A stretch of DNA of 64,000 nt, from positions 82,407 to 146,406 of IMG/VR virus record IMGVR_UViG_3300012269_000002; one strand, given 5' to 3'. How positions within the stretch are numbered: the first letter of the stretch is position 1; each line of letters opens with the position of its first letter. Of the stretch, positions 1 through 64,000 are shown piece after piece. Both the position numbers and the translations under genes were made by a program. Source of the stretch: a virus. Taxonomy: Duplodnaviria > Heunggongvirae > Uroviricota > Caudoviricetes. The notes beneath the pieces were generated by a model. It saw nothing but the letters and a program-made list of their open reading frames with translations, ran no database searches and was not told the origin of the DNA.

Positions 1-615
1 GACCTACTGGCCCAATATGGTTCTTATAAGGACGTTAGAAAGCCCATATTCGATTGTAATGAAGACCAGATTAACGATGGCAATGCCATGATTGATGCTG
101 GCCATAATTTTATAAGATTGATGCATAGGCGAGGTGCGGTTTTATTGGATACGGAAATGGTGTTGGGTAGTAACGAATTAAAGTATACTGGGCAACCAGA
201 TAAGGTATGGATAATGTTCGATGGTGAGGGTAATTTGGGTTTCATAGTCACCGACTGGAAATCGAATAAGCCTAAAAATTTCGAGGTACATTCATATACG
301 GAAGCTATGTTACCTCCGTTTGAAGATGAAATGGATACGTCCTTAGGGCACTATAAAATACAATTACCACTATATGCCAGATTAATATTGGATATGTTAA
401 AAGGTACAAAATATGAGGATATTAAATTATTTGGTTGTATTATTGTTCATTTATCGGCTGAGGGAGTTTATAAAGAATTTAGAGTATCTAGGGATTTTAT
501 AAATATAGTGTTAACAATGCCACCATTACCTAGAATTAAAGAGGTGATGAAAAAGAAAAAAACTGATTTAATAGCCGAAGAAGATAGGGTTAAATTACTA
601 AAAAGTAGATTATAA
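1..615 (+). CDS. PD-(D/E)XK nuclease, RecB/Cas4-like (C-terminal part; ORF is open to window start)
   Basis: Frame 1 is open from nt 1. Motifs GQPDKVWIMFDGE, IVTDWKS and QLPLYARL resemble the RecB-family nuclease core (D..D/E.K and QLxxY). It sits directly upstream of the Mre11-like and Rad50-like genes. Confidence 0.5.
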   Translation, partial: DLLAQYGSYKDVRKPIFDCNEDQINDGNAMIDAGHNFIRLMHRRGAVLLDTEMVLGSNELKYTGQPDKVWIMFDGEGNLGFIVTDWKSNKPKNFEVHSYTEAMLPPFEDEMDTSLGHYKIQLPLYARLILDMLKGTKYEDIKLFGCIIVHLSAEGVYKEFRVSRDFINIVLTMPPLPRIKEVMKKKKTDLIAEEDRVKLLKSRL

Positions 616-1295
616 TGGTAAAAAAAATAATACATATGGCCGACATTCACATCAGAACATACAAAATGCATTCTGAATATGGTGAAGCCTTTAAGACAAC
701 ATTAAAGGAGATTAGGAAATTAGTCGAAGGTTATGAAAGAGATGAAATTAGAATAGTTATCGCTGGTGATTATGTTCACCAAAAAATAACCATATCTAAT
801 GAATTATTAATGCTAGGGACCTGGTTCCTTAGAAAGTTAGATAAAATAGCACCAGTTGTTATAATTGCTGGCAATCATGATTTGTTAGAAAATAACAAGG
901 ATAGGTTAGATAGTATCACACCTATGGTTAAGTTGTTACCTGATTGTAAAATACAATATTATAGAGATACTGGGTGTTTTGAAGACGGAAACATAGTTTG
1001 GTGTGTTTATTCTATTTTTGAGGAAAATAGTAGACCAGATATTGAATCCGCTAGACTTGAATTCGGTGATGATAAAACATATATCGGATTATATCATGCA
1101 CCATTAGCTGGCGCAACTACGGATATAGGTTATAAATTCGATGAAGCGCAATCATTGGAACATTTTGATGGTTGTGATATGGTTTTATTAGGGGATATTC
1201 ATAAAAGAAGTTGTTTTTATAATATTGAAAAAAAAGAAATTTATGAATCAGAATTAGAAAGGTATGAAAAAATGGGTTGGGTTATGGATGAATAA
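615..1295 (+). CDS. Mre11/SbcD-like calcineurin-type phosphoesterase (recombination nuclease subunit)
   Basis: Metallophosphoesterase motifs are present in order: ADIHI, GDYVH, GNHD, LYHAP, GDIHK. Its position next to the Rad50-like gene matches the T4 gp47/gp46 arrangement. Confidence 0.65.
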   Translation: MVKKIIHMADIHIRTYKMHSEYGEAFKTTLKEIRKLVEGYERDEIRIVIAGDYVHQKITISNELLMLGTWFLRKLDKIAPVVIIAGNHDLLENNKDRLDSITPMVKLLPDCKIQYYRDTGCFEDGNIVWCVYSIFEENSRPDIESARLEFGDDKTYIGLYHAPLAGATTDIGYKFDEAQSLEHFDGCDMVLLGDIHKRSCFYNIEKKEIYESELERYEKMGWVMDE

Positions 1296-1355
1296 CATCT
1301 TTTCACGTTTGTTGTTATATTTATTATTAAATAATAATACAACAAAATTTTAGAT

Positions 1356-2273
1356 ATGTATAAAAAATGTGAAAAATGTGGTAACGAATATAACGCTAAA
1401 CGAAAGGCACAAAAATATTGTACCAGAAAATGCCAATATAATAGTTATAAAAAAGATAAAATAGAGAGAGTTAAAACCGTATGTTTATTTTGTAAGGTTG
1501 AATTTAACACATTACCGAATAAACTTAAAACTGGTAAATCTAAATATTGTTCAAGAAAATGTAAGGATGAACATCAAAAAGAAGTTTACTTAAAAGAAGG
1601 TAATCCAGTTTATAATAATAAACATACTGATGAATGGAAGGTATGGAATTCGAATAGAATGAAGGGGTTATGGATTAATGAAAATCATAGAGATAATGTT
1701 AAATTAGGTCAAGAGCGATTTTTTGAAGAAAATGGATTTTGGTGTGGTTCTGATGAAAAATCGTTAGAGAAACGAGAAAATACTTTATTACGAAAATATG
1801 GTGTTAAAAATATATCAGAAATAGATATGTATAGAACTAAAGCTGATAATACTTGTATAAAAAAATATGGTAAAACTGCGTTTGAGTTATTATTAATGGC
1901 TAATAAAAACAATAAAGGGACTAGCATTGAAATTAAAATTGGTAAGTTATTAATGGAACAAAACATTAAATTTGAGACACAATTTGAAATTAGTTATAAT
2001 AAAATAAATTTTAGGTCTTATGATTTCTACTTAAATGAATTTAATTTATTAATTGAAGCCGATGGCGATTATTGGCATAGCAACCCAAATAAATATGATG
2101 ATAAAATATTAACAGAGGTTCAGAAAATAAATAAAAAAAATGATGAATTTAAAAATAAATTAGCTTATAAAAATGACTATAATTTGATTAGATTTTGCGA
2201 AACCGATATTAGAAAGAAAAATTTTAAATTCAAATTATTTAACGAAATTAAAAAATATGGAAAAAAAGATTAA
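1356..2273 (+). CDS. Homing-endonuclease-like protein: N-terminal CxxC zinc ribbons plus C-terminal Vsr/DUF559-like nuclease domain
   Basis: Repeated CxxC...C..KC motifs. The C-terminal IEADGDYWHSNP resembles the Vsr FxDGxFWH core. A paralogous nuclease domain occurs in ORF 3713. Confidence 0.45.
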   Translation: MYKKCEKCGNEYNAKRKAQKYCTRKCQYNSYKKDKIERVKTVCLFCKVEFNTLPNKLKTGKSKYCSRKCKDEHQKEVYLKEGNPVYNNKHTDEWKVWNSNRMKGLWINENHRDNVKLGQERFFEENGFWCGSDEKSLEKRENTLLRKYGVKNISEIDMYRTKADNTCIKKYGKTAFELLLMANKNNKGTSIEIKIGKLLMEQNIKFETQFEISYNKINFRSYDFYLNEFNLLIEADGDYWHSNPNKYDDKILTEVQKINKKNDEFKNKLAYKNDYNLIRFCETDIRKKNFKFKLFNEIKKYGKKD

Positions 2274-2484
2274 AATTAAAAAAATAGTCCCAATGTGTTT
2301 TAGCAGTAGCCTAATACAACAAAACTTTGGTGAGACTGTTAATAAACATGGGTTTTTATTCTGGGATGTTGAATCTAGGACATATACCGAGTGTGACATA
2401 GAGACCGATTTTGGGTTCTACCAATTTAAGATAAACTCGCTGGATGATTTAGATAATAATGTTGAAGTTTTAACAAATATATAA
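2257..2484 (+). CDS. hypothetical protein
   Basis: ORF in the dense + strand array; no recognisable motif. Confidence 0.3.
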   Translation: MEKKIKIKKIVPMCFSSSLIQQNFGETVNKHGFLFWDVESRTYTECDIETDFGFYQFKINSLDDLDNNVEVLTNI

Positions 2485-2485
2485 G

Positions 2486-2698
2486 ATGGAATTACACGAA
2501 TTAATAACATTTTTATTATCTTTGCCAGATGAATTTAAAAAATATAAAATAGTAAATGGTGAGTTTGGTAAAATCGATGAAGATTATTTCTATAGGGTTG
2601 ATAAACCTATATTAAGTATTGAAATTGATGAAAATACAAAAGAAATAGTGTTTTTAGATAAAACCAATGAAAAAATTAATAAAGATGGAGATACCTAA
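2486..2698 (+). CDS. hypothetical protein
   Basis: ORF in the + strand array. Confidence 0.3.
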   Translation: MELHELITFLLSLPDEFKKYKIVNGEFGKIDEDYFYRVDKPILSIEIDENTKEIVFLDKTNEKINKDGDT

Positions 2699-3080
2699 GG
2701 ACTTAAAAGATGAAATTTGGGAATATTGTAAAGTAAACGATATTCCGAATATTAGTGAATTTAATCTTAAAATAATTAAACAGGGGTTTACTGCTGAAAA
2801 ATACGGTAGCACACCATTTAAAACTAAAGAGGTTATTGTTGAAAAAGAAGTTATTGTCGAAAAAGAAGTTTATGTTGAAAAAGAAGTTTATGTTACCGAT
2901 GATGAAGCCAACACCAAATTAAATAGTCAAATAGTTGAATTACAGTTAAAGTTTGACAATCAAACCATTGATTTAGTCGAAATCACTAAAGAGCGAAATG
3001 TGTTAAAAACTAACGTTGAAGCACTTGAAAAAGAATTAAAGTTATTAAAGGATAAAAATAAAGATATTTATGGTGAATAA
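2667..3080 (+). CDS. hypothetical coiled-coil protein with internal KEV(I/Y)VE tandem repeats
   Basis: An 18-nt tandem repeat at 2829-2900 encodes (EKEVIV)x4. The C-terminal part is coiled-coil-like. Confidence 0.35.
   Translation: MKKLIKMEIPKDLKDEIWEYCKVNDIPNISEFNLKIIKQGFTAEKYGSTPFKTKEVIVEKEVIVEKEVYVEKEVYVTDDEANTKLNSQIVELQLKFDNQTIDLVEITKERNVLKTNVEALEKELKLLKDKNKDIYGE
2829..2900 (+). repeat. 18-nt tandem repeat x4 (gaagttattgttgaaaaa-like) inside a CDS
   Basis: Direct reading of the sequence. Confidence 0.8.
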
Positions 3081-3651
3081 TAATAGTATAGTCGTACCAG
3101 CAAATGGTAAGATAAAGGTATATTGGAATGATAAACCTGAACATTATTCTAGAGAAGCTAGAAATAAGGTTAGGAAATTCTTCTCAACGAAATATGGTAT
3201 TCCATCGCAAAATGTAAATGTGATATATCAACCCGTTAAAGTTAATAGGGATGGTGAGACTATACAAATAGAAGGTGGTAGTATAGACAATATAATGACC
3301 ATTAAATATCAAAGGGAATTATTTAAAGAATGGTTAAGTAGAGAAAATAAAGATGTTGATTTTAATAGATTAATTGATTTAGATAATAAAGTTAATGCTG
3401 AATTAAATATTGAATTAGAGGATAAATTACACAGAAAATATAAAATCAAATGGATGATGTTAAACAACTTCCTATCCTTTGGTGAAAATAATTTCTTTCC
3501 CGTTGACAGGTACCAGGGTTTAACCGTTGTTAACTCAGACCCAGCAAACCAAGGCGGAAAATGTATTAGGTACAACACTAAAATTAAAATTAAGTATAAT
3601 CTCGATGAAATAGAGAAAAAACTGGGTTTTATACCCGAAGAATTAAAATAA
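3070..3651 (+). CDS. Rad50/SbcC-like ATPase N-terminal fragment (deviant P-loop ...NQGGK) ending in a short split-intein N piece (CIRYNTKIKI..., 29 aa)
   Basis: The ORF ends ...PANQGGK|CIRYNTKIKIKYNLDEIEKKLGFIPEELK*. The downstream ORF 4728 starts with an intein C-terminal region followed by TTLTIDAIKFLFFG. Splicing would rebuild GGKTTL...AIxFxLFG, the Rad50/gp46 P-loop region. Confidence 0.5.
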   Translation: MVNNNSIVVPANGKIKVYWNDKPEHYSREARNKVRKFFSTKYGIPSQNVNVIYQPVKVNRDGETIQIEGGSIDNIMTIKYQRELFKEWLSRENKDVDFNRLIDLDNKVNAELNIELEDKLHRKYKIKWMMLNNFLSFGENNFFPVDRYQGLTVVNSDPANQGGKCIRYNTKIKIKYNLDEIEKKLGFIPEELK

Positions 3652-3712
3652 TTATTTAAACCTCTTTACTTCCCTGATTAAACGGTTATATTTATATATA
3701 AATAATTTAATT

Positions 3713-4735
3713 ATGGGAAAAGTATATAAATTTTCAAAAGTGGAGTTAAATGATATTGTTAAAATGTATGTTAATGAATTTCAATCAACAAATAATATCG
3801 CTAAAAAATATAATGTTGATACTGGTGTTATAATAAAAAGATTAAGGGATAATAAAATTAAAATTCCTAAGCGCTCTGCATATTCCAAAAAATATTGGTT
3901 AGAAAGGGGAATGGATGAAGATTTAATTGACCCTCATATAAAAACACTTAGACCCGTTAATCCCGAATACTGGTTTAAGTTAGGTTATTCAGAAAGTGAG
4001 GCTATTTTACAAATAGAAGGTCAAAAATTGGTTTCAGAAAGGGGCTGTATAGCTAGGTATGGAGAAATTGAGGGGAAGCGTATTTGGAGTGGAAGGGAAA
4101 TAAAAAGGAGTGAAAATAGTAAAAAGGGTAGTGCTAATTTACAATATTGGTTAAATAAAGGTTATTCTGAGGATGAAGCTAAAATAAAGCGTAGTGAAAG
4201 ACAATCTACATTCTCAAAAGAAATTTGTGTTAAAAAATATGGTGAGGTTGAAGGTTTAAAAATTTTCACCGAAAGACAGAATAAGTGGTCTAAATCTTTA
4301 ACCAATAATGGAAATCTTAAAATAGGGTATTCTAAGATATCACAAGATTTGTTTTATAAATTATTAAAACAATATAAAATAGAAGATAGGGATAAAATTA
4401 ATTTTGCCACACATAATAAAGAGTTTAAATTAAATAAATCTGAATCAGAAGGTGGGATTTGGATGTATGATTTTACTGATATCAAAAATAAAAAGATAAT
4501 CGAATATAATGGTGACCAATATCATGGAAACCCTAAAAAATATTTAGCAGAAGATTATCCACACCCTTTTAGAAAAACAATCACCGCACAAGAAATGTGG
4601 GATAAAGATAAACGTAAGTTAGATATTGCCAATAAAGAAGGTTTTGATGTGTTAGTTATTTGGGATTCAGAATATCGTTGGGGGAATAAAGAAAAAGTAA
4701 TAGATAAATGTAAAAAATTTTTAAAATATGGTTAA
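3713..4735 (+). CDS. Free-standing homing endonuclease (helix-turn-helix/NUMOD-like repeats plus Vsr/DUF559-like nuclease) located between the split intein halves
   Basis: Repeated YW..GYSE.EA helix motifs. C-terminal IIEYNGDQYHGNPKKY ... VLVIWDSEY matches the Vsr-like nuclease core shared with ORF 1356. It lies in a different frame from both flanking Rad50 pieces. Confidence 0.5.
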   Translation: MGKVYKFSKVELNDIVKMYVNEFQSTNNIAKKYNVDTGVIIKRLRDNKIKIPKRSAYSKKYWLERGMDEDLIDPHIKTLRPVNPEYWFKLGYSESEAILQIEGQKLVSERGCIARYGEIEGKRIWSGREIKRSENSKKGSANLQYWLNKGYSEDEAKIKRSERQSTFSKEICVKKYGEVEGLKIFTERQNKWSKSLTNNGNLKIGYSKISQDLFYKLLKQYKIEDRDKINFATHNKEFKLNKSESEGGIWMYDFTDIKNKKIIEYNGDQYHGNPKKYLAEDYPHPFRKTITAQEMWDKDKRKLDIANKEGFDVLVIWDSEYRWGNKEKVIDKCKKFLKYG

Positions 4736-6968
4736 AGAAATTGAGATAGGTAAATTAAATGAAATTTACAAAAAATATGGTGATTTAGGTTTTGAGGTGG
4801 ACACACCATATGGCTTTCATGATATTACATGGTGTGGTATAACCGAAGAAAATGCCGAGGTATATAGATGTGAACTAGAAAATGGTTTGTATGTTGAAGG
4901 TGCTGATTATCATAGATTAAAAAAAGAAGATGGGGAATTTGAAGTTTTAAAGAATATTGAAATCGGAACACCTATTCAAGTTAGGAATGGTATTTCAAAT
5001 GTTAAGTCAATTAAATTATTAAATGAGCGAGACACTTTATATGATATTCAAGTAGATAAAGTTCATCAGTATTATTCAAATGATATAGTATCACATAACA
5101 CGACCTTAACAATTGATGCAATTAAATTCTTATTTTTTGGTACAACAACCAAAACCGATAAGAATGAACAGGTATTCAATCAATTTAGTGAAAACAATGA
5201 CCTTATTCTTAGGGCCATGATTCAAATTGAAGGTGATGACGAGATAATTATAGAGCGTTTTTTAAAGAGGAAGGCTAAACGTAAGGGTGGTTGGACCATA
5301 GAGAATAAATTAAACTACTACATAATCTTACCAGATGGTGAAGAAGAGTTAATGAACGATGAAGATGCCACTAAAACGACAAATTTAATAAAAGAAACCG
5401 TTGGTACCGAAAGTGATTTTGATTTAGTGGTCCTAGCCACATCTAGAAATCTTGACACCCTTGTTGATTCTACATCTGGAGAAAGTGGTAAACTATTAAC
5501 TAGATTTATAGGTCTAGAGGTGATATCGTTGAAAGAAACCGCTGCCCGTAAGATGTATTCAACATTTTCAAAAACTATGAAGTCAAACATTTATGATGTT
5601 GAAACTTTAGACGAAGAAATTAGTGAGCATCAAGGTAAAATAGACGAGTTAAATAGTCAAAGAAAAATTTTAGATATTGAGCTAACTGACCAAAAGGAAA
5701 TTCAAGTTAAATTAAACGAAGAAAAAATTACCCTTATAAGTTCAAAGGAAAAAATAGATGCAAAAATATTAACACTAAACCCATCTAAATTGAATCAAGA
5801 GATTAGCACCATAACTCAAACGGGTGTTGGGTATAAAAATGAGATAGCTGAGTTAAAGGTCAAAATAAAAAAAATCGGTGATATAAATTTTGATGAGGAT
5901 AGAGATTTTGAACTAAGCAAAGAAAAAACATCCGTAAGTAGTGATATAGCTGTTAAAGAAGCTGAAATAATTAGATTAGACAAAGTAATCGATGATTTAA
6001 TAGCTGGTGGTATATGTCAGGCTTGTAACAGAGCCTTAGAGGACGTTGATAACACCGAACACATAAACACTCATAAATTACAAATAGGTGCATTAGGTGA
6101 AGCCTTAATGTCGTTAAGGGTTAAATTATCATCTATCAATATTGAAATTGAGAAATTAAGTGTTGCAAAGGTTAAAATTAATGAAAAAAATAAATTAGAA
6201 TTAAGAAAGGATAGGGTAGAAGTTGAAATTGGGTCATTAAGAAATTCACTTAAGACTAAAAATGACGACTTGAATAAGTACAATGAAAATGTAAGTGGTA
6301 TTGATAAAAATGCTAAACTTGATAGTGAAATAAGTATAGTAGACACTAAACTTATTGTTTGTGAACGTGAAAAAGAAAGCATCAATAATAAAATACAGTC
6401 AAATGGTATCCTAAAGGAAAGTAACAATAAGGATATTACCTTAAAAACGGATTTAATAAAAACCATAAATAAAGAGTTGGAGGTTGATAAAGTCTTTAGG
6501 GTGTATATTGATATGGTCGGTAAAAAGGGTATTAGTAAATTAGTACTTAGGTCGGTACTACCTATAATAAATAGTGAGATACAAAGACTACTTGACGATA
6601 TCACCGATTTTGATGTTGAAGTTTTTGTTGACGATAAGAATGAAGTTAGATATTTATTAATAAAGGATGGGGTTGAGAAACCATTAAAATCTGGTAGTGG
6701 CTTTGAATTGACTGCCGCAAGTATTGCGTTAAGATGTGTACTGGGTAAAATGTCAAATCTACCAAAACCTAACTTCATTGCATTTGATGAGGTCCTAGGT
6801 AGGGTTGCACCAGAGAATATTTCAGCCATGAGACCATTATTCGAAAGAATAACCGATATGTTCGATATAGTCTTCTTTATAACTCAGAATGATTTAGTTA
6901 AGGATTGGGCGAATCAAATTGTGACGGTAATAAAGGATAATAATATCTCTAAAATAAAAACTTTATAA
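4728..6968 (+). CDS. Split-intein C piece (about 124 aa, ends ...LYDIQVDKVHQYYSNDIVSHN) fused to the Rad50/SbcC-like ATPase body (coiled coil, CxxC zinc hook, signature and Walker B motifs)
   Basis: Intein blocks F/G are present (YDIxV...H.Y.SNDIVSHN followed by T). The extein has AIKFLFFG after the P-loop, a long coiled coil with CQAC at its centre, a C-terminal SGSGFELTAASIALR (signature-like) and FIAFDEV (Walker B/D-loop). Confidence 0.6.
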   Translation: MVKEIEIGKLNEIYKKYGDLGFEVDTPYGFHDITWCGITEENAEVYRCELENGLYVEGADYHRLKKEDGEFEVLKNIEIGTPIQVRNGISNVKSIKLLNERDTLYDIQVDKVHQYYSNDIVSHNTTLTIDAIKFLFFGTTTKTDKNEQVFNQFSENNDLILRAMIQIEGDDEIIIERFLKRKAKRKGGWTIENKLNYYIILPDGEEELMNDEDATKTTNLIKETVGTESDFDLVVLATSRNLDTLVDSTSGESGKLLTRFIGLEVISLKETAARKMYSTFSKTMKSNIYDVETLDEEISEHQGKIDELNSQRKILDIELTDQKEIQVKLNEEKITLISSKEKIDAKILTLNPSKLNQEISTITQTGVGYKNEIAELKVKIKKIGDINFDEDRDFELSKEKTSVSSDIAVKEAEIIRLDKVIDDLIAGGICQACNRALEDVDNTEHINTHKLQIGALGEALMSLRVKLSSINIEIEKLSVAKVKINEKNKLELRKDRVEVEIGSLRNSLKTKNDDLNKYNENVSGIDKNAKLDSEISIVDTKLIVCEREKESINNKIQSNGILKESNNKDITLKTDLIKTINKELEVDKVFRVYIDMVGKKGISKLVLRSVLPIINSEIQRLLDDITDFDVEVFVDDKNEVRYLLIKDGVEKPLKSGSGFELTAASIALRCVLGKMSNLPKPNFIAFDEVLGRVAPENISAMRPLFERITDMFDIVFFITQNDLVKDWANQIVTVIKDNNISKIKTL

Positions 6969-7036
6969 TAAAATATTAGTTTAAACATTAGAATATTCCT
7001 ATCTTTGTAGTATAATAATTAGAAAAATAAAAATAT

Positions 7037-7603
7037 ATGAATTTTAAAAACTATTGCGTAATAATCATGGGTGAAACCAAGGGGTGTAAAATCGAGATTG
7101 TAAAGATTGCCGAGGATACACCAAGATTTTTAGAAGCTAAGGGTGTGACTATTGCCACATTTTTAAGCGTTGCGGAGCCTGGTGAAATAACCGAATACTT
7201 TAAAACGTTTAATAGAAATTTCATGGTGTTCGATTTAAATAAAAATTCTTCTGGATTTAATTTAACTAATAAGCAGATACAGGAATTATTGTTCGGACAC
7301 TTGGATAATGAAGATAATGGAAGTATTGAGTTTAAAAATAAGACCAATGACTTAATCGATGATATTAATCGACAAAGTAGGGCCAATGCTACCAATAGGA
7401 TTAATAAACCCAAAAAAACTAAGATAAATCTAGAGAGTAGAATTGTTAAACCTAAGACACGTTATATAATATCCGAGGATATGACAAAATCGGAAATCAC
7501 TGAAATTATTAATCAAATACTCGATAAGGGTACTGATAATTTAACCAAATATGATAGAGAAACATTAGCAAAGTTATCAGAGCTTTCTGCACAGACAAAA
7601 TAA
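7037..7603 (+). CDS. hypothetical protein
   Basis: ORF with a plausible context; no motif recognised. Confidence 0.3.
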   Translation: MNFKNYCVIIMGETKGCKIEIVKIAEDTPRFLEAKGVTIATFLSVAEPGEITEYFKTFNRNFMVFDLNKNSSGFNLTNKQIQELLFGHLDNEDNGSIEFKNKTNDLIDDINRQSRANATNRINKPKKTKINLESRIVKPKTRYIISEDMTKSEITEIINQILDKGTDNLTKYDRETLAKLSELSAQTK

Positions 7604-7692
7604 CCTAAAATAGGTTAAAACATAAATTAAACGTTAAAAAACACCTTTTAAACGGTTTTTTTTAAAAATAACCCCTAAATTTAGTTTACTTT

Positions 7693-7725
7693 TGGGATAT
7701 ATTACGTATGTTATATATCCCATAA
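7693..7725. promoter_or_regulatory. 9-bp inverted repeat (gggatatat ... atatatccc) upstream of the sigma factor gene
   Basis: Perfect inverted repeat with a 10-nt spacer, about 35 nt upstream of the sigma gene start. Possible operator or regulatory hairpin. Confidence 0.3.
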
Positions 7726-7759
7726 GAAATAAATTATTTAGGGGCTTTATTGGTTATTT

Positions 7760-8590
7760 ATGAGTAAAAAATATATTAATTTTAATGACGATGAAAGTAT
7801 TTCAAAATACTTTAAAGACGTAAAGAAAACAAAATTACTAACTCCAGAAGAAGAAGTTGAGTTAGCGATACAAATAAAAAATGGTAGTCAAGTGGCAATT
7901 GACAAGTTGGTGAGTGCTAACTTAAAATTTGTTGTATCCGTTGCAAAAGAATACCAAGGACAAGGGTTACAATTAAGTGATTTAATTAGTGAAGGTAATC
8001 TTGGTATGGTGAAAGCGGCAAAACGCTATGACCATACTAGAGGGTTTCGTTTTATATCTTATGCTGTTTGGTGGATTAGACAATCCATAATGCAAAGTTT
8101 AAACGATAACTCCAGAACCATTAGATATCCATCTAATGTTATAAACAAAATATCATTAACAAAGAAAAAATTTGAGAAATTTGAGATTGACAATTGCAGA
8201 CAGGCCGATTTCACCGATTTTTATGATGACTCATTGGTTGATTTTAAATCCCTGGCCAAATGCTCATCATTTAATGAGATAATCAACGATTCTGGTAGTG
8301 AGATATCTGAATTGTTGATTGACAATGATTATGATTATGACGATATATTCAATGAGGGTGATGGTATCATAAAAAACGAACTAGTTAATATGTTAAGTGA
8401 ACTTTCCGACAGAGAGAGGGAAATAATTAATTGTTATTTTGGTATCGATAAGGATTATGATAGTATGACATTAGAAGTTATAGGTGAAAAATATAATCTA
8501 ACCAAGGAAAGAATACGCCAGATAAAGGAGAAGGCTCTAAGAAAACTTAGACATAATGCCGATAATTTATTCGATATAATAAATAAGTAA
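7760..8590 (+). CDS. RNA polymerase sigma-70 family sigma factor (phage-encoded)
   Basis: Region 2 has EGNLGMVKAAKRYD and YAVWWIRQSIMQS. Region 4 has LTKERIRQIKEKALRKLRH (HTH). Confidence 0.85.
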   Translation: MSKKYINFNDDESISKYFKDVKKTKLLTPEEEVELAIQIKNGSQVAIDKLVSANLKFVVSVAKEYQGQGLQLSDLISEGNLGMVKAAKRYDHTRGFRFISYAVWWIRQSIMQSLNDNSRTIRYPSNVINKISLTKKKFEKFEIDNCRQADFTDFYDDSLVDFKSLAKCSSFNEIINDSGSEISELLIDNDYDYDDIFNEGDGIIKNELVNMLSELSDREREIINCYFGIDKDYDSMTLEVIGEKYNLTKERIRQIKEKALRKLRHNADNLFDIINK

Positions 8591-8612
8591 TATTTATTAC
8601 TAAATTTAGAAC

Positions 8613-9854
8613 ATGAAAAAAGTATTATTATATTTAGTTTTATTTATGGCTGTTAGTATGGCATCCATAGTTGCGGTTGTTTCCGTTAGTGGATTATTAA
8701 AAGTTTTTACTGGTGCTGGTATGTTGGGGCTACTATTCTTCATTGCGATTGAGATTGCGAAGATAGTAGCCACTTCTGCGATACATACCTATTATAAAAA
8801 AATAGGTTTGTTGTATTCCTTGTTATTATCTATTGGTGTCGTAATATCCATGATAATAACCTCCGTTGGTATTTATGGGTTCTTAAGCACCTCATACCAA
8901 GAATCATATGCATCAATGATTGGTATAGACAACCAAATTGAGTTAATAGAGGGTAGTAAAACCCTCCTTATTGAATCTAAGGAAAATATCAATAAAGATA
9001 TTGAACTTAAAAGAGGTAGGATAACAAAAATATTGGAGGTTAGAGCGCAACAAGAAGATAGATTGGTTGCGTTATATGATAAAAATTGGGTTACCACAGC
9101 AAGAGGTACTGAAAAAATAATATCGGAGGCTAACGAAGATATAAAAACTATTGAAGATGATATAAATGAATTAATTAATAATTTAAACGTAATTAATGAT
9201 AGTTTAAATTCTAAATCATTGTCGGTAATCGAATTAAATCAAGATAATAAGGGAGCCGCAGAACTTAATTCATTAAAATACCTATCGAGTGTAACTGGTA
9301 AATCAATGGATGAGGTTATGAAATGGTTTATATTGTTATTAATAATAATAGGTGACCCTATGGCCGTATTATTGATTATAGTTTTTAATAAAATAGTTAA
9401 TAAAAAAGATGAGGGTGAACAAGTTGACCCTCAAGTAGAGAAGCCTGTTGGGGTCGAATATAACCCCATTACGGTAAGTGAGGGAGTAACTGAGGGAGTA
9501 ACTGAGGGAGTAACTGAGGGAGTAACTGAGGGAGCAACTGAGGCTGTAAATGATGCGGTAAATGATGCGGTAAATGATGCGGTAAATGATATAATATCCG
9601 AAGATGATTCCGAAGTTGAAATAGAAGATGATTTTACGGAAGAAACTACAGCAACCCCAACAGAGTTAGCTAATAACAATAGAATAACCAGGAATGACAT
9701 AAAAGAAATAAGGGAAAGAGGGTTTTCCGTAGATATTCCAGATAGAAATAACAATAAGATAGATAGAATCGGTGCCAATAAAGAAATAAGAGACGGTAAC
9801 GGTGATATTATCTATTACAAAAGAACTGGTGGTAATCCAAATGATAATAAATAA
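8613..9854 (+). CDS. membrane protein with coiled-coil and low-complexity VTEG/AVND repeat region
   Basis: N-terminal transmembrane helices, a second TM near residue 240, and tandem repeats encoded at 9476-9592. Confidence 0.4.
   Translation: MKKVLLYLVLFMAVSMASIVAVVSVSGLLKVFTGAGMLGLLFFIAIEIAKIVATSAIHTYYKKIGLLYSLLLSIGVVISMIITSVGIYGFLSTSYQESYASMIGIDNQIELIEGSKTLLIESKENINKDIELKRGRITKILEVRAQQEDRLVALYDKNWVTTARGTEKIISEANEDIKTIEDDINELINNLNVINDSLNSKSLSVIELNQDNKGAAELNSLKYLSSVTGKSMDEVMKWFILLLIIIGDPMAVLLIIVFNKIVNKKDEGEQVDPQVEKPVGVEYNPITVSEGVTEGVTEGVTEGVTEGATEAVNDAVNDAVNDAVNDIISEDDSEVEIEDDFTEETTATPTELANNNRITRNDIKEIRERGFSVDIPDRNNNKIDRIGANKEIRDGNGDIIYYKRTGGNPNDNK
9476..9592 (+). repeat. tandem 12-nt repeats (gagggagtaact x~4.5, then gatgcggtaaat x~3.5) inside a CDS
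   Basis: Direct reading. The repeats encode (VTEG)n(AVND)n. Confidence 0.8.
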
Positions 9855-10458
9855 GTCAGATTATAGATTAAGTGAATTAAATTTTGTAAAAAAAGAAACT
9901 AAAAAAAATAGAATAATTATAGGTAATTCATTCTCGACCAAAATGAATCATTTCATAGGTTGGACGACTAGGTGGTTTGGTAGTTACAATAAATGTGCGA
10001 ATTATACCGTTACGTTAAGTGGGGAAATTATAGAACACTTCCCACCTAAATATTATTCACAGTTTCTAAATAATTTAGAATTAAATAAAAAAAGTATATC
10101 GATAGTTTTAGAAAATGAGGGTTGGTTAGTGGATAACCCACTGAATAGTGGGCAATATGTTAACTATATTGGTGAAGTTTATGGTAGGGACGATAATGTG
10201 GTAGATAAAAAATGGAGGAATAAAAGATTTTGGGCACCGTACAGTATACCACAACTTGATTCAGCAACACTATTGGTTAGAAAATTATGTACGGACTTTA
10301 ATATACCAATAAATGTAATACCACATAATATAAGTTTCGATGAGCCCGATAGGTTTAGTGGGGTGTTATATAAGAGTAATTTTAAAAAATATTACTCAGA
10401 TGTAAGTCCAGCTTGGGATTTTATAAAATTTAAAGATAAAGTCGAAAATGATAAATAA
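9841..10458 (+). CDS. PGRP/amidase_2-fold protein (N-acetylmuramoyl-L-alanine amidase-like, catalytic residues uncertain)
   Basis: Weak similarity to the amidase_2 layout (SIVLENEGW, YIGEVYG...). The expected Zn-binding His in the first motif is not evident. Start chosen at the internal Met after the upstream stop. Confidence 0.35.
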   Translation: MIINKSDYRLSELNFVKKETKKNRIIIGNSFSTKMNHFIGWTTRWFGSYNKCANYTVTLSGEIIEHFPPKYYSQFLNNLELNKKSISIVLENEGWLVDNPLNSGQYVNYIGEVYGRDDNVVDKKWRNKRFWAPYSIPQLDSATLLVRKLCTDFNIPINVIPHNISFDEPDRFSGVLYKSNFKKYYSDVSPAWDFIKFKDKVENDK

Positions 10459-10507
10459 AATATTATGTTTTTACTTTACGTAATATTTATTAATAAATTC
10501 AAATACA

Positions 10508-10912
10508 ATGAGTAAAGAACATGAAGTAACCAAAACAATGCTAAATATCATAAGAGATAATGAAGCCAAGCGTAGAACATCCATTAACGAAAATGATAAT
10601 GATATAATCGATTTAACTGGTGAAGAATTAAAGGGTGAAGAAAAGAAGTTCATGGAGATAGTATATTCTGGGGTTAAATTCGGACCATATAAAATATACC
10701 CGAACAGTAGTAATGTTGTTTTCAGTGGAGAAATGGATAATGGTATCGAGTGGCAATTTTCAAAAGTTGATGGGGTTTATATTAACCTTCCAAACATTGA
10801 ATTGACCGATGAAATTGTTGAGTTAACTAAAAAATTAAAAGCTTATTTCGAAAATTGGGATATCGAATGGGGTAAAAAATTAAATACCGAATATAAATCA
10901 AATGATAGATAA
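10508..10912 (+). CDS. hypothetical protein
   Basis: ORF. Confidence 0.3.
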   Translation: MSKEHEVTKTMLNIIRDNEAKRRTSINENDNDIIDLTGEELKGEEKKFMEIVYSGVKFGPYKIYPNSSNVVFSGEMDNGIEWQFSKVDGVYINLPNIELTDEIVELTKKLKAYFENWDIEWGKKLNTEYKSNDR

Positions 10913-11267
10913 GGATAAAAATAAAAATATATTAATACTCGTACTAATTTTATTTTTAGTGGGGTTTATTGTATTTGGTGGTAGAACTATAAAGTTAAAG
11001 ACAAGTGAATTAAAAGAGCTTAATTTAAAAAATGGTTTATTAGTTAAAAAAAACGATAGTATTATTTCCATCAACATCAACTTAGATAAGGAGATACAAT
11101 CGATTAATAAAGTTATAAAGGTTAAGGAAGATTCATTAACACTCGTAACAAATAAAATAAAAATCTTAGAAAATGGAAAAAATAAAGTGGGTTCTTTTGT
11201 TGGTGGTCTTGATATTAACGGTGTCGATAGGGCACTCACAGAATATCTCGAAACAAGACAGGATTAG
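10902..11267 (+). CDS. hypothetical membrane-anchored protein
   Basis: N-terminal TM helix. Its 3' end overlaps the next ORF and may be read-through. Confidence 0.25.
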   Translation: MIDKDKNKNILILVLILFLVGFIVFGGRTIKLKTSELKELNLKNGLLVKKNDSIISININLDKEIQSINKVIKVKEDSLTLVTNKIKILENGKNKVGSFVGGLDINGVDRALTEYLETRQD

Positions 11268-11643
11268 TATATTTATAAATTCAGAAGGTGACACCATCAC
11301 CAGCATGTATTTTAGTGATAGTAAAATTTTATTGGAGGATGTTTTAAAATACAAGTTTGCCGATAGTATGATTGTGGAGTATAAAAAAAGTAGTCTTATT
11401 AATAAAGATATTATCTCCAATCAAAAAAGTAAAATAAACCTACTTAAAACCAAAAACAACAATCTAGATAAGGTAAATACCAATCTAAATCTATTGGTTA
11501 CCAATAAGGAAGAAGAGTTTATTATTTTAAAAACTACAATCGAGGCGCAAAGGAAAGAAATAAAACGTCAAAAGAGACAAAAAGTTTTCGGATTTATAGG
11601 TTCTGGTGTACTGATTGTTACTGGTGTACTAATATCTAACTAA
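11173..11643 (+). CDS. hypothetical secreted/membrane coiled-coil protein (signal peptide, C-terminal TM)
   Basis: MEKIKWVLLLVVLILTVSIGHSQ is a signal-like N-terminus. There is a C-terminal hydrophobic segment. Confidence 0.35.
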   Translation: MEKIKWVLLLVVLILTVSIGHSQNISKQDRISIFINSEGDTITSMYFSDSKILLEDVLKYKFADSMIVEYKKSSLINKDIISNQKSKINLLKTKNNNLDKVNTNLNLLVTNKEEEFIILKTTIEAQRKEIKRQKRQKVFGFIGSGVLIVTGVLISN

Positions 11644-11871
11644 ATGAAAATATCTTACAAGGGTGATTCGGAGGGGTTAAGAATATATTTTAACGGTATA
11701 TTACAGTTAAGAATCCCAAGAAATAAAGATGTAATACTTCATAGTTGGTTAAAAACGGACACTAAATTATTTTATATAGAAATAAAATTTCCGAATAATT
11801 CAATTATAGTTGAATATGAAGATAAAAATACTTGGGAAGAAGTATTAAGGTTATTAAATAAAAATATATGA
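11644..11871 (+). CDS. hypothetical protein
   Basis: ORF. Confidence 0.3.
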   Translation: MKISYKGDSEGLRIYFNGILQLRIPRNKDVILHSWLKTDTKLFYIEIKFPNNSIIVEYEDKNTWEEVLRLLNKNI

Positions 11872-12269
11872 GGTTACCAAAAAATATAGAATTAAAGCAA
11901 CAAAATAGGTGGGTTATTGAATTTAAAAATAACAAAGAAATAAAAGAGTGGTATTTAATTTCAGCTGAAAGACCAAAGTTTAAAAGTTACTTTATTAATT
12001 TCTTAGGTTATAAAACATATGATATAGATTTAGTATTTAGAGAATCCGTTGATATTAAATTATCAAAAATACTATTAGACTTATTTAAGTATAATACCAA
12101 AATCGATTTTGATATCATAATGTTAGACGGTTATGGTGAACCATTAGAAAAATGGGTTATAGAGAAAAGTGTGATTACTCAGATAGATTTTGGCTCAGTA
12201 AATTATTTTAATGATGATGCAACTGAAATAACAGCCACCTTTAGACCTAAGAGAATCAAAATAGAGTAA
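11868..12269 (+). CDS. hypothetical protein
   Basis: ORF followed by a weak terminator-like hairpin. Confidence 0.3.
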   Translation: MRLPKNIELKQQNRWVIEFKNNKEIKEWYLISAERPKFKSYFINFLGYKTYDIDLVFRESVDIKLSKILLDLFKYNTKIDFDIIMLDGYGEPLEKWVIEKSVITQIDFGSVNYFNDDATEITATFRPKRIKIE

Positions 12270-12283
12270 ATAAAGATATTATA

Positions 12284-12308
12284 AAGACCCTTAACGGGCC
12301 TTTTTTGT
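12284..12308 (+). terminator. possible rho-independent terminator (weak stem plus T-run)
   Basis: agaccc ttaac gggcc followed by tttttt. The stem is imperfect. Confidence 0.3.
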
Positions 12309-12338
12309 TTTATCTAATATTTATTAATAAACTTAATT

Positions 12339-12593
12339 ATGAAAGATTTGATTAGACATAGATTAAATGAGAACGTCACTAAATCAGAGGTTAAAACCCA
12401 GATTGAGAAGTATGTCGATTCAAATGATTTCAAAAGTAAAATTGAATTGATAGTTAAGGATAGAATTAAGTCTGAGAAGATGTTAGAGGATAAAATTGTC
12501 GAGATTACAAAGAATGTTCTAACGCAATTATATAAGACATTGTGGACTAAGCGTGGCTTCTGGTCTTCCACATTATCAAACAAAAGCACATAA
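12339..12593 (+). CDS. hypothetical protein
   Basis: ORF. Confidence 0.25.
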   Translation: MKDLIRHRLNENVTKSEVKTQIEKYVDSNDFKSKIELIVKDRIKSEKMLEDKIVEITKNVLTQLYKTLWTKRGFWSSTLSNKST

Positions 12594-12594
12594 T

Positions 12595-14103
12595 ATGAAA
12601 AAAATTAGAATTAGTGAGAGACAAGCCAATATTCTTAAAAATATGGGTGAAGATGTCCCTAAGAATAAATCACTTAAAATTACCGAGGCACAATACAATA
12701 AGATTCTAGAAATGGAATCTATGGATTTAAAAACCGAGGATACGATAGCTGGTGTTAAAATGCCAGCAAACAAAGTTCCAAGTAAGGCCGTAAATAATGC
12801 TTTTGAAAGTGGTTTGGATAAAGGCGTTAAAAAAGATATAGGTAAACTATACGAAGAGTTCATTAATGAGCTTTATGGGGTAAATGAGGGTGGTGCTAGT
12901 AATACATATGAATCATTAATTAAATTAATGGAAGTTGCTGGCCTAATTGAAAACAATAAAATTAAAAAAGAGAAGTTCAATAACGATAAGACCAGAGTAA
13001 AAGAAGTTATTAGTCATGGACTTAATGAAATGATGAACGGTGGTTCACATTATAAGGTTATGGAAACAATCGAAAACAAATTAAACGAATATGGGGGTTA
13101 TCCAGCTGGTGCTGAGAATGATTCAAGCGCACCATGGAACCAACCAGACATGGAACCAGAAACTGACGAAGAATATTTAAAACCTTCGGAATACCCATTT
13201 GAAATGCTTCATTATAATGAAGAAAATGATGGATTTGCTTTATTTAAAAAAGATGGTAACTTATTCGTTCATATTGCCATGGAGCATGATGGTGAAATAC
13301 TAAATGATTTCTGTTCGGATGTTAATGGTATAGATGCCGAATGTATTAACAATTATATTAATTACGTAGCAACACAAGGTGACCTACAAATCGGATTAAA
13401 CCCATTCAAGGACATATTAGCAATAGTTAGACCAGAAAATAAAGATGAGATATTAAAATACTATGGTGACGATAAAAAATTGGTATCTATTTTAAACGGT
13501 GTAGATGAAGTAACTACTGCCGCATCTTCTGGTAGTTTTGAAGCTCCTTTGACTATGGGTAGTAAATTTAGGTCAAATGTTCCAGAAGAATTAGATGAGG
13601 TAACCACTACAACTTCAGTTGGTGGTGATAGTGGTACGTTCGCTTATGATGCGCCAGCTGGTAATAACAGTGATTTTTGGACTAAGGGTAATAAACTGAA
13701 TAAGAAAATGAATGAGAATATGGTAGGTCAATCCGAAGATAGAAATAAGTACACAATTCTTATGGATATGTATAAGAAGGCCAATCCAAATAATAAGTTA
13801 GTTCTAAAACCAAAATTAATGGCTGCTGCTAAAAAATTAGGGATATCTTTAGACCTTAGTGAAGATGCACAGAAAGATACACAATACCCAGGTGGTGGTT
13901 TTGTAGACTTTGATGACTGCGTTAAATTAAATAATAATAAAGTTGCTCAGAACGGTGGTTGCAATCAAGGTGATTCAGGCGTTGTTAAAGTTAAGGGTAG
14001 TTCTAATTCCGTGGTGGCTAAAGAAAATGTTTACGAAGCTATTGCCAAAAGAACTGGTAAGACAGTTGATGAGGTTAAAACTATAATAAGTAAAAGTAAG
14101 TAA
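12595..14103 (+). CDS. hypothetical protein (possibly virion-associated; Gly/Asn/Asp-rich)
   Basis: Long ORF. Start placed at MKKIRISERQ after the overlap with the upstream ORF. No enzymatic motif. Confidence 0.35.
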   Translation: MKKIRISERQANILKNMGEDVPKNKSLKITEAQYNKILEMESMDLKTEDTIAGVKMPANKVPSKAVNNAFESGLDKGVKKDIGKLYEEFINELYGVNEGGASNTYESLIKLMEVAGLIENNKIKKEKFNNDKTRVKEVISHGLNEMMNGGSHYKVMETIENKLNEYGGYPAGAENDSSAPWNQPDMEPETDEEYLKPSEYPFEMLHYNEENDGFALFKKDGNLFVHIAMEHDGEILNDFCSDVNGIDAECINNYINYVATQGDLQIGLNPFKDILAIVRPENKDEILKYYGDDKKLVSILNGVDEVTTAASSGSFEAPLTMGSKFRSNVPEELDEVTTTTSVGGDSGTFAYDAPAGNNSDFWTKGNKLNKKMNENMVGQSEDRNKYTILMDMYKKANPNNKLVLKPKLMAAAKKLGISLDLSEDAQKDTQYPGGGFVDFDDCVKLNNNKVAQNGGCNQGDSGVVKVKGSSNSVVAKENVYEAIAKRTGKTVDEVKTIISKSK

Positions 14104-14146
14104 CTTTTAGTAAAAATATAATATTTATATAAAAACATTAATAATA

Positions 14147-15748
14147 ATGGATAAGAACATGATTAAAAAATATCTTAAAACTACTTTTTTAGCTGAGGAA
14201 AAAAAACATATTGGTTTAACTAGCACTGAAAAAGTACAAGCGGATAGTAAAAAGTTCAACAAAGAGTATCAATCTGAGGTCGGTAAGAAAATGACGGCTT
14301 ATGATAAAGCCAGCAAAAGCGATGAGAAGAAAAACTCAGAATCCGTAAAGAAATACGAAAACGATTCGGAACAAGAGGAATATCATGATGACTATGAAAT
14401 TCTAAATGGTCAAGAAATGATTAAATATGATAATGACCCTGGTGAAGTATTCAAGGAAAGGGCTATAAAATCTATTGAGGGTCATTCCAGTATGGGTAAT
14501 GGCCCAGGTGCAAACGCTGAAGCTACATGGGGGGCATCTAGCGATACTTTTGGTAAGGACCTAATAAAAAGGGTTAAATCAAGGGTCGATAAAGAATCCG
14601 ATGCTATGCAATATGATGGTATGGGTGATGTCGCAATCCCAAGAGGTAAAAATAAAAATAACAAACCAGTTGCCGTTTCTGAAAACGCACAAAAGAAAAC
14701 TATTAAGGAAGGTCTTTCTGAGAAAGGTCAATTAGTATTAGCTAAGTGGGTTGAACAATTAGGGGCAGATGAAGCTGCGGTTAAATTAATAGATAAAGTT
14801 AGTAATACTGGTATGGTTTCACACCTACCAGATTCAATGGCTTACGGTAACGGTGTTAACCTAGTTTCAAAATATTTAACAAGTGGTAAATATGATGCCG
14901 CATATAAATCAGCAAAAACAACCGCTAACAAAGTCGAAAAAGCTGCTGGTGGTGGTATGTTTGAAAATAAAATTAATGAAAATAAAACAGATAAAATGAA
15001 AAGACTTAAATTTAAAAAAGCGTTCAACGGAGTTGGTAATGCATTACAGTTAATACCAGAAGGTTACAAAGTGGATAAGAAAGAATTTCAAATGACCGAT
15101 GGTAATGAAAATTACGAAATAAGGTGGGAGGGAACAGTTAACGAAGGTAGGGCTGTAATTCTTAAAGCTGGTGATAAAACGATGATTAGTGAGAACATGG
15201 CACACATGAAACACCTAATGGGTTATAAATCACAAGATACCCTTGGGACTGTAAAAGGTTCTGCTAGGTTAGATGAAAATGCAAAATTTGCTGACGTATT
15301 TAATAAAACTAAAGCTCTTATAGAAAATATGGCATCTAAGGATGTTATTAATGAAAATGCTACTGGTGTTGCTGGAATGGGATTTGTTGCTGACAAACCT
15401 AATCCAAGTGAAGTTAAACCAGGTACTGAAAGCGGTCACGCTAACGCAGAAGGGCCAATGGTAATGGCAGAAGAAGATGAAGACTGTGATACAGAAGAAA
15501 AAGATAGGTTTGACGAGATATTTGAAGGTCTTGATGATGAAGATGATGTAAATGAAGGATTATCAGACGAACAAAGTAAAAAAATGGATACCGATAAAGA
15601 TGGTGACATTGACGGTGAAGATTTAAAAAATCTAAGAAAGGGTGGTGTTGACGAAAATGACAACCAATTGCCATCACCTCCAGATGAAATTCATTTTGAT
15701 AAAAATGACCCAAATAGTAAACCAAAAGACGTTTACAATAAAAAATAA
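14147..15748 (+). CDS. hypothetical acidic protein with C-terminal EF-hand-like Asp-rich loop (DTDKDGDIDGED)
   Basis: Long ORF. The C-terminal acidic region has a DxDxDGxI loop resembling a Ca-binding EF-hand. Strong terminator downstream. Confidence 0.35.
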   Translation: MDKNMIKKYLKTTFLAEEKKHIGLTSTEKVQADSKKFNKEYQSEVGKKMTAYDKASKSDEKKNSESVKKYENDSEQEEYHDDYEILNGQEMIKYDNDPGEVFKERAIKSIEGHSSMGNGPGANAEATWGASSDTFGKDLIKRVKSRVDKESDAMQYDGMGDVAIPRGKNKNNKPVAVSENAQKKTIKEGLSEKGQLVLAKWVEQLGADEAAVKLIDKVSNTGMVSHLPDSMAYGNGVNLVSKYLTSGKYDAAYKSAKTTANKVEKAAGGGMFENKINENKTDKMKRLKFKKAFNGVGNALQLIPEGYKVDKKEFQMTDGNENYEIRWEGTVNEGRAVILKAGDKTMISENMAHMKHLMGYKSQDTLGTVKGSARLDENAKFADVFNKTKALIENMASKDVINENATGVAGMGFVADKPNPSEVKPGTESGHANAEGPMVMAEEDEDCDTEEKDRFDEIFEGLDDEDDVNEGLSDEQSKKMDTDKDGDIDGEDLKNLRKGGVDENDNQLPSPPDEIHFDKNDPNSKPKDVYNKK

Positions 15749-15754
15749 AGAAAA

Positions 15755-15779
15755 TTCCCTAACTGGGGATTTTTTTTTG
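15755..15779 (+). terminator. rho-independent terminator
   Basis: tccc taactg ggga hairpin followed by nine T. Confidence 0.55.
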
Positions 15780-15807
15780 TTATATAGATATTTATAATAA
15801 AAAGGTT

Positions 15808-16686
15808 ATGTTATTAAGAATAGGTAGTAAAGGACCAAATGTAATACTTGTACAGGATTTTCTAGGTCTTAAACAAGATGGTGATTTTGGGCCAAATACT
15901 GATAGGGCTGTTAAAAAATGGCAAAGGAGTATGAATTTAAAGGCCGATGGTATTGTTGGTCCAAAGACTTGGAATATGATGGCGATTGCGACAACCGATG
16001 CCCGTGAATCAATTAATGTTTCAAATGTACAAATAGAAAAATATTATCTACCCGTTGGTGAATATGTAAAAGGACCCACTAAAAAGGAATATTTATTCAT
16101 ACATCACACCGCTGGTTGGGAGAACCCATATAATCAAGTAAATCAATGGGGTTCAGATAGAAGGGGAACAATAGCCACTGAATTTGTAATTGGTGGGCAA
16201 TCAGTTAAATCCGATGCTACCAATAAACATGATGGTACAATATTACAGGCTTTTCCAGAGGGTGGTTATGGTTGGCATTTGGGTAGAAATGGGTCCCAAT
16301 ATATGCACACACATTCAGTTGGGTTAGAAGTTTGTAATTTTGGGTTTTTAATCGATAAAAAAACATATGTGGGCACAGATGTTGCAGATAATCAAATCAC
16401 AACATTGAAGCAAGCATTTAGGGGTCATAAGGATTGGCATAAATATTCTGATAACCAAATAAAATCCTTAGGTAAATTAATAAAGTATGTTGGTGATAGA
16501 GATAATATCGATATTAGATGTGGTTTAATTTCCGAAATAAAGAAAAACGGTGTAAAGGGTTTTGAATATAATGAAAACGCTTTTTTCGGTAGGGTGAAGG
16601 GACTATGGAGCCACACAAACACCCGTAAAGATAAAACGGATATGTATCCTTGCCCTAGATTAATCGACATGCTACTGAGTTTATAA
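15808..16686 (+). CDS. endolysin: peptidoglycan-binding domain plus N-acetylmuramoyl-L-alanine amidase (amidase_2/PGRP)
   Basis: The N-terminus (GSKGPNVILVQDFLGLKQDGDFGPNTDRAVKKWQ ... DGIVGPKTW) is a PG_binding_1-like repeat. EYLFIHHTAG, GWHLGRNG and SVGLEVCNFG match amidase_2 motifs. Confidence 0.6.
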   Translation: MLLRIGSKGPNVILVQDFLGLKQDGDFGPNTDRAVKKWQRSMNLKADGIVGPKTWNMMAIATTDARESINVSNVQIEKYYLPVGEYVKGPTKKEYLFIHHTAGWENPYNQVNQWGSDRRGTIATEFVIGGQSVKSDATNKHDGTILQAFPEGGYGWHLGRNGSQYMHTHSVGLEVCNFGFLIDKKTYVGTDVADNQITTLKQAFRGHKDWHKYSDNQIKSLGKLIKYVGDRDNIDIRCGLISEIKKNGVKGFEYNENAFFGRVKGLWSHTNTRKDKTDMYPCPRLIDMLLSL

Positions 16687-16700
16687 AAAAATAAAATATT

Positions 16701-17156
16701 ATGTTAGACACTAATTTCAATAATTTACCAGTGAATGAAAATAGTTTGGCCATTGTATATAGTGCTAACGATATTGATTACGACTTAGTATCACTATTTA
16801 ATGATTTTTCACAATCGTTACTTATGTTAGTATTTGAAACTTACCTTGGGGATGACATAACATCAAGTGAGGATAAACTGAATCACTTCAACTGGTGTTG
16901 GTTACAAAATATTGAAAATTTTAAAAAGGAAGGTATTGTATTCAGTGAAAATACCACACTGCATGATTATTTTTTAGAATTTTTAATTAACTTTTTCTAT
17001 TTAATCGATAAGGAAAATGATTTAGAGGAAATTATAATGGCAATTAGGCTTATATGGACATCTATTTTTTCTTACGATAAAGTAAAAACCAACTTAGAAG
17101 TTGACAACTTCCTTAAAATCTACAAACTAATGGAAGAATCCTTAAAAAGTGTTTAA
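16701..17156 (+). CDS. hypothetical protein
   Basis: ORF. Confidence 0.3.
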   Translation: MLDTNFNNLPVNENSLAIVYSANDIDYDLVSLFNDFSQSLLMLVFETYLGDDITSSEDKLNHFNWCWLQNIENFKKEGIVFSENTTLHDYFLEFLINFFYLIDKENDLEEIIMAIRLIWTSIFSYDKVKTNLEVDNFLKIYKLMEESLKSV

Positions 17157-17217
17157 TAAATACATTTATGGTTGACTTTGTGGTTTATATTATTATATTT
17201 GTTTAATAATAATAATA

Positions 17218-17412
17218 ATGAGAAACCCTTTTACTGATAAAGAAAGAAAAATAATGGACCTACTTGTTGAGGCGCATAATGAATTCACGCTATTAGATAA
17301 AACACATACCTCAGAAATATCTGAGTGGTTAATTAATTTTCATAATTTACAACGTATATTAAGTAGTAGGGTATTACGTAGGGATTACCCTGAAACATTT
17401 ACATCAATATAA
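17218..17412 (+). CDS. hypothetical protein
   Basis: ORF. Confidence 0.25.
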   Translation: MRNPFTDKERKIMDLLVEAHNEFTLLDKTHTSEISEWLINFHNLQRILSSRVLRRDYPETFTSI

Positions 17413-17419
17413 TTAAAAA

Positions 17420-17662
17420 ATGAGAACAATAGGAATAGTTTTAAACGATTTGATTAATTCAAAATTAAAAGAAGAAGAATCTTTAGAAAGATTAATCAAC
17501 AGCACTGATAGTAATTTTACCGAAACTGTTAATAAAATTAAAATAACATTACGTGAAATATCTATATTGAACGAAATGATTACTACATGGCGAAGTTATA
17601 GTACTACACCTGAGAGTGATAATAATATTGGTCCTAATATGGACCCAAAAAATAATAATTAA
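17420..17662 (+). CDS. hypothetical protein
   Basis: ORF. Confidence 0.25.
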   Translation: MRTIGIVLNDLINSKLKEEESLERLINSTDSNFTETVNKIKITLREISILNEMITTWRSYSTTPESDNNIGPNMDPKNNN

Positions 17663-17665
17663 AAA

Positions 17666-17840
17666 TATGGAAAATTATAATAAATTAAAAGTTTTAGTCG
17701 AATCTATCGGTGATGATATAATTAAATTCGATGAAAAAGGGAATAGTACGGCTGGTACTAGAGTAAGGGTTGCAATGCAAGCCATAAAGAAATTGGCCCA
17801 AGAAATTAGGGTAGAGATTTCAGAAAAGAAAAAAGGATAA
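17666..17840 (+). CDS. small basic DNA-binding protein, bacterial histone H1-like (Hc1-like) family candidate
   Basis: KGNSTAGTRVRVAMQAIKKLAQEIR resembles the ...KGNKAAGTRARKAL..LKKLA motif of bacterial histone-H1-like proteins. Start taken at the internal Met (MENYNKLK). Confidence 0.4.
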
Positions 17841-17843
17841 GGT

Positions 17844-18059
17844 ATGTTAGTCGATATAATTAATAAAATATTACTTATCATATTATTTATGTGTATGTTG
17901 AACGTATTTAGACACGCCTATTACTTTATACAAGCTTGGTTTAAATCAAATACTGAAAACTCACAAAAATATAGATTAACGAATAAATCACTATGGATTC
18001 TATCATTATCGATAGCTTATTTATTGAGTTCGATATTTAATGGTCTATTTTTAAATTAA
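17844..18059 (+). CDS. small membrane protein
   Basis: Two predicted TM segments. Confidence 0.3.
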   Translation: MLVDIINKILLIILFMCMLNVFRHAYYFIQAWFKSNTENSQKYRLTNKSLWILSLSIAYLLSSIFNGLFLN

Positions 18060-18068
18060 AAAAGTTTT

Positions 18069-18713
18069 ATGTCAAAAATACAAGAAAAATTAGATTCACT
18101 ACAACCCTATGTAAACGGTGTTAGGTATATACAAGGTATGCAAATAGTAGATGCGGTATTCAAGGAAAATTGGACCGTACCTAATTCTGAGATTATTGGA
18201 AAGGAATTAGTTGATAAGGAACAGAATTATTATATGTTCTTTAGTGATAAAGAAGGTATGACGTTCGATGACTTACTTGATTACGTTGAAAATATAATCA
18301 AGATTAATATTGAAAGGGAGAAAAAACACGAATTATTAAAAGAAAAGGTTAAGGAATTACAAGCGATGTTTAAAACAACATCTTTAACCAAGTTAAATAG
18401 ATTGGTATTTTCTTTTTCCGATGAAGATATCTCACCATCATTAATGGAAATAGATTTTGATGACGATTTCAATAATGCGGTCGATATTAAACCAGAACCA
18501 AAATCGGTAAGCGTAAGGGAACAAGTCGATAATGTAGTACAAACCAATAACTCTACAACAATAGTTACATCAAGTGGTCAAAGTATCGAATTACCACCAA
18601 AAGCCGAAGTGGTCGATGAACAATATGAAGAATATGACGATTTACCTATAGCTAAAAAAGATAGGAATTGTGAATGTGCTGAACACGAGGCATGCTCAAT
18701 ATGTTTAGGATAA
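18069..18713 (+). CDS. hypothetical protein with C-terminal Cys cluster (CECAEHEACSIC)
   Basis: ORF followed by a strong bidirectional terminator. Confidence 0.35.
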   Translation: MSKIQEKLDSLQPYVNGVRYIQGMQIVDAVFKENWTVPNSEIIGKELVDKEQNYYMFFSDKEGMTFDDLLDYVENIIKINIEREKKHELLKEKVKELQAMFKTTSLTKLNRLVFSFSDEDISPSLMEIDFDDDFNNAVDIKPEPKSVSVREQVDNVVQTNNSTTIVTSSGQSIELPPKAEVVDEQYEEYDDLPIAKKDRNCECAEHEACSICLG

Positions 18714-18742
18714 AAAAAAGCCCCGTTTAGGGGCTTTTTATA
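18712..18742. terminator. bidirectional rho-independent terminator between convergent genes
   Basis: agcccc gttta ggggct hairpin flanked by an A-run and a T-run. The genes at 18069 (+) and 18738 (-) converge here. Confidence 0.65.
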
Positions 18743-19079
18743 CTTCTATTCTTTCCTGTATCGTATGTACTAACCAAACACTACCCGAAGCTAAACACGC
18801 ATCAAAAAATAGGGCCAGATACTCACCATCGATAACGAAATCAAATAAGAGTAAGTTCTGGGTCATTTCACTTTCCATTGTTGGTGAATATAAAACGTAT
18901 GATAGGATTACACCCCACCAAAACGATAAACACATAAAACAACCAAATAATTTACCAATAAAATGTTCCTTTTCTCTATTAACTCCCATAATTTTTCTAA
19001 AACCACTAAATATCGAACCATAAATCATAATGTTCGTTGCACCGTAAGCTGTTAGAATAAAAATAAATAATTCAACCAT
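18738..19079 (-). CDS. small membrane protein (DUF1360-like CxxC..W motif)
   Basis: One of few minus-strand genes. TM helices and an FGCFMCLSFWWG motif reminiscent of DUF1360. Confidence 0.35.
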   Translation of the reverse strand: MVELFIFILTAYGATNIMIYGSIFSGFRKIMGVNREKEHFIGKLFGCFMCLSFWWGVILSYVLYSPTMESEMTQNLLLFDFVIDGEYLALFFDACLASGSVWLVHTIQERIEV

Positions 19080-19137
19080 AATCTTTAATTTTACTCAAAT
19101 ATACATATATTAACCGAATAAATCAATATTTATTAAT

Positions 19138-19575
19138 ATGAAAGATATTATTAAAAACAAAGTTAGGACCTATTTAACCGAAAATGGTAAACAAAAAAAT
19201 AATTTAGTCGGTGGGGTACTGATTAAGTGTAGTAAGACAAATAAACTATTGTTACTATTGAGAAACGATGGTAATAAGGAAGAAAAATGGTCTTTTGTGA
19301 CTGGTGGTATAGATTCTGGAGAAAGTGTCTTAGATGGTCTTAAAAGAGAGGTGAGTGAGGAAATAGGCGTTGACCCAGACATAATTAAATATAAGTTCAT
19401 AGATACCTTCGATATTGATAATAATAAGGTTCTACACTACTATGAGGGATTGGTAGATGAAGAGTTCGAGGCTAAAATAAATTTTGAACATCACGAATAT
19501 GGGTGGTTCGGGGTTGATGATTTACCGTCACCACTATTCAAGGGAACTAAAGAAAAAATAAATAACCATGGATAA
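19138..19575 (+). CDS. NUDIX hydrolase
   Basis: Nudix box GGIDSGESVLDGLKREVSEEIGV (GX5EX7REUXEEXGU). Confidence 0.7.
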   Translation: MKDIIKNKVRTYLTENGKQKNNLVGGVLIKCSKTNKLLLLLRNDGNKEEKWSFVTGGIDSGESVLDGLKREVSEEIGVDPDIIKYKFIDTFDIDNNKVLHYYEGLVDEEFEAKINFEHHEYGWFGVDDLPSPLFKGTKEKINNHG

Positions 19576-19885
19576 AAATCGTATAATATCGCTTGAGGAA
19601 GTTTTGACTAAATTCAAAACACATAATGATGAATTCATAAGTGAAATCAACCGTGAGGAAGATGTGGAAAATTTGGGTTCTATAAATTCTATACAACAAA
19701 ACATCAGTAATGATATTAAAAGTATAAAATATAGCACAGATTTAAAAAAGAGTAGTTTTATAAACGAACTTAAATCTGGCCTGGGTGAGGAAGTTAAAAA
19801 GAACCCCAATAAGATAACCAAGATTGAAAAAACGTGGTATCAAAAATTTTCATTACAAATAAAAAATATTTTTACAAGGTTTTAA
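19568..19885 (+). CDS. hypothetical protein
   Basis: ORF. Confidence 0.3.
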   Translation: MDKNRIISLEEVLTKFKTHNDEFISEINREEDVENLGSINSIQQNISNDIKSIKYSTDLKKSSFINELKSGLGEEVKKNPNKITKIEKTWYQKFSLQIKNIFTRF

Positions 19886-19886
19886 T

Positions 19887-20111
19887 ATGAAATACGAACA
19901 ATTGATAGAAAGCATATCGGAGATATTCGATAATGACAAAATATACAAGAAAGGTCTAACATTGGTATATGAACTCGATGAAAAAATACATGAAAAGATG
20001 GATGAACATCTTTTCTATAAGGCCAACCCAAGTAATACTAAATTTACCCATAGGGATATGGTAGAGGTGGTCATAGGTGATATAAATGTTAAATTTATAA
20101 AAAAAATATAA
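19887..20111 (+). CDS. hypothetical protein
   Basis: ORF. Confidence 0.3.
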   Translation: MKYEQLIESISEIFDNDKIYKKGLTLVYELDEKIHEKMDEHLFYKANPSNTKFTHRDMVEVVIGDINVKFIKKI

Positions 20112-20149
20112 TAATACTTGCATCATTAAAATATTATTAGTATTATTGT

Positions 20150-20212
20150 ACTATAATATATAATATATAATAAATTATATATAATATTATATATAATATA
20201 TACAATATGGAA
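20150..20212. repeat. AT-only low-complexity microsatellite-like region ((ata/tat)n)
   Basis: Direct reading of the 410-nt noncoding gap upstream of the DUF2828 gene. Confidence 0.6.
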
Positions 20213-20332
20213 ATTACTTGGAATTATAATTTTTTAGAAACAATTGGTTTTATAATTACTTCAATATTTGTTTTTTTGGTAATATTGAGGGTACTTGTAA
20301 TTTTATGGTTGTGGGTTAATTTTAGAAACTAA
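20207..20332 (+). CDS. possible small hydrophobic peptide (41 aa, MEITWNYNFLETIGFIITSIFVFLVILRVLVILWLWVNFRN)
   Basis: Manual translation. Below the ORF-track size cut-off. A single TM helix. Speculative. Confidence 0.2.
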   Translation: MEITWNYNFLETIGFIITSIFVFLVILRVLVILWLWVNFRN

Positions 20333-20482
20333 ATATAACAAGTGAAAAAGGGTTTGTAGTAACAGTTGGAATCCTGAAACCCTGAGGTTAAAAACCAATA
20401 CCCATTAAGCTCGTCAGTAACCAACTTTTATTGTTATATAAAAAAAAATTAAATTTTACTTGTTTTATCCAAAATAAGTTAC

Positions 20483-20490
20483 TATATTTG
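20483..20490 (+). promoter_or_regulatory. Bacteroidetes-type -7 promoter element TAnnTTTG (tatatttg) upstream of gene 20523
   Basis: The motif TATATTTG recurs 20-40 nt upstream of many starts in this window. It matches the Bacteroidetes sigma-A -7 consensus. Confidence 0.45.
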
Positions 20491-20522
20491 CACTCAACAA
20501 TAATAATCAAAATTTTAAAGTT

Positions 20523-21977
20523 ATGAAACTAATAGATGCAATGAGAACTAATGATGCGTTCACAGAAAATGGTATGACAACAAATTCAACATCCTTGAAT
20601 TTATGTGTTGATTTATTCTTTAAAATCGGAGCCTTAAGGGGTAAGGGCAAAAGAGATAAGATAAATGCATTTTCAAAGGCGTTCGGTGAAAACCCACTAT
20701 TGGCCATGAAAATATTATTTTGGGCTAGGGATATTAGAGGTGGTGCTGGTGAAAGAGAAACCTTTAGGGAAATTGTTGTTTATTTATCAAATAACCACCC
20801 AGATGTGTTAGGTAAGAATTTAAACTTATTTTCCGAGTTTGGTAGGTGGGACGATTTACTTGTTCTAATAGGTACTAAATTAGAAAATGAAGTTTTGGTT
20901 ATTATAAAATCAGCCCTTGATAGGGGTGATGGTTTATGTTCCAAATGGCTTCCAAGGGGCAATACAAAAAACAGGGAAAGAAAATTATGGGCTAAAGCTA
21001 TAAGAAACTACTTAGGTCTTTCACCAAAAGAATATAGAACCTTATTAGTTGGATTATCAAACACTGTTGAGCAATTAATGTGCGCTAAGAAATTTGATGC
21101 AATCACATATTCTCACGTACCATCTAAGGCTATGTCCGATTATATGAAATCATTTTCGAGAAATGATACCCAAAGATTTGGTTCTTATTTGCAATCAGTC
21201 GAAAAGGGTGAAGCTACGATTAATGCTGGTGCGGTTTATCCATATGATATAATAAAAAGTTTAAAACAAGGTAACTCAGATGGTGCTAACGCACAATGGG
21301 GTGCACTACCTAACTATTTAGAAGGTAATGGCGAACGTTTACTCCCACTTGTAGATGTATCTGGTTCAATGACCTGTCCAGCTGGTGGTAGTAAATCGGT
21401 TACTTGTATGGACGTTGCAATATCTCTTGGGTTATATATTTCAGAGCGTAATGTTGGTGCATTTAAAGATGCGTTTCTAACATTCACGAGTCAACCTAAA
21501 TTAGAGGTCCTTAAAGGTAGTTTAAATGATAGGTTCACTCAATTGAGTAGAGCTGACTGGGGTGGGAGCACTAATATACAAGCCGCATTTGAAACAATTT
21601 TAACTAAAGCCAAGTCTAGCGATGTGCTACAATCCGATATGCCTACCATGTTATTAATTTTAAGTGATATGCAGTTTGACTTTGCAACTGGTAATAATGG
21701 TTGGGGGGTTTCTCATCCAGTCTGGAACCCAAGTGCTCAACAAATGGTTGAAAAAATGTATGCCGATTCTGGTTATAAAATGCCAAAACTTGTTTACTGG
21801 AACTTAAATTCAAGAAATGATAACAGCCCCGTTTCTTTTGATAAACAAGGTACGGCACTTGTTAGCGGATTTAGTGTTTCATTGTTAAAGAACCTTTTGG
21901 GTGGTAAGGATATGACACCATTATCTATGATGATGGATATTGTTAACTCTGATAGGTACGATAGTATTACAATATAA
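20523..21977 (+). CDS. DUF2828/TROVE-like N-terminal domain plus C-terminal von Willebrand factor A (vWA, MIDAS DxSGSM) protein
   Basis: The N-terminus (TENGMTTNSTSLNLCVDLFFKIGALRG) resembles DUF2828 family starts. VDVSGSMTCPAGGSKSVTCMDVAISLG is a vWA MIDAS motif. The architecture parallels Ro60-like TROVE+vWA proteins. Confidence 0.45.
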   Translation: MKLIDAMRTNDAFTENGMTTNSTSLNLCVDLFFKIGALRGKGKRDKINAFSKAFGENPLLAMKILFWARDIRGGAGERETFREIVVYLSNNHPDVLGKNLNLFSEFGRWDDLLVLIGTKLENEVLVIIKSALDRGDGLCSKWLPRGNTKNRERKLWAKAIRNYLGLSPKEYRTLLVGLSNTVEQLMCAKKFDAITYSHVPSKAMSDYMKSFSRNDTQRFGSYLQSVEKGEATINAGAVYPYDIIKSLKQGNSDGANAQWGALPNYLEGNGERLLPLVDVSGSMTCPAGGSKSVTCMDVAISLGLYISERNVGAFKDAFLTFTSQPKLEVLKGSLNDRFTQLSRADWGGSTNIQAAFETILTKAKSSDVLQSDMPTMLLILSDMQFDFATGNNGWGVSHPVWNPSAQQMVEKMYADSGYKMPKLVYWNLNSRNDNSPVSFDKQGTALVSGFSVSLLKNLLGGKDMTPLSMMMDIVNSDRYDSITI

Positions 21978-22146
21978 AACTAAAGAATGTATTCAGCAAT
22001 CTAAAACATATAAATTGATACTGATAACTGGGGTCCTCTGGCTTGCCCCTAAAAAATAAGTAGCCTAAGGTGGTGTTGATAACACTTATAATCAATATTC
22101 TTATTGGGTTTGAATTAAATGCCCCCACATTCTGGTTTTAAAATTA

Positions 22147-22180
22147 AAAGGTTTATACATTAATTTGTATAAACCTTTTT
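22147..22180 (+). terminator. rho-independent terminator (10-bp stem ggtttataca/tgtataaacc plus T-run)
   Basis: Direct reading. It ends a 270-nt noncoding stretch after the DUF2828 gene. Confidence 0.6.
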
Positions 22181-22246
22181 CTATTACTTGACTATATCAA
22201 AAATAATAATTAAATTGTACTTATAATAATGATATAAACACTTAAT

Positions 22247-22465
22247 ATGAGAATATTGATAAAGGAAATGGATGAAGATGGTGTTAATAATATAACATAT
22301 CTGATGTCGGAAACTAATCAAGCGATTAGTGCGACTGTAAATAATAAAATGGAATCAACTAAAATTGTAAATAAATTAATTAACGAAAAAATAAAACCTT
22401 TTTGTAAATTGAATAACCTTAACTACATAGATAGAATTTCAACACTAAAGTATAAAAATAATTAA
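22247..22465 (+). CDS. hypothetical protein
   Basis: ORF. Confidence 0.3.
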   Translation: MRILIKEMDEDGVNNITYLMSETNQAISATVNNKMESTKIVNKLINEKIKPFCKLNNLNYIDRISTLKYKNN

Positions 22466-22466
22466 T

Positions 22467-22757
22467 ATGGAAAAAGGGTATCCACTAATAATAGTATTTT
22501 ATCTCGATAGGGATACAATAACCAATCATGATATTATGCCTCTGATAGCTAATCAGGTAAATGAAACATTAGCCTCTAGGGAATCTAACGCAATAGCCTT
22601 CTTTCTACCGACCGATGTTGAGGAAAGGGTAGTATGTATAAATCCATTACAAGTGAGTGATGTTGATATGTCAAAAATAAACACAATAGTTCAGGACCTT
22701 ATTAAAAACTTTGATATAGGTCAAGGTGGTGATGAGGGAAAGAATGATGAATATTAA
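22467..22757 (+). CDS. hypothetical protein
   Basis: ORF. Confidence 0.3.
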   Translation: MEKGYPLIIVFYLDRDTITNHDIMPLIANQVNETLASRESNAIAFFLPTDVEERVVCINPLQVSDVDMSKINTIVQDLIKNFDIGQGGDEGKNDEY

Positions 22758-22998
22758 TAATTGGTGTGTTTATATAATTGAGGTTTCCAATGGCACCTTA
22801 TATACGGGGATAACAAATAATATTGATAAACGAATAGATACACACAATAAGGGTAAAGGAGCAAAATACACTAGAAATAAGACCCCCGTAATATTAAAAA
22901 AACACTGGAGCGTAGAAAACAGGTCCGAAGCGAGTAAAATGGAATATAAGATTAAACAATTAACAAGGGATGAGAAATTAAAACTCATCCTTTCTTAA
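22747..22998 (+). CDS. small GIY-YIG nuclease-domain protein (YhbQ/UPF0213-like)
   Basis: WCVYIIEVSNGTLYTGITNNIDKRIDTHNKGKGAKYTR is a GIY-YIG core with the R and N positions. Confidence 0.55.
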   Translation: MNINNWCVYIIEVSNGTLYTGITNNIDKRIDTHNKGKGAKYTRNKTPVILKKHWSVENRSEASKMEYKIKQLTRDEKLKLILS

Positions 22999-22999
22999 T

Positions 23000-23659
23000 T
23001 TAGGGTCTGGTACTCGTTCTCCTTATCTTTTCAATGCTCCAATCCGTGTTTTCAAGAATGATACTATACATTTGTGGTATTGTTGCCTTGGAAGCTGTAC
23101 CCATAAATATTATACTCTTAATTTTATTCTTACTACACGCCTTAGCTAAAGCGTGGTGTAGTCTTTGAGCATCTTTCTTGCACTTACATATAACCATCTC
23201 AAATTGGTCTTCATTATATAGAACAAGTTTATTGTTAACTACTATCAACTGTTTTACCGTTGTTTTCTTATAGGCGTGTAACATCATTGGTTTAAGTATT
23301 TCATGAATCGTAACCCTATCAAATACTGGGTCCCGACCATACATCCAAAAAGTTTCCTCTATTTCATAATCACTGTCACTAAGTACCGTCCATAAATCAA
23401 ATATCGGTTTTTCAATATAAAGCTTACCCAAACCATCTCTGAGTGTTCGATTTTCATCAAAATCTTCCTTATCCTTAACCACCAATATCTTATATTTAAT
23501 CTTATTTATACCATGACTATTTGTATATTGTTTTGGGAATATAACATTATTGTTCTCATCGATTAACCTCCTAAAGTTATCAAAAGATGCTTCTTTAGTT
23601 TTACTTCGGTGAAGTGTTTTTTTATATCTATTATTTATCGTTAAAATGACTCTATACAT
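23000..23659 (-). CDS. hypothetical protein (minus strand)
   Basis: Long minus-strand ORF in an otherwise + strand region. No motif recognised. Confidence 0.35.
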   Translation of the reverse strand: MYRVILTINNRYKKTLHRSKTKEASFDNFRRLIDENNNVIFPKQYTNSHGINKIKYKILVVKDKEDFDENRTLRDGLGKLYIEKPIFDLWTVLSDSDYEIEETFWMYGRDPVFDRVTIHEILKPMMLHAYKKTTVKQLIVVNNKLVLYNEDQFEMVICKCKKDAQRLHHALAKACSKNKIKSIIFMGTASKATIPQMYSIILENTDWSIEKIRRTSTRP

Positions 23660-23766
23660 AGGTATAATATACGTTTTTAATGTTATATGTAAATATGTGG
23701 TTAAATGATTTTTGAAATACCTTGCATCTATAATTAATTAATAGTATATTTGTACAAACGAAATTA

Positions 23767-23997
23767 ATGAAGGAATATTTTAAAACTGGTAGTATTGGAT
23801 TAGGAATCTTATTATTTATAATTTTTCTATTTATGAAATTGGTTGGTATTGGTTCAGTAGAACATTGGTCTTGGTATTCGGTTTTTTTACCGTTATGGTT
23901 ACCAGTAACAATTTATGTACTACTATTCACATCAGTCATTATTATAAATTTTTTAAAAGATGTCGGTATTGAAATATTTAAATTCATTAAAAAATAA
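23767..23997 (+). CDS. small membrane protein (two TM helices)
   Basis: Hydrophobic ORF preceded by tatatttg at 23745-23752. Confidence 0.35.
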   Translation: MKEYFKTGSIGLGILLFIIFLFMKLVGIGSVEHWSWYSVFLPLWLPVTIYVLLFTSVIIINFLKDVGIEIFKFIKK

Positions 23998-24025
23998 ATT
24001 ATTAATTAATTAAAAAAAGTAAATT

Positions 24026-24445
24026 ATGGCTAAGTACGAAAATCCTTTTGAGGATACATTGGAAATTTTTGAAGGAGTTATTAAAAAAGCAGAACTTAAT
24101 GCTCACGTAACTATTAAAGTCTTAACTGATAACAGCCTTAAAAAAGTAGTGGCTAAAGCGGTTAGAGCAAATGATTTAGTTAAGTATGAGACTAAAAATG
24201 ATGTATATATCTTCGTAAATGAAAATATATTTGAACAATTAACGGAAGAGCAACAAGTTATGGCTGCCGATGAAGTTATTGCTGGAATCCATTATGATAT
24301 GGATAAAGATAAGTTAATTATCACACAAGAGGATATTAAAACATTTTCTGGGGTTCTATCAAAGTATGGGTATGATAACTACGAAGTTCTTCAAGAAAGT
24401 ATTAGAACTCTTTTCAGTGTTGAAAAGAACGGAGCTGAGGTATAA
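24026..24445 (+). CDS. hypothetical protein
   Basis: ORF. Confidence 0.3.
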   Translation: MAKYENPFEDTLEIFEGVIKKAELNAHVTIKVLTDNSLKKVVAKAVRANDLVKYETKNDVYIFVNENIFEQLTEEQQVMAADEVIAGIHYDMDKDKLIITQEDIKTFSGVLSKYGYDNYEVLQESIRTLFSVEKNGAEV

Positions 24446-24669
24446 TGGGTATTGATGAAGTTGCTTATTATAATTCAGAGGCAATAATTGGTATGGCCGA
24501 AAGAATTAATTTCGGACCAGTTGTTGCCTATGATGCCAGTAAAATAATAAAAATACTTACAGAAGGTGGTATGACACAAGATGAAGCTTTAGAATATTAT
24601 AATTTTAATGTTTCAGGAGCTTGGTTAGGTGAGTATTCCCCAGTATTCATATATACCGATGAATATTAA
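24445..24669 (+). CDS. hypothetical protein
   Basis: ORF. Confidence 0.3.
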   Translation: MGIDEVAYYNSEAIIGMAERINFGPVVAYDASKIIKILTEGGMTQDEALEYYNFNVSGAWLGEYSPVFIYTDEY

Positions 24670-24831
24670 TTTAAAAAATAAATTTATATGTTAGATTTTT
24701 ATAATGAATTTAAAAAATATGCTAATAACCACATGGGGATTAGCAGCATGCAATTACATTATTGGGAAAAATTCGCTATAACTTGTTCTCTTAACTAATG
24801 TTGGATATATTTATTATATAAATACTTTAAT

Positions 24832-25515
24832 GTGGGTTACATATATATGTTAATAGATAAGAGAAATGGTAAAAAATATGTTGGAAAACATAATGATAAA
24901 AAAAAAGATTATTGGTCATCTGGATTAGTCCCTAATAGAATAGCTAAAGTTCATGGTGCAATTATATTTGATAGGGTTATACTTGAAGATGATATAAATG
25001 ATAATAATTTAAATGATAAGGAAATTTATTATATTAAATTAGAAAACTCGTTTAATGATGGTTATAATTCGACTAAAGGTGGCGAGGGCGGTAATCATTG
25101 GGTTTATGATAAAACAGATGAAGAATTAAAAGAAATTAGATTAAAACAGTCTAAAAAATTAAAAGGTAGGGTCTTTAGTAAAGAAACAAAGAAAAAAATG
25201 AGCGACTCTGCCAAGGCTAAGTTTTTTACTAAGGAGCATAGGGAAAATATAGGTAAAGGTACTAAAAATAGAGGTGGGTTTCCACATAGTAATGAGACTA
25301 AAGAAAAAATAGCTAAATCTATGAGTGGTCGTAAGTCGCCAGAACATTCTAAATTTATGGTTGAGAACAATCCAAAAGCTCAGAAAGTTTCTATAAATGG
25401 TGTTGAATATGATACCATAAAAGAAGCTACTAAAAAACTTAACATAAATAGAAGTACTGTAAAATATAGATTAAATAACCATAAATTTAAAAAATGGTTT
25501 AAAATTAAAAAATAA
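24832..25515 (+). CDS. GIY-YIG homing endonuclease (N-terminal GIY-YIG, NUMOD3-like repeats, C-terminal HTH)
   Basis: GYIYMLIDKRNGKKYVGK is the GIY-x10-YIG spacing. Repeats SKETKKKMSDSAKAKF and SNETKEKIAKSMSGRK are NUMOD3-like. The C-terminus has a NINRSTVKYRLNN HTH. Confidence 0.7.
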   Translation: MGYIYMLIDKRNGKKYVGKHNDKKKDYWSSGLVPNRIAKVHGAIIFDRVILEDDINDNNLNDKEIYYIKLENSFNDGYNSTKGGEGGNHWVYDKTDEELKEIRLKQSKKLKGRVFSKETKKKMSDSAKAKFFTKEHRENIGKGTKNRGGFPHSNETKEKIAKSMSGRKSPEHSKFMVENNPKAQKVSINGVEYDTIKEATKKLNINRSTVKYRLNNHKFKKWFKIKK

Positions 25516-25519
25516 AAAT

Positions 25520-26233
25520 ATGGATTATTACGGAGAATTTAAAAAATATGCTATAGGGCATATGGGTATAAGTGGAATGCAACTCCAATCGTGGGAAAAT
25601 TTACAAAAGACATTATATAGTAACGTACAAACCATTGGGGTACCAATGGGTAGTATGACACCATATATATTAGAAGAGAGGGAACTACGTGTTACACAGC
25701 TTGATATTTTCTCCAGAATGATGATGGATAGAATTTTATGGGTCGCTGGTGTTGTTAACGATAATATGAGTAATGTTGTAGCCGCACAATTAATGTTCTT
25801 GGATAACCTAGAAACAAACGATATAACGATGCATGTCGATTCTCCAGGTGGAAGCGTAAAGGCTGGTTTAACCATGGTAGATGTTATGAATTATGTTTCA
25901 TCCGATATAGCAACAATCAATACTGGTATGGCAGCATCAATGGGTTCAATCCTATTGGGTAATGGGACCAAGGGTAAGAGATTTAGCCTTAAACATAGTA
26001 AAGTGATGTTACACCAAGTTTCTGGTGGTGCGGAAGGCCATGTTGCGGATATGAGAATATCCCTAGAGCAAGCTGATAAGTATAATGAAATATTATTTGA
26101 AATGTTAGCTAGTTTCTGCGACAAAACAAAAGAAGAAGTTCTTATCGATTGTAATAGAGATAAATGGTTGACATCAGAAGAAGCTTTAAATTATGGTATC
26201 ATCGATGGTATTATTATAAATAAAGCTGCCTAA
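25520..26233 (+). CDS. clpP: ATP-dependent Clp protease proteolytic subunit (ClpP family)
   Basis: ITMHVDSPGGSV, GMAASMGS (catalytic Ser) and the MLHQVSGG His region are conserved ClpP motifs. Confidence 0.8.
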   Translation: MDYYGEFKKYAIGHMGISGMQLQSWENLQKTLYSNVQTIGVPMGSMTPYILEERELRVTQLDIFSRMMMDRILWVAGVVNDNMSNVVAAQLMFLDNLETNDITMHVDSPGGSVKAGLTMVDVMNYVSSDIATINTGMAASMGSILLGNGTKGKRFSLKHSKVMLHQVSGGAEGHVADMRISLEQADKYNEILFEMLASFCDKTKEEVLIDCNRDKWLTSEEALNYGIIDGIIINKAA

Positions 26234-26568
26234 TGGTTGTTTCCGTAATAGGTAGTAGAACCTTTAAAGATTTTGATAGGCTTAAGATGATATTGGATGC
26301 ACTTAAGCCTACTAAAATTATATCGGGTGGCGCACTTGGTGCTGATTCATTGGGTGAAAAGTATGCGGATGATAATGGTATAGAAAAAAGTATTCATTTA
26401 CCAGATTGGGCAAAATATAATAAATCGGCTGGATTCATAAGAAATCAATTAATTATTGATGAAGGTGAAGTGATAGTGGCTTGTTGGGATTTAAAATCGA
26501 ATGGCACGGCTGATTCAATTAATAAGGCTAAATTACAAGGAAAAGATATTTATATAATATATTTTTAA
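26233..26568 (+). CDS. DUF2493/SLOG-family Rossmann-like protein
   Basis: ISGGALGADSLGEKYADDNGI ... AGFIRNQLII matches the GGAxGAD...PIRNxxM pattern of DUF2493 phage proteins. Confidence 0.4.
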   Translation: MVVSVIGSRTFKDFDRLKMILDALKPTKIISGGALGADSLGEKYADDNGIEKSIHLPDWAKYNKSAGFIRNQLIIDEGEVIVACWDLKSNGTADSINKAKLQGKDIYIIYF

Positions 26569-26597
26569 TAAACCTTGAATTATTAAATGTTTTTCAC

Positions 26598-26605
26598 TAT
26601 ATTTG
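26598..26605 (+). promoter_or_regulatory. TAnnTTTG promoter element upstream of the tmRNA-like gene
   Basis: tatatttg lies about 20 nt before the predicted tmRNA 5' end. Confidence 0.4.
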
Positions 26606-26626
26606 TATATATTTATTAAAACAATT

Positions 26627-26987
26627 GGGCGTTTTACGGAATTGATTATGGATATTCGTAATTAGTAAGGAAGTGGAGTTAGATTGGAAGCTCCTAAAAT
26701 CACTATCAAACACTTTTTAAATGGCAACGAGTTTGACATTGACAAAAATTTCCTAGATACCGCCACCTTGGGTGTTGGTATGGGAGAGGTAGCATTAGCC
26801 TAATTTAATGTTGATGGTGATAAATCACCAAATAATAGTAATCTATTAATCATGGTAATCTATGAGTGGGACCAAAACCACTATAAAAGTAAGGAAGAAT
26901 TTCGGATAGTTTGATAAATTATGACCTAAACTTCTAGAAATCTTTTGAAGAGTTTGTAAGACATGGGTTCGACTCCCATAACGTCCA
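26627..26987 (+). ncRNA. ssrA: tmRNA (ssrA)-like gene, about 361 nt
   Basis: The 5' gggcgtt pairs with the 3' aacgtcc (7 bp, one G-U) next to a tRNA-like T-arm (atggg ttcgact cccat) and discriminator A. The 5' region GGGCGUUUUACGGAAUUGAUUAUGGAUAUUCG resembles the canonical tmRNA start GGGGCUGAUUCUGGAUUCGAC. An internal frame ends ...GMGEVALA then TAA (26801-26803). A terminator follows at 26994-27020. Confidence 0.5.
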
Positions 26988-26993
26988 CTTTTA

Positions 26994-27020
26994 AAAACCC
27001 ACTTTTAGTGGGTTTTTTTA
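26994..27020 (+). terminator. rho-independent terminator after the tmRNA-like gene
   Basis: aaaaccca ctttt agtgggtttt hairpin plus T-run. Confidence 0.65.
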
Positions 27021-27071
27021 TTAAAGTAGAATTATAAAATTAATTTACAAATATTTATTTAAAAATAAATT

Positions 27072-27458
27072 ATGAATTTAAAAAAAATCATTAAAGGTTC
27101 GCTTAAAAAATATATAAACGAAGGGTTGGGAGATAAGTGGGTAAATGGTGCTGTTACTGTAACACTAAAACAATTACTTTATTTAACAAAAGATACTCCA
27201 ATCAAAAATATTCCAACGCAAAAACTATCGAAAATAGTATTAAATTGGGATGGAAATACAGATGAAATTGAAAAAATAGAAAAATCTGATTTACAATACC
27301 CTGTTTTAATTATCGTTAATGATAACAATCAATTTAAATACATATTAGATGGAAATCATAGGGTACAAAAATCAATAAAACATAATTTACCATATGTCAA
27401 ATCGAAATTAATAAAAATATCTGAATTACCTAAAAATTTTCAATATGTGTTAAGTTAA
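27072..27458 (+). CDS. ParB-like nuclease domain protein
   Basis: YILDGNHRVQKS matches the ParB/Srx DGxHR motif. Confidence 0.45.
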   Translation: MNLKKIIKGSLKKYINEGLGDKWVNGAVTVTLKQLLYLTKDTPIKNIPTQKLSKIVLNWDGNTDEIEKIEKSDLQYPVLIIVNDNNQFKYILDGNHRVQKSIKHNLPYVKSKLIKISELPKNFQYVLS

Positions 27459-27495
27459 AATATTATTTACATCTAATGTTTTTTTTGTTTTAAAC

Positions 27496-27526
27496 TTGAC
27501 ATTATGATTTTAAAATACTATATTTG
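27496..27526 (+). promoter_or_regulatory. Bacteroidetes-type promoter (TTG at -33 and tatatttg at -7) upstream of the FKBP gene
   Basis: ttgac at 27496-27500 and tatatttg at 27519-27526, about 20 nt apart. Confidence 0.45.
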
Positions 27527-27554
27527 AAGTATAAGATTTAAAAAAATTAAAATT

Positions 27555-28013
27555 ATGTCAGAAAATAGTAAATTAGTAGTAGAAAACAGTAAAATTAAAG
27601 TTCATTATACAGGTAAATTTGTTGATGGGCAAGTATTTTATTCTTCAAAAGCCGTTGAAGGATATAACTTTGAAACTAAAGAACCACTTGAAGTTGTTCT
27701 TGGTGAGGGAAAATTAATCCCAGGGTTTGAAAAAGCTCTTCAAGGAATGTCCGAAGGTGAGGTTAAAACAGTTTCAATAACTTGTGACGAGGCTTACGGA
27801 CAACCAAGAGAAGAACTTATACAAGAAGTAGAAAAACAATACCTACCAGAAACAGTTGCCGCTGGTCAAGTATTACACACTCAAAATGCTCAGGGTCAAC
27901 AAATGACCGTTGTTGTAGTTGAAGTTAAAGAAAATTCAGCATTATTGGATGCTAACCATCCACTATCTGGAAAAGATTTGGTTTTTGATTTGGAATTAGT
28001 TAGTGTTGAGTAA
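27555..28013 (+). CDS. slyD: FKBP-type peptidyl-prolyl cis-trans isomerase (SlyD-like, with IF/chaperone insert)
   Basis: VKVHYTGKFVDGQVFYSS and GEGKLIPGFEKALQGMSEGE are FKBP motifs. The inserted flap and C-terminal domain are typical of SlyD. Confidence 0.7.
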   Translation: MSENSKLVVENSKIKVHYTGKFVDGQVFYSSKAVEGYNFETKEPLEVVLGEGKLIPGFEKALQGMSEGEVKTVSITCDEAYGQPREELIQEVEKQYLPETVAAGQVLHTQNAQGQQMTVVVVEVKENSALLDANHPLSGKDLVFDLELVSVE

Positions 28014-28035
28014 ATTCTTTTGAATTTGTTTTTTT

Positions 28036-28059
28036 AAGCCTCCTTTTGGGGGCTTTTTT
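28036..28059 (+). terminator. rho-independent terminator
   Basis: agcctcc tttt gggggct followed by a T-run. Confidence 0.5.
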
Positions 28060-28094
28060 AATATTATAAAGTATTTATAATTAAACAAATTATT

Positions 28095-28355
28095 ATGAAG
28101 GAATTTATTAAAGATATCTTCACAGAAGATAAGGACGACAATAAATACTCGTCTAAAAAAACAATGGGGCTAGCCAGCGGTGTTTTATGTTGTATTGCTT
28201 TTTTATTGGATATGTTTACATTTATTAGTGTAAACATAGACATGTTTGAATCTTTATTAATTTTTTCAGCGACTATGTTAGGTGTTTCGGTAGTAAGAGG
28301 TTTCTCAAAAACAAAACAAAGTATTACTGATGAATCCAATAAAGATAATCAATAA
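28095..28355 (+). CDS. small membrane protein
   Basis: Hydrophobic ORF followed by a strong terminator. Confidence 0.35.
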   Translation: MKEFIKDIFTEDKDDNKYSSKKTMGLASGVLCCIAFLLDMFTFISVNIDMFESLLIFSATMLGVSVVRGFSKTKQSITDESNKDNQ

Positions 28356-28363
28356 TAATTAAT

Positions 28364-28392
28364 AAAGCCAGATAATTCTGGCTTTATTTTTT
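28364..28392. terminator. rho-independent terminator (perfect 8-bp stem aaagccag/ctggcttt)
   Basis: Direct reading, with A- and T-runs on both sides. A small minus-strand ORF (28399-28497, MGCGCKKNKPKPTNTT...) may also use it. Confidence 0.6.
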
Positions 28393-28529
28393 TACTTACT
28401 AGTCGGTTTATTAACGGTTCTAACTGGTGAACTCGTCTTAACGGTAGTATTAGTAGGTTTCGGTTTATTCTTCTTGCATCCACAGCCCATTATCTTTATA
28501 TTTTAATTAATTGTTATATACTAATAAAT

Positions 28530-28847
28530 ATGTTTATTTATAAAAATAAAGTGTTTCTATTTATTTTTTTTTTAATATTAGTATTTTTATATAAACAATA
28601 TATGATGTTTAAAAAGCATAAGGTTACATTTCTTAACGAATCTTGGAAGATAGTAAAAACTGATGTTTCAGTTAAAGCAATACCAAGAATACATGAAATA
28701 GTGTATTTAGTGGATGAACTAAAATACTATAGGGTTGTGAATGTTGTACATAATATTGATAAAAACCACACTATTTATGTCATAATTGAAGAATATGCTG
28801 ATGATTATGCATTAATTGAAAAAAAAAGTAAAAAAAACTTGACATAA
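28530..28847 (+). CDS. hypothetical membrane-anchored protein
   Basis: N-terminal TM helix; ORF. Confidence 0.3.
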   Translation: MFIYKNKVFLFIFFLILVFLYKQYMMFKKHKVTFLNESWKIVKTDVSVKAIPRIHEIVYLVDELKYYRVVNVVHNIDKNHTIYVIIEEYADDYALIEKKSKKNLT

Positions 28848-28869
28848 AGAATAACATTTACTATATTTG
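28838..28869 (+). promoter_or_regulatory. promoter (ttgaca ... tatatttg) upstream of the split tRNA-fMet
   Basis: cttgacat at 28838-28845 and tatatttg at 28862-28869. Confidence 0.45.
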
Positions 28870-28941
28870 TACTATATATAATAAACAAAACTTTTAAACC
28901 CACCATAGTTAATAGGTGAAAAACCTAATTAAAAGACACAT

Positions 28942-29752
28942 TGCGGGGTGGAGCAGTGGCCAGCTCGCTGGGCTCACACAGTTTTAAAAGACTGAAAAAT
29001 ATTCGAACTAAAATTAATTTTTAGGGATTAGGTTCGTTTATATCTTTTCATACTATTTATTAGTGTGGATAAATATAATAAGAAAGATTTAGAAAGATTA
29101 ATTTTAGAGCAGAATAAAAGTTATACTGCTATTGGTAAATTGTATAACGTTTCTGGAAACGCTATTAAAAAAGCGGCAAAGAAATTGGAAATTTCCTTAC
29201 CAACACGAAGAAAAGTTAATAAAAATGAAAATTTTAGTCACGTTGGCTATAGAAAAGATAGTTTAATTAATAAAATATCTGACATTAATTTTATTTTTAT
29301 TATAAATAATTCTAAAGGGTGGAAGGAAATTGGTGAAAAATTAGGATACAAAAGTAAAGTTTCTTCAGATGTGAAGGATTCTATTGAAAGACGATGCTCA
29401 ATGTTAGGTGTGGAGCTAAAATTAATCAAATCAATAGGTATATCTTCTTTAACAAAAGATGAACTCTTTAACAAACGTAAAAATTGGCAATCCGCAAGGA
29501 GTGCCATCCAAAAACACGCTAGGAGTGTGTTTTTTGAATCTAACCCTTCACCAAGTTGTGCAAATTGTGGTTATTTAAATCATGTTGAAGTGGCTCACAT
29601 AAAAGCCGTTTCAGAATTTGATGGATTTACAACAATAGGAGAAATAAATTTATTATCAAACCTAATGGGATTATGCCCTAACCATCATTGGGAGTATGAT
29701 AATAAATAATTAATATAACCCAGAGGTCGGAGGTTCGAATCCTCCCCCCGCT
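28942..29752 (+). tRNA. initiator tRNA-Met (anticodon CAT) interrupted in the anticodon loop by a 738-bp insertion carrying an HNH endonuclease gene (exon 1 28942-28976, exon 2 29715-29752)
   Basis: The 5' half carries the acceptor, a D-arm with an A11:U24 pair, and the anticodon stem CTGGG plus loop start CTCA. The 3' half at 29715 continues the loop (TAA), then CCCAG, AGGTC, T-arm GGAGG TTCGAAT CCTCC and acceptor CCCCGCT plus A. Joined, the loop reads CTCATAA. Three G-C pairs close the anticodon stem and position 1:72 is unpaired; both are initiator hallmarks. Confidence 0.6.
29065..29709 (+). CDS. HNH homing endonuclease (N-terminal HTH) encoded inside the tRNA-fMet insertion
   Basis: C-terminal HNH motifs: CANCGYLNHVEVAHIKAV and LMGLCPNHHWEYD. 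The N-terminus has an HTH (TAIGKLYNVSGNAIKKAAKKL). The ORF fills almost the whole insertion. Confidence 0.7.
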   Translation: MDKYNKKDLERLILEQNKSYTAIGKLYNVSGNAIKKAAKKLEISLPTRRKVNKNENFSHVGYRKDSLINKISDINFIFIINNSKGWKEIGEKLGYKSKVSSDVKDSIERRCSMLGVELKLIKSIGISSLTKDELFNKRKNWQSARSAIQKHARSVFFESNPSPSCANCGYLNHVEVAHIKAVSEFDGFTTIGEINLLSNLMGLCPNHHWEYDNK

Positions 29753-29828
29753 AAACAACCGAAGTTAATCTACTTGCACGTAGTGGTTGTTGCACACCTA
29801 AATTAGGTGACTAAAAGATTAACGCATG

Positions 29829-29880
29829 CGTCACAGATAATATCTTATTAATTATAATTAATAAGATATTATCTGTGACG
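29829..29880. repeat. 52-bp perfect palindrome (cgtcacagataatatcttattaatta | taattaataagatattatctgtgacg)
   Basis: Direct reading. The right arm is the exact reverse complement of the left, with no spacer. A 10-bp palindrome acgcatgcgt lies on its left edge and a T-run on the right. It sits 77 nt downstream of the tRNA-fMet 3' end. Confidence 0.85.
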
Positions 29881-29948
29881 TTTTAGGTTTAACGTATTTT
29901 TATCTTGCCTCCAAAGACTCATCATATTCATGGTGGGTCTTTTTTTTG

Positions 29949-29980
29949 CTTGAACTTATGGAAAAAAAATACTATATTTG
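29949..29980 (+). promoter_or_regulatory. promoter (ttgaac ... tatatttg) upstream of the dNMP kinase-like gene
   Basis: tatatttg at 29973-29980, 17 nt before the ATG at 29997. Confidence 0.45.
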
Positions 29981-29996
29981 TTTTAAATAAATAAAT

Positions 29997-31016
29997 ATGG
30001 AAAAAATTAATTTCAATAAAGTACCTAACTTAATAGGTCTTAGTGGTAAGGTGGGTTCTGGAAAGGATACCGTAGAAAGAATTATACAAGCATTCATGAC
30101 CAGGGGTAGGTATCCAAACACGAATGAAATACATGGTAGTTTAGGATATGAAATGTTAAATGACCTTGAATTAATAAAAAGAGTAGTCAATGGGTCGGAG
30201 TGGTATGGTGAAGAGACATACTTAAATAAAAAATTCGCAGATAAACTTAAAGACATTGCTTGCCTTATATTAGGGTGTACTAGAAAAAGGTTAGAGGATA
30301 GAGAATTTAAGGAGAAGGAATTGGCTGATATTTGGGATGTTTTTAAAATTGGCCACACCAATGAAATAAATGACGGCACCTCTTTGGTCGATAGTGGGAT
30401 ATTTGTTAGTGAAAAAGAAGCCAACAAATTTATTAAAAAACATAAATTAAATAACACTACACACGTATATAGGGTAAAAATGACCCCAAGGTTATTATTA
30501 CAGTTATTGGGTACTGAATGTGGTAGGGAAATCATTCACCCAAATATTTGGGTAAATAGTTTATTCAGTGATTTTACACCAATACATACCGACCACGCAA
30601 TAGGTGGCTTTGAATACCCTAGGTGGATTATAACCGATGTTAGGTTTAATAACGAAGTTGACACCATAGAAAAATTTAAGGGTGTTAGAATTAGGGTAAA
30701 TAGAAGCAAAAGAACTTCTGAGGAATGGCAAAAACAATTCCCTAAAATTATTATAATGGACCCAGACGGTTGGGATAGAAAAAACTTTACATACTCTTGG
30801 GGTGAAGAATTAATAACACTAAGTGAATTTAATAATAGAGTATTTTCCAGCACATGCATTCAACAATTAGGTGATTTTAACAGTAAACCACATAAATCCG
30901 AAATAGAGTTGGATAAGTATAAAAAATGGGATTATGTCATTGAAAATGATGGTACGTTATTAGATTTAGTTAAAAAAGTTTATGATATGTTATTGGATTT
31001 AGGTAAAAATACTTGA
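29997..31016 (+). CDS. deoxynucleoside monophosphate kinase-like P-loop protein (T4 gp1-like N-terminal domain) with C-terminal extension
   Basis: VPNLIGLSGKVGSGKDTVERII resembles the T4 gp1 dNMP kinase motif LIFLSGVKRSGKDT. Confidence 0.5.
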   Translation: MEKINFNKVPNLIGLSGKVGSGKDTVERIIQAFMTRGRYPNTNEIHGSLGYEMLNDLELIKRVVNGSEWYGEETYLNKKFADKLKDIACLILGCTRKRLEDREFKEKELADIWDVFKIGHTNEINDGTSLVDSGIFVSEKEANKFIKKHKLNNTTHVYRVKMTPRLLLQLLGTECGREIIHPNIWVNSLFSDFTPIHTDHAIGGFEYPRWIITDVRFNNEVDTIEKFKGVRIRVNRSKRTSEEWQKQFPKIIIMDPDGWDRKNFTYSWGEELITLSEFNNRVFSSTCIQQLGDFNSKPHKSEIELDKYKKWDYVIENDGTLLDLVKKVYDMLLDLGKNT

Positions 31017-31084
31017 TTATTAAATAAAAGAAGTTTATATTTGCACCAGATTAATAAAATTATTAATAATAAAAAAGAAAAATT

Positions 31085-31489
31085 ATGACAACATTAGGTA
31101 TTTTAACTATTATTTTTGCAGTTGCGATGTATGTAACAACTAGGTTTATGAACCTAAGAACAGAGGACGTTGAACGAAAAACTACTTATGGTAGTACCAT
31201 CGAAAAAGCACATCCAAAATTCTTAACTTCATGGACCCTTAAAAAAACAGTACTTTCAATTGTTGGTGGAATATTGATTATGACTATTAGTGGTCTATTC
31301 TTCATCAATAAATCTGGTACTGCAACTGCCGTACAATATCTTTGGGGTGGTGATAATGCAATCTCGACACAGGGACTTAAATTAAAGTATTGGGGTAAAA
31401 CTATACCCATTTCATTTGAAATAGCCCTACAGGATTTAATTCCACAAAGAGATAGGGAAGGGAATATTATCGAAACCGTAAGGGAATAA
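31085..31489 (+). CDS. membrane protein (two TM helices)
   Basis: Hydrophobic segments; tatatttg at 31036-31043. Confidence 0.35.
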   Translation: MTTLGILTIIFAVAMYVTTRFMNLRTEDVERKTTYGSTIEKAHPKFLTSWTLKKTVLSIVGGILIMTISGLFFINKSGTATAVQYLWGGDNAISTQGLKLKYWGKTIPISFEIALQDLIPQRDREGNIIETVRE

Positions 31490-31603
31490 GGTATTTATTA
31501 CAGAACGGCACAAAGGAGAGAATTTGCCGATGCGATTAAAGCTGATATTGCAGCATCATTAATCGTATCAATAGATTACGCAGATACAGAGGGCTTTTTA
31601 ATT

Positions 31604-32515
31604 ATGGCCGATAAAAACAGGTCCGAAGCTAAGTTAGTTTATGCCCGTGTATACCCAGTATATGACCAAGCTTTAAAAAACACATGTAAGTTAATGGATG
31701 CCCAAGATTATATTTCAGGTGCTTCCTCACAATTCGATTACTACTTAAAAGACCAAATGGAGAATGGAATGTACTTAACAGAAGAAGTTTATGAAGATAT
31801 AATCGAAACACCTATCGTTACTTCGGATTCCACTAGAACAGTAGCAATTGGAAGAATAAATAATGAAAAACGTGAAAAGAAATATAGAATTAGGACCAAC
31901 TCAGCTGGTGAACCTGTAAGGGACACATCAAACTCACTTAAAAAATACGGTATAACCGTACAGCAAGCGGCAGTTACCAATATCGATTGGGAAGATAGTT
32001 TTGACGAAAGACTTAATGACCAAAAAGAGCAAGTTGCGCAAACCCAATTAGAGAAACAAGAAGCTGAAAAAGAATACTACGCAACCCAAAAAGCAATTGC
32101 AAAGGGTGAACGTGAAAAAGCTGAAACTAGGGTTATATTAGAAAAGAAACAACTTGAAGTTACCATTGCGGCAGATACTAGAGCTAAAGAAGCCTCCTAT
32201 AAAGAACAAGAGGAAACCAATCTACTTGCCGCATCATTAAAGTCTGCCGAAAGGATTAGAGTAACAGCCGATGCAGAAGCGTATGAAATCCAAAGAAAAG
32301 TTAGTGCTGGTATTACTCCAGAAACACGCTTACAAATGGAATTGGATGCGAGTGTTGCTAGAGTTAAAGCACTATCAGGACCAAACGGATTAACCCTACC
32401 GACTACTATGTTCAACGGTGGTACACAAACTAAAGGTGGTGGAGAGTTAGGTATATTTGAATCAATTATAGGTGCAAAACTATTAAGTGGTGAAATAGGT
32501 TCCGAAAAAAAATAA
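31604..32515 (+). CDS. coiled-coil protein, possibly SPFH/band-7-like C-terminal region
   Basis: A long Ala/Glu/Lys-rich coiled coil (…AEKEYYATQKAIAKGEREKAE…ADAEAYEIQRKVSAG) resembles SPFH-family C-termini. The N-terminal domain is unassigned. Confidence 0.3.
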   Translation: MADKNRSEAKLVYARVYPVYDQALKNTCKLMDAQDYISGASSQFDYYLKDQMENGMYLTEEVYEDIIETPIVTSDSTRTVAIGRINNEKREKKYRIRTNSAGEPVRDTSNSLKKYGITVQQAAVTNIDWEDSFDERLNDQKEQVAQTQLEKQEAEKEYYATQKAIAKGEREKAETRVILEKKQLEVTIAADTRAKEASYKEQEETNLLAASLKSAERIRVTADAEAYEIQRKVSAGITPETRLQMELDASVARVKALSGPNGLTLPTTMFNGGTQTKGGGELGIFESIIGAKLLSGEIGSEKK

Positions 32516-32640
32516 GATAATTATAATATAAATTTAGAAACCCAATCAAATGATTGGGTTTTTTGTGTTTTGAATATATTTATCGTATATAGTTACATTT
32601 ATGGATAATAAAAAATACATAGTTAAATTACTTAGAGAAG
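32497..32640 (+). repeat. copy 1 of an ~145-bp direct repeat (3' flank, terminator hairpin, promoter-like leader and first ~13 codons)
   Basis: It matches 33757-33890 almost base for base: ttccgaaaaaaa..ttagaaacccaatcaaatgattgggtttttt.gtgttttga.tatatttatcgtatatagttacatttatg.a.aataaaaa.ta.atagtta. Confidence 0.75.
32538..32566 (+). terminator. rho-independent terminator (aacccaatc/gattgggtt)
   Basis: 9-bp stem plus T-run; lies within the repeated cassette. Confidence 0.6.
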
Positions 32641-33746
32641 GTCCAATCAATGAAGTTGATTGGGAGGGTGATTTTTCGGATACACAAGCTAAGTGTGTTA
32701 CACCACAATCGTTAGCTGATGATATGAATAAGGAATTGGGTAGACTAAACCTAGCATCCAAGGATAGGGATAAGCGTGGAACCAAGGATGTTATTTATAC
32801 TAGGAACCAAATGGAAAAAAATCTAACTGCCGATGGTGAGTTAGATGTTGCAAAATTTAAAAAGTTAATCACCACCCCACCAAAGACTATATTTGACCAA
32901 AACCCAAAGATGGAGAAATCGGATGATGGTGGTGAACAAATGACAGTAAATACTGGGTTACCAGCAATTAATGGAATTATATATGATAATGATAATGGAA
33001 AATTCTACCATATAAACACATGTCCAGGTGCTGGCTCATGTCAATTGATATGTTATGCCAGAAAAGGGTTTTATGGTATGAACGATGGTAAGGTATTAAA
33101 ATTAATTAGAAGACTTAATCTTTTAATGAACGACCCCACCGAATATTATAATATGATAATGGATGAATTGGAACCATTGGCATTCAAACTCAAAAGACAA
33201 GGTAGGCGTAGCGGTTCGGTACCAAAATTAGTTATGAGATGGAACGATGCTGGGGATTTCTTTAGTCAAAAGTATTTTGATATAGCAGTAAAGGTTACTA
33301 AAGATTTGTTCGATGCTGGATTCGATGTAAAATCATACGCATATACTAAACAGGCAAAATTCGTAAACCTGGCCAGTGATGATTTTATTATGAACTTCTC
33401 AAAGGGTTCAGCACCAAAAGAGTTAAGACAAGTTGATTTGGAAACAACCAAGTATTCCGATGTCATACCTAAAAAATTATTTAAGGGTTTATTTTACCCA
33501 AAAGCGAACTCATATAAGAAAGATGAAGATGGGTTACCCATTTTCGTTGATGGTGGTAAAGAAGAACTTAGACGTAGAGTTGCTAAAGAATATGATATAG
33601 ACATAAATCGCTTAAAATACCATAAAGAACTACCATCTACCGAGGGTGAAAAGTTTCAATATGATGTTATCGTGTTACCAACGGGTGATACTGATATCAG
33701 TGCACAAAGACAGGATGTACATAAAACATTTCTAGCAATACATTAA
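32601..33746 (+). CDS. hypothetical protein (N-terminus MDNKKYIVKLLREG paralogous to ORF 33848)
   Basis: ORF; it shares leader and N-terminus with the next gene through the direct repeat, then diverges. Confidence 0.4.
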   Translation: MDNKKYIVKLLREGPINEVDWEGDFSDTQAKCVTPQSLADDMNKELGRLNLASKDRDKRGTKDVIYTRNQMEKNLTADGELDVAKFKKLITTPPKTIFDQNPKMEKSDDGGEQMTVNTGLPAINGIIYDNDNGKFYHINTCPGAGSCQLICYARKGFYGMNDGKVLKLIRRLNLLMNDPTEYYNMIMDELEPLAFKLKRQGRRSGSVPKLVMRWNDAGDFFSQKYFDIAVKVTKDLFDAGFDVKSYAYTKQAKFVNLASDDFIMNFSKGSAPKELRQVDLETTKYSDVIPKKLFKGLFYPKANSYKKDEDGLPIFVDGGKEELRRRVAKEYDIDINRLKYHKELPSTEGEKFQYDVIVLPTGDTDISAQRQDVHKTFLAIH

Positions 33747-33756
33747 TATGAAATTA

Positions 33757-33890
33757 GTTCCGAAAAAAATAATATAAAGTTAGAAACCCAATCAAATGAT
33801 TGGGTTTTTTCGTGTTTTGAGTATATTTATCGTATATAGTTACATTTATGAACAATAAAAAGTATATAGTTAAGTTACTTAACGAGGGAT
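33757..33890 (+). repeat. copy 2 of the ~145-bp direct repeat
   Basis: See copy 1. Confidence 0.75.
33784..33811 (+). terminator. rho-independent terminator (second copy)
   Basis: Same hairpin as 32538. Confidence 0.6.
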
Positions 33891-35356
33891 ATAGTAAAAG
33901 AATTCTTTTAGAAGAACTTTCTTTATTAATTGAAAAGGAAATTTCGGTAGGTACTAAACTTAAAAAAAAATTAGATAATATTAATAAACCATTTGCTGAT
34001 AAGTTATTACAATTCTTAAACTCAAATAGTATATCAGATAAGGTAACTATAGACTCTATAGACTTCACCGATGACGATGATAAAACTTTAACGGGTTACT
34101 ATAAAGATAGAGATGGTAATGCTAAGGTTAGAAAATTCAAGGTCGGTAAATTATTGAACTATTTAGGTATTGGTACACAAGAATTCAAGGGTTATGAATT
34201 AGAGGAATTAATCGCCCACTTAAAGAAGGGTACAACCGAAGACTTTAAGGTTGTTGAGGGTGATAAAATATTATGGGCCTATCACTGTGAAAATTATGAT
34301 GAAGGTGAAACAATGGGTTCATGTATGCGATATGAGGCAGCACAAGCCTACCTTAAGATATATACTGAAAACCCAGAACATGTTAAGTGTCTGGTATTAA
34401 TTAATCCAAATAACAATAAGGTTCGTGGTAGAGCATTATTATGGCACACATCGGAAGATGTTACATTTATGGATAGGGTTTATTTAACAAATAATGAATA
34501 TAAAAACTTATTCTTACAATATGCGGAAGAAAATGGTTTCACAACCAACACCAATGGTGAGGTGGATTTAGATTATTGGGAGTTTGAAAAATATCCGTTT
34601 ATGGATACATTTGAGTATCTAAACAAAGATAATGGTAAATTAATGACCGATAGTGACGATAATTATGAAACCGTAGCGTTAACCGATACTGATGGGGGTG
34701 TTTCAGAACCTGGTGTAATGATTGAACTTGGAGACCGTCAGGGTGAAATTGTAAATGAAGATGAAGCTTACTATCTATCTTATAAGACACCAAATGGTTA
34801 TATAGAGGGTTATGCCCACGCTGATAATATAATACATATAGATGGTGAACTCTACTTAGATGACGATTGTGTAAAGACATACAATAATGAAACGGTGTTT
34901 AAATATAATGATGATGAAATGATAGTTGAATTAACCGCAGGAGTTTATGAGGGTGATTATGCTAAATTTGAAGATACCATAGAGTTAGAATATAATCATT
35001 ACGGTGAAGGTCAATATATAACTATGGAAGATGATTATGTTGATATAGATAATGAACTTTATGAAGTACCACATGCATTTCATGACGACACCATAGAAAC
35101 CTATGACGGTAAGATAATAATAAAGGATGATGCGGTGACCCTACACGAAAAATTCTACGATGAATATAAATATGGGCATCGAGAAGACTCAGTTAGGGTT
35201 AACACAAAAAACGATAGTAAAGTTTGGGTTTTAGTTAATGATTTGGATAAATTACAGTCTGAAATAATTGAAACTATAAACACCAAAGTTTATGAGGGGT
35301 TAATAGGTAAGTTGGTTAGAAAAAAATTAAGAAATAAAGATGAAATACTTAATTAA
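33848..35356 (+). CDS. hypothetical acidic protein (N-terminus MNNKKYIVKLLNEG)
   Basis: ORF paralogous at the N-terminus to ORF 32601. Confidence 0.4.
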   Translation: MNNKKYIVKLLNEGYSKRILLEELSLLIEKEISVGTKLKKKLDNINKPFADKLLQFLNSNSISDKVTIDSIDFTDDDDKTLTGYYKDRDGNAKVRKFKVGKLLNYLGIGTQEFKGYELEELIAHLKKGTTEDFKVVEGDKILWAYHCENYDEGETMGSCMRYEAAQAYLKIYTENPEHVKCLVLINPNNNKVRGRALLWHTSEDVTFMDRVYLTNNEYKNLFLQYAEENGFTTNTNGEVDLDYWEFEKYPFMDTFEYLNKDNGKLMTDSDDNYETVALTDTDGGVSEPGVMIELGDRQGEIVNEDEAYYLSYKTPNGYIEGYAHADNIIHIDGELYLDDDCVKTYNNETVFKYNDDEMIVELTAGVYEGDYAKFEDTIELEYNHYGEGQYITMEDDYVDIDNELYEVPHAFHDDTIETYDGKIIIKDDAVTLHEKFYDEYKYGHREDSVRVNTKNDSKVWVLVNDLDKLQSEIIETINTKVYEGLIGKLVRKKLRNKDEILN

Positions 35357-36308
35357 AAAATTATTAAGGGAAAATGTTGATAAACCCAAATTTAGATATG
35401 AGGTTGAACATTTAAGTTCATATGGGGAACAACACAACTATGAACTTGGATTTTATTTAGGTGAAGAGATACTAGGTATAACACAATATACCCTTTTTGA
35501 GGGTGAATTAACCGTAAGTAATATATTTATTAGACCAGAATTTAGAAGAAAGGGTTACGCTTCTAGAATGATGCAATATATAAAAAATGATAACCCAGAA
35601 TATCAATATAAACCATCAATGAAAACTGATTTAGGTGCCAAATTTAAACACAAGGATATTCAGGGTGATTTGACTAGCGTTAATGAAACACTGATTACCG
35701 AAAAATCAATAAAGGCAATTTCATCATCTGACTTTAATATTGAAGGTATAGCTGAAAATTGGTTAAATAGCACACCAAGTACTGTTGTTGGAAATTTTAA
35801 GTATAAAATGCAAGACGACTATTATCTATCACCAGAAGAAAAAGAAGAACTAATGGATGAGGATGATATAATAGAAACGGAACGATTTAAAAAATGGTTG
35901 TTATATGAGGTCGAAAGTAAAATTGATGATGCAATCTATGATATAAAACATAAAATTACACCAGATGGTTACATTAGACTTTGGCGAGTAATGACGGTAG
36001 ATGATGATTGGTTAGATAGATTACCTCACACTGGTAACAGACTAGGTGTGTTCTGGTCATTTGAAAAAGATGCTGCCGAGGCACATTGGGGCGGTAAAGA
36101 ATCCAATGTTGTTAGAATTGAGTCGGCCATTGGTGAAAAATATATAAACTGGGAACAAACCATAGAGTCGAATATAGACCCTAACCTAGGTGAAGAAGAA
36201 AAAGAAATTACCCTTTTCAAAAATACTCCATTAAAGATATTGGCATTAGAGGTTAATGATAAAAAAGTTGATTTAGGTGATATAATAAACAAAACCTATA
36301 AAGCTTAA
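35340..36308 (+). CDS. hypothetical protein with N-terminal GNAT-like acetyltransferase fold (weak)
   Basis: FIRPEFRRKGYASRMMQYI resembles GNAT motif A (R/Q-x-x-G-x-A). Confidence 0.3.
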   Translation: MKYLIKKLLRENVDKPKFRYEVEHLSSYGEQHNYELGFYLGEEILGITQYTLFEGELTVSNIFIRPEFRRKGYASRMMQYIKNDNPEYQYKPSMKTDLGAKFKHKDIQGDLTSVNETLITEKSIKAISSSDFNIEGIAENWLNSTPSTVVGNFKYKMQDDYYLSPEEKEELMDEDDIIETERFKKWLLYEVESKIDDAIYDIKHKITPDGYIRLWRVMTVDDDWLDRLPHTGNRLGVFWSFEKDAAEAHWGGKESNVVRIESAIGEKYINWEQTIESNIDPNLGEEEKEITLFKNTPLKILALEVNDKKVDLGDIINKTYKA

Positions 36309-36340
36309 AAATAATATTTGTTTATTATATTATTTATATG

Positions 36341-36348
36341 TATATTTG
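36341..36348 (+). promoter_or_regulatory. TAnnTTTG promoter element upstream of the CCA-adding enzyme gene
   Basis: tatatttg 18 nt before the ATG at 36366. Confidence 0.4.
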
Positions 36349-36365
36349 TATAAATATAAAATATT

Positions 36366-37478
36366 ATGAGAGTTAAATTTAACTTACAGGTTCCAAAAGA
36401 CATTATAAAAATCAAGGATATATTTGTAAGCAATGGTTATAAACTATTTGTTGTCGGTGGTGCCGTTCGTGACTCATTACTTAAAAAGTCAATAAAAGAT
36501 TGGGATTTAGCTACCGATGCTAAACCAGATATAGTCGAGAATATGATGAAGACCGCTGGTCTTAGAACATTAGGGACTGGAAAAAGCTTTGGGGTCATAA
36601 ATGTATTCACCGATTCAGATGAATATGAAATCGCTACATTTAGGTCTGATTTAGGTTCGGATGGCCGCAGACCAAATTCTGTTGAATTCACGAATATTGA
36701 TACCGATGTTATGCGTAGGGATTTAACAATCAATGCATTATTTTATGATATCGAAACTGGTGAGGTTGTTGACCTTGTTGGCGGTATTGATGACTTGAAG
36801 AACCGAGTTGTTAGGACCGTTGGTTCAGCCAATGATAGATTCGGTGAAGATAGACTTAGAATACTTAGAGCAATTAGGTTCGCTGGTAGATTTAATTCAG
36901 ATTTGGATGCTGATGCTGAAAAATCACTCGCAAATGATGCCAGCTTAGAGGGAATATCATCTGAGAGGATTAGAGACGAGTTTTTAAAGGGTATTAAGAC
37001 CGCTAAATCGATTAAATACTTCCTAGGGCTACTAAATCAATACAATCTATTAGATTGGATATTTAAGGATATACAGAATGTTGATACTGACTTTCAAGAG
37101 GAAAGGGACCCAACTGTTCTATTGGCATACATGTTAAGAAATAATGACCCCAAACAATTGAACGGTAAGTTGAATAAATTGACGTACTCCATCAATGAGA
37201 TTAGGGGAATTGTTTTCTTAGTAAATCTAACAATGTTAAATGTTAACAATGTATATGAACTTAAGAAGATGCAGAATAATTCTGGTGTTAATGACGAACA
37301 GATTAGAAAATTCTCAAACTTAGTTGGTTTAAACACTGAATTATTTGAGTCATTTATAAAATTCGAATTATCAATTGGTGGTGCCGAGGTTCAAAAGTTA
37401 GGTATTGAAGCTGGTCCAGAAATGGGTAGAATGATTAAAAAATTAGAATTACAGAATTTTTTAAAGTATTTGAATTAA
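36366..37478 (+). CDS. cca: tRNA nucleotidyltransferase (CCA-adding enzyme), polymerase beta superfamily
   Basis: Head-domain motifs are FVVGGAVRDSLL, DWDLAT and RRDLTINALFYD. No tRNA gene in the window encodes CCA except tRNA-Ser(TGA). Confidence 0.75.
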   Translation: MRVKFNLQVPKDIIKIKDIFVSNGYKLFVVGGAVRDSLLKKSIKDWDLATDAKPDIVENMMKTAGLRTLGTGKSFGVINVFTDSDEYEIATFRSDLGSDGRRPNSVEFTNIDTDVMRRDLTINALFYDIETGEVVDLVGGIDDLKNRVVRTVGSANDRFGEDRLRILRAIRFAGRFNSDLDADAEKSLANDASLEGISSERIRDEFLKGIKTAKSIKYFLGLLNQYNLLDWIFKDIQNVDTDFQEERDPTVLLAYMLRNNDPKQLNGKLNKLTYSINEIRGIVFLVNLTMLNVNNVYELKKMQNNSGVNDEQIRKFSNLVGLNTELFESFIKFELSIGGAEVQKLGIEAGPEMGRMIKKLELQNFLKYLN

Positions 37479-37542
37479 AATATTGGGTAATAAGTTGTCT
37501 TAATACATTTTACCCAATATTTATTTCTTAAACACTAACAAT

Positions 37543-37737
37543 ATGGACAAAAAAATAGTTTGCAATAAATGTGGCTGGAATTGGAAGGAATCCGAAACGG
37601 AGGAACACGATAAGTATGTCTGCCATGAATGTGGTAATGATATGACAAGTATGTTAAGTGAAAATATTAGAGGTGTTATTAAAACATTATTAAATAATAT
37701 TTTAAAAATTAAACCCAATTATGAGAAAAAAAGATAA
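37543..37737 (+). CDS. small zinc-ribbon protein
   Basis: CNKCGW ... CHECGN, two CxxC pairs. Confidence 0.35.
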   Translation: MDKKIVCNKCGWNWKESETEEHDKYVCHECGNDMTSMLSENIRGVIKTLLNNILKIKPNYEKKR

Positions 37738-38437
37738 ATTAAAAAATATTCTAAAGGCCAATATTTTAACAGAGCAACGTTATCTAAATAATAAATCACC
37801 TCTCATTAATGAGAATAATGCTTTAGGTGAATATGATTATGGTAAGTTGGACCGTGATTATAGTGGTATGGGGCAAGATAGAAAAGATAAGTTAACCAAT
37901 TGGGGTAAAGAAAGGCAAATTGGTAACGGAATAATAGTCAAATCAAGGGATAATGATAGCGAACTATCGATTATGCCAAATGATATTGTATTTTACAACT
38001 ATCCTATTTATAAAGAGTACCAAAAAAAGATGGAAGCATATTCAAGGCAAAATGAACCCAATGATTACCCATTTTCAACGTTTTTAAAATCGAATCAAAT
38101 GCTACACTATTTTGATTTGAGTGCCAAGAATTCAGTTTTTATCAATATAGATAATAATCCGACAACGGATATTAAAATACACGTAACGGGTGAATTAAAA
38201 CCAATGAACGATAAAGATTTCCCACCATTATCATTTGATATTAAACATATTAACCTATCTAACGATAACGGTGATAGAAAACTATTACCAATAGATAGAA
38301 AAGGTACCAATATACTAACCAAAAAAATAAAAGAAGTGTTAATCAACAAATTTGGTAAGTACTCAATGCCAGGAAGAAATGAAGGTGATATATTCATTAA
38401 AGAGATAAATGTCCACCCAAATGTATTTTTATCTTAA
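37721..38437 (+). CDS. hypothetical protein
   Basis: ORF. Confidence 0.3.
   Translation: MRKKDKLKNILKANILTEQRYLNNKSPLINENNALGEYDYGKLDRDYSGMGQDRKDKLTNWGKERQIGNGIIVKSRDNDSELSIMPNDIVFYNYPIYKEYQKKMEAYSRQNEPNDYPFSTFLKSNQMLHYFDLSAKNSVFINIDNNPTTDIKIHVTGELKPMNDKDFPPLSFDIKHINLSNDNGDRKLLPIDRKGTNILTKKIKEVLINKFGKYSMPGRNEGDIFIKEINVHPNVFLS

Positions 38438-64000: not shown

Follow-up and report, generated by a model that had tools for sequence, protein, structure and literature searches.

The window, a 64,000-nucleotide stretch of DNA from a large, uncultured marine phage, contains a Rad50/SbcC-like ATPase gene that is in all likelihood a 'fractured gene', carrying a split intein in its Walker A motif and broken by an endonuclease cassette. 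This layout is genuine and most probably functional. Three ORFs follow one another on the plus strand in three different reading frames (1, 2 and 0), namely a Rad50-like N piece (3070-3651), a Vsr-like endonuclease ORF (3713-4735), and a C piece (4728-6968). The N piece (193 aa) consists of a 164-aa N-extein (3070-3561) ending in PANQGGK and the 29-aa IntN CIRYNTKIKIKYNLDEIEKKLGFIPEELK (3562-3651; CIRYNT...KLGFIPEELK), which is followed by a TAA stop codon. The C piece (746 aa) begins with the 124 codons of IntC (4728-5099), ending in LYDIQVDKVHQYYSNDIVSHN, followed by TTLTIDAIKFLFFG in the 622-aa C-extein, which runs to its stop codon (5100-6968). A 61-nt spacer (3652-3712) precedes the endonuclease ORF, whose end, including the stop codon, shares 8 nt with the start of the C piece at its ATG (ATGGTTAA). 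The initial annotation of this DNA had described an ORF ending in NQGGK plus 29 residues, a second one with about 124 intein residues ahead of a Rad50-like body, and an endonuclease gene between the halves in a third frame; the sequence bears this out in every detail.

The insertion point lies inside the Walker A P-loop, between Lys and Thr of GGK↓T (the arrow marks the splice junction). In uninterrupted relatives (785-793 aa, 60-78% identical) the sequence PANQGGK↓TTLTIDA spans the predicted junction exactly; in the protein P0001 it reads NPANQGGK↓TTLTIDAIKYLFFG. Joining the exteins therefore restores the P-loop found uninterrupted in P0001 (GGK↓TTL). DNA homology to an empty-site locus (L001) is lost at 3561/3562 and picks up again at about 5096-5100, placing the boundaries of the insertion exactly to the codon. 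At the identical codon, P0006 (locus L004) carries a contiguous 153-aa intein, and 18 further contiguous inteins all sit at G-x-G-K↓C...H-N↓S/T. The order of N piece, endonuclease, and C piece was found in seven loci from different samples, and the layout is present on independent assemblies from other samples (L007, L008, L009-L013). The codon-exact match of the boundaries to the homology break and this recurrence show that the arrangement did not arise by chance. The window probably derives from a metagenomic assembly, in which an endonuclease gene could have been mis-joined into the Rad50 gene, but the probability of such a chimera is close to nil, as the boundaries are codon-exact relative to the intein motifs and the arrangement recurs in independent JGI, ENA/Tara, and Logan assemblies at 50-100% identity.

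The exteins belong to an unusual branch of Rad50-like proteins. Residues 1 to approximately 120 of the N-extein form a family-specific N-terminal domain, while residues 124-164 comprise the first Rad50 strand and the Walker A motif up to GGK (PANQGGK at 3541-3561), which is completed by Thr+1 of the C-extein. The C-extein carries a coiled coil with the CxxC zinc hook (CQAC, 6015-6026), a signature-like KSGSGFE (6687-6707), the Walker B motif FIAFDEV (6774-6794), and FFITQN (6873-6890), so that the hook, signature, and Walker B motif expected from the initial annotation were all located. In the C piece, the phrog_77 match starts at residue 125; joining the N piece extends it into the N-extein and raises the score from 111.7 to 144 bits (E 1.4e-41). 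The N-extein aligns to residues 1-163 of uninterrupted homologues, and full-length uninterrupted homologues cover 99-100% of the product spliced in silico. Matches of the extein family profile in the PDB are limited to the Rad50 ATPase lobe and the zinc hook, and identity to any record of the phage collection is only about 25%. The non-canonical N-terminal region of about 120 aa and the deviant Walker A motif, both previously noted as unusual, are invariant features of the family at large and unrelated to the intein. In this family Pro replaces the first Walker A Gly and Gln the H-loop His, which leaves some doubt about its ATPase chemistry.

The Rad50-site intein is a class-1 mini-intein, itself interrupted after block A. 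IntN contains block A only (Cys1, Thr6), whereas IntC contains blocks B (ADYH, 4902-4913), F (LYDIQVD, 5037-5057), and G (VSHN, 5088-5099). The split is atypical, as had been proposed, because the block B His sits in IntC. Similarity of the 124 residues to HINT domains is indicated by Pfam Intein_splicing (E 3e-5 for the C piece and 3.4e-7 for the fused intein, albeit below the gathering threshold at 30.6 vs 35.8 bits) and by a family profile that matches only inteins in the PDB, namely VidaL (6.9e-15), gp41-1 (8e-13), CatC (8e-12), and NrdJ-1 (9e-12). An AF2 model of fused IntN and IntC forms a complete HINT fold (pLDDT 97.2, pTM 0.89), to which IntN contributes strand 7-11 and helix 14-21. 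Its best Foldseek match is VidaL, itself atypically split (6vgv; E 3.8e-10, TM 0.79/0.84), and the top 50 matches are all inteins or HINT domains.

Both intein halves are under purifying selection, and this holds strongly for the length and sequence of IntN. In 63 of 64 related N fragments IntN is exactly 29 aa long, ending in KLGFLPDELK. With synonymous sites near saturation, pN/pS is 0.115 for the last ten IntN codons, 0.29 for the end of IntC, and 0.42-0.48 for the adjacent extein. It is improbable that the intein has decayed or become inactive, leaving pseudogene pieces or two chains that associate non-covalently through the intein halves but are not ligated, comparable to phage Aeh1, whose NrdA is split without an intein. 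Decay would be in line with the sub-threshold Pfam score and with the replacement of the block B Thr by Ala (ADYH), but it is at odds with the selection on IntN, with ORFs that are intact in the seven loci and approximately 69 clusters, and with catalytic residues (C1, T6, H91, D135, and S-H-N) that do not vary between split and contiguous copies. Non-covalent assembly has a possible precedent next door in the Mre11-like gene, which is split without any intein and presumably works as two chains. In the ATPase, however, it would leave about 150 intein residues in the nucleotide-binding loop, since the break separates the P-loop Lys from Thr; as can be read directly from the sequence, a functional Walker A motif is impossible without ligation.

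This neighbouring Mre11/SbcD-like gene (615-2484, plus strand) consists of an N piece (615-1295), a second endonuclease ORF (1356-2273), and a C piece (2257-2484), all on the plus strand. The pieces align to intact homologues of 270-274 aa and match Pfam Metallophos and phrog_100. The two endonucleases of the window are distantly related (E 4e-5).

The 340-aa product of the free-standing gene at the intein, a putative homing endonuclease, has an HTH in its N-terminal part, helical repeats, and, towards the C-terminus, a Vsr-like nuclease domain (residues ~229-340, 4397-4732). It has 635 homologues, and D253, E264, H271, and D299 are invariant. Its sequence profile found no match in the PDB, Pfam thresholds for Vsr and DUF559 were not reached, and there were weak DUF559/MTES_1575 matches and a phrog_22677 match. 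Foldseek with the AF2 model (pLDDT 84) retrieved Vsr (1vsr/1cw0, probability 1.00) and I-Bth0305I (3r3p, 0.97), with weak whole-model E-values (0.02-0.4), which supports the earlier designation 'Vsr-like' at the domain level. The spacer upstream contains a sigma-70-like candidate promoter, TTTACT-N17-TATATTTAT (3665-3695), conserved in six diverged loci, and TATAAATA at 3697-3704, 8 nt upstream of the endonuclease ATG.

Group I introns also host Vsr-like endonucleases (PMC2677866) and introns are frequent in phage genes, which raises the question of whether a group I/II intron with an endonuclease ORF, or translational bypassing, yields a contiguous protein here. This is most unlikely, because the DNA on either side of the endonuclease ORF codes for a conserved HINT domain that folds correctly and is under selection at the protein level, which is unexpected for intron RNA, and relatives carry a contiguous in-frame intein at the identical site. 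Furthermore, no Rfam family was found at E <= 1 on either strand of positions 1-9000.

The split intein and its cassette are widespread, with approximately 69 diverged N-fragment clusters showing this layout. The Rad50-site lineage, with about 55 split clusters in the top 150 representatives, appears to be far more populous in metagenomes than the known atypically split inteins. A comparison of the window with L007 shows differences at 5 of 1717 positions in the cassette and at 320 of 1904 in the flanks (p = 6e-87). The window intein shares 62-71% identity with inteins whose exteins reach only 33-57%, whereas the contiguous intein of L004, where the extein identity is 63-78%, matches it at only 55%. 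The intein and extein trees conflict, indicating that the cassette moves horizontally.

Taken as a fractured gene, the locus suggests the following mechanism. The cassette supplies a stop codon, the promoter-like spacer, the Vsr-like endonuclease gene, and a new start codon overlapping the endonuclease stop. Two polypeptides would be made, ExtN-IntN (164 and 29 aa) and IntC-ExtC (124 and 622 aa), and the short IntN would dock onto the nearly complete IntC, yielding one HINT domain. Protein trans-splicing by Cys1, the block B His, the block F Asp, the terminal His-Asn, and Thr+1 would then release a 786-aa Rad50-like product with an intact P-loop, whose partner would be the adjacent Mre11/SbcD-like nuclease. 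The endonuclease presumably cuts intein-less alleles of co-infecting relatives, and recombinational repair may spread the whole cassette of split intein and endonuclease.

By sequence profile and fold, the closest solved relatives of the intein are the atypically split GOS and AceL TerL, consensus Cat (6dsl), VidaL (6vgv), and PolB16 OarG inteins (PMC10189870; PMC11766414), which likewise combine a short IntN containing block A only with a long IntC containing blocks B, F, and G. IntN/IntC lengths are 29/124 aa in the window, 25/104 in AceL-TerL, 37/115 in GOS-TerL, 30/104 in Cat, and 15/168 in PolB16 (PMC10189870; PMC11766414). In the profile alignment, the Cat C fragment starts within about five residues of the window IntC, and Cys1 is shared with AceL-TerL. 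The window intein differs in its host gene and in its +1 nucleophile, which is Thr (Ser in many relatives) rather than Cys, and it is about 24% identical to VidaL. The related HINT domains gp41-1 and NrdJ-1 (6qaz, 8ubs; E 8e-13 and 9e-12) share the marine phage fractured-gene origin and the C-terminal IntC motif Y(Y/A)N(D/G)I(L/V)(S/T)HN, but have the canonical split position (IntN ~88-105 aa, IntC ~33-54 aa).

The Vsr-like fold is common to I-Bth0305I, E. coli Vsr, and the C-terminal domain of the window endonuclease, whose D253/E264/H271/D299 are spaced exactly as D51/F62/H69/D97 of Vsr; a Glu at the E264 position is typical of the homing family (Dassa et al., PMC2677866). Sequence identity to these proteins is only 13-27%, and the N-terminal DNA-binding region, with its HTH and helical repeats, is different. 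I-Bth0305I is moreover intron-encoded and resides in recA.

T4 gp46/gp47, bacterial SbcCD, and archaeal Rad50-Mre11 are the counterparts of the interrupted protein and its neighbour. The extein falls into phrog_77 together with T4-like gp46, shares the lobe of ABC signature and Walker B and the CxxC zinc hook within a coiled coil, and its gene likewise adjoins that of a calcineurin-type phosphoesterase. It differs from gp46, SbcC, and Rad50 in about 120 extra N-terminal residues, a Walker A motif of the form S-x-P-x-N-Q-G-G-K-T, and Gln in place of the H-loop His.

Fractured genes were described by Dassa, London, Stoddard and Pietrokovski in 2009 (NAR 37:2560; PMC2677866), and, as in the window, a conserved phage gene of DNA metabolism is broken by a split intein whose halves are separated by a free-standing ORF for a Vsr-like endonuclease. 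A TATAAATA element upstream of the endonuclease start is likewise shared, and the 3' end of the endonuclease overlaps the downstream intein part by 8 nt in the window and by 6-69 bp in their loci. Their 'SbcD-like' locus, which lacks an intein and has a 25-aa tail, a 9-aa head, and a Vsr-like ORF, corresponds to the Mre11 split of the window (PMC2677866). An upstream hairpin reported for such cassettes has no statistical support in the window spacer (z = -1.56, no covariation), and their inteins use the canonical split site with a single exception, whereas the window intein is split after block A. Fractured genes, Vsr-like endonucleases, atypical splits, and the intein-less SbcD split were thus already known (Dassa et al. 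2009, PMC2677866). Their host types are gp41, IMPDH, DnaE, NrdA, NrdJ, ligase, terminase, and one unknown; the Rad50/SbcC-like Walker A GK↓T site is absent from these, and 'Rad50', 'SbcC', and 'gp46' do not occur in the text of PMC2677866. What the present locus adds is a new host protein and a new insertion site, the Rad50 P-loop.

The split Rad50/SbcC-like gene is contained in three ORFs on one strand and in three frames, at the coordinates assigned by the initial annotation: 3070-3651 (193 aa), 3713-4735 (340 aa), and 4728-6968 (746 aa). The first of these, the N piece, ends with ...VVNSDPANQGGK, followed by CIRYNTKIKIKYNLDEIEKKLGFIPEELK and a stop codon (TAA, 3649-3651). The third, the C piece, starts with the ATG at 4728, and its first 124 residues end in ...LYDIQVDKVHQYYSNDIVSHN, followed by TTLTIDAIKFLFFG. 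The CxxC, signature-like, and Walker B motifs quoted earlier for the C piece are present. The two intein parts, IntN and IntC, are located on separate ORFs with one extein each, as is also the case in six further loci. The ORF 3713-4735 encodes an endonuclease and lies between the intein parts in the same orientation and in the third frame. This order is kept in the related loci L007 and L009-L013.

The exteins were joined in silico, and the resulting sequence of 786 aa was used as a query for a search of the protein collection. More than 1000 homologues were retrieved, mostly 785-793 aa in length, with 99-100% query coverage and 58-78% identity. The closest uninterrupted homologue, P0001, reads ...NPANQGGK↓TTLTIDAIKYLFFG... 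at the predicted junction (the arrow marks the insertion point). At the DNA level, homology between the window and L001, the empty-site locus that encodes P0001, ends at 3561 and restarts at ~5096-5100, so that the insertion comprises 3562-5099 (1538 bp) and spans the first to the last intein codon. Compared with the intein-less homologues, the insertion of the intein is precise and in frame, and its site is the Walker A P-loop (GGK↓TTL in P0001). Joining the pieces raises the score against phrog_77, an SbcC-like phage family, from 111.7 to 144 bits, with the match reaching into the N piece, which is hence alignable to the Rad50-like family, as the proposed reconstruction implied. An intron at the Rad50 site was also considered and was rejected, since an Rfam search of positions 1-9000 at E <= 1 returned no match.

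The break after block A, the location of the block B His in IntC, and the predicted HINT fold identify the element at the Rad50 site as a class-1 intein that is atypically split into a 29-aa IntN and a 124-aa IntC. IntN contains block A only, while the block B His (ADYH, 4902-4913) is encoded in IntC. The start of the C piece alone matches the Pfam model Intein_splicing (PF14890) with an E-value of 3e-5, confirming its similarity to Hint domains. The fused window intein reaches 30.6 bits (E 3.4e-7), which is under the gathering cut-off of 35.8, and all 16 of 16 inteins of the family match this model at E <= 0.01 (best 3.7e-10). In the alignment of 16 full inteins at the Rad50 site, C1, T6, H91 (block B), D135 (block F), and S151-H152-N153 are invariant. 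The block B Thr is replaced by Ala or Ser in Rad50-site inteins, and position +1 is occupied by Thr in the window intein and by Ser or Thr in its relatives. The profile built from this alignment retrieves only inteins from the PDB, with VidaL, gp41-1, CatC, and NrdJ-1 as top matches. VidaL is atypically split, and CatC is the C fragment of a consensus atypical TerL intein. The alignment of CatC to the intein profile starts at about position 35. The AF2 model of IntN and IntC (pLDDT 97.2, pTM 0.89) places the natural break in the loop between helix 14-21, which follows block A, and strand 33-35. Among the top 50 Foldseek matches of this model, all 50 are inteins or HINT domains, the best being VidaL (E 3.8e-10, TM 0.79/0.84, rmsd 2.7 Å). 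The short-N/long-C atypical split proposed in the initial annotation is borne out by these lengths, the HINT model, and the match to VidaL.

An exhaustive search with IntC yielded ~400 related representatives, 18 of which are contiguous inteins at G-x-G-K↓C...H-N↓S/T in Rad50/gp46-like proteins. In P0006 (935 aa), encoded in the related locus L004, the identical insertion codon is occupied by a contiguous intein of 153 aa. Two proteins from the IntC search, P0261 (1017 aa) and P0297 (1211 aa), contain the same intein in contiguous form in the P-loop, and their intein linkers (FGFLPNELK and IGFVPKELK, respectively) are homologous to the tail of the window IntN. Based on their Mre11-like N-termini (MIRIAHLSDIHIRN... 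in P0261) and Rad50-like C-terminal parts, both may be Mre11-Rad50 fusions. This intein also occupies the same profile position (334) in T4-like gp46 homologues (P0271-P0390; P0277, P0290), where it is found atypically split as well as contiguous. These homologues match phrog_77 with an E-value of ~1e-133 and are 43% identical to cyanophage gp46. IntC-first relatives were also found in terminase and DnaB-like helicase genes.

The host protein is Rad50-like. The spliced extein matches phrog_77 with an E-value of 1.4e-41, and the family profile retrieves only Rad50 from the PDB, via two independent regions, namely the signature/Walker B lobe and the zinc hook. The ATPase lobe matches 3qkr, 1ii8, and 1f2t with E-values of about 1e-4 over KSGSGFE...FDEV. 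In the CxxC zinc hook, which caps a coiled coil, C469 and C472 are invariant, and the profile matches the hook structures 1l8d (5.6e-4) and 6zff (1.1e-3). The initial annotation described the N-terminus and the Walker A motif as unusual. In the family alignment, the N-terminal domain of ~120 aa and the deviant Walker A both recur as invariant family traits. No homologue of the N-terminal domain was detectable. The spliced Walker A (3541-3561 + 5100-5102) reads S-D-P-A-N-Q-G-G-K-T (S-x-P-x-N-Q-G-G-K-T in the family). Compared with the canonical GxxGxGK[ST], this motif retains the GK[ST] core and the Asn but has Pro for the first Gly throughout the family. The H-loop His is replaced by Gln in the family (FFITQN, 6873-6890; aligned to vSHde of Rad50). 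The window is otherwise of phage type, with genes on one strand for an RNA ligase, a DNA ligase, a dNMP kinase, a tRNA nucleotidyltransferase, and a sigma factor.

The endonuclease encoded by ORF 3713-4735 is part of a family of 635 proteins of ~337 aa. Its AF2 model (pLDDT 84) starts with an HTH, continues with helical repeats, and ends in an alpha/beta domain. In Foldseek searches, the C-terminal domain matches E. coli Vsr (1vsr, probability 1.00, E 0.023; 1cw0_A, probability 1.00) and the Vsr-like homing endonuclease I-Bth0305I (3r3p, probability 0.97, TMt 0.61, 23-27% identity). These two are its sole specific structural matches, and they hold at the domain level only. Four residues, D253, E264, H271, and D299, are invariant in 28 endonuclease sequences, and their spacing equals that of D51, F62, H69, and D97 of Vsr (Vsr residues from Dassa et al. 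2009, PMC2677866), which suggests that they correspond to the Vsr active site. The extra Glu has been described as typical of the homing family (PMC2677866). Pfam gave no match for the window ORF, and a minority of the 28 relatives showed weak matches to DUF559 (6/28, best E 3e-3) and MTES_1575 (5/28). Searches of the PDB with phmmer and with a 28-sequence profile returned nothing, so only the fold search was informative. The designation "Vsr-like" is upheld at the domain level by the fold and by the spacing of the invariant residues, but not by a significant match to Vsr or DUF559 sequence models.

Three allelic states occur among the related genomes: the empty site, a contiguous mini-intein, and the split intein with endonuclease. 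In a comparison of the window with L007, 5 of 1717 positions differ in the cassette plus ~170 bp of upstream DNA, against 320 of 1904 in the extein DNA just outside (p = 6e-87). Near-identity reaches ~170 bp upstream but only ~11 bp downstream of the intein, an asymmetry that would predict cleavage by the endonuclease upstream of the insertion point. Divergence of 9-22% is confined to the extein and upstream DNA directly flanking the cassette (2679-3393 and 5111-6299), and further out, identity is ~99.6-100% over most of 12 kb. One possibility is that the diverged flanks reflect independent homing events with co-conversion. The window intein is 62-71% identical to the inteins of L009-L013, where the exteins share only 33-57%. 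Such discordance between intein and extein, along with a near-identical cassette in diverged flanks, shows that the split intein and the endonuclease move horizontally as a unit. The same two observations are indirect evidence for homing by putative site-specific cleavage of the intein-less allele. An origin of the window split intein in situ from a contiguous intein like that of L004 was rejected, because identity is only 55% between the inteins but 63-78% between the exteins. In the Tara locus L009, an additional ORF of 162 aa (5033-5521) separates the endonuclease from the C piece, indicating that the cassette is able to gain further cargo.

The related contigs reach >300 kb at the largest and are mostly from marine samples. 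A megablast of window positions 1-12000 against INPHARED phages gave no match, and tblastn of the uninterrupted homologue gave ~25% identity at best, to huge-phage MAGs. None of the cultured phages of the collection carries a Rad50/gp46 intein of this kind, and the window intein matches cultured phages only under terminase genes. Two candidates were discarded: in cyanophage Syn19/Syn2, where the match starts within IntC, an in-frame upstream run is present and not an intein, and the two gp46 features of cyanophage ACG-2014d result from a C-terminal frameshift.

A search with the N piece returned ~69 clusters of fragments of 188-206 aa. IntN has exactly 29 residues in 63 of the 64 fragments with an intein N-part, its tail being nearly always KLGFLPDELK, and the extein part of these fragments has diverged to ~50% identity. 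In a codon-by-codon comparison of six loci, pN/pS was 0.115 (pS 0.66) for the last 10 codons of IntN, 0.38 for the whole of IntN, 0.29 for the last 40 codons of IntC, and 0.42-0.48 for the flanking extein codons. These values point to both intein parts being kept by selection. With the P-loop broken between its Lys and Thr, a working nucleotide-binding loop can form only by ligation, and trans-splicing of the N and C pieces is therefore very probably active. The initial observation is real and was correctly interpreted, and the system is very probably functional.

The arrangement of expression signals varies. The stop of the endonuclease and the start of IntC overlap by 8 nt in the window and by 8-11 nt across the window, L007, L012, and L013, and L009-L011 show gaps of 21 to 508 nt without overlap. 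The spacer before the endonuclease measures 54-75 nt and includes a conserved element, TTTAC(C/T)-N17-TATATTTAT, which matches a sigma-70-type promoter. TATAAATA is found at 3697-3704, 8 nt before the endonuclease ATG, and is conserved in only three of seven loci. A hairpin predicted upstream of the endonuclease was not supported (z = -1.56; consensus fold of 7 bp without covariation), a terminator scan of 2400-7300 found none, and the number of promoter-like sites in this region equals chance expectation. The sequence TTTAC-N17-TATATTTAT occurs exactly twice in the window, at 3665-3695 before the endonuclease and at 46202-46232 before an ordinary 259-aa ORF (46254-47033), with a shared AAACG-TTATATTTAT core. 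It may represent a phage promoter class, either general to the phage or specific to the cassette.

It is conceivable, though rather unlikely, that the cassette is more than a parasite and has been co-opted as a timing switch. The Rad50 C half is situated downstream of the conserved promoter-like element of the cassette and is translationally coupled to the endonuclease, so that the active Mre11-Rad50 nuclease could be assembled by trans-splicing only once that promoter fires. In addition, this genome carries related endonucleases in both subunits of the complex that resects the double-strand breaks such endonucleases make. A weaker version is more likely, namely that atypically split inteins have their largest natural reservoir at the Rad50 P-loop. 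If true, orthogonal pairs, each with a 29-aa IntN, would be available by the dozen.

An Mre11/SbcD-type phosphoesterase adjoins the Rad50-like gene (ORF 615-1295 + 2257-2484; Metallophos 1.7e-11, phrog_100 2e-16) and is syntenic in all related loci. Directly after GDIHKR, this gene (615-2484) is interrupted by another free-standing endonuclease ORF (1356-2273, 305 aa), which shows weak matches to Vsr, PvuRts1I_N, MTES_1575, and DUF7487 and is 28% identical to the Rad50-site endonuclease. No intein is involved: the N piece has a non-homologous tail of 28 aa, and the C piece (2257-2484) has a head of ~15 aa, with an overlap of 17 nt. The Mre11-like gene is intact in L001, L004, L010, L011, and L013; L007, L009, and L012 carry it in split form. 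In L007, the inserted endonuclease is N-terminally shorter (207 aa vs 305 aa).

Several other features were observed nearby. A 70-aa ORF at 2486-2698 has no counterpart in L007, although the two sequences are near-identical otherwise. The exonuclease-like gene upstream (phrog_298; window 1-615, between 261 and 265) carries an in-frame insertion of ~0.8-1 kb in L007 (2123-3121; 649 aa, faint Hom_end), L004 (4721-5516; 576 aa), and L009 (591 aa), and lacks it in the window and in L001 (317 aa). The insertion probably represents another intein polymorphism, the third in this gene cluster, and of LAGLIDADG type. A membrane-protein-like ORF (8613-9854) contains tandem peptide repeats near its C-terminal third (VTEG x4, then AVND x4). 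In a dNMP-kinase-like ORF (29997-31016), the phrog_139 match is interrupted by a phrog_11725 segment (residues 233-289), which may be another insertion.

For semi-synthesis and labelling, atypical split inteins whose IntN is peptide-sized are in demand, and AceL/GOS TerL, Cat, VidaL, and PolB16 OarG are established tools. To our knowledge, only a handful of natural representatives have been characterised. Although considered rare, the atypical split predominates in a large marine phage intein lineage that is diverged and strongly constrained. With Cys1, Thr/Ser+1, a 29-aa IntN, an almost invariant KLGFLPDELK tail, and a very confident fold model, the Rad50-site family offers many candidate pairs for engineering.

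Fractured genes were defined by Dassa et al. (2009, PMC2677866), together with a Vsr-like endonuclease family. The authors also described the overlap of the endonuclease with the downstream intein part, upstream control elements (a hairpin and TATAAATA), and one terminase locus "fractured at an unusual point", whose 122-residue C part lacks motif N1 only. Rad50/SbcC/gp46 is absent as an intein host from that work (PMC2677866), and a search confined to open-access literature found nothing relevant on inteins in Rad50, SbcC, gp46, or Mre11. As far as open-access text goes, Rad50/SbcC (Walker A GK↓T) is thus a new host and insertion site of a fractured gene; the concept itself is unchanged. The three allelic states and the varying endonuclease/IntC overlap constitute a natural data set for testing the gene-breaking model of 2009. 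The window shares with the fractured genes of Dassa et al. an endonuclease in the same orientation between the intein parts, and its split Mre11-like gene reproduces almost exactly their locus in which an intein-less SbcD-like gene is split by a Vsr-like ORF (PMC2677866).

Follow-up and report, generated by a model that had tools for sequence, protein, structure and literature searches.

A virus-encoded one-piece tmRNA with an expanded, conserved tag lies next to a ClpP gene in a family of uncultured phages

tmRNA is the RNA that bacteria use for the rescue of stalled ribosomes. In Bacteroidota the chromosomal one-piece tmRNA is about 397-400 nt long and encodes a tag of nine codons, GENNYALAA or GETNYALAA, the latter being the published Bacteroides tag. 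Phage tmRNAs are already known and are carried by about 2.3% of phage genomes (PMC9004378, PMC4131195, PMC7162821); they have been catalogued but hardly studied. The earlier examples come from the mycobacteriophage Bxz1 group, Bacillus phage G, Melnitz/pelagimyophage (two-piece) and huge phages. Phage G has a non-LAA tag ending in AKLNITNNELQVA and encodes both ClpP and ClpX (PMC12484599). For a molecule of mycobacteriophage DS6A that consists of the tRNA-like domain only, a decoy role has been proposed (PMC4131195). A long tag has been described in Mycoplasma/Mesoplasma: it comprises 27 residues, is rich in hydrophobic and aromatic residues, ends in A-F-A and is a degron for Lon and not for ClpXP, which shows that tag evolution can go hand in hand with a switch of protease (PMC8403727).

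The DNA analyzed here, referred to as the window, is a stretch of 64 kb whose gene content is phage-like. A first-pass annotation had proposed a phage tmRNA gene of 361 nt with discriminator A at positions 26627-26987 and had suggested ARAGORN and Rfam as checks. Both searches were positive. ARAGORN called a tmRNA at 26627-26988, and Rfam RF00023 matched over its full length (26627-26990, model positions 1-374 of 374) with 58.0 bits and an E value of 4e-20. This match was far above chance, its score exceeding the gathering score of 47 bits only modestly. Length and discriminator base were as claimed, and the fold was backed by covariation in 43 homologues (see below). The virus does encode a true tmRNA at this locus. 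Coordinates of all features are collected in Table 1. DNA relatives of the tmRNA region or of a typical family member were not found by blastn or megablast in 50,697 deposited phage records, nor did the same programs find relatives of the 20 kb around the tmRNA among deposited phages.

Table 1. Features of the tmRNA locus and its surroundings (positions in the 64-kb window)
Feature	Positions	Strand	Description and evidence
Phage metallopeptidase (PF18894)	24026-24445	+	Pfam E 2e-07; block upstream of ClpP
Phage ClpP protease	25520-26233	+	Pfam CLP_protease (PF00574) E 8e-55, profile 6-180 of 182
Promoter-like box TATATTTG	26598-26605	+	Bacteroidota -7 type, TAnnTTTG; octamer enrichment
One-piece tmRNA (ssrA) gene	26627-26987	+	361 nt up to discriminator A; ARAGORN, RF00023, covariation
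Acceptor stem GGGCGUU/AACGUCC	26627-26633 with 26980-26986	+	7 bp; direct reading; 5/7 pairs compensatory
Helix 2a	26647-26653 with 26952-26958	+	RNAalifold and pair counts; 96.3% paired, 6/7 changed on both sides
Helix 2d GGAAGU/ACUUCU	26669-26674 with 26930-26935	+	99.2% paired, 5/6 compensatory
Hairpin at PK1 position	26675-26694 (stem 26675-26680/26689-26694)	+	Stem 1: 97.7% paired, 4/6 compensatory
Invariant A at -4	26719	+	43/43 homologues; counterpart of E. coli A86, the frame-setting nucleotide
Tag frame	26723-26803	+	Resume codon GGC 26723, 26 codons, GNEFDIDKNFLDTATLGVGMGEVALA, stop UAA 26801-26803
Helix 5	26792-26811	+	Last tag codons GCAUUA pair with UAAUGU; stop codon in loop
Row of 4-5 hairpins where PK2-PK4 would be	26816-26926 (first 26816-26829)	+	MFE fold of 26803-26932
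T-arm	26963-26979 (stem 26963-26967/26975-26979, loop UUCGACU)	+	100% paired, 5/5 compensatory
Intrinsic terminator	26993-27019	+	11-bp hairpin (26993-27017), then U-tract
FKBP-type (SlyD-like) peptidyl-prolyl isomerase	27555-28013	+	Pfam FKBP_C E 5e-19
CCA-adding enzyme (tRNA nucleotidyltransferase)	36366-37478	+	PHROG 2244, E 1e-53
tRNA array	39.5-44.3 kb		
PTH2	45095-45490		Translation-related gene, distant from tmRNA

More than 50 distinct homologues were present in uncultured viral contigs, and the tmRNA belongs to a large, previously undescribed family in uncultured phages. Contigs with family members reach 362 kb in IMG/VR. All 55 viral matches to the tag pattern were family members. 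When 185,579 cellular species genomes were scanned for the tag-end pattern, one of 13 matches was a family member; the remaining 12 were due to chance, and a cellular origin of these sequences was discarded. The single member from the cellular set carried the same ClpP module on a 20-kb contig of 30% GC in an assembly labeled as gammaproteobacterial (L076). Six ClpP-anchored relatives all matched RF00023 at E ≤ 7e-12, four of them above the gathering score and two below it (L005, 46.1 bits; L006, 38.5 bits).

A profile of the phage family matched 109 of 120 tmRNA loci with the tag GE(N/T)NYALAA, in the 5' as well as the 3' domain, and matched E. coli ssrA weakly (13.7 bits). The overall architecture is the same as that of the Bacteroidota chromosomal RNA. 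Near-identical blocks occur in helix 2d and PK1 stem 1 (GUAAGCAUGUAGUGC...GCACUUnAAUCU) as well as in the 3' strand (CUAAACAUGUAGAAAGC), and the stretch in front of the GGC resume codon, which encodes Gly and is common to both, reads ACACUUUUUAAAC in the Bacteroidota host and ACACUUUUUAAAU in the window. The family is derived from a Bacteroidota-type chromosomal tmRNA; its tag, originally of 9 codons, was lengthened to 24-26 and stayed constant afterwards. Other traits set the phage family apart from the Bacteroidota tmRNA: its RNA is shorter (about 355-379 nt), its tag carries new motifs and ends in A-x-A instead of L-A-A, most of its members resume at Asp (GAC), as opposed to Gly (GGC), and the gene adjoins ClpP in phage genomes. 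With the earlier phage tmRNAs the window shares a complete ssrA, the setting of lytic or large genomes, tRNA arrays and other translation genes, whereas its family differs from them in being one-piece, Bacteroidota-derived and equipped with a much longer, family-conserved tag. ClpP is unlinked to the tmRNA in phage G and adjacent to it here, and neither ClpX nor SmpB was found near the tmRNA of the window family. The long tag is common to Mycoplasma and the window family, but the lineages are unrelated and the tags bear no sequence similarity; Mycoplasma/Mesoplasma lack ClpXP and use Lon, whereas the protease linked to the phage gene is ClpP.

Indirect evidence makes a Bacteroidota (Flavobacteriia-like) bacterium the most likely host. 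Shine-Dalgarno motifs were nearly absent from the window (1 of 58 ORFs as against 5.3 expected), and the DNA ligase of the window was 53% identical to ligases of Cellulophaga phages. For an SbcC-like protein and a 533-aa protein, close relatives among cultured phages were not found.

As had been claimed before, an internal frame ends in ...GEVALA-UAA, and the non-canonical ending ...VALA was present in the tag of the window. The tag start, regarded in the first-pass annotation as unfixable from sequence alone, could be assigned: ARAGORN (coding part at gene positions 97-177), the covariance-model alignment and the comparative data agreed on GGC 26723. Like the A at -4, the first G of the resume codon was invariant in all 43 homologues. 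The role of the E. coli counterpart A86 in frame setting has been described (PMC2481249). Mean entropy at the first, second and third codon positions of the tag amounted to 0.57, 0.42 and 0.90, i.e. the third position was about twice as variable as the second. A length of 24-26 codons was kept in 43/43 homologues. The tag also has two conserved motifs, (V/I)(S/D)(E/K)NFL (including ENFL) and a terminal GE(V/L)A(V/L/F/A)A, and such endings recurred when the family was resampled via the internal motif. The commonest ending in the family is ...AVA; VALA occurs in a minority and some members end in ...AFA. The Gly resume codon of the window contrasts with Asp (GAC) in most relatives. The C-terminus A-(V/L/F/A)-A is non-polar and Ala-rich and differs from the usual L-A-A. 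As both sequence and length of the tag are strongly conserved, the peptide itself matters; the conserved internal and C-terminal motifs point to selection on it and imply that ribosome release is not the sole function of the RNA.

The fold of the RNA was evaluated by covariation in 43 distinct family homologues, with slid alignments and 500 shuffles as controls. In the proposed helices 94.9% of cells were paired, compared with 37-52% in the slid controls. Compensatory changes occurred in 32 of the 45 helix pairs, and none of the 500 shuffles equaled the observed values. The 7-bp acceptor and the T-arm proposed earlier were both recovered, the former by direct reading; the T-loop falls in GGTTCGACTCC, and the D-loop analogue is kept among the homologues as the motif GGnAUUGA. 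Acceptor pair 3, corresponding to the alanine identity element G3:U70, is G:U in the window and was G:U in 42 of 43 homologues. With this pair and the discriminator A at 26987, the RNA possesses alanine identity and is predicted to be charged with alanine. A stretch that had been likened to a conserved 5' motif of tmRNA, GAUUAUGGAUAUUCG (26644-26658), was reassigned: it forms part of helix 2a according to the covariance-model alignment, in which the counterpart of the conserved 'cuGGaUUCGAC' is ACGGAAUUGAU at about 26636-26646. Helices 2a and 2d are parts of the long helix 2, and helix 2d of the window differs from the family consensus GCAUGU/ACAUGU by compensated double changes.

The first-pass annotation would have abandoned the tmRNA call if no PK1 pseudoknot could be folded upstream of the tag frame. 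The outcome was divided. Stem 1 was supported by covariation, whereas stem 2 had an energy at the level of shuffled sequences (mean duplex energy -3.3 versus -2.5 kcal/mol, p < 0.05 in 4 of 43 homologues; -2.4 kcal/mol and p 0.72 versus shuffles in the window itself). The stem 2 registers AGAUU/AAUCU and UAGA/UCUA were inconsistent with G59-to-A variants. The best candidate, GAU:AUY, comprises at most 3 bp and varied on one side only; since this fitting register was no better in energy than shuffles, a demonstrable PK1 pseudoknot was rejected. A covarying hairpin occupies the place of the PK1 second stem. PK1 has been replaced experimentally with activity retained and is thus not strictly defining for tmRNA (PMC2481249). 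Because stem 1 covaries, stem 2 is shuffle-like and PK1 is replaceable, absence of PK1 is not a valid ground for refuting the call. The pseudoknots PK2-PK4 appear to be reduced to hairpins in the modeled fold; in the first of these, following helix 5, 5/5 pairs showed compensatory changes. Helix 5 links the structure to the end of the tag. Its pairs 176:191 and 177:190 covaried (A-U 21, U-A 17, G-C 2), the Val-to-Leu codon change of the window was offset in the 3' strand, and synonymous changes in the last Ala codon were compensated within the helix.

The gene also carries signals of its own for transcription. The TAnnTTTG promoter claimed earlier was found as the box TATATTTG, which sits 22 nt before the mature 5' end of the tmRNA and is a candidate promoter. 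The octamer occurred 25 times in the window as against 11.6 ± 3.8 expected copies; 23 of the 25 were on the + strand, and 18 of these 23 were intergenic. Generic TAnnTTTG was not enriched in the window (114 versus 106 expected). In close relatives of the same sub-clade the box recurred at -30 to -32 (L018, L056, L060) or -37 (L043), and most other relatives had CATATTTATA at the equivalent place. The intrinsic terminator, likewise claimed before, folded with -12.9 kcal/mol (z -3.2), and 1 of 200 shuffles was as stable. A simple consensus scan for terminators had missed this hairpin, which was revealed by direct folding. The gene of the window lacks CCA, its discriminator being followed by CTT, and a CCA was encoded by only 5 of 42 family members. 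Where it is unencoded, post-transcriptional addition is needed, and the CCA enzyme of the phage could supply the 3' end of the tmRNA.

Among the neighbors of the gene the first-pass annotation had listed PTH2, the CCA enzyme and tRNAs. All of these exist, but they lie 10-18 kb away. The most telling neighbor is ClpP, which had been overlooked and which carries more weight than the remote genes for PTH2 and the CCA enzyme. Besides the Pfam match (Table 1), the ClpP protein scored 231 bits against NCBIfam ClpP NF011091 (equivalog cut-off 361) compared with 69 bits for a head-maturation protease model, and inspection revealed the Ser, His and Asp motifs GMAASMG, MLHQ and NRD. Judged by its sequence, it is a genuine ClpP with intact catalytic motifs. 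ClpP was located upstream of the tmRNA on the same strand at 46 of 47 informative loci found via the tag pattern, and the linkage held at 13 of 14 informative loci found via the internal motif. Adjacency thus extends to about 97% of informative loci in spite of deep divergence, the linked ClpPs being 52-73% identical. In the most divergent member (L036) no ClpP was present within 6.2 kb upstream. The best deposited ClpP match, that of the 635-kb uncultured phage LR745206, was dropped as a lead, there being no tmRNA within 5 kb of it. ClpP therefore also occurs without an adjacent tmRNA in other phages, and joint membership in an early or auxiliary block of genes, instead of a functional coupling, could account for the linkage.

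Further genes for protein handling accompany ClpP. Homologues of the metallopeptidase formed a cluster present in 28 related loci, and DnaJ plus metallopeptidase stood upstream of ClpP in 26-28 loci. The FKBP gene followed the tmRNA at a distance of 80-196 nt in sub-clade relatives (L018, L043, L048, L056, L060), and some family genomes encode a GGQ release-factor-like protein. A Pfam sweep of the 64-kb window, covering ORFs down to about 100 aa, and tblastn with E. coli queries revealed neither SmpB nor ClpX. A search of related loci totalling about 865 kb was likewise negative for both; with E. coli queries, tblastn is a weak test for diverged proteins. Small ORFs on either side of the tmRNA (orf128, an SLOG protein and clusters of 97-138 aa in the relatives) were considered as SmpB/SspB/ClpS-like and rejected, as they had no such matches in Pfam, NCBIfam or PHROGs.

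Across more than 50 homologues the RNA elements were kept by compensatory changes and the reading frame by codon-level selection. On sequence grounds we regard the locus as a functional, independently transcribed phage tmRNA gene. Taken as a whole, the data are best explained, with good confidence, by a phage rescue tmRNA of Bacteroidota derivation with an expanded tag and a possible coupling to ClpP. By analogy with the established trans-translation pathway, the transcript would be processed at its 5' end, receive CCA from the host or phage CCA enzyme and be charged with Ala by host AlaRS. During infection, host SmpB and EF-Tu would bring it to ribosomes that have stalled on broken mRNAs; the ribosomes would be released, and Ala plus GNEFDIDKNFLDTATLGVGMGEVALA would be added to the nascent chain.

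What becomes of the tagged chains is less certain. Synteny suggests that the tag may act as a degron which delivers them to the phage ClpP encoded alongside, in partnership with a Clp unfoldase of the host, a proposal to which we give slightly less than an even chance. Such a ClpP module would clear stalled ribosomes and recycle the products on the terms of the phage. A terminal ...VA, as in the LVA tag, makes a strong degron for ClpX in E. coli (PMC10862746). A more elaborate version is speculative and, in our opinion, doubtful: the captured tmRNA, with a long phage-specific degron rebuilt into it, would form a private tag-and-destroy circuit read by the adjacent ClpP and orthogonal to the GENNYALAA/ClpXP route of the host. 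DnaJ, the metallopeptidase, FKBP and, in some genomes, the GGQ protein would be its helpers. Through it the phage would free ribosomes whose stalling is due to host mRNA decay or anti-phage nucleases, and would itself govern the recycling of the products.

Alternatively, the RNA might be a functional rescue tmRNA whose long tag does not serve as a degron for ClpP, ClpP being linked merely through an auxiliary block of early genes. The tag could then be neutral, evade the ClpXP/SspB route that GENNYALAA-tagged chains follow in the host, or lead the products elsewhere, such as to Lon (as in Mycoplasma) or to the neighboring DnaJ chaperone. We consider this unlikely, though a serious contender. 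Tags ending in ...AFA, as in some family members, recall the 27-residue Lon degron of Mycoplasma (PMC8403727), and no ClpX or adaptor was found encoded nearby; the strong conservation of tag sequence and length nevertheless speaks against this alternative. The most potent ClpXP degrons of E. coli end in Ala-Ala, mostly absent from the family, but ClpX recognizes ...LVA, and the phage C-terminus retains Ala-hydrophobic-Ala and with it the non-polar character of a degradation tag. That other phages have ClpP without a tmRNA fits a mere gene block, whereas same-strand adjacency at nearly all informative loci, maintained among ClpPs so far diverged, argues against it.

It is very improbable that the RNA serves as a decoy or an inhibitor, titrating host SmpB or occupying stalled ribosomes and so shutting down host trans-translation. 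An RNA reduced to the tRNA-like domain strongly inhibits tmRNA, perhaps via SmpB titration (PMC4131195), and the unsupported PK1 stem 2, the reduced PK2-PK4 region and the failure to find a phage SmpB would suit such a role; a decoy, however, has no need of an mRNA-like domain, and here the resume context (43/43), the codon-position pattern, the tag length and helix 5 with the stop codon are all conserved. The idea of a mere passenger, i.e. an ssrA copy lately acquired from the host, or left behind by integration at the host ssrA, with no selected function in the phage, is effectively refuted by covariation and the phage-specific tag: phages often integrate into ssrA and carry its fragments (PMC9004378, PMC11590407) and the family clearly derives from a host-type tmRNA, but the gene is full length as opposed to a 3' fragment, the 64-kb window showed no integrase, more than 50 diverged copies persist with compensatory substitutions, the tag is radically unlike the host type and conserved within phages, and a single one of the 13 cellular-genome matches is a family member.

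A rescue tmRNA of this kind offers a concrete, testable handle on the purpose of phage-encoded tmRNAs, as more than 50 diverged phage copies retain a tag about three times the ancestral host-type length. The near-universal adjacency of ClpP, often with DnaJ, points to a proteostasis module under phage control. If the tag were a degron specific to the phage ClpP, it would be an example of phages rewiring host quality control and could furnish an orthogonal degradation tag for synthetic biology in Bacteroidota; a private circuit, if real, would explain why phages keep tmRNA genes and would provide a natural orthogonal pair of degron and protease for these bacteria. Should none of this hold, a well-supported new family of phage tmRNAs would still stand. 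In one public assembly the tag region had been mis-called as a 39-aa CDS by the gene caller.

ARAGORN placed a tmRNA at positions 26627-26988 of the window with the tag GNEFDIDKNFLDTATLGVGMGEVALA*, and positions 26627-26990 matched the whole Rfam model RF00023 with 58.0 bits (gathering score 47) and an E-value of 4e-20. Both checks proposed in the first-pass annotation thus called a tmRNA, and its observation at 26627-26987 on the plus strand is real, far beyond chance. The acceptor stem, T-arm, and discriminator A were upheld on re-reading of the sequence. The acceptor stem comprises 7 bp (GGGCGUU with AACGUCC, G:U at pair 3), the 5-bp T-stem with the loop UUCGACU lies just ahead of the acceptor 3' strand, and the discriminator is A26987, followed by CTT (i.e. 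CCA is not encoded). The stretch GAUUAUGGAUAUUCG had been likened to the conserved 5' motif, but the covariance model aligned it with helix 2a; in the RF00023 alignment, the true counterpart of 'cuGGaUUCGAC' was ACGGAAUUGAU, a few bases 5' of it. Save for a proven PK1 pseudoknot and an encoded CCA, the structural features looked for in a tmRNA were found.

Relatives were gathered in three steps. A search of the neighboring ClpP against IMG/VR gave six diverged loci, all with RF00023 matches downstream of ClpP (E ≤ 7e-12; four above the gathering score). A DNA pattern of the tag end, applied independently of ClpP, gave 55 viral loci, every one of which proved to contain a full-length homologue when scanned with a profile of the six initial tmRNAs. 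By then 44 distinct sequences were available; the alignment comprised 43. Resampling via an internal tag motif added 14 further tmRNA loci. In 185,579 species genomes, the tag-end pattern occurred at 13 places, and a single one was a family member. This locus, L076 (CAUYTX010000233.1, 'Gammaproteobacteria bacterium CCP3-SC1AL1'), is a 20.6-kb contig of 30% GC on which a ClpP (62% identity) adjoins the tmRNA. The most likely explanation is a phage contig that came to be filed with a bacterial genome through co-assembly or binning; another possibility is that it hints at a host outside the Bacteroidota. The tmRNA family is essentially virus-specific.

The tmRNA fold is strongly supported across the 43 homologues. 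Standard pairs occupied 94.9% of the cells in the alignment as compared with 37-52% when partners were slid by 1-3 columns, both sides had changed in 32 of 45 pairs, and none of 500 shuffles reached the observed values. Covariation was seen in every main helix: the acceptor, 2a, 2d, the first stem at the PK1 position, helix 5, the first post-tag hairpin, and the T-arm. Acceptor pair 3 is G:U in 42 of 43 homologues. In helix 2d and PK1 stem 1 the window is an outlier, yet each change is compensated. In the window fold, a row of 4-5 hairpins occupies the region where E. coli has PK2-PK4. The second stem of PK1 was not demonstrable: variants permit only one register of 3 bp (GAU:AUY), and the energy of the loop/downstream duplex was no better than that of shuffles (mean -3.3 versus -2.5 kcal/mol; p 0.72 for the window). 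A missing PK1 had been regarded as fatal to the tmRNA call. This view was abandoned because PK1 can be exchanged for unrelated sequence with activity kept (PMC2481249), and the call therefore stands without the second stem.

The start of the tag, which the first-pass annotation could not fix from sequence alone, was settled by the comparative data. ARAGORN and the covariance-model alignment both gave GGC at 26723 as the resume codon, and in 43 of 43 homologues the nucleotide at -4 is A and the resume codon starts with G. The counterpart of the -4 A in E. coli, A86, is the main determinant of frame choice (PMC2481249). Mean column entropies over tag codon positions 1, 2, and 3 were 0.57, 0.42, and 0.90. 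The 43 tags have 25 (n = 35), 26 (n = 7), or 24 residues (n = 1) with the consensus (D/G)N(D/T/S)(F/L)(I/V)(V/I)(S/D)(E/K)NFL(D/N)(E/T)A.....GE(V/L)A(V/L)A, whose last codons had been included in the initial search pattern. The ending was borne out by two samples that did not depend on this pattern: all six ClpP-anchored loci end in GE.A.A, and the 14 internal-motif loci end in GELAVA, GEVAVA, GEVAFA, or GEVAAA. Helix 5 contains the final codons of the tag together with its stop codon. In the antepenultimate Ala codon, the third base covaries with the helix 5 3' strand, and the Val-to-Leu change of the window is compensated there. In the related locus L007 (JGI 3300012031 contig Ga0136561_1000017), a gene caller had put a 39-aa CDS inside the tmRNA at 4165-4284, matching window ~26684-26803. 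This CDS stops at the tag stop codon, i.e. the tag region was mis-annotated as a protein gene.

Both flanking signals proposed earlier were confirmed. Folding reproduced the intrinsic terminator as a hairpin with a U-tract, and the promoter-like octamer TATATTTG is present at 26598-26605. It is enriched in the window (25 copies versus 11.6 ± 3.8 expected). The plus strand carries 23 of the 25, 18 of these 23 being intergenic, and many copies lie 9-42 nt ahead of ORF starts. This distribution suggests that the phage uses the octamer as a promoter of the Bacteroidota -7 type. Most related loci (e.g. L004, L010, and L047) carry a conserved box, CATATTTATA, 15-35 nt upstream of the tmRNA, often with a terminator hairpin ahead of it and followed by the nearly invariant leader GTTCTTTAAnTTAT directly against the mature 5' end. 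Box and leader may constitute a tmRNA-specific promoter or processing signal. In the window and its sub-clade, TATATTTG takes the place of the box, and the window leader also differs.

Features of the window and of the related locus L001 (positions refer to the window unless a locus is named)
Feature	Position	Remarks
Sigma-70 family factor	7760-8590	Phage-encoded; regions 1.2, 2, 4
Metallopeptidase PF18894	24026-24445; L001:5554-5982	
GIY-YIG homing endonuclease	24832-25515	Inserted between metallopeptidase and ClpP
ClpP	25520-26233 (+)	~400 nt upstream of tmRNA, same strand
DnaJ	L001:4473-5501	Type I: J domain, zinc finger, C-terminal domain; TIGR02349, 329 bits
Terminator hairpin	26993-27017	-12.9 kcal/mol, z -3.2; U-tract at its end
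TATATTTG, example sites	20483, 23745, 27519, 29973, 31036, 36341, 45079, 58530	
RNA/translation-maintenance cluster	45095-49810	
PTH2	45095-45490	
NUDIX	45490-45891	
tRNA-binding-domain protein	45894-46250	
R2K ATP-grasp	46254-47033	
Rnl1-type RNA ligase	48680-49810	
C5 cytosine DNA methyltransferases	55212-57326	Two adjoining ORFs; second matches family in three stretches
Hint/intein-splicing-domain ORF	58794-59243	Free-standing, 149 aa; near methyltransferases

The tmRNA gene is conserved and structurally constrained; its tag frame is defined, the tag is specific to the phages, and the linkage to ClpP is conserved. A ClpP gene lies 85-1975 nt upstream on the same strand in 46 of the 55 tag-pattern loci; eight others have <750 nt of upstream sequence, so that its presence is not judgeable, and among judgeable loci it is missing only in L036, the most divergent member. 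It was also found in 13 of 14 internal-motif loci. The window protein (Pfam E-value 8e-55) scored 231 bits with the NCBIfam ClpP model versus 69 bits with the head-maturation protease model and has the Ser, His, and Asp motifs; it is a genuine ClpP. ORF clustering revealed a conserved proteostasis block in the relatives, in the order full-length DnaJ (26 loci), phage metallopeptidase (28 loci), ClpP, and tmRNA. In the window block, DnaJ is absent and the metallopeptidase is kept. An FKBP-type isomerase lies just 3' of the tmRNA in the sub-clade of the window. Four loci have a GGQ-containing RF-1-domain protein ~1.9-2.5 kb downstream of the tmRNA, which is not present in the window. The 160-aa example from L004 (9429-9911; PF00472, E-value 8e-24) combines an RF-1 domain and the catalytic GGQ motif with a release-factor C-terminal domain, lacks the codon-recognition half, and matched PHROG 19918 only over 179-336 of 355. 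Such a protein may hydrolyze peptidyl-tRNA independently of stop codons and so be a second ribosome-rescue factor. SmpB and ClpX were not found in the window or related loci with approximate E. coli queries, a weak test for diverged proteins, and no recognizable adaptor was found either.

By the established pathway, the tmRNA would be processed at its 5' end, receive CCA, and be charged by AlaRS; host SmpB and EF-Tu would bring it to stalled ribosomes, which would be freed as the nascent chain gained Ala plus the 26-residue tag. Synteny and tag chemistry suggest that the tag may be a degradation signal for the phage ClpP acting with a host unfoldase. In E. coli, a C-terminal ...LVA serves as a strong ClpX degron (PMC10862746). 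Because Ala-Ala endings dominate among E. coli ClpX degrons and the long ...AFA tag of Mycoplasma is a Lon degron (PMC8403727), ClpP is considered a candidate for the protease partner of the phage tag.

Phage tmRNAs as such are already known, from Bxz1-group mycobacteriophages and phage G (PMC4131195), from huge phages (PMC7162821), and from 402 of 18,146 phage genomes (PMC9004378); one each was reported, without analysis, for the flavobacterial phages Calle and Panino. The phage G tag likewise ends unconventionally (...LQVA), but its ClpP and ClpX genes are both unlinked to the tmRNA. No description of the present family, the expanded tag, or the DnaJ-ClpP-tmRNA block was found in the literature. 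GETNYALAA is the native Bacteroides SsrA tag (bioRxiv 10.1101/2025.03.18.644028). When metagenomes were scanned for tmRNAs with a GE(T/N)NYALAA* tag, 120 loci emerged, with 106 ARAGORN tmRNAs of ~397-400 nt. The phage-family profile matched 109 of the 120 in the 5' domain (model 1-100) and the 3' domain (~290-362) with ~30-35 bits each, and E. coli ssrA (an approximate sequence) just at the 3' end with 13.7 bits. The blocks GUAAGCAUGUAGUGC...GCACUUnAAUCU and CUAAACAUGUAGAAAGC are common to the Bacteroidota-type tmRNA and the phage family, as is the pre-resume stretch (ACACUUUUUAAAC|GGC in the host, ACACUUUUUAAAU|GGC in the window). Profile matches and common blocks thus show descent of the phage family from a Bacteroidota-type tmRNA, in the course of which the tag template grew from 9 to 24-26 codons and the 3' pseudoknot region shrank.

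A Bacteroidota host is indicated by four indirect observations: near-absent Shine-Dalgarno motifs (1 of 58 window ORFs versus 5.3 expected; leaders are A-rich), the TAnnTTTG-type promoter box, a ligase sharing 53% identity with the one from Cellulophaga phages phi4:1 and phi17:2, and the tmRNA ancestry. For other markers, no close relatives exist among cultured phages, and the window has no DNA relative among 50,697 deposited phage records. It has 31% G+C, with 86 of 96 ORFs on one strand, and encodes an SbcC-like nuclease, an ATP-dependent DNA ligase, a dNMP kinase, two C5 methyltransferases, homing endonucleases of the GIY-YIG and HNH types, a CCA-adding enzyme, PTH2, an Rnl1-type RNA ligase, and an array of 12-13 tRNA genes. 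The cluster at 45095-49810 looks like a repair kit against tRNA- or mRNA-targeting nucleases. ARAGORN reported 'tRNA-???' with two-letter anticodon read-outs, suggesting unusual anticodon loops or introns, at 39613-39684, 41138-41218, 43555-43647, and 43715-43789; Rfam scored the same four genes as tRNAs. A 58-nt Rfam tRNA match at 41792-41849 had no ARAGORN call. The tRNA-Ser(tga) at 40501-40591 touches the tRNA-Sec threshold (47.4 versus 47), which is probably an effect of its long variable arm.

Follow-up and report, generated by a model that had tools for sequence, protein, structure and literature searches.

Analysis of a 64,000-nucleotide stretch of phage DNA (referred to as the window) revealed an initiator tRNA-Met gene that is interrupted inside its anticodon by an HNH homing-endonuclease gene. 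With introns allowed, ARAGORN called a single tRNA-Met(cat) at 28941-29754 with a 739-nt intron, and it recognized the spliced construct as an intact tRNA-Met of 75 nt. A gene split in this way by this insert was found in about 20 independent phage lineages. This recurrence rules out a chance assembly and, together with the ARAGORN call, confirms that the split initiator tRNA-Met with an HNH insertion proposed in an earlier note on this DNA is real. The insert is very probably a homing-endonuclease cassette and not a group I intron. The best explanation is that a homing-endonuclease element, mobile and intron-like, resides in the tRNA gene and that the tRNA is restored by a route other than group I splicing; we consider the chances of this explanation to be even.

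The tRNA gene consists of two exons on the plus strand. Exon 1 (28942..28975; tRNA positions 1-34, T1 to C34) contains the 5' strand of the acceptor stem, the D arm, the 5' strand of the anticodon stem, and the loop bases C32, U33, and C34. Exon 2 (29715..29753; positions 35-73, A35 to A73) contains A35, U36, A37, and A38, the 3' strand of the anticodon stem, the variable loop, the T arm, and the 3' strand of the acceptor stem; it ends with the discriminator A, and CCA is not encoded. Joining of 28942-28975 and 29715-29753 generated a complete initiator-type tRNA(CAU). The exons previously given as 28942-28976 and 29715-29752, and described as assembling into a complete tRNA, overlap by one base and would result in an 8-nt loop. 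With consistent exon coordinates, the intron-like HNH cassette between the exons (28976..29714, plus strand) comprises 739 bp instead of the 738 bp reported before, and its G+C content is 28%, compared to 66% in the exons. The junction sequence of the joined exons is …TCAGGCCC|ATAACCTGA… (core …GGCTC|ATAACC…). In the window sequence by itself, the position of the junction is uncertain by one A. C34|A35 is the sole junction that gives CAU across all lineages, and the insertion, correctly described before as lying inside the anticodon, was placed there.

Examination of the joined sequence in the window revealed all four features of an initiator, namely, CAU, an unpaired 1:72 (a U1 x U72 mismatch), A11:U24, and three G-C pairs in the anticodon stem (G29-G31:C39-C41). 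The last three had been named in the earlier note and can be read directly from the sequence. The other CAU tRNA of the window (42346-42421) has a paired 1:72 and C11:G24. No further initiator-type tRNA was found within the 64-kb window, in agreement with the previous statement that only one initiator copy is seen. The phage also encodes a tmRNA. The bacterial type of the tRNA (A11:U24 and the 1:72 mismatch) and the phage-encoded tmRNA indicate that the host is bacterial.

The open reading frame (ORF) of the insert (29065..29709, plus strand) begins with a GTG start codon and encodes an HNH homing endonuclease of 214 amino acids. It fills nearly the whole insert, with 89 nt of noncoding sequence on the 5' side and 5 nt after the stop codon; the earlier note gave about 90 nt and 8 nt for the two ends. 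The protein matched Pfam HNH_2 at 1.4e-5 (above the cut-off), and PHROG HNH families matched as well. Its N-terminal region is helix-turn-helix-like, and its C-terminal part carries the HNH (beta-beta-alpha-metal) motif with zinc-binding cysteines, CxxC...HVEVAH...N...CPNHH, which is kept in all homologues. The family comprises 488 homologous proteins at E<=1e-20, with more than 120 at an identity of at least 56%. These homologues are located within, directly upstream, or directly downstream of tRNA-Met(CAU) genes, and the element was found in or beside tRNA-Met genes at more than 60 loci. Many relatives are free-standing and lie between genes, while the copy of the window lies inside the tRNA gene. 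Intronic copies always contain TGC CCT AAC, whereas free-standing homologues contain TGT CCT AAT. Searches of cultured phages returned neither a full-length HNH homologue nor any sequence resembling the locus at the DNA level, and solved structures gave no informative match for the protein. The cassette family is large and hitherto undescribed and belongs to uncultivated, mostly large phages. The window is rich in other homing-endonuclease genes and inteins, and two more endonuclease genes of the free-standing type are located at 40003-40488 and 42551-43222.

The insertion at C34|A35 is common to the approximately 20 lineages, and 18 of 20 spliced constructs were called as tRNA-Met. Comparison of 18 lineages revealed standard pairs throughout the D, anticodon, and T stems and acceptor pairs 2-7. 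In 13 tRNA pairs, both sides had changed, and 8 of these pairs connect exon 1 with exon 2; the anticodon stems of the element lineages differ by compensated steps only. A11:U24 was present in 17/18 lineages and the 1:72 mismatch in 12/18, and among the relatives compared, the three G-C pairs of the anticodon stem were present only in the window and in L216. Exon loop positions 32 to 34 showed 1 change in 54 cells, compared to 7 in 36 at the intron +1 and +2 positions (Fisher p=0.006); the +1 base was A in 12 lineages, T in 5, and C in 1 of the 18. The junction-proximal anticodon loop is, as judged from these alignments, under purifying selection. One abundant lineage carries C33 in place of the universal U33. 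The exons hold 66% G+C within a genome of 31% G+C.

The element was found in unrelated phages without conserved neighbor genes. The introns of L001 and L218 are about 9% apart, yet the flanks and the distal exon parts differ. In one pig-gut lineage, the element is near-invariant and the flanks show many differences between contigs; such a near-invariant element across variable flanks shows recent sweeps. Genome comparison thus places one element in or next to tRNA-Met genes within varying genomic surroundings, which indicates that it is mobile. The divergence of the HNH protein among lineages is 28-40%, and the distances between exons agree only weakly with those between HNH proteins (Mantel r=0.35). 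In L242 (fully) and L003 (partly), the tRNA decayed together with hairpin H1 of the insert, and the HNH ORF and the TATTTAT box persisted, in L242 despite the decayed tRNA. Because these two lineages combine a dead tRNA with an intact HNH gene, HNH is maintained independently of the tRNA. L251 carries a second initiator-like tRNA directly downstream. A search for an intron-less allele in close relatives via the neighboring dNMP kinase gene revealed only distant relatives lacking tRNAs, and an exact search with the joined exon sequence returned only unrelated GC-rich contigs.

Comparative analysis of the insert revealed several RNA structures. Hairpin H1 (28979..28994, plus strand) is located 3 nt past the 5' junction and consists of a CAGUU/GACUG stem and a UUAAAA loop, followed by GAAA. 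It is 93% paired in 15 lineages and contains U.G wobbles; its only strongly co-varying pair is G-C in 10 and A-U in 5 of them. H1 is confined to split loci and lost where the tRNA decayed, and a covariance model of the intron 5' element matched split loci only. A kissing interaction of the UUAAAA loop with the AU-rich 3' end was rejected, as it is not conserved across lineages. The long-range duplex P-A connects a 5' strand at 29000..29015 (plus strand; UAUUC ... CUAAAAUU) with a 3' strand at 29100..29116 (plus strand; AAUUUUAG-AGCA-GAAUA) in ORF codons 13-18. It is 93% paired; pair 3:40 is U-A in 10 lineages, C-G in 3, and A-U in 2, and pair 15:27 is A-U in 11 and U-A in 3. Mutually exclusive with P-A is an invariant inverted repeat, "hairpin 2" (29004..29036, plus strand), composed of CGAACU (29004-29009) and GGUUCG (29031-29036) with a loop of about 21 nt and followed by a U run. 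This T-arm-like repeat (GGTTCG) shows no covariation; it may serve as an operator at the DNA level or belong to an internal promoter. It was rejected as an intrinsic terminator since it was not called in the terminator scan and the competing P-A duplex has covariation. A conserved TATTTAT box (29054..29060, plus strand) follows GGTTCGTT, in most cases at a distance of 15-16 nt, and precedes the start codon by 4 nt. It is a candidate for an internal -10 element and also contributes to a start-codon hairpin.

The 3' domain (29648..29707, plus strand) lies inside the end of the ORF. Its strand x (29648-29657) pairs with strand y (29698-29707); this helix encloses a hairpin (29672-29678/29690-29696) and ends 7 nt before the 3' junction. 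The domain is 84% paired, and in 6 pairs both partners have changed. At either end of the ORF, synonymous sites are under constraint; the constraint affects three ORF regions, including the invariant blocks GUUAGGU and UGCCCUAACCA, and the co-varying helices use coding bases. An RNA function overlapping the ORF, which the earlier note had anticipated, is therefore borne out. GUUAGG and CCUAAC form a possible long-range pair, both sides of which are invariant.

Analysis of the flanking sequences revealed a putative sigma-70-like promoter upstream of the tRNA 5' half (28839..28867, plus strand; TTGACA-17-TATATT, 11/12 consensus match). The transcription unit ends with two hairpins that resemble terminators and have T runs (29831..29942, plus strand; 29831-29878 and 29913-29942). 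One promoter-terminator unit thus spans both tRNA halves. The window also encodes a T4 Rnl1-type RNA ligase (48680..49810, plus strand; PF09511, 7.6e-12; phrog_562, 7e-46; PDB 2C5U, 1.7e-15), a CCA-adding enzyme, and PTH2. Rnl1 is the enzyme that seals anticodon loops; its homologue in the window is not adjacent to the split tRNA and is, by homology, a candidate ligase for its halves. No splicing endonuclease of the EndA family was found by Pfam among window ORFs of at least 110 amino acids, in the 64 kb covered here out of a genome that measures 161 kb or more. A single-sequence scan for Rnl1 beside the element in other phages gave only close Rnl1 relatives on other contigs. The ORF at 47195-47995, which by eye resembled a healing enzyme composed of a kinase and a 2H-phosphoesterase, was rejected, as Pfam, PDB, and PHROGs did not confirm it.

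In the proposed mechanism, the HNH enzyme would cut uninterrupted tRNA-Met/fMet genes of co-infecting phages, as suggested by the behavior of the family, and repair would copy the cassette into the cut tRNA gene (homing). Transcription would start at the tRNA promoter, cover both halves, and stop at the terminators downstream. In this long transcript, the P-A duplex would bury the HNH start region, and the HNH protein would therefore be made only from a transcript begun at the internal promoter-like box. The tRNA body would fold across the insert, and H1 and the 3' stem-loop domain would most likely indicate where proteins cut on either side to excise the insert without group I chemistry. An RNA ligase, here possibly the Rnl1 homologue (48680-49810), would subsequently rejoin the paired halves within the anticodon loop. 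The restoration of the tRNA by some RNA-level route has, in our view, an equal chance of being right or wrong, and restoration specifically via Rnl1 is rather unlikely. The element might represent a new class of introns in bacterial viruses, in which an ORF-filled insert at 34/35 is removed without group I chemistry, either by a new ribozyme with helices that overlap the ORF or by protein cut-and-reseal using the phage Rnl1; its likelihood falls slightly short of even.

At the level of sequence comparison, a restored tRNA is suggested by the 18/20 tRNA-Met calls, the compensated pairs, and the conserved loop 32-34. The co-varying H1, P-A, and 3' domain and the constrained synonymous sites point in the same direction. 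The joint decay of the tRNA and H1, the promoter and terminators, and the presence of Rnl1, the CCA-adding enzyme, and PTH2 are also consistent with it. Several points speak against restoration. The nuclease for the two cuts is only hypothetical, and we infer both excision and ligation. Repeated homing into functional alleles could also give intact, co-varying exons. U33C is present in one abundant lineage, and in two lineages a dead tRNA is tolerated. P-A and the start-codon hairpins can be accounted for solely by regulation of the endonuclease, and the 3' helix is made of conserved codons, such that its pairing may be partly inherited rather than selected.

A group I intron, canonical or divergent, whose core would overlap the HNH ORF, as considered in the earlier note, is extremely improbable. 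Group I introns of bacterial tRNAs classically occupy the anticodon loop, and some of them carry HNH genes (PMC13011429); a U (U36) before the 5' junction is conceivable in 12/18 lineages. However, a junction at U36 results in a non-CAU anticodon in 6/18 lineages, and the 5' exon, with the junction after C34, does not end in U. The Rfam covariance search proposed earlier gave no match to Intron_gpI or any other ribozyme in 28850-29850, even at E<=10 (4227 families). Likewise, no Rfam ribozyme was found in 12 related loci at the gathering score or in 3 loci at E<=1. The terminal guanosine (omega-G) is absent in 18/18 lineages; the last intron base is T in 16, A in 2, and G in none, and it is T in the window, where the absence of a G before the 3' junction had already been observed. 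A guide sequence complementary to GGCUC was not found by inspection, and GAGC, considered as an internal guide for GCUC at the end of the exon, was rejected, as this pairing shows no covariation. The noncoding sequence comprises just 89 nt on the 5' side and 5 nt on the 3' side. Hammerhead, hatchet, pistol, HDV, and bulge-helix-bulge motifs were incompatible by eye. For the bulge-helix-bulge, inspection of 18 lineages found no complementarity between the junction flanks, and the RNAalifold consensus shows none.

A purely selfish HNH insertion into a dispensable phage tRNA, which is never removed from the RNA and leaves the tRNA dead, is the main rival; it is possible but less probable than the best explanation. 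In this case, the halves would look intact because the element repeatedly homes into new functional alleles and brings the near-junction parts with it, and the intron RNA structures would merely regulate endonuclease expression and transcript stability. No ribozyme was found, the relatives have the usual form of free-standing endonuclease genes next to tRNA-Met genes, and the window contains many other homing-endonuclease genes and inteins, all of which suits such an insertion. The same is true of the recent-sweep signature, the weakly congruent exon and HNH trees, U33C in one lineage, the second tRNA in L251, and the decay of the tRNA in L242 and L003 with an intact HNH gene. In T4 introns, the start codon of the homing endonuclease is hidden in read-through transcripts, and P-A fits this logic. 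Nevertheless, loop 32-34, which travels with the element, is conserved while intron +1 varies (p=0.006), the anticodon stems differ solely by compensated steps, and only 2 of about 20 lineages have decayed despite the 28-40% divergence of the HNH protein. The exons hold their 66% G+C in an AT-rich genome, and a near-consensus tRNA promoter is retained. H1 acts against this reading as well, since its U.G wobbles place it at the RNA level, it lies upstream of the internal promoter-like box, and it is present in split genes only and lost with the tRNA. The earlier alternative of an inactivating, non-intron endonuclease insertion is thus correct with regard to the homing cassette, but inactivation is doubtful, given halves that co-vary in 18 lineages, a conserved loop, and an H1 found only with an intact tRNA.

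It is improbable that the end helices, partly in the ORF, form an undescribed ribozyme class that either splices itself or cleaves itself twice, with the freed halves ligated afterwards in the case of self-cleavage. The co-varying H1, P-A, and 3' domain adjoin both junctions, synonymous constraint is present in the three ORF regions with GUUAGGU and UGCCCUAACCA, and TGC CCT AAC is invariant in intronic copies, compared to TGT CCT AAT in free-standing ones. The spread among unrelated phages without conserved neighbors favors self-sufficiency. The T4 Pnkp/Rnl1 heal-and-seal enzymes are suited to 2',3'-cyclic phosphate and 5'-OH ends. However, none of the 4227 Rfam families matches, the conserved noncoding RNA is short, P-A has a simpler regulatory explanation, and no conserved nucleotides beyond codons are evident at the 3' junction; catalysis is not inferable from sequence. 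Very improbable is a split gene of the kind known from Nanoarchaeum, with two separate transcripts for the halves and trans-joining of these, with the 5' half ending at the U run after "hairpin 2" and the 3' half carried on an HNH mRNA from the internal promoter. The invariant CGAACU/GGUUCG repeat with its U run and the conserved promoter-like box 15-16 nt further on would fit this arrangement. Against it, "hairpin 2" with its loop of about 21 nt was not called as a terminator, and covariation favors the competing P-A duplex, which requires a continuous transcript. A Nanoarchaeum-type complementary leader/trailer was not seen by inspection, and precise trimming and a ligase would still be required.

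Comparison of the mobile, intron-like element with known systems revealed partial similarities. The T4 SegB and the T5 HNH nucleases F-TflI/II/IV are free-standing and cut the tRNA-gene DNA of related phages. Their genes lie among phage tRNA genes, as do those of many HNH relatives, but between genes and without splitting any, whereas here a sublineage is fixed inside the anticodon with conserved RNA structures. In phage Aeh1, the insertion of mobE splits nrdA, and the two polypeptides reassemble noncovalently. There, too, an endonuclease gene has entered a functional phage gene directly, with no intron or intein involved, and function is retained; a tRNA broken in its anticodon, in contrast, needs religation to decode. 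SegB is mentioned in PMC13096335. Known bacterial group I introns in tRNA-fMet are located at 33/34 (PMC13011429). The cyanobacterial tRNA-fMet intron encoding I-Ssp6803I also carries a mobile endonuclease gene in an initiator anticodon loop, and I-Ssp6803I targets tRNA-fMet genes, as is proposed for the HNH enzyme. However, that intron is inserted at 33/34 after U33 (PMC13011429) and has a full group I core, a terminal G, and a PD-(D/E)XK nuclease, whereas the phage element is inserted at 34/35, has neither core nor terminal G, and is filled by its ORF. Archaeal bulge-helix-bulge introns with homing-endonuclease ORFs are ribozyme-free, reside in stable RNA genes, consist mostly of ORF, and are removed by a protein endonuclease and an RNA ligase. 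By analogy, they would be the closest working system if the best explanation holds. They differ from this locus, where no bulge-helix-bulge can be drawn, the tRNA is of the bacterial type, no splicing endonuclease was found in the window, and the candidate ligase is of the Rnl1 type, not RtcB. A precedent comes from Lak megaphages, for which unclassified, "enigmatic" introns in tRNA genes have been reported (Devoto et al., 10.1101/356790). These phage introns likewise match none of the intron classes in Rfam, show high conservation from cohort to cohort, and are not known to be spliced by any particular route. In the preprint text (10.1101/356790), however, no endonuclease ORF is reported, the isoacceptors are Phe, Gly, Thr, and Tyr, one intron is said to contain a possible tRNA, and no RNA structures or endonuclease family are described.

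The element is very abundant in gut, rumen, and other environments and occupies one fixed anticodon position. It has no recognizable ribozyme, yet the tRNA and the intron RNA folds are conserved. To our knowledge, all described bacterial tRNA introns are self-splicing (group I, rarely group II). In a 2014 review, every phage intron then known was located in a protein-coding gene (PMC3984707). In either case, annotation pipelines miss such tRNAs, and the endonuclease family, with its specificity for the anticodon region, is uncharacterized. If the tRNA is not restored, the element would be a clear natural example of homing-endonuclease spread at the cost of a gene for translation, with a built-in series from intact to decayed copies. 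If the tRNA is restored, an unrecognized splicing route would exist in viruses that infect bacteria, and phage RNA ligase and healing enzymes, so far seen as counter-defense repair, could function in splicing. Should the Rnl1 route hold true, enzymatic splicing of a tRNA would be known for the first time from bacteria and their viruses.

Analysis of the window with ARAGORN, introns allowed, revealed a single tRNA-Met(cat) with a 739-nt intron at 28941-29754. By direct reading, exon 1 (tRNA positions 1-34) occupies 28942-28975 and exon 2 (positions 35-73) occupies 29715-29753; CCA is not encoded. The joined exon sequence was called as a normal tRNA and carries U1 x U72, A11:U24 and G29-31:C39-41. 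The sole ORF of the insert (29065-29709, GTG start, 214 amino acids) matched Pfam HNH_2. The G+C content is 66% in the exons, 28% in the intron and 31% in the window, an AT-rich stretch of an uncultivated phage. The split tRNA sits in one predicted transcription unit, with a near-consensus promoter upstream (28839-28867) and two terminator-like hairpins downstream (29831-29942). One other tRNA of the window has a CAU anticodon (42346-42421); it is of the elongator or Ile2 type. These results confirm the split initiator tRNA described in the earlier note, except that the exon ranges given there share one A and that the insert measures 739 bp, not 738 bp.

The same note had offered two alternatives, a group I intron with a core overlapping the HNH ORF or a non-intron endonuclease insertion that inactivates the tRNA. 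When 28850-29850 was searched with cmscan at E ≤ 10, the 4227 Rfam families, group I models included, gave only noise, and Rfam searches of related loci (12 at gathering score, 3 at E ≤ 1) returned just tRNAs, tmRNA and weak unrelated matches. Across 18 lineages of the split gene, the last intron base is T in 16 and A in 2 and is never G. The first intron base varies (A, 12 lineages; T, 5; C, 1), the second is T everywhere but in the window, which has C (17 against 1), and exon 2 begins with ATAA in all 18. The junction was placed at C34|A35 because A35 and U36 must be supplied by exon 2. Group I 5' splice sites are preceded by U. In bacterial tRNA-fMet genes, the group I introns known so far lie at 33/34 (PMC13011429). 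The group I reading was therefore rejected on the lack of an Rfam match, the missing terminal G and a junction that follows C34 instead of U.

A protein search at E ≤ 1e-20 yielded 488 homologues of the HNH protein, none of them in cultured phages; over 120 share 56-71% identity with it and have a length of about 218-220 amino acids. JGI metagenome contigs, the longest of 161 kb, encode an identical protein. At 80 viral loci, homologues lie directly upstream of a tRNA-Met(CAU) gene (often overlapping it), directly downstream or inside it. The set of split genes was enlarged with a DNA pattern of the 5' intron element and look-ups of encoding contigs. It comprises about 20 lineages, all with the same junction and several of them on contigs 170-390 kb long; their sources are gut metagenomes (pig and others) and additional metagenome assemblies of JGI, ENA and Logan. 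The HNH ORF stops at U36-A37-A38 of the anticodon loop in most lineages and at its own stop codon, 6 nt earlier, in the window. Orphan initiator-like tRNA 5' fragments directly upstream of the HNH gene at two related metagenomic loci, L018 (about 2870-2905) and L022 (about 2945-2975), resemble leftovers of insertion or recombination events that were imprecise; L018 also has a complete tRNA-Met downstream of that gene. An in-frame TGA in the HNH ORF of locus L001 (about 1553-1555), read as CGA in its close relative L218, points to recent pseudogenization or else to a phage that recodes TGA. A tRNA with a CUA anticodon (amber suppressor-like) is also present at L001 and L003.

Joined at C34|A35, the exons were called as tRNA-Met in 18 of 20 lineages. 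In the 18-lineage alignment, the D, anticodon and T stems and acceptor pairs 2-7 hold a standard pair in every cell (slid controls, 45-58% paired), and position 1:72 is unpaired in 12 lineages. Two-sided changes were found in 13 pairs, including 8 that join exon 1 to exon 2 in the acceptor and anticodon stems. Intact, covarying halves could also result if the element kept homing into functional copies of the tRNA gene, in which case the split gene might be dead and its tRNA never restored. Congruence between HNH and exon distances is only weak (Mantel r = 0.35, p = 0.002), and within one lineage the element hardly varies between contigs, in contrast to its flanks, which show many differences. 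Two patterns are harder to reconcile with repeated homing. At exon positions 32-34, which necessarily move with the element, 1 change was counted in 54 cells, versus 7 in 36 at the neighboring intron positions +1/+2 (p = 0.006). Moreover, anticodon stems are identical in close element relatives with differing distal exon parts and differ only by compensated steps among deeper element lineages. We regard a dead gene as somewhat less likely than a restored tRNA, and give about an even chance to restoration of the tRNA by some RNA-level route, for which excision and ligation are our proposal.

The split tRNA bears C33 in place of the universal U33 in the most abundant lineage seen, that of HNH protein P0021 (loci L226-L235; 45 member sequences, 30 contigs; gut samples from pig and other sources). 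Locus L251 carries a second, uninterrupted initiator-like tRNA-Met (2230-2303, A11:U24) directly downstream of the split copy, which may therefore be redundant in that phage.

Comparison of the intron ends revealed conserved RNA structures. Hairpin H1 (28979-28994; 4-5 bp, KYAAAA loop) begins 3 nt past the 5' junction and is 93% paired; one pair is G-C in 10 lineages and A-U in 5, and U.G wobbles imply that H1 works as RNA on this strand. The two-part long-range duplex P-A joins 29000-29004 and 29008-29015 in the 5' untranslated region with 29100-29107 and 29112-29116 (ORF codons 13-18) and encloses a conserved TATTTAT box and the HNH start codon. It is 93% paired (slid controls, 32-47%), with one pair U-A/C-G/A-U in 10/3/2 lineages and another A-U/U-A in 11/3. 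The 3' domain is contained in the last part of the ORF; its helix x/y (29648-29657 paired to 29698-29707) encloses a small hairpin and stops 7 nt short of the junction. The helix is 84% paired, and six pairs are changed on both sides (UUA/UAA in the window group versus UCC/GGA in the main group). Synonymous-codon identity is about 0.45-0.5 in the ORF body but reaches 0.67-0.77 over the ~20 codons at either end and in one internal block; TGC CCT AAC is invariant in intronic copies, where free-standing homologues have TGT CCT AAT. RNAalifold of 15 whole precursors recovered the cloverleaf across the insert, H1 and both long-range helices. A covariance model of the 5' element, searched against the window and the 80 loci of HNH relatives, matched the four split loci and no others. 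At L226 (2302-2623) and L251 (2314-2524), the sequence shortly after the split tRNA gave sub-threshold matches to the manA RNA motif (E 0.002-0.018).

Some lineages have a decayed tRNA. L242, on a 305-kb contig, has an intact HNH ORF (62% identical to that of the window) and the TATTTAT box; its exons have anticodon-stem mismatches, a destroyed T loop, an unpaired acceptor and no ARAGORN call, and H1 and the CGAAC arm are decayed as well. L003/L004 have an aberrant, uncalled tRNA (G8, 49:65 mismatch) and a broken H1; in L245, their closest relative by 5'-region structure, the tRNA is intact and H1 is intact and extended. These states indicate that H1 follows the tRNA and the TATTTAT box follows the endonuclease gene, and L242 and L003/L004 show that this gene is maintained without the tRNA.

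At the DNA level, the bipartite enzyme (a helix-turn-helix-like N-terminal region and a C-terminal HNH) would cut uninterrupted tRNA-Met/fMet genes, and repair would then copy the cassette in. The invariant intron repeat TTCGAAC/GGTTCG resembles GGTTCGA of tRNA T arms and, speculatively, may be an operator for the enzyme. P-A would cover the HNH start region in the read-through transcript, and the enzyme would be made from RNA initiated at the internal TATTTAT box. T4 intron endonucleases are regulated similarly, with the start region hidden in read-through and an internal transcript start. The tRNA would be freed by excision at both junctions, with H1 and the 3' domain as guides on the folded tRNA body, and then ligated. 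The candidate ligase is the clear T4 Rnl1 homologue of the window (48680-49810; PF09511, 7.6e-12; phrog_562, 7e-46; PDB 2C5U, 1.7e-15); T4 Rnl1 reseals broken anticodon loops.

The window's translation and RNA-repair genes (36366-37478, 45095-46250, 48680-49810 and 59363-61760) also encode a CCA-adding enzyme (CCA-adding/poly(A) polymerase head domain), PTH2 peptidyl-tRNA hydrolase, a tRNA-binding domain protein, a second, intein-bearing RNA-ligase-like protein and an ATP-dependent DNA ligase. Just upstream of the Rnl1 gene lies a 266-amino-acid ORF (47195-47995). By eye, its N-terminal part resembles a P-loop, and it has two HxTx motifs (HHMTI, HITIA) that hint at a 2H phosphoesterase and possible end-healing enzyme; it had no Pfam or PDB match and only weak PHROG matches. 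Intein splicing domains in an SMC/SbcC-like ATPase gene (4728-6968) and the RNA-ligase-like gene (59363-60340) are an extra load of selfish elements. A DUF2828/DUF7788/VWA protein (20523-21977) presumably belongs to a TROVE/Ro-like, RNA-binding family; bacterial Ro partners are tRNA-like Y RNAs. The phage also encodes a tmRNA (26627-26990; Rfam, 58 bits), located 2 kb upstream of the split tRNA, for which ARAGORN gave the tag peptide GNEFDIDKNFLDTATLGVGMGEVALA; the related locus L019 has a tmRNA too (5061-5457).

The tRNA cluster at 39529-44273 contains several odd genes: ARAGORN reported 2-nt "anticodons" at 39613-39684, 41138-41218, 43555-43647 and 43715-43789, and Rfam matched a 58-nt tRNA (41792-41849) that ARAGORN missed. 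These could be further interrupted or noncanonical tRNAs. An HNH gene (40003-40488, phrog_10822) and a NUMOD3-bearing homing endonuclease gene (42551-43222, phrog_314) stand free between the cluster tRNA genes, and a GIY-YIG I-TevI-like gene lies at 24832-25515. At L018 (1829-2724), a long-arm tRNA with the anticodon loop ACTTTAA (UUA, which would read the UAA stop) has an 809-nt insert with a different HNH ORF (170 amino acids) and about 250 nt of noncoding sequence; Rfam found no group I core in it.

Among known systems, the protein-removed archaeal endonuclease-ORF introns are closest to the way in which the element would work, but their defining bulge-helix-bulge was not found here by inspection or in the RNAalifold consensus, and the setting is bacterial type. 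The free-standing endonucleases of the T4/T5 tRNA clusters are related in lifestyle. The cyanobacterial tRNA-fMet intron with I-Ssp6803I is similar, though its site, chemistry and nuclease family are different. According to a 2014 review, every phage intron then known was in a protein gene (PMC3984707). Unclassified tRNA introns were reported in phages in the Lak megaphage preprint (10.1101/356790). Full-text literature searches found no description of the present element. We conclude that the locus belongs to a large and so far undescribed family of site-specific HNH elements, which have intron-like properties and carry conserved RNA folds.
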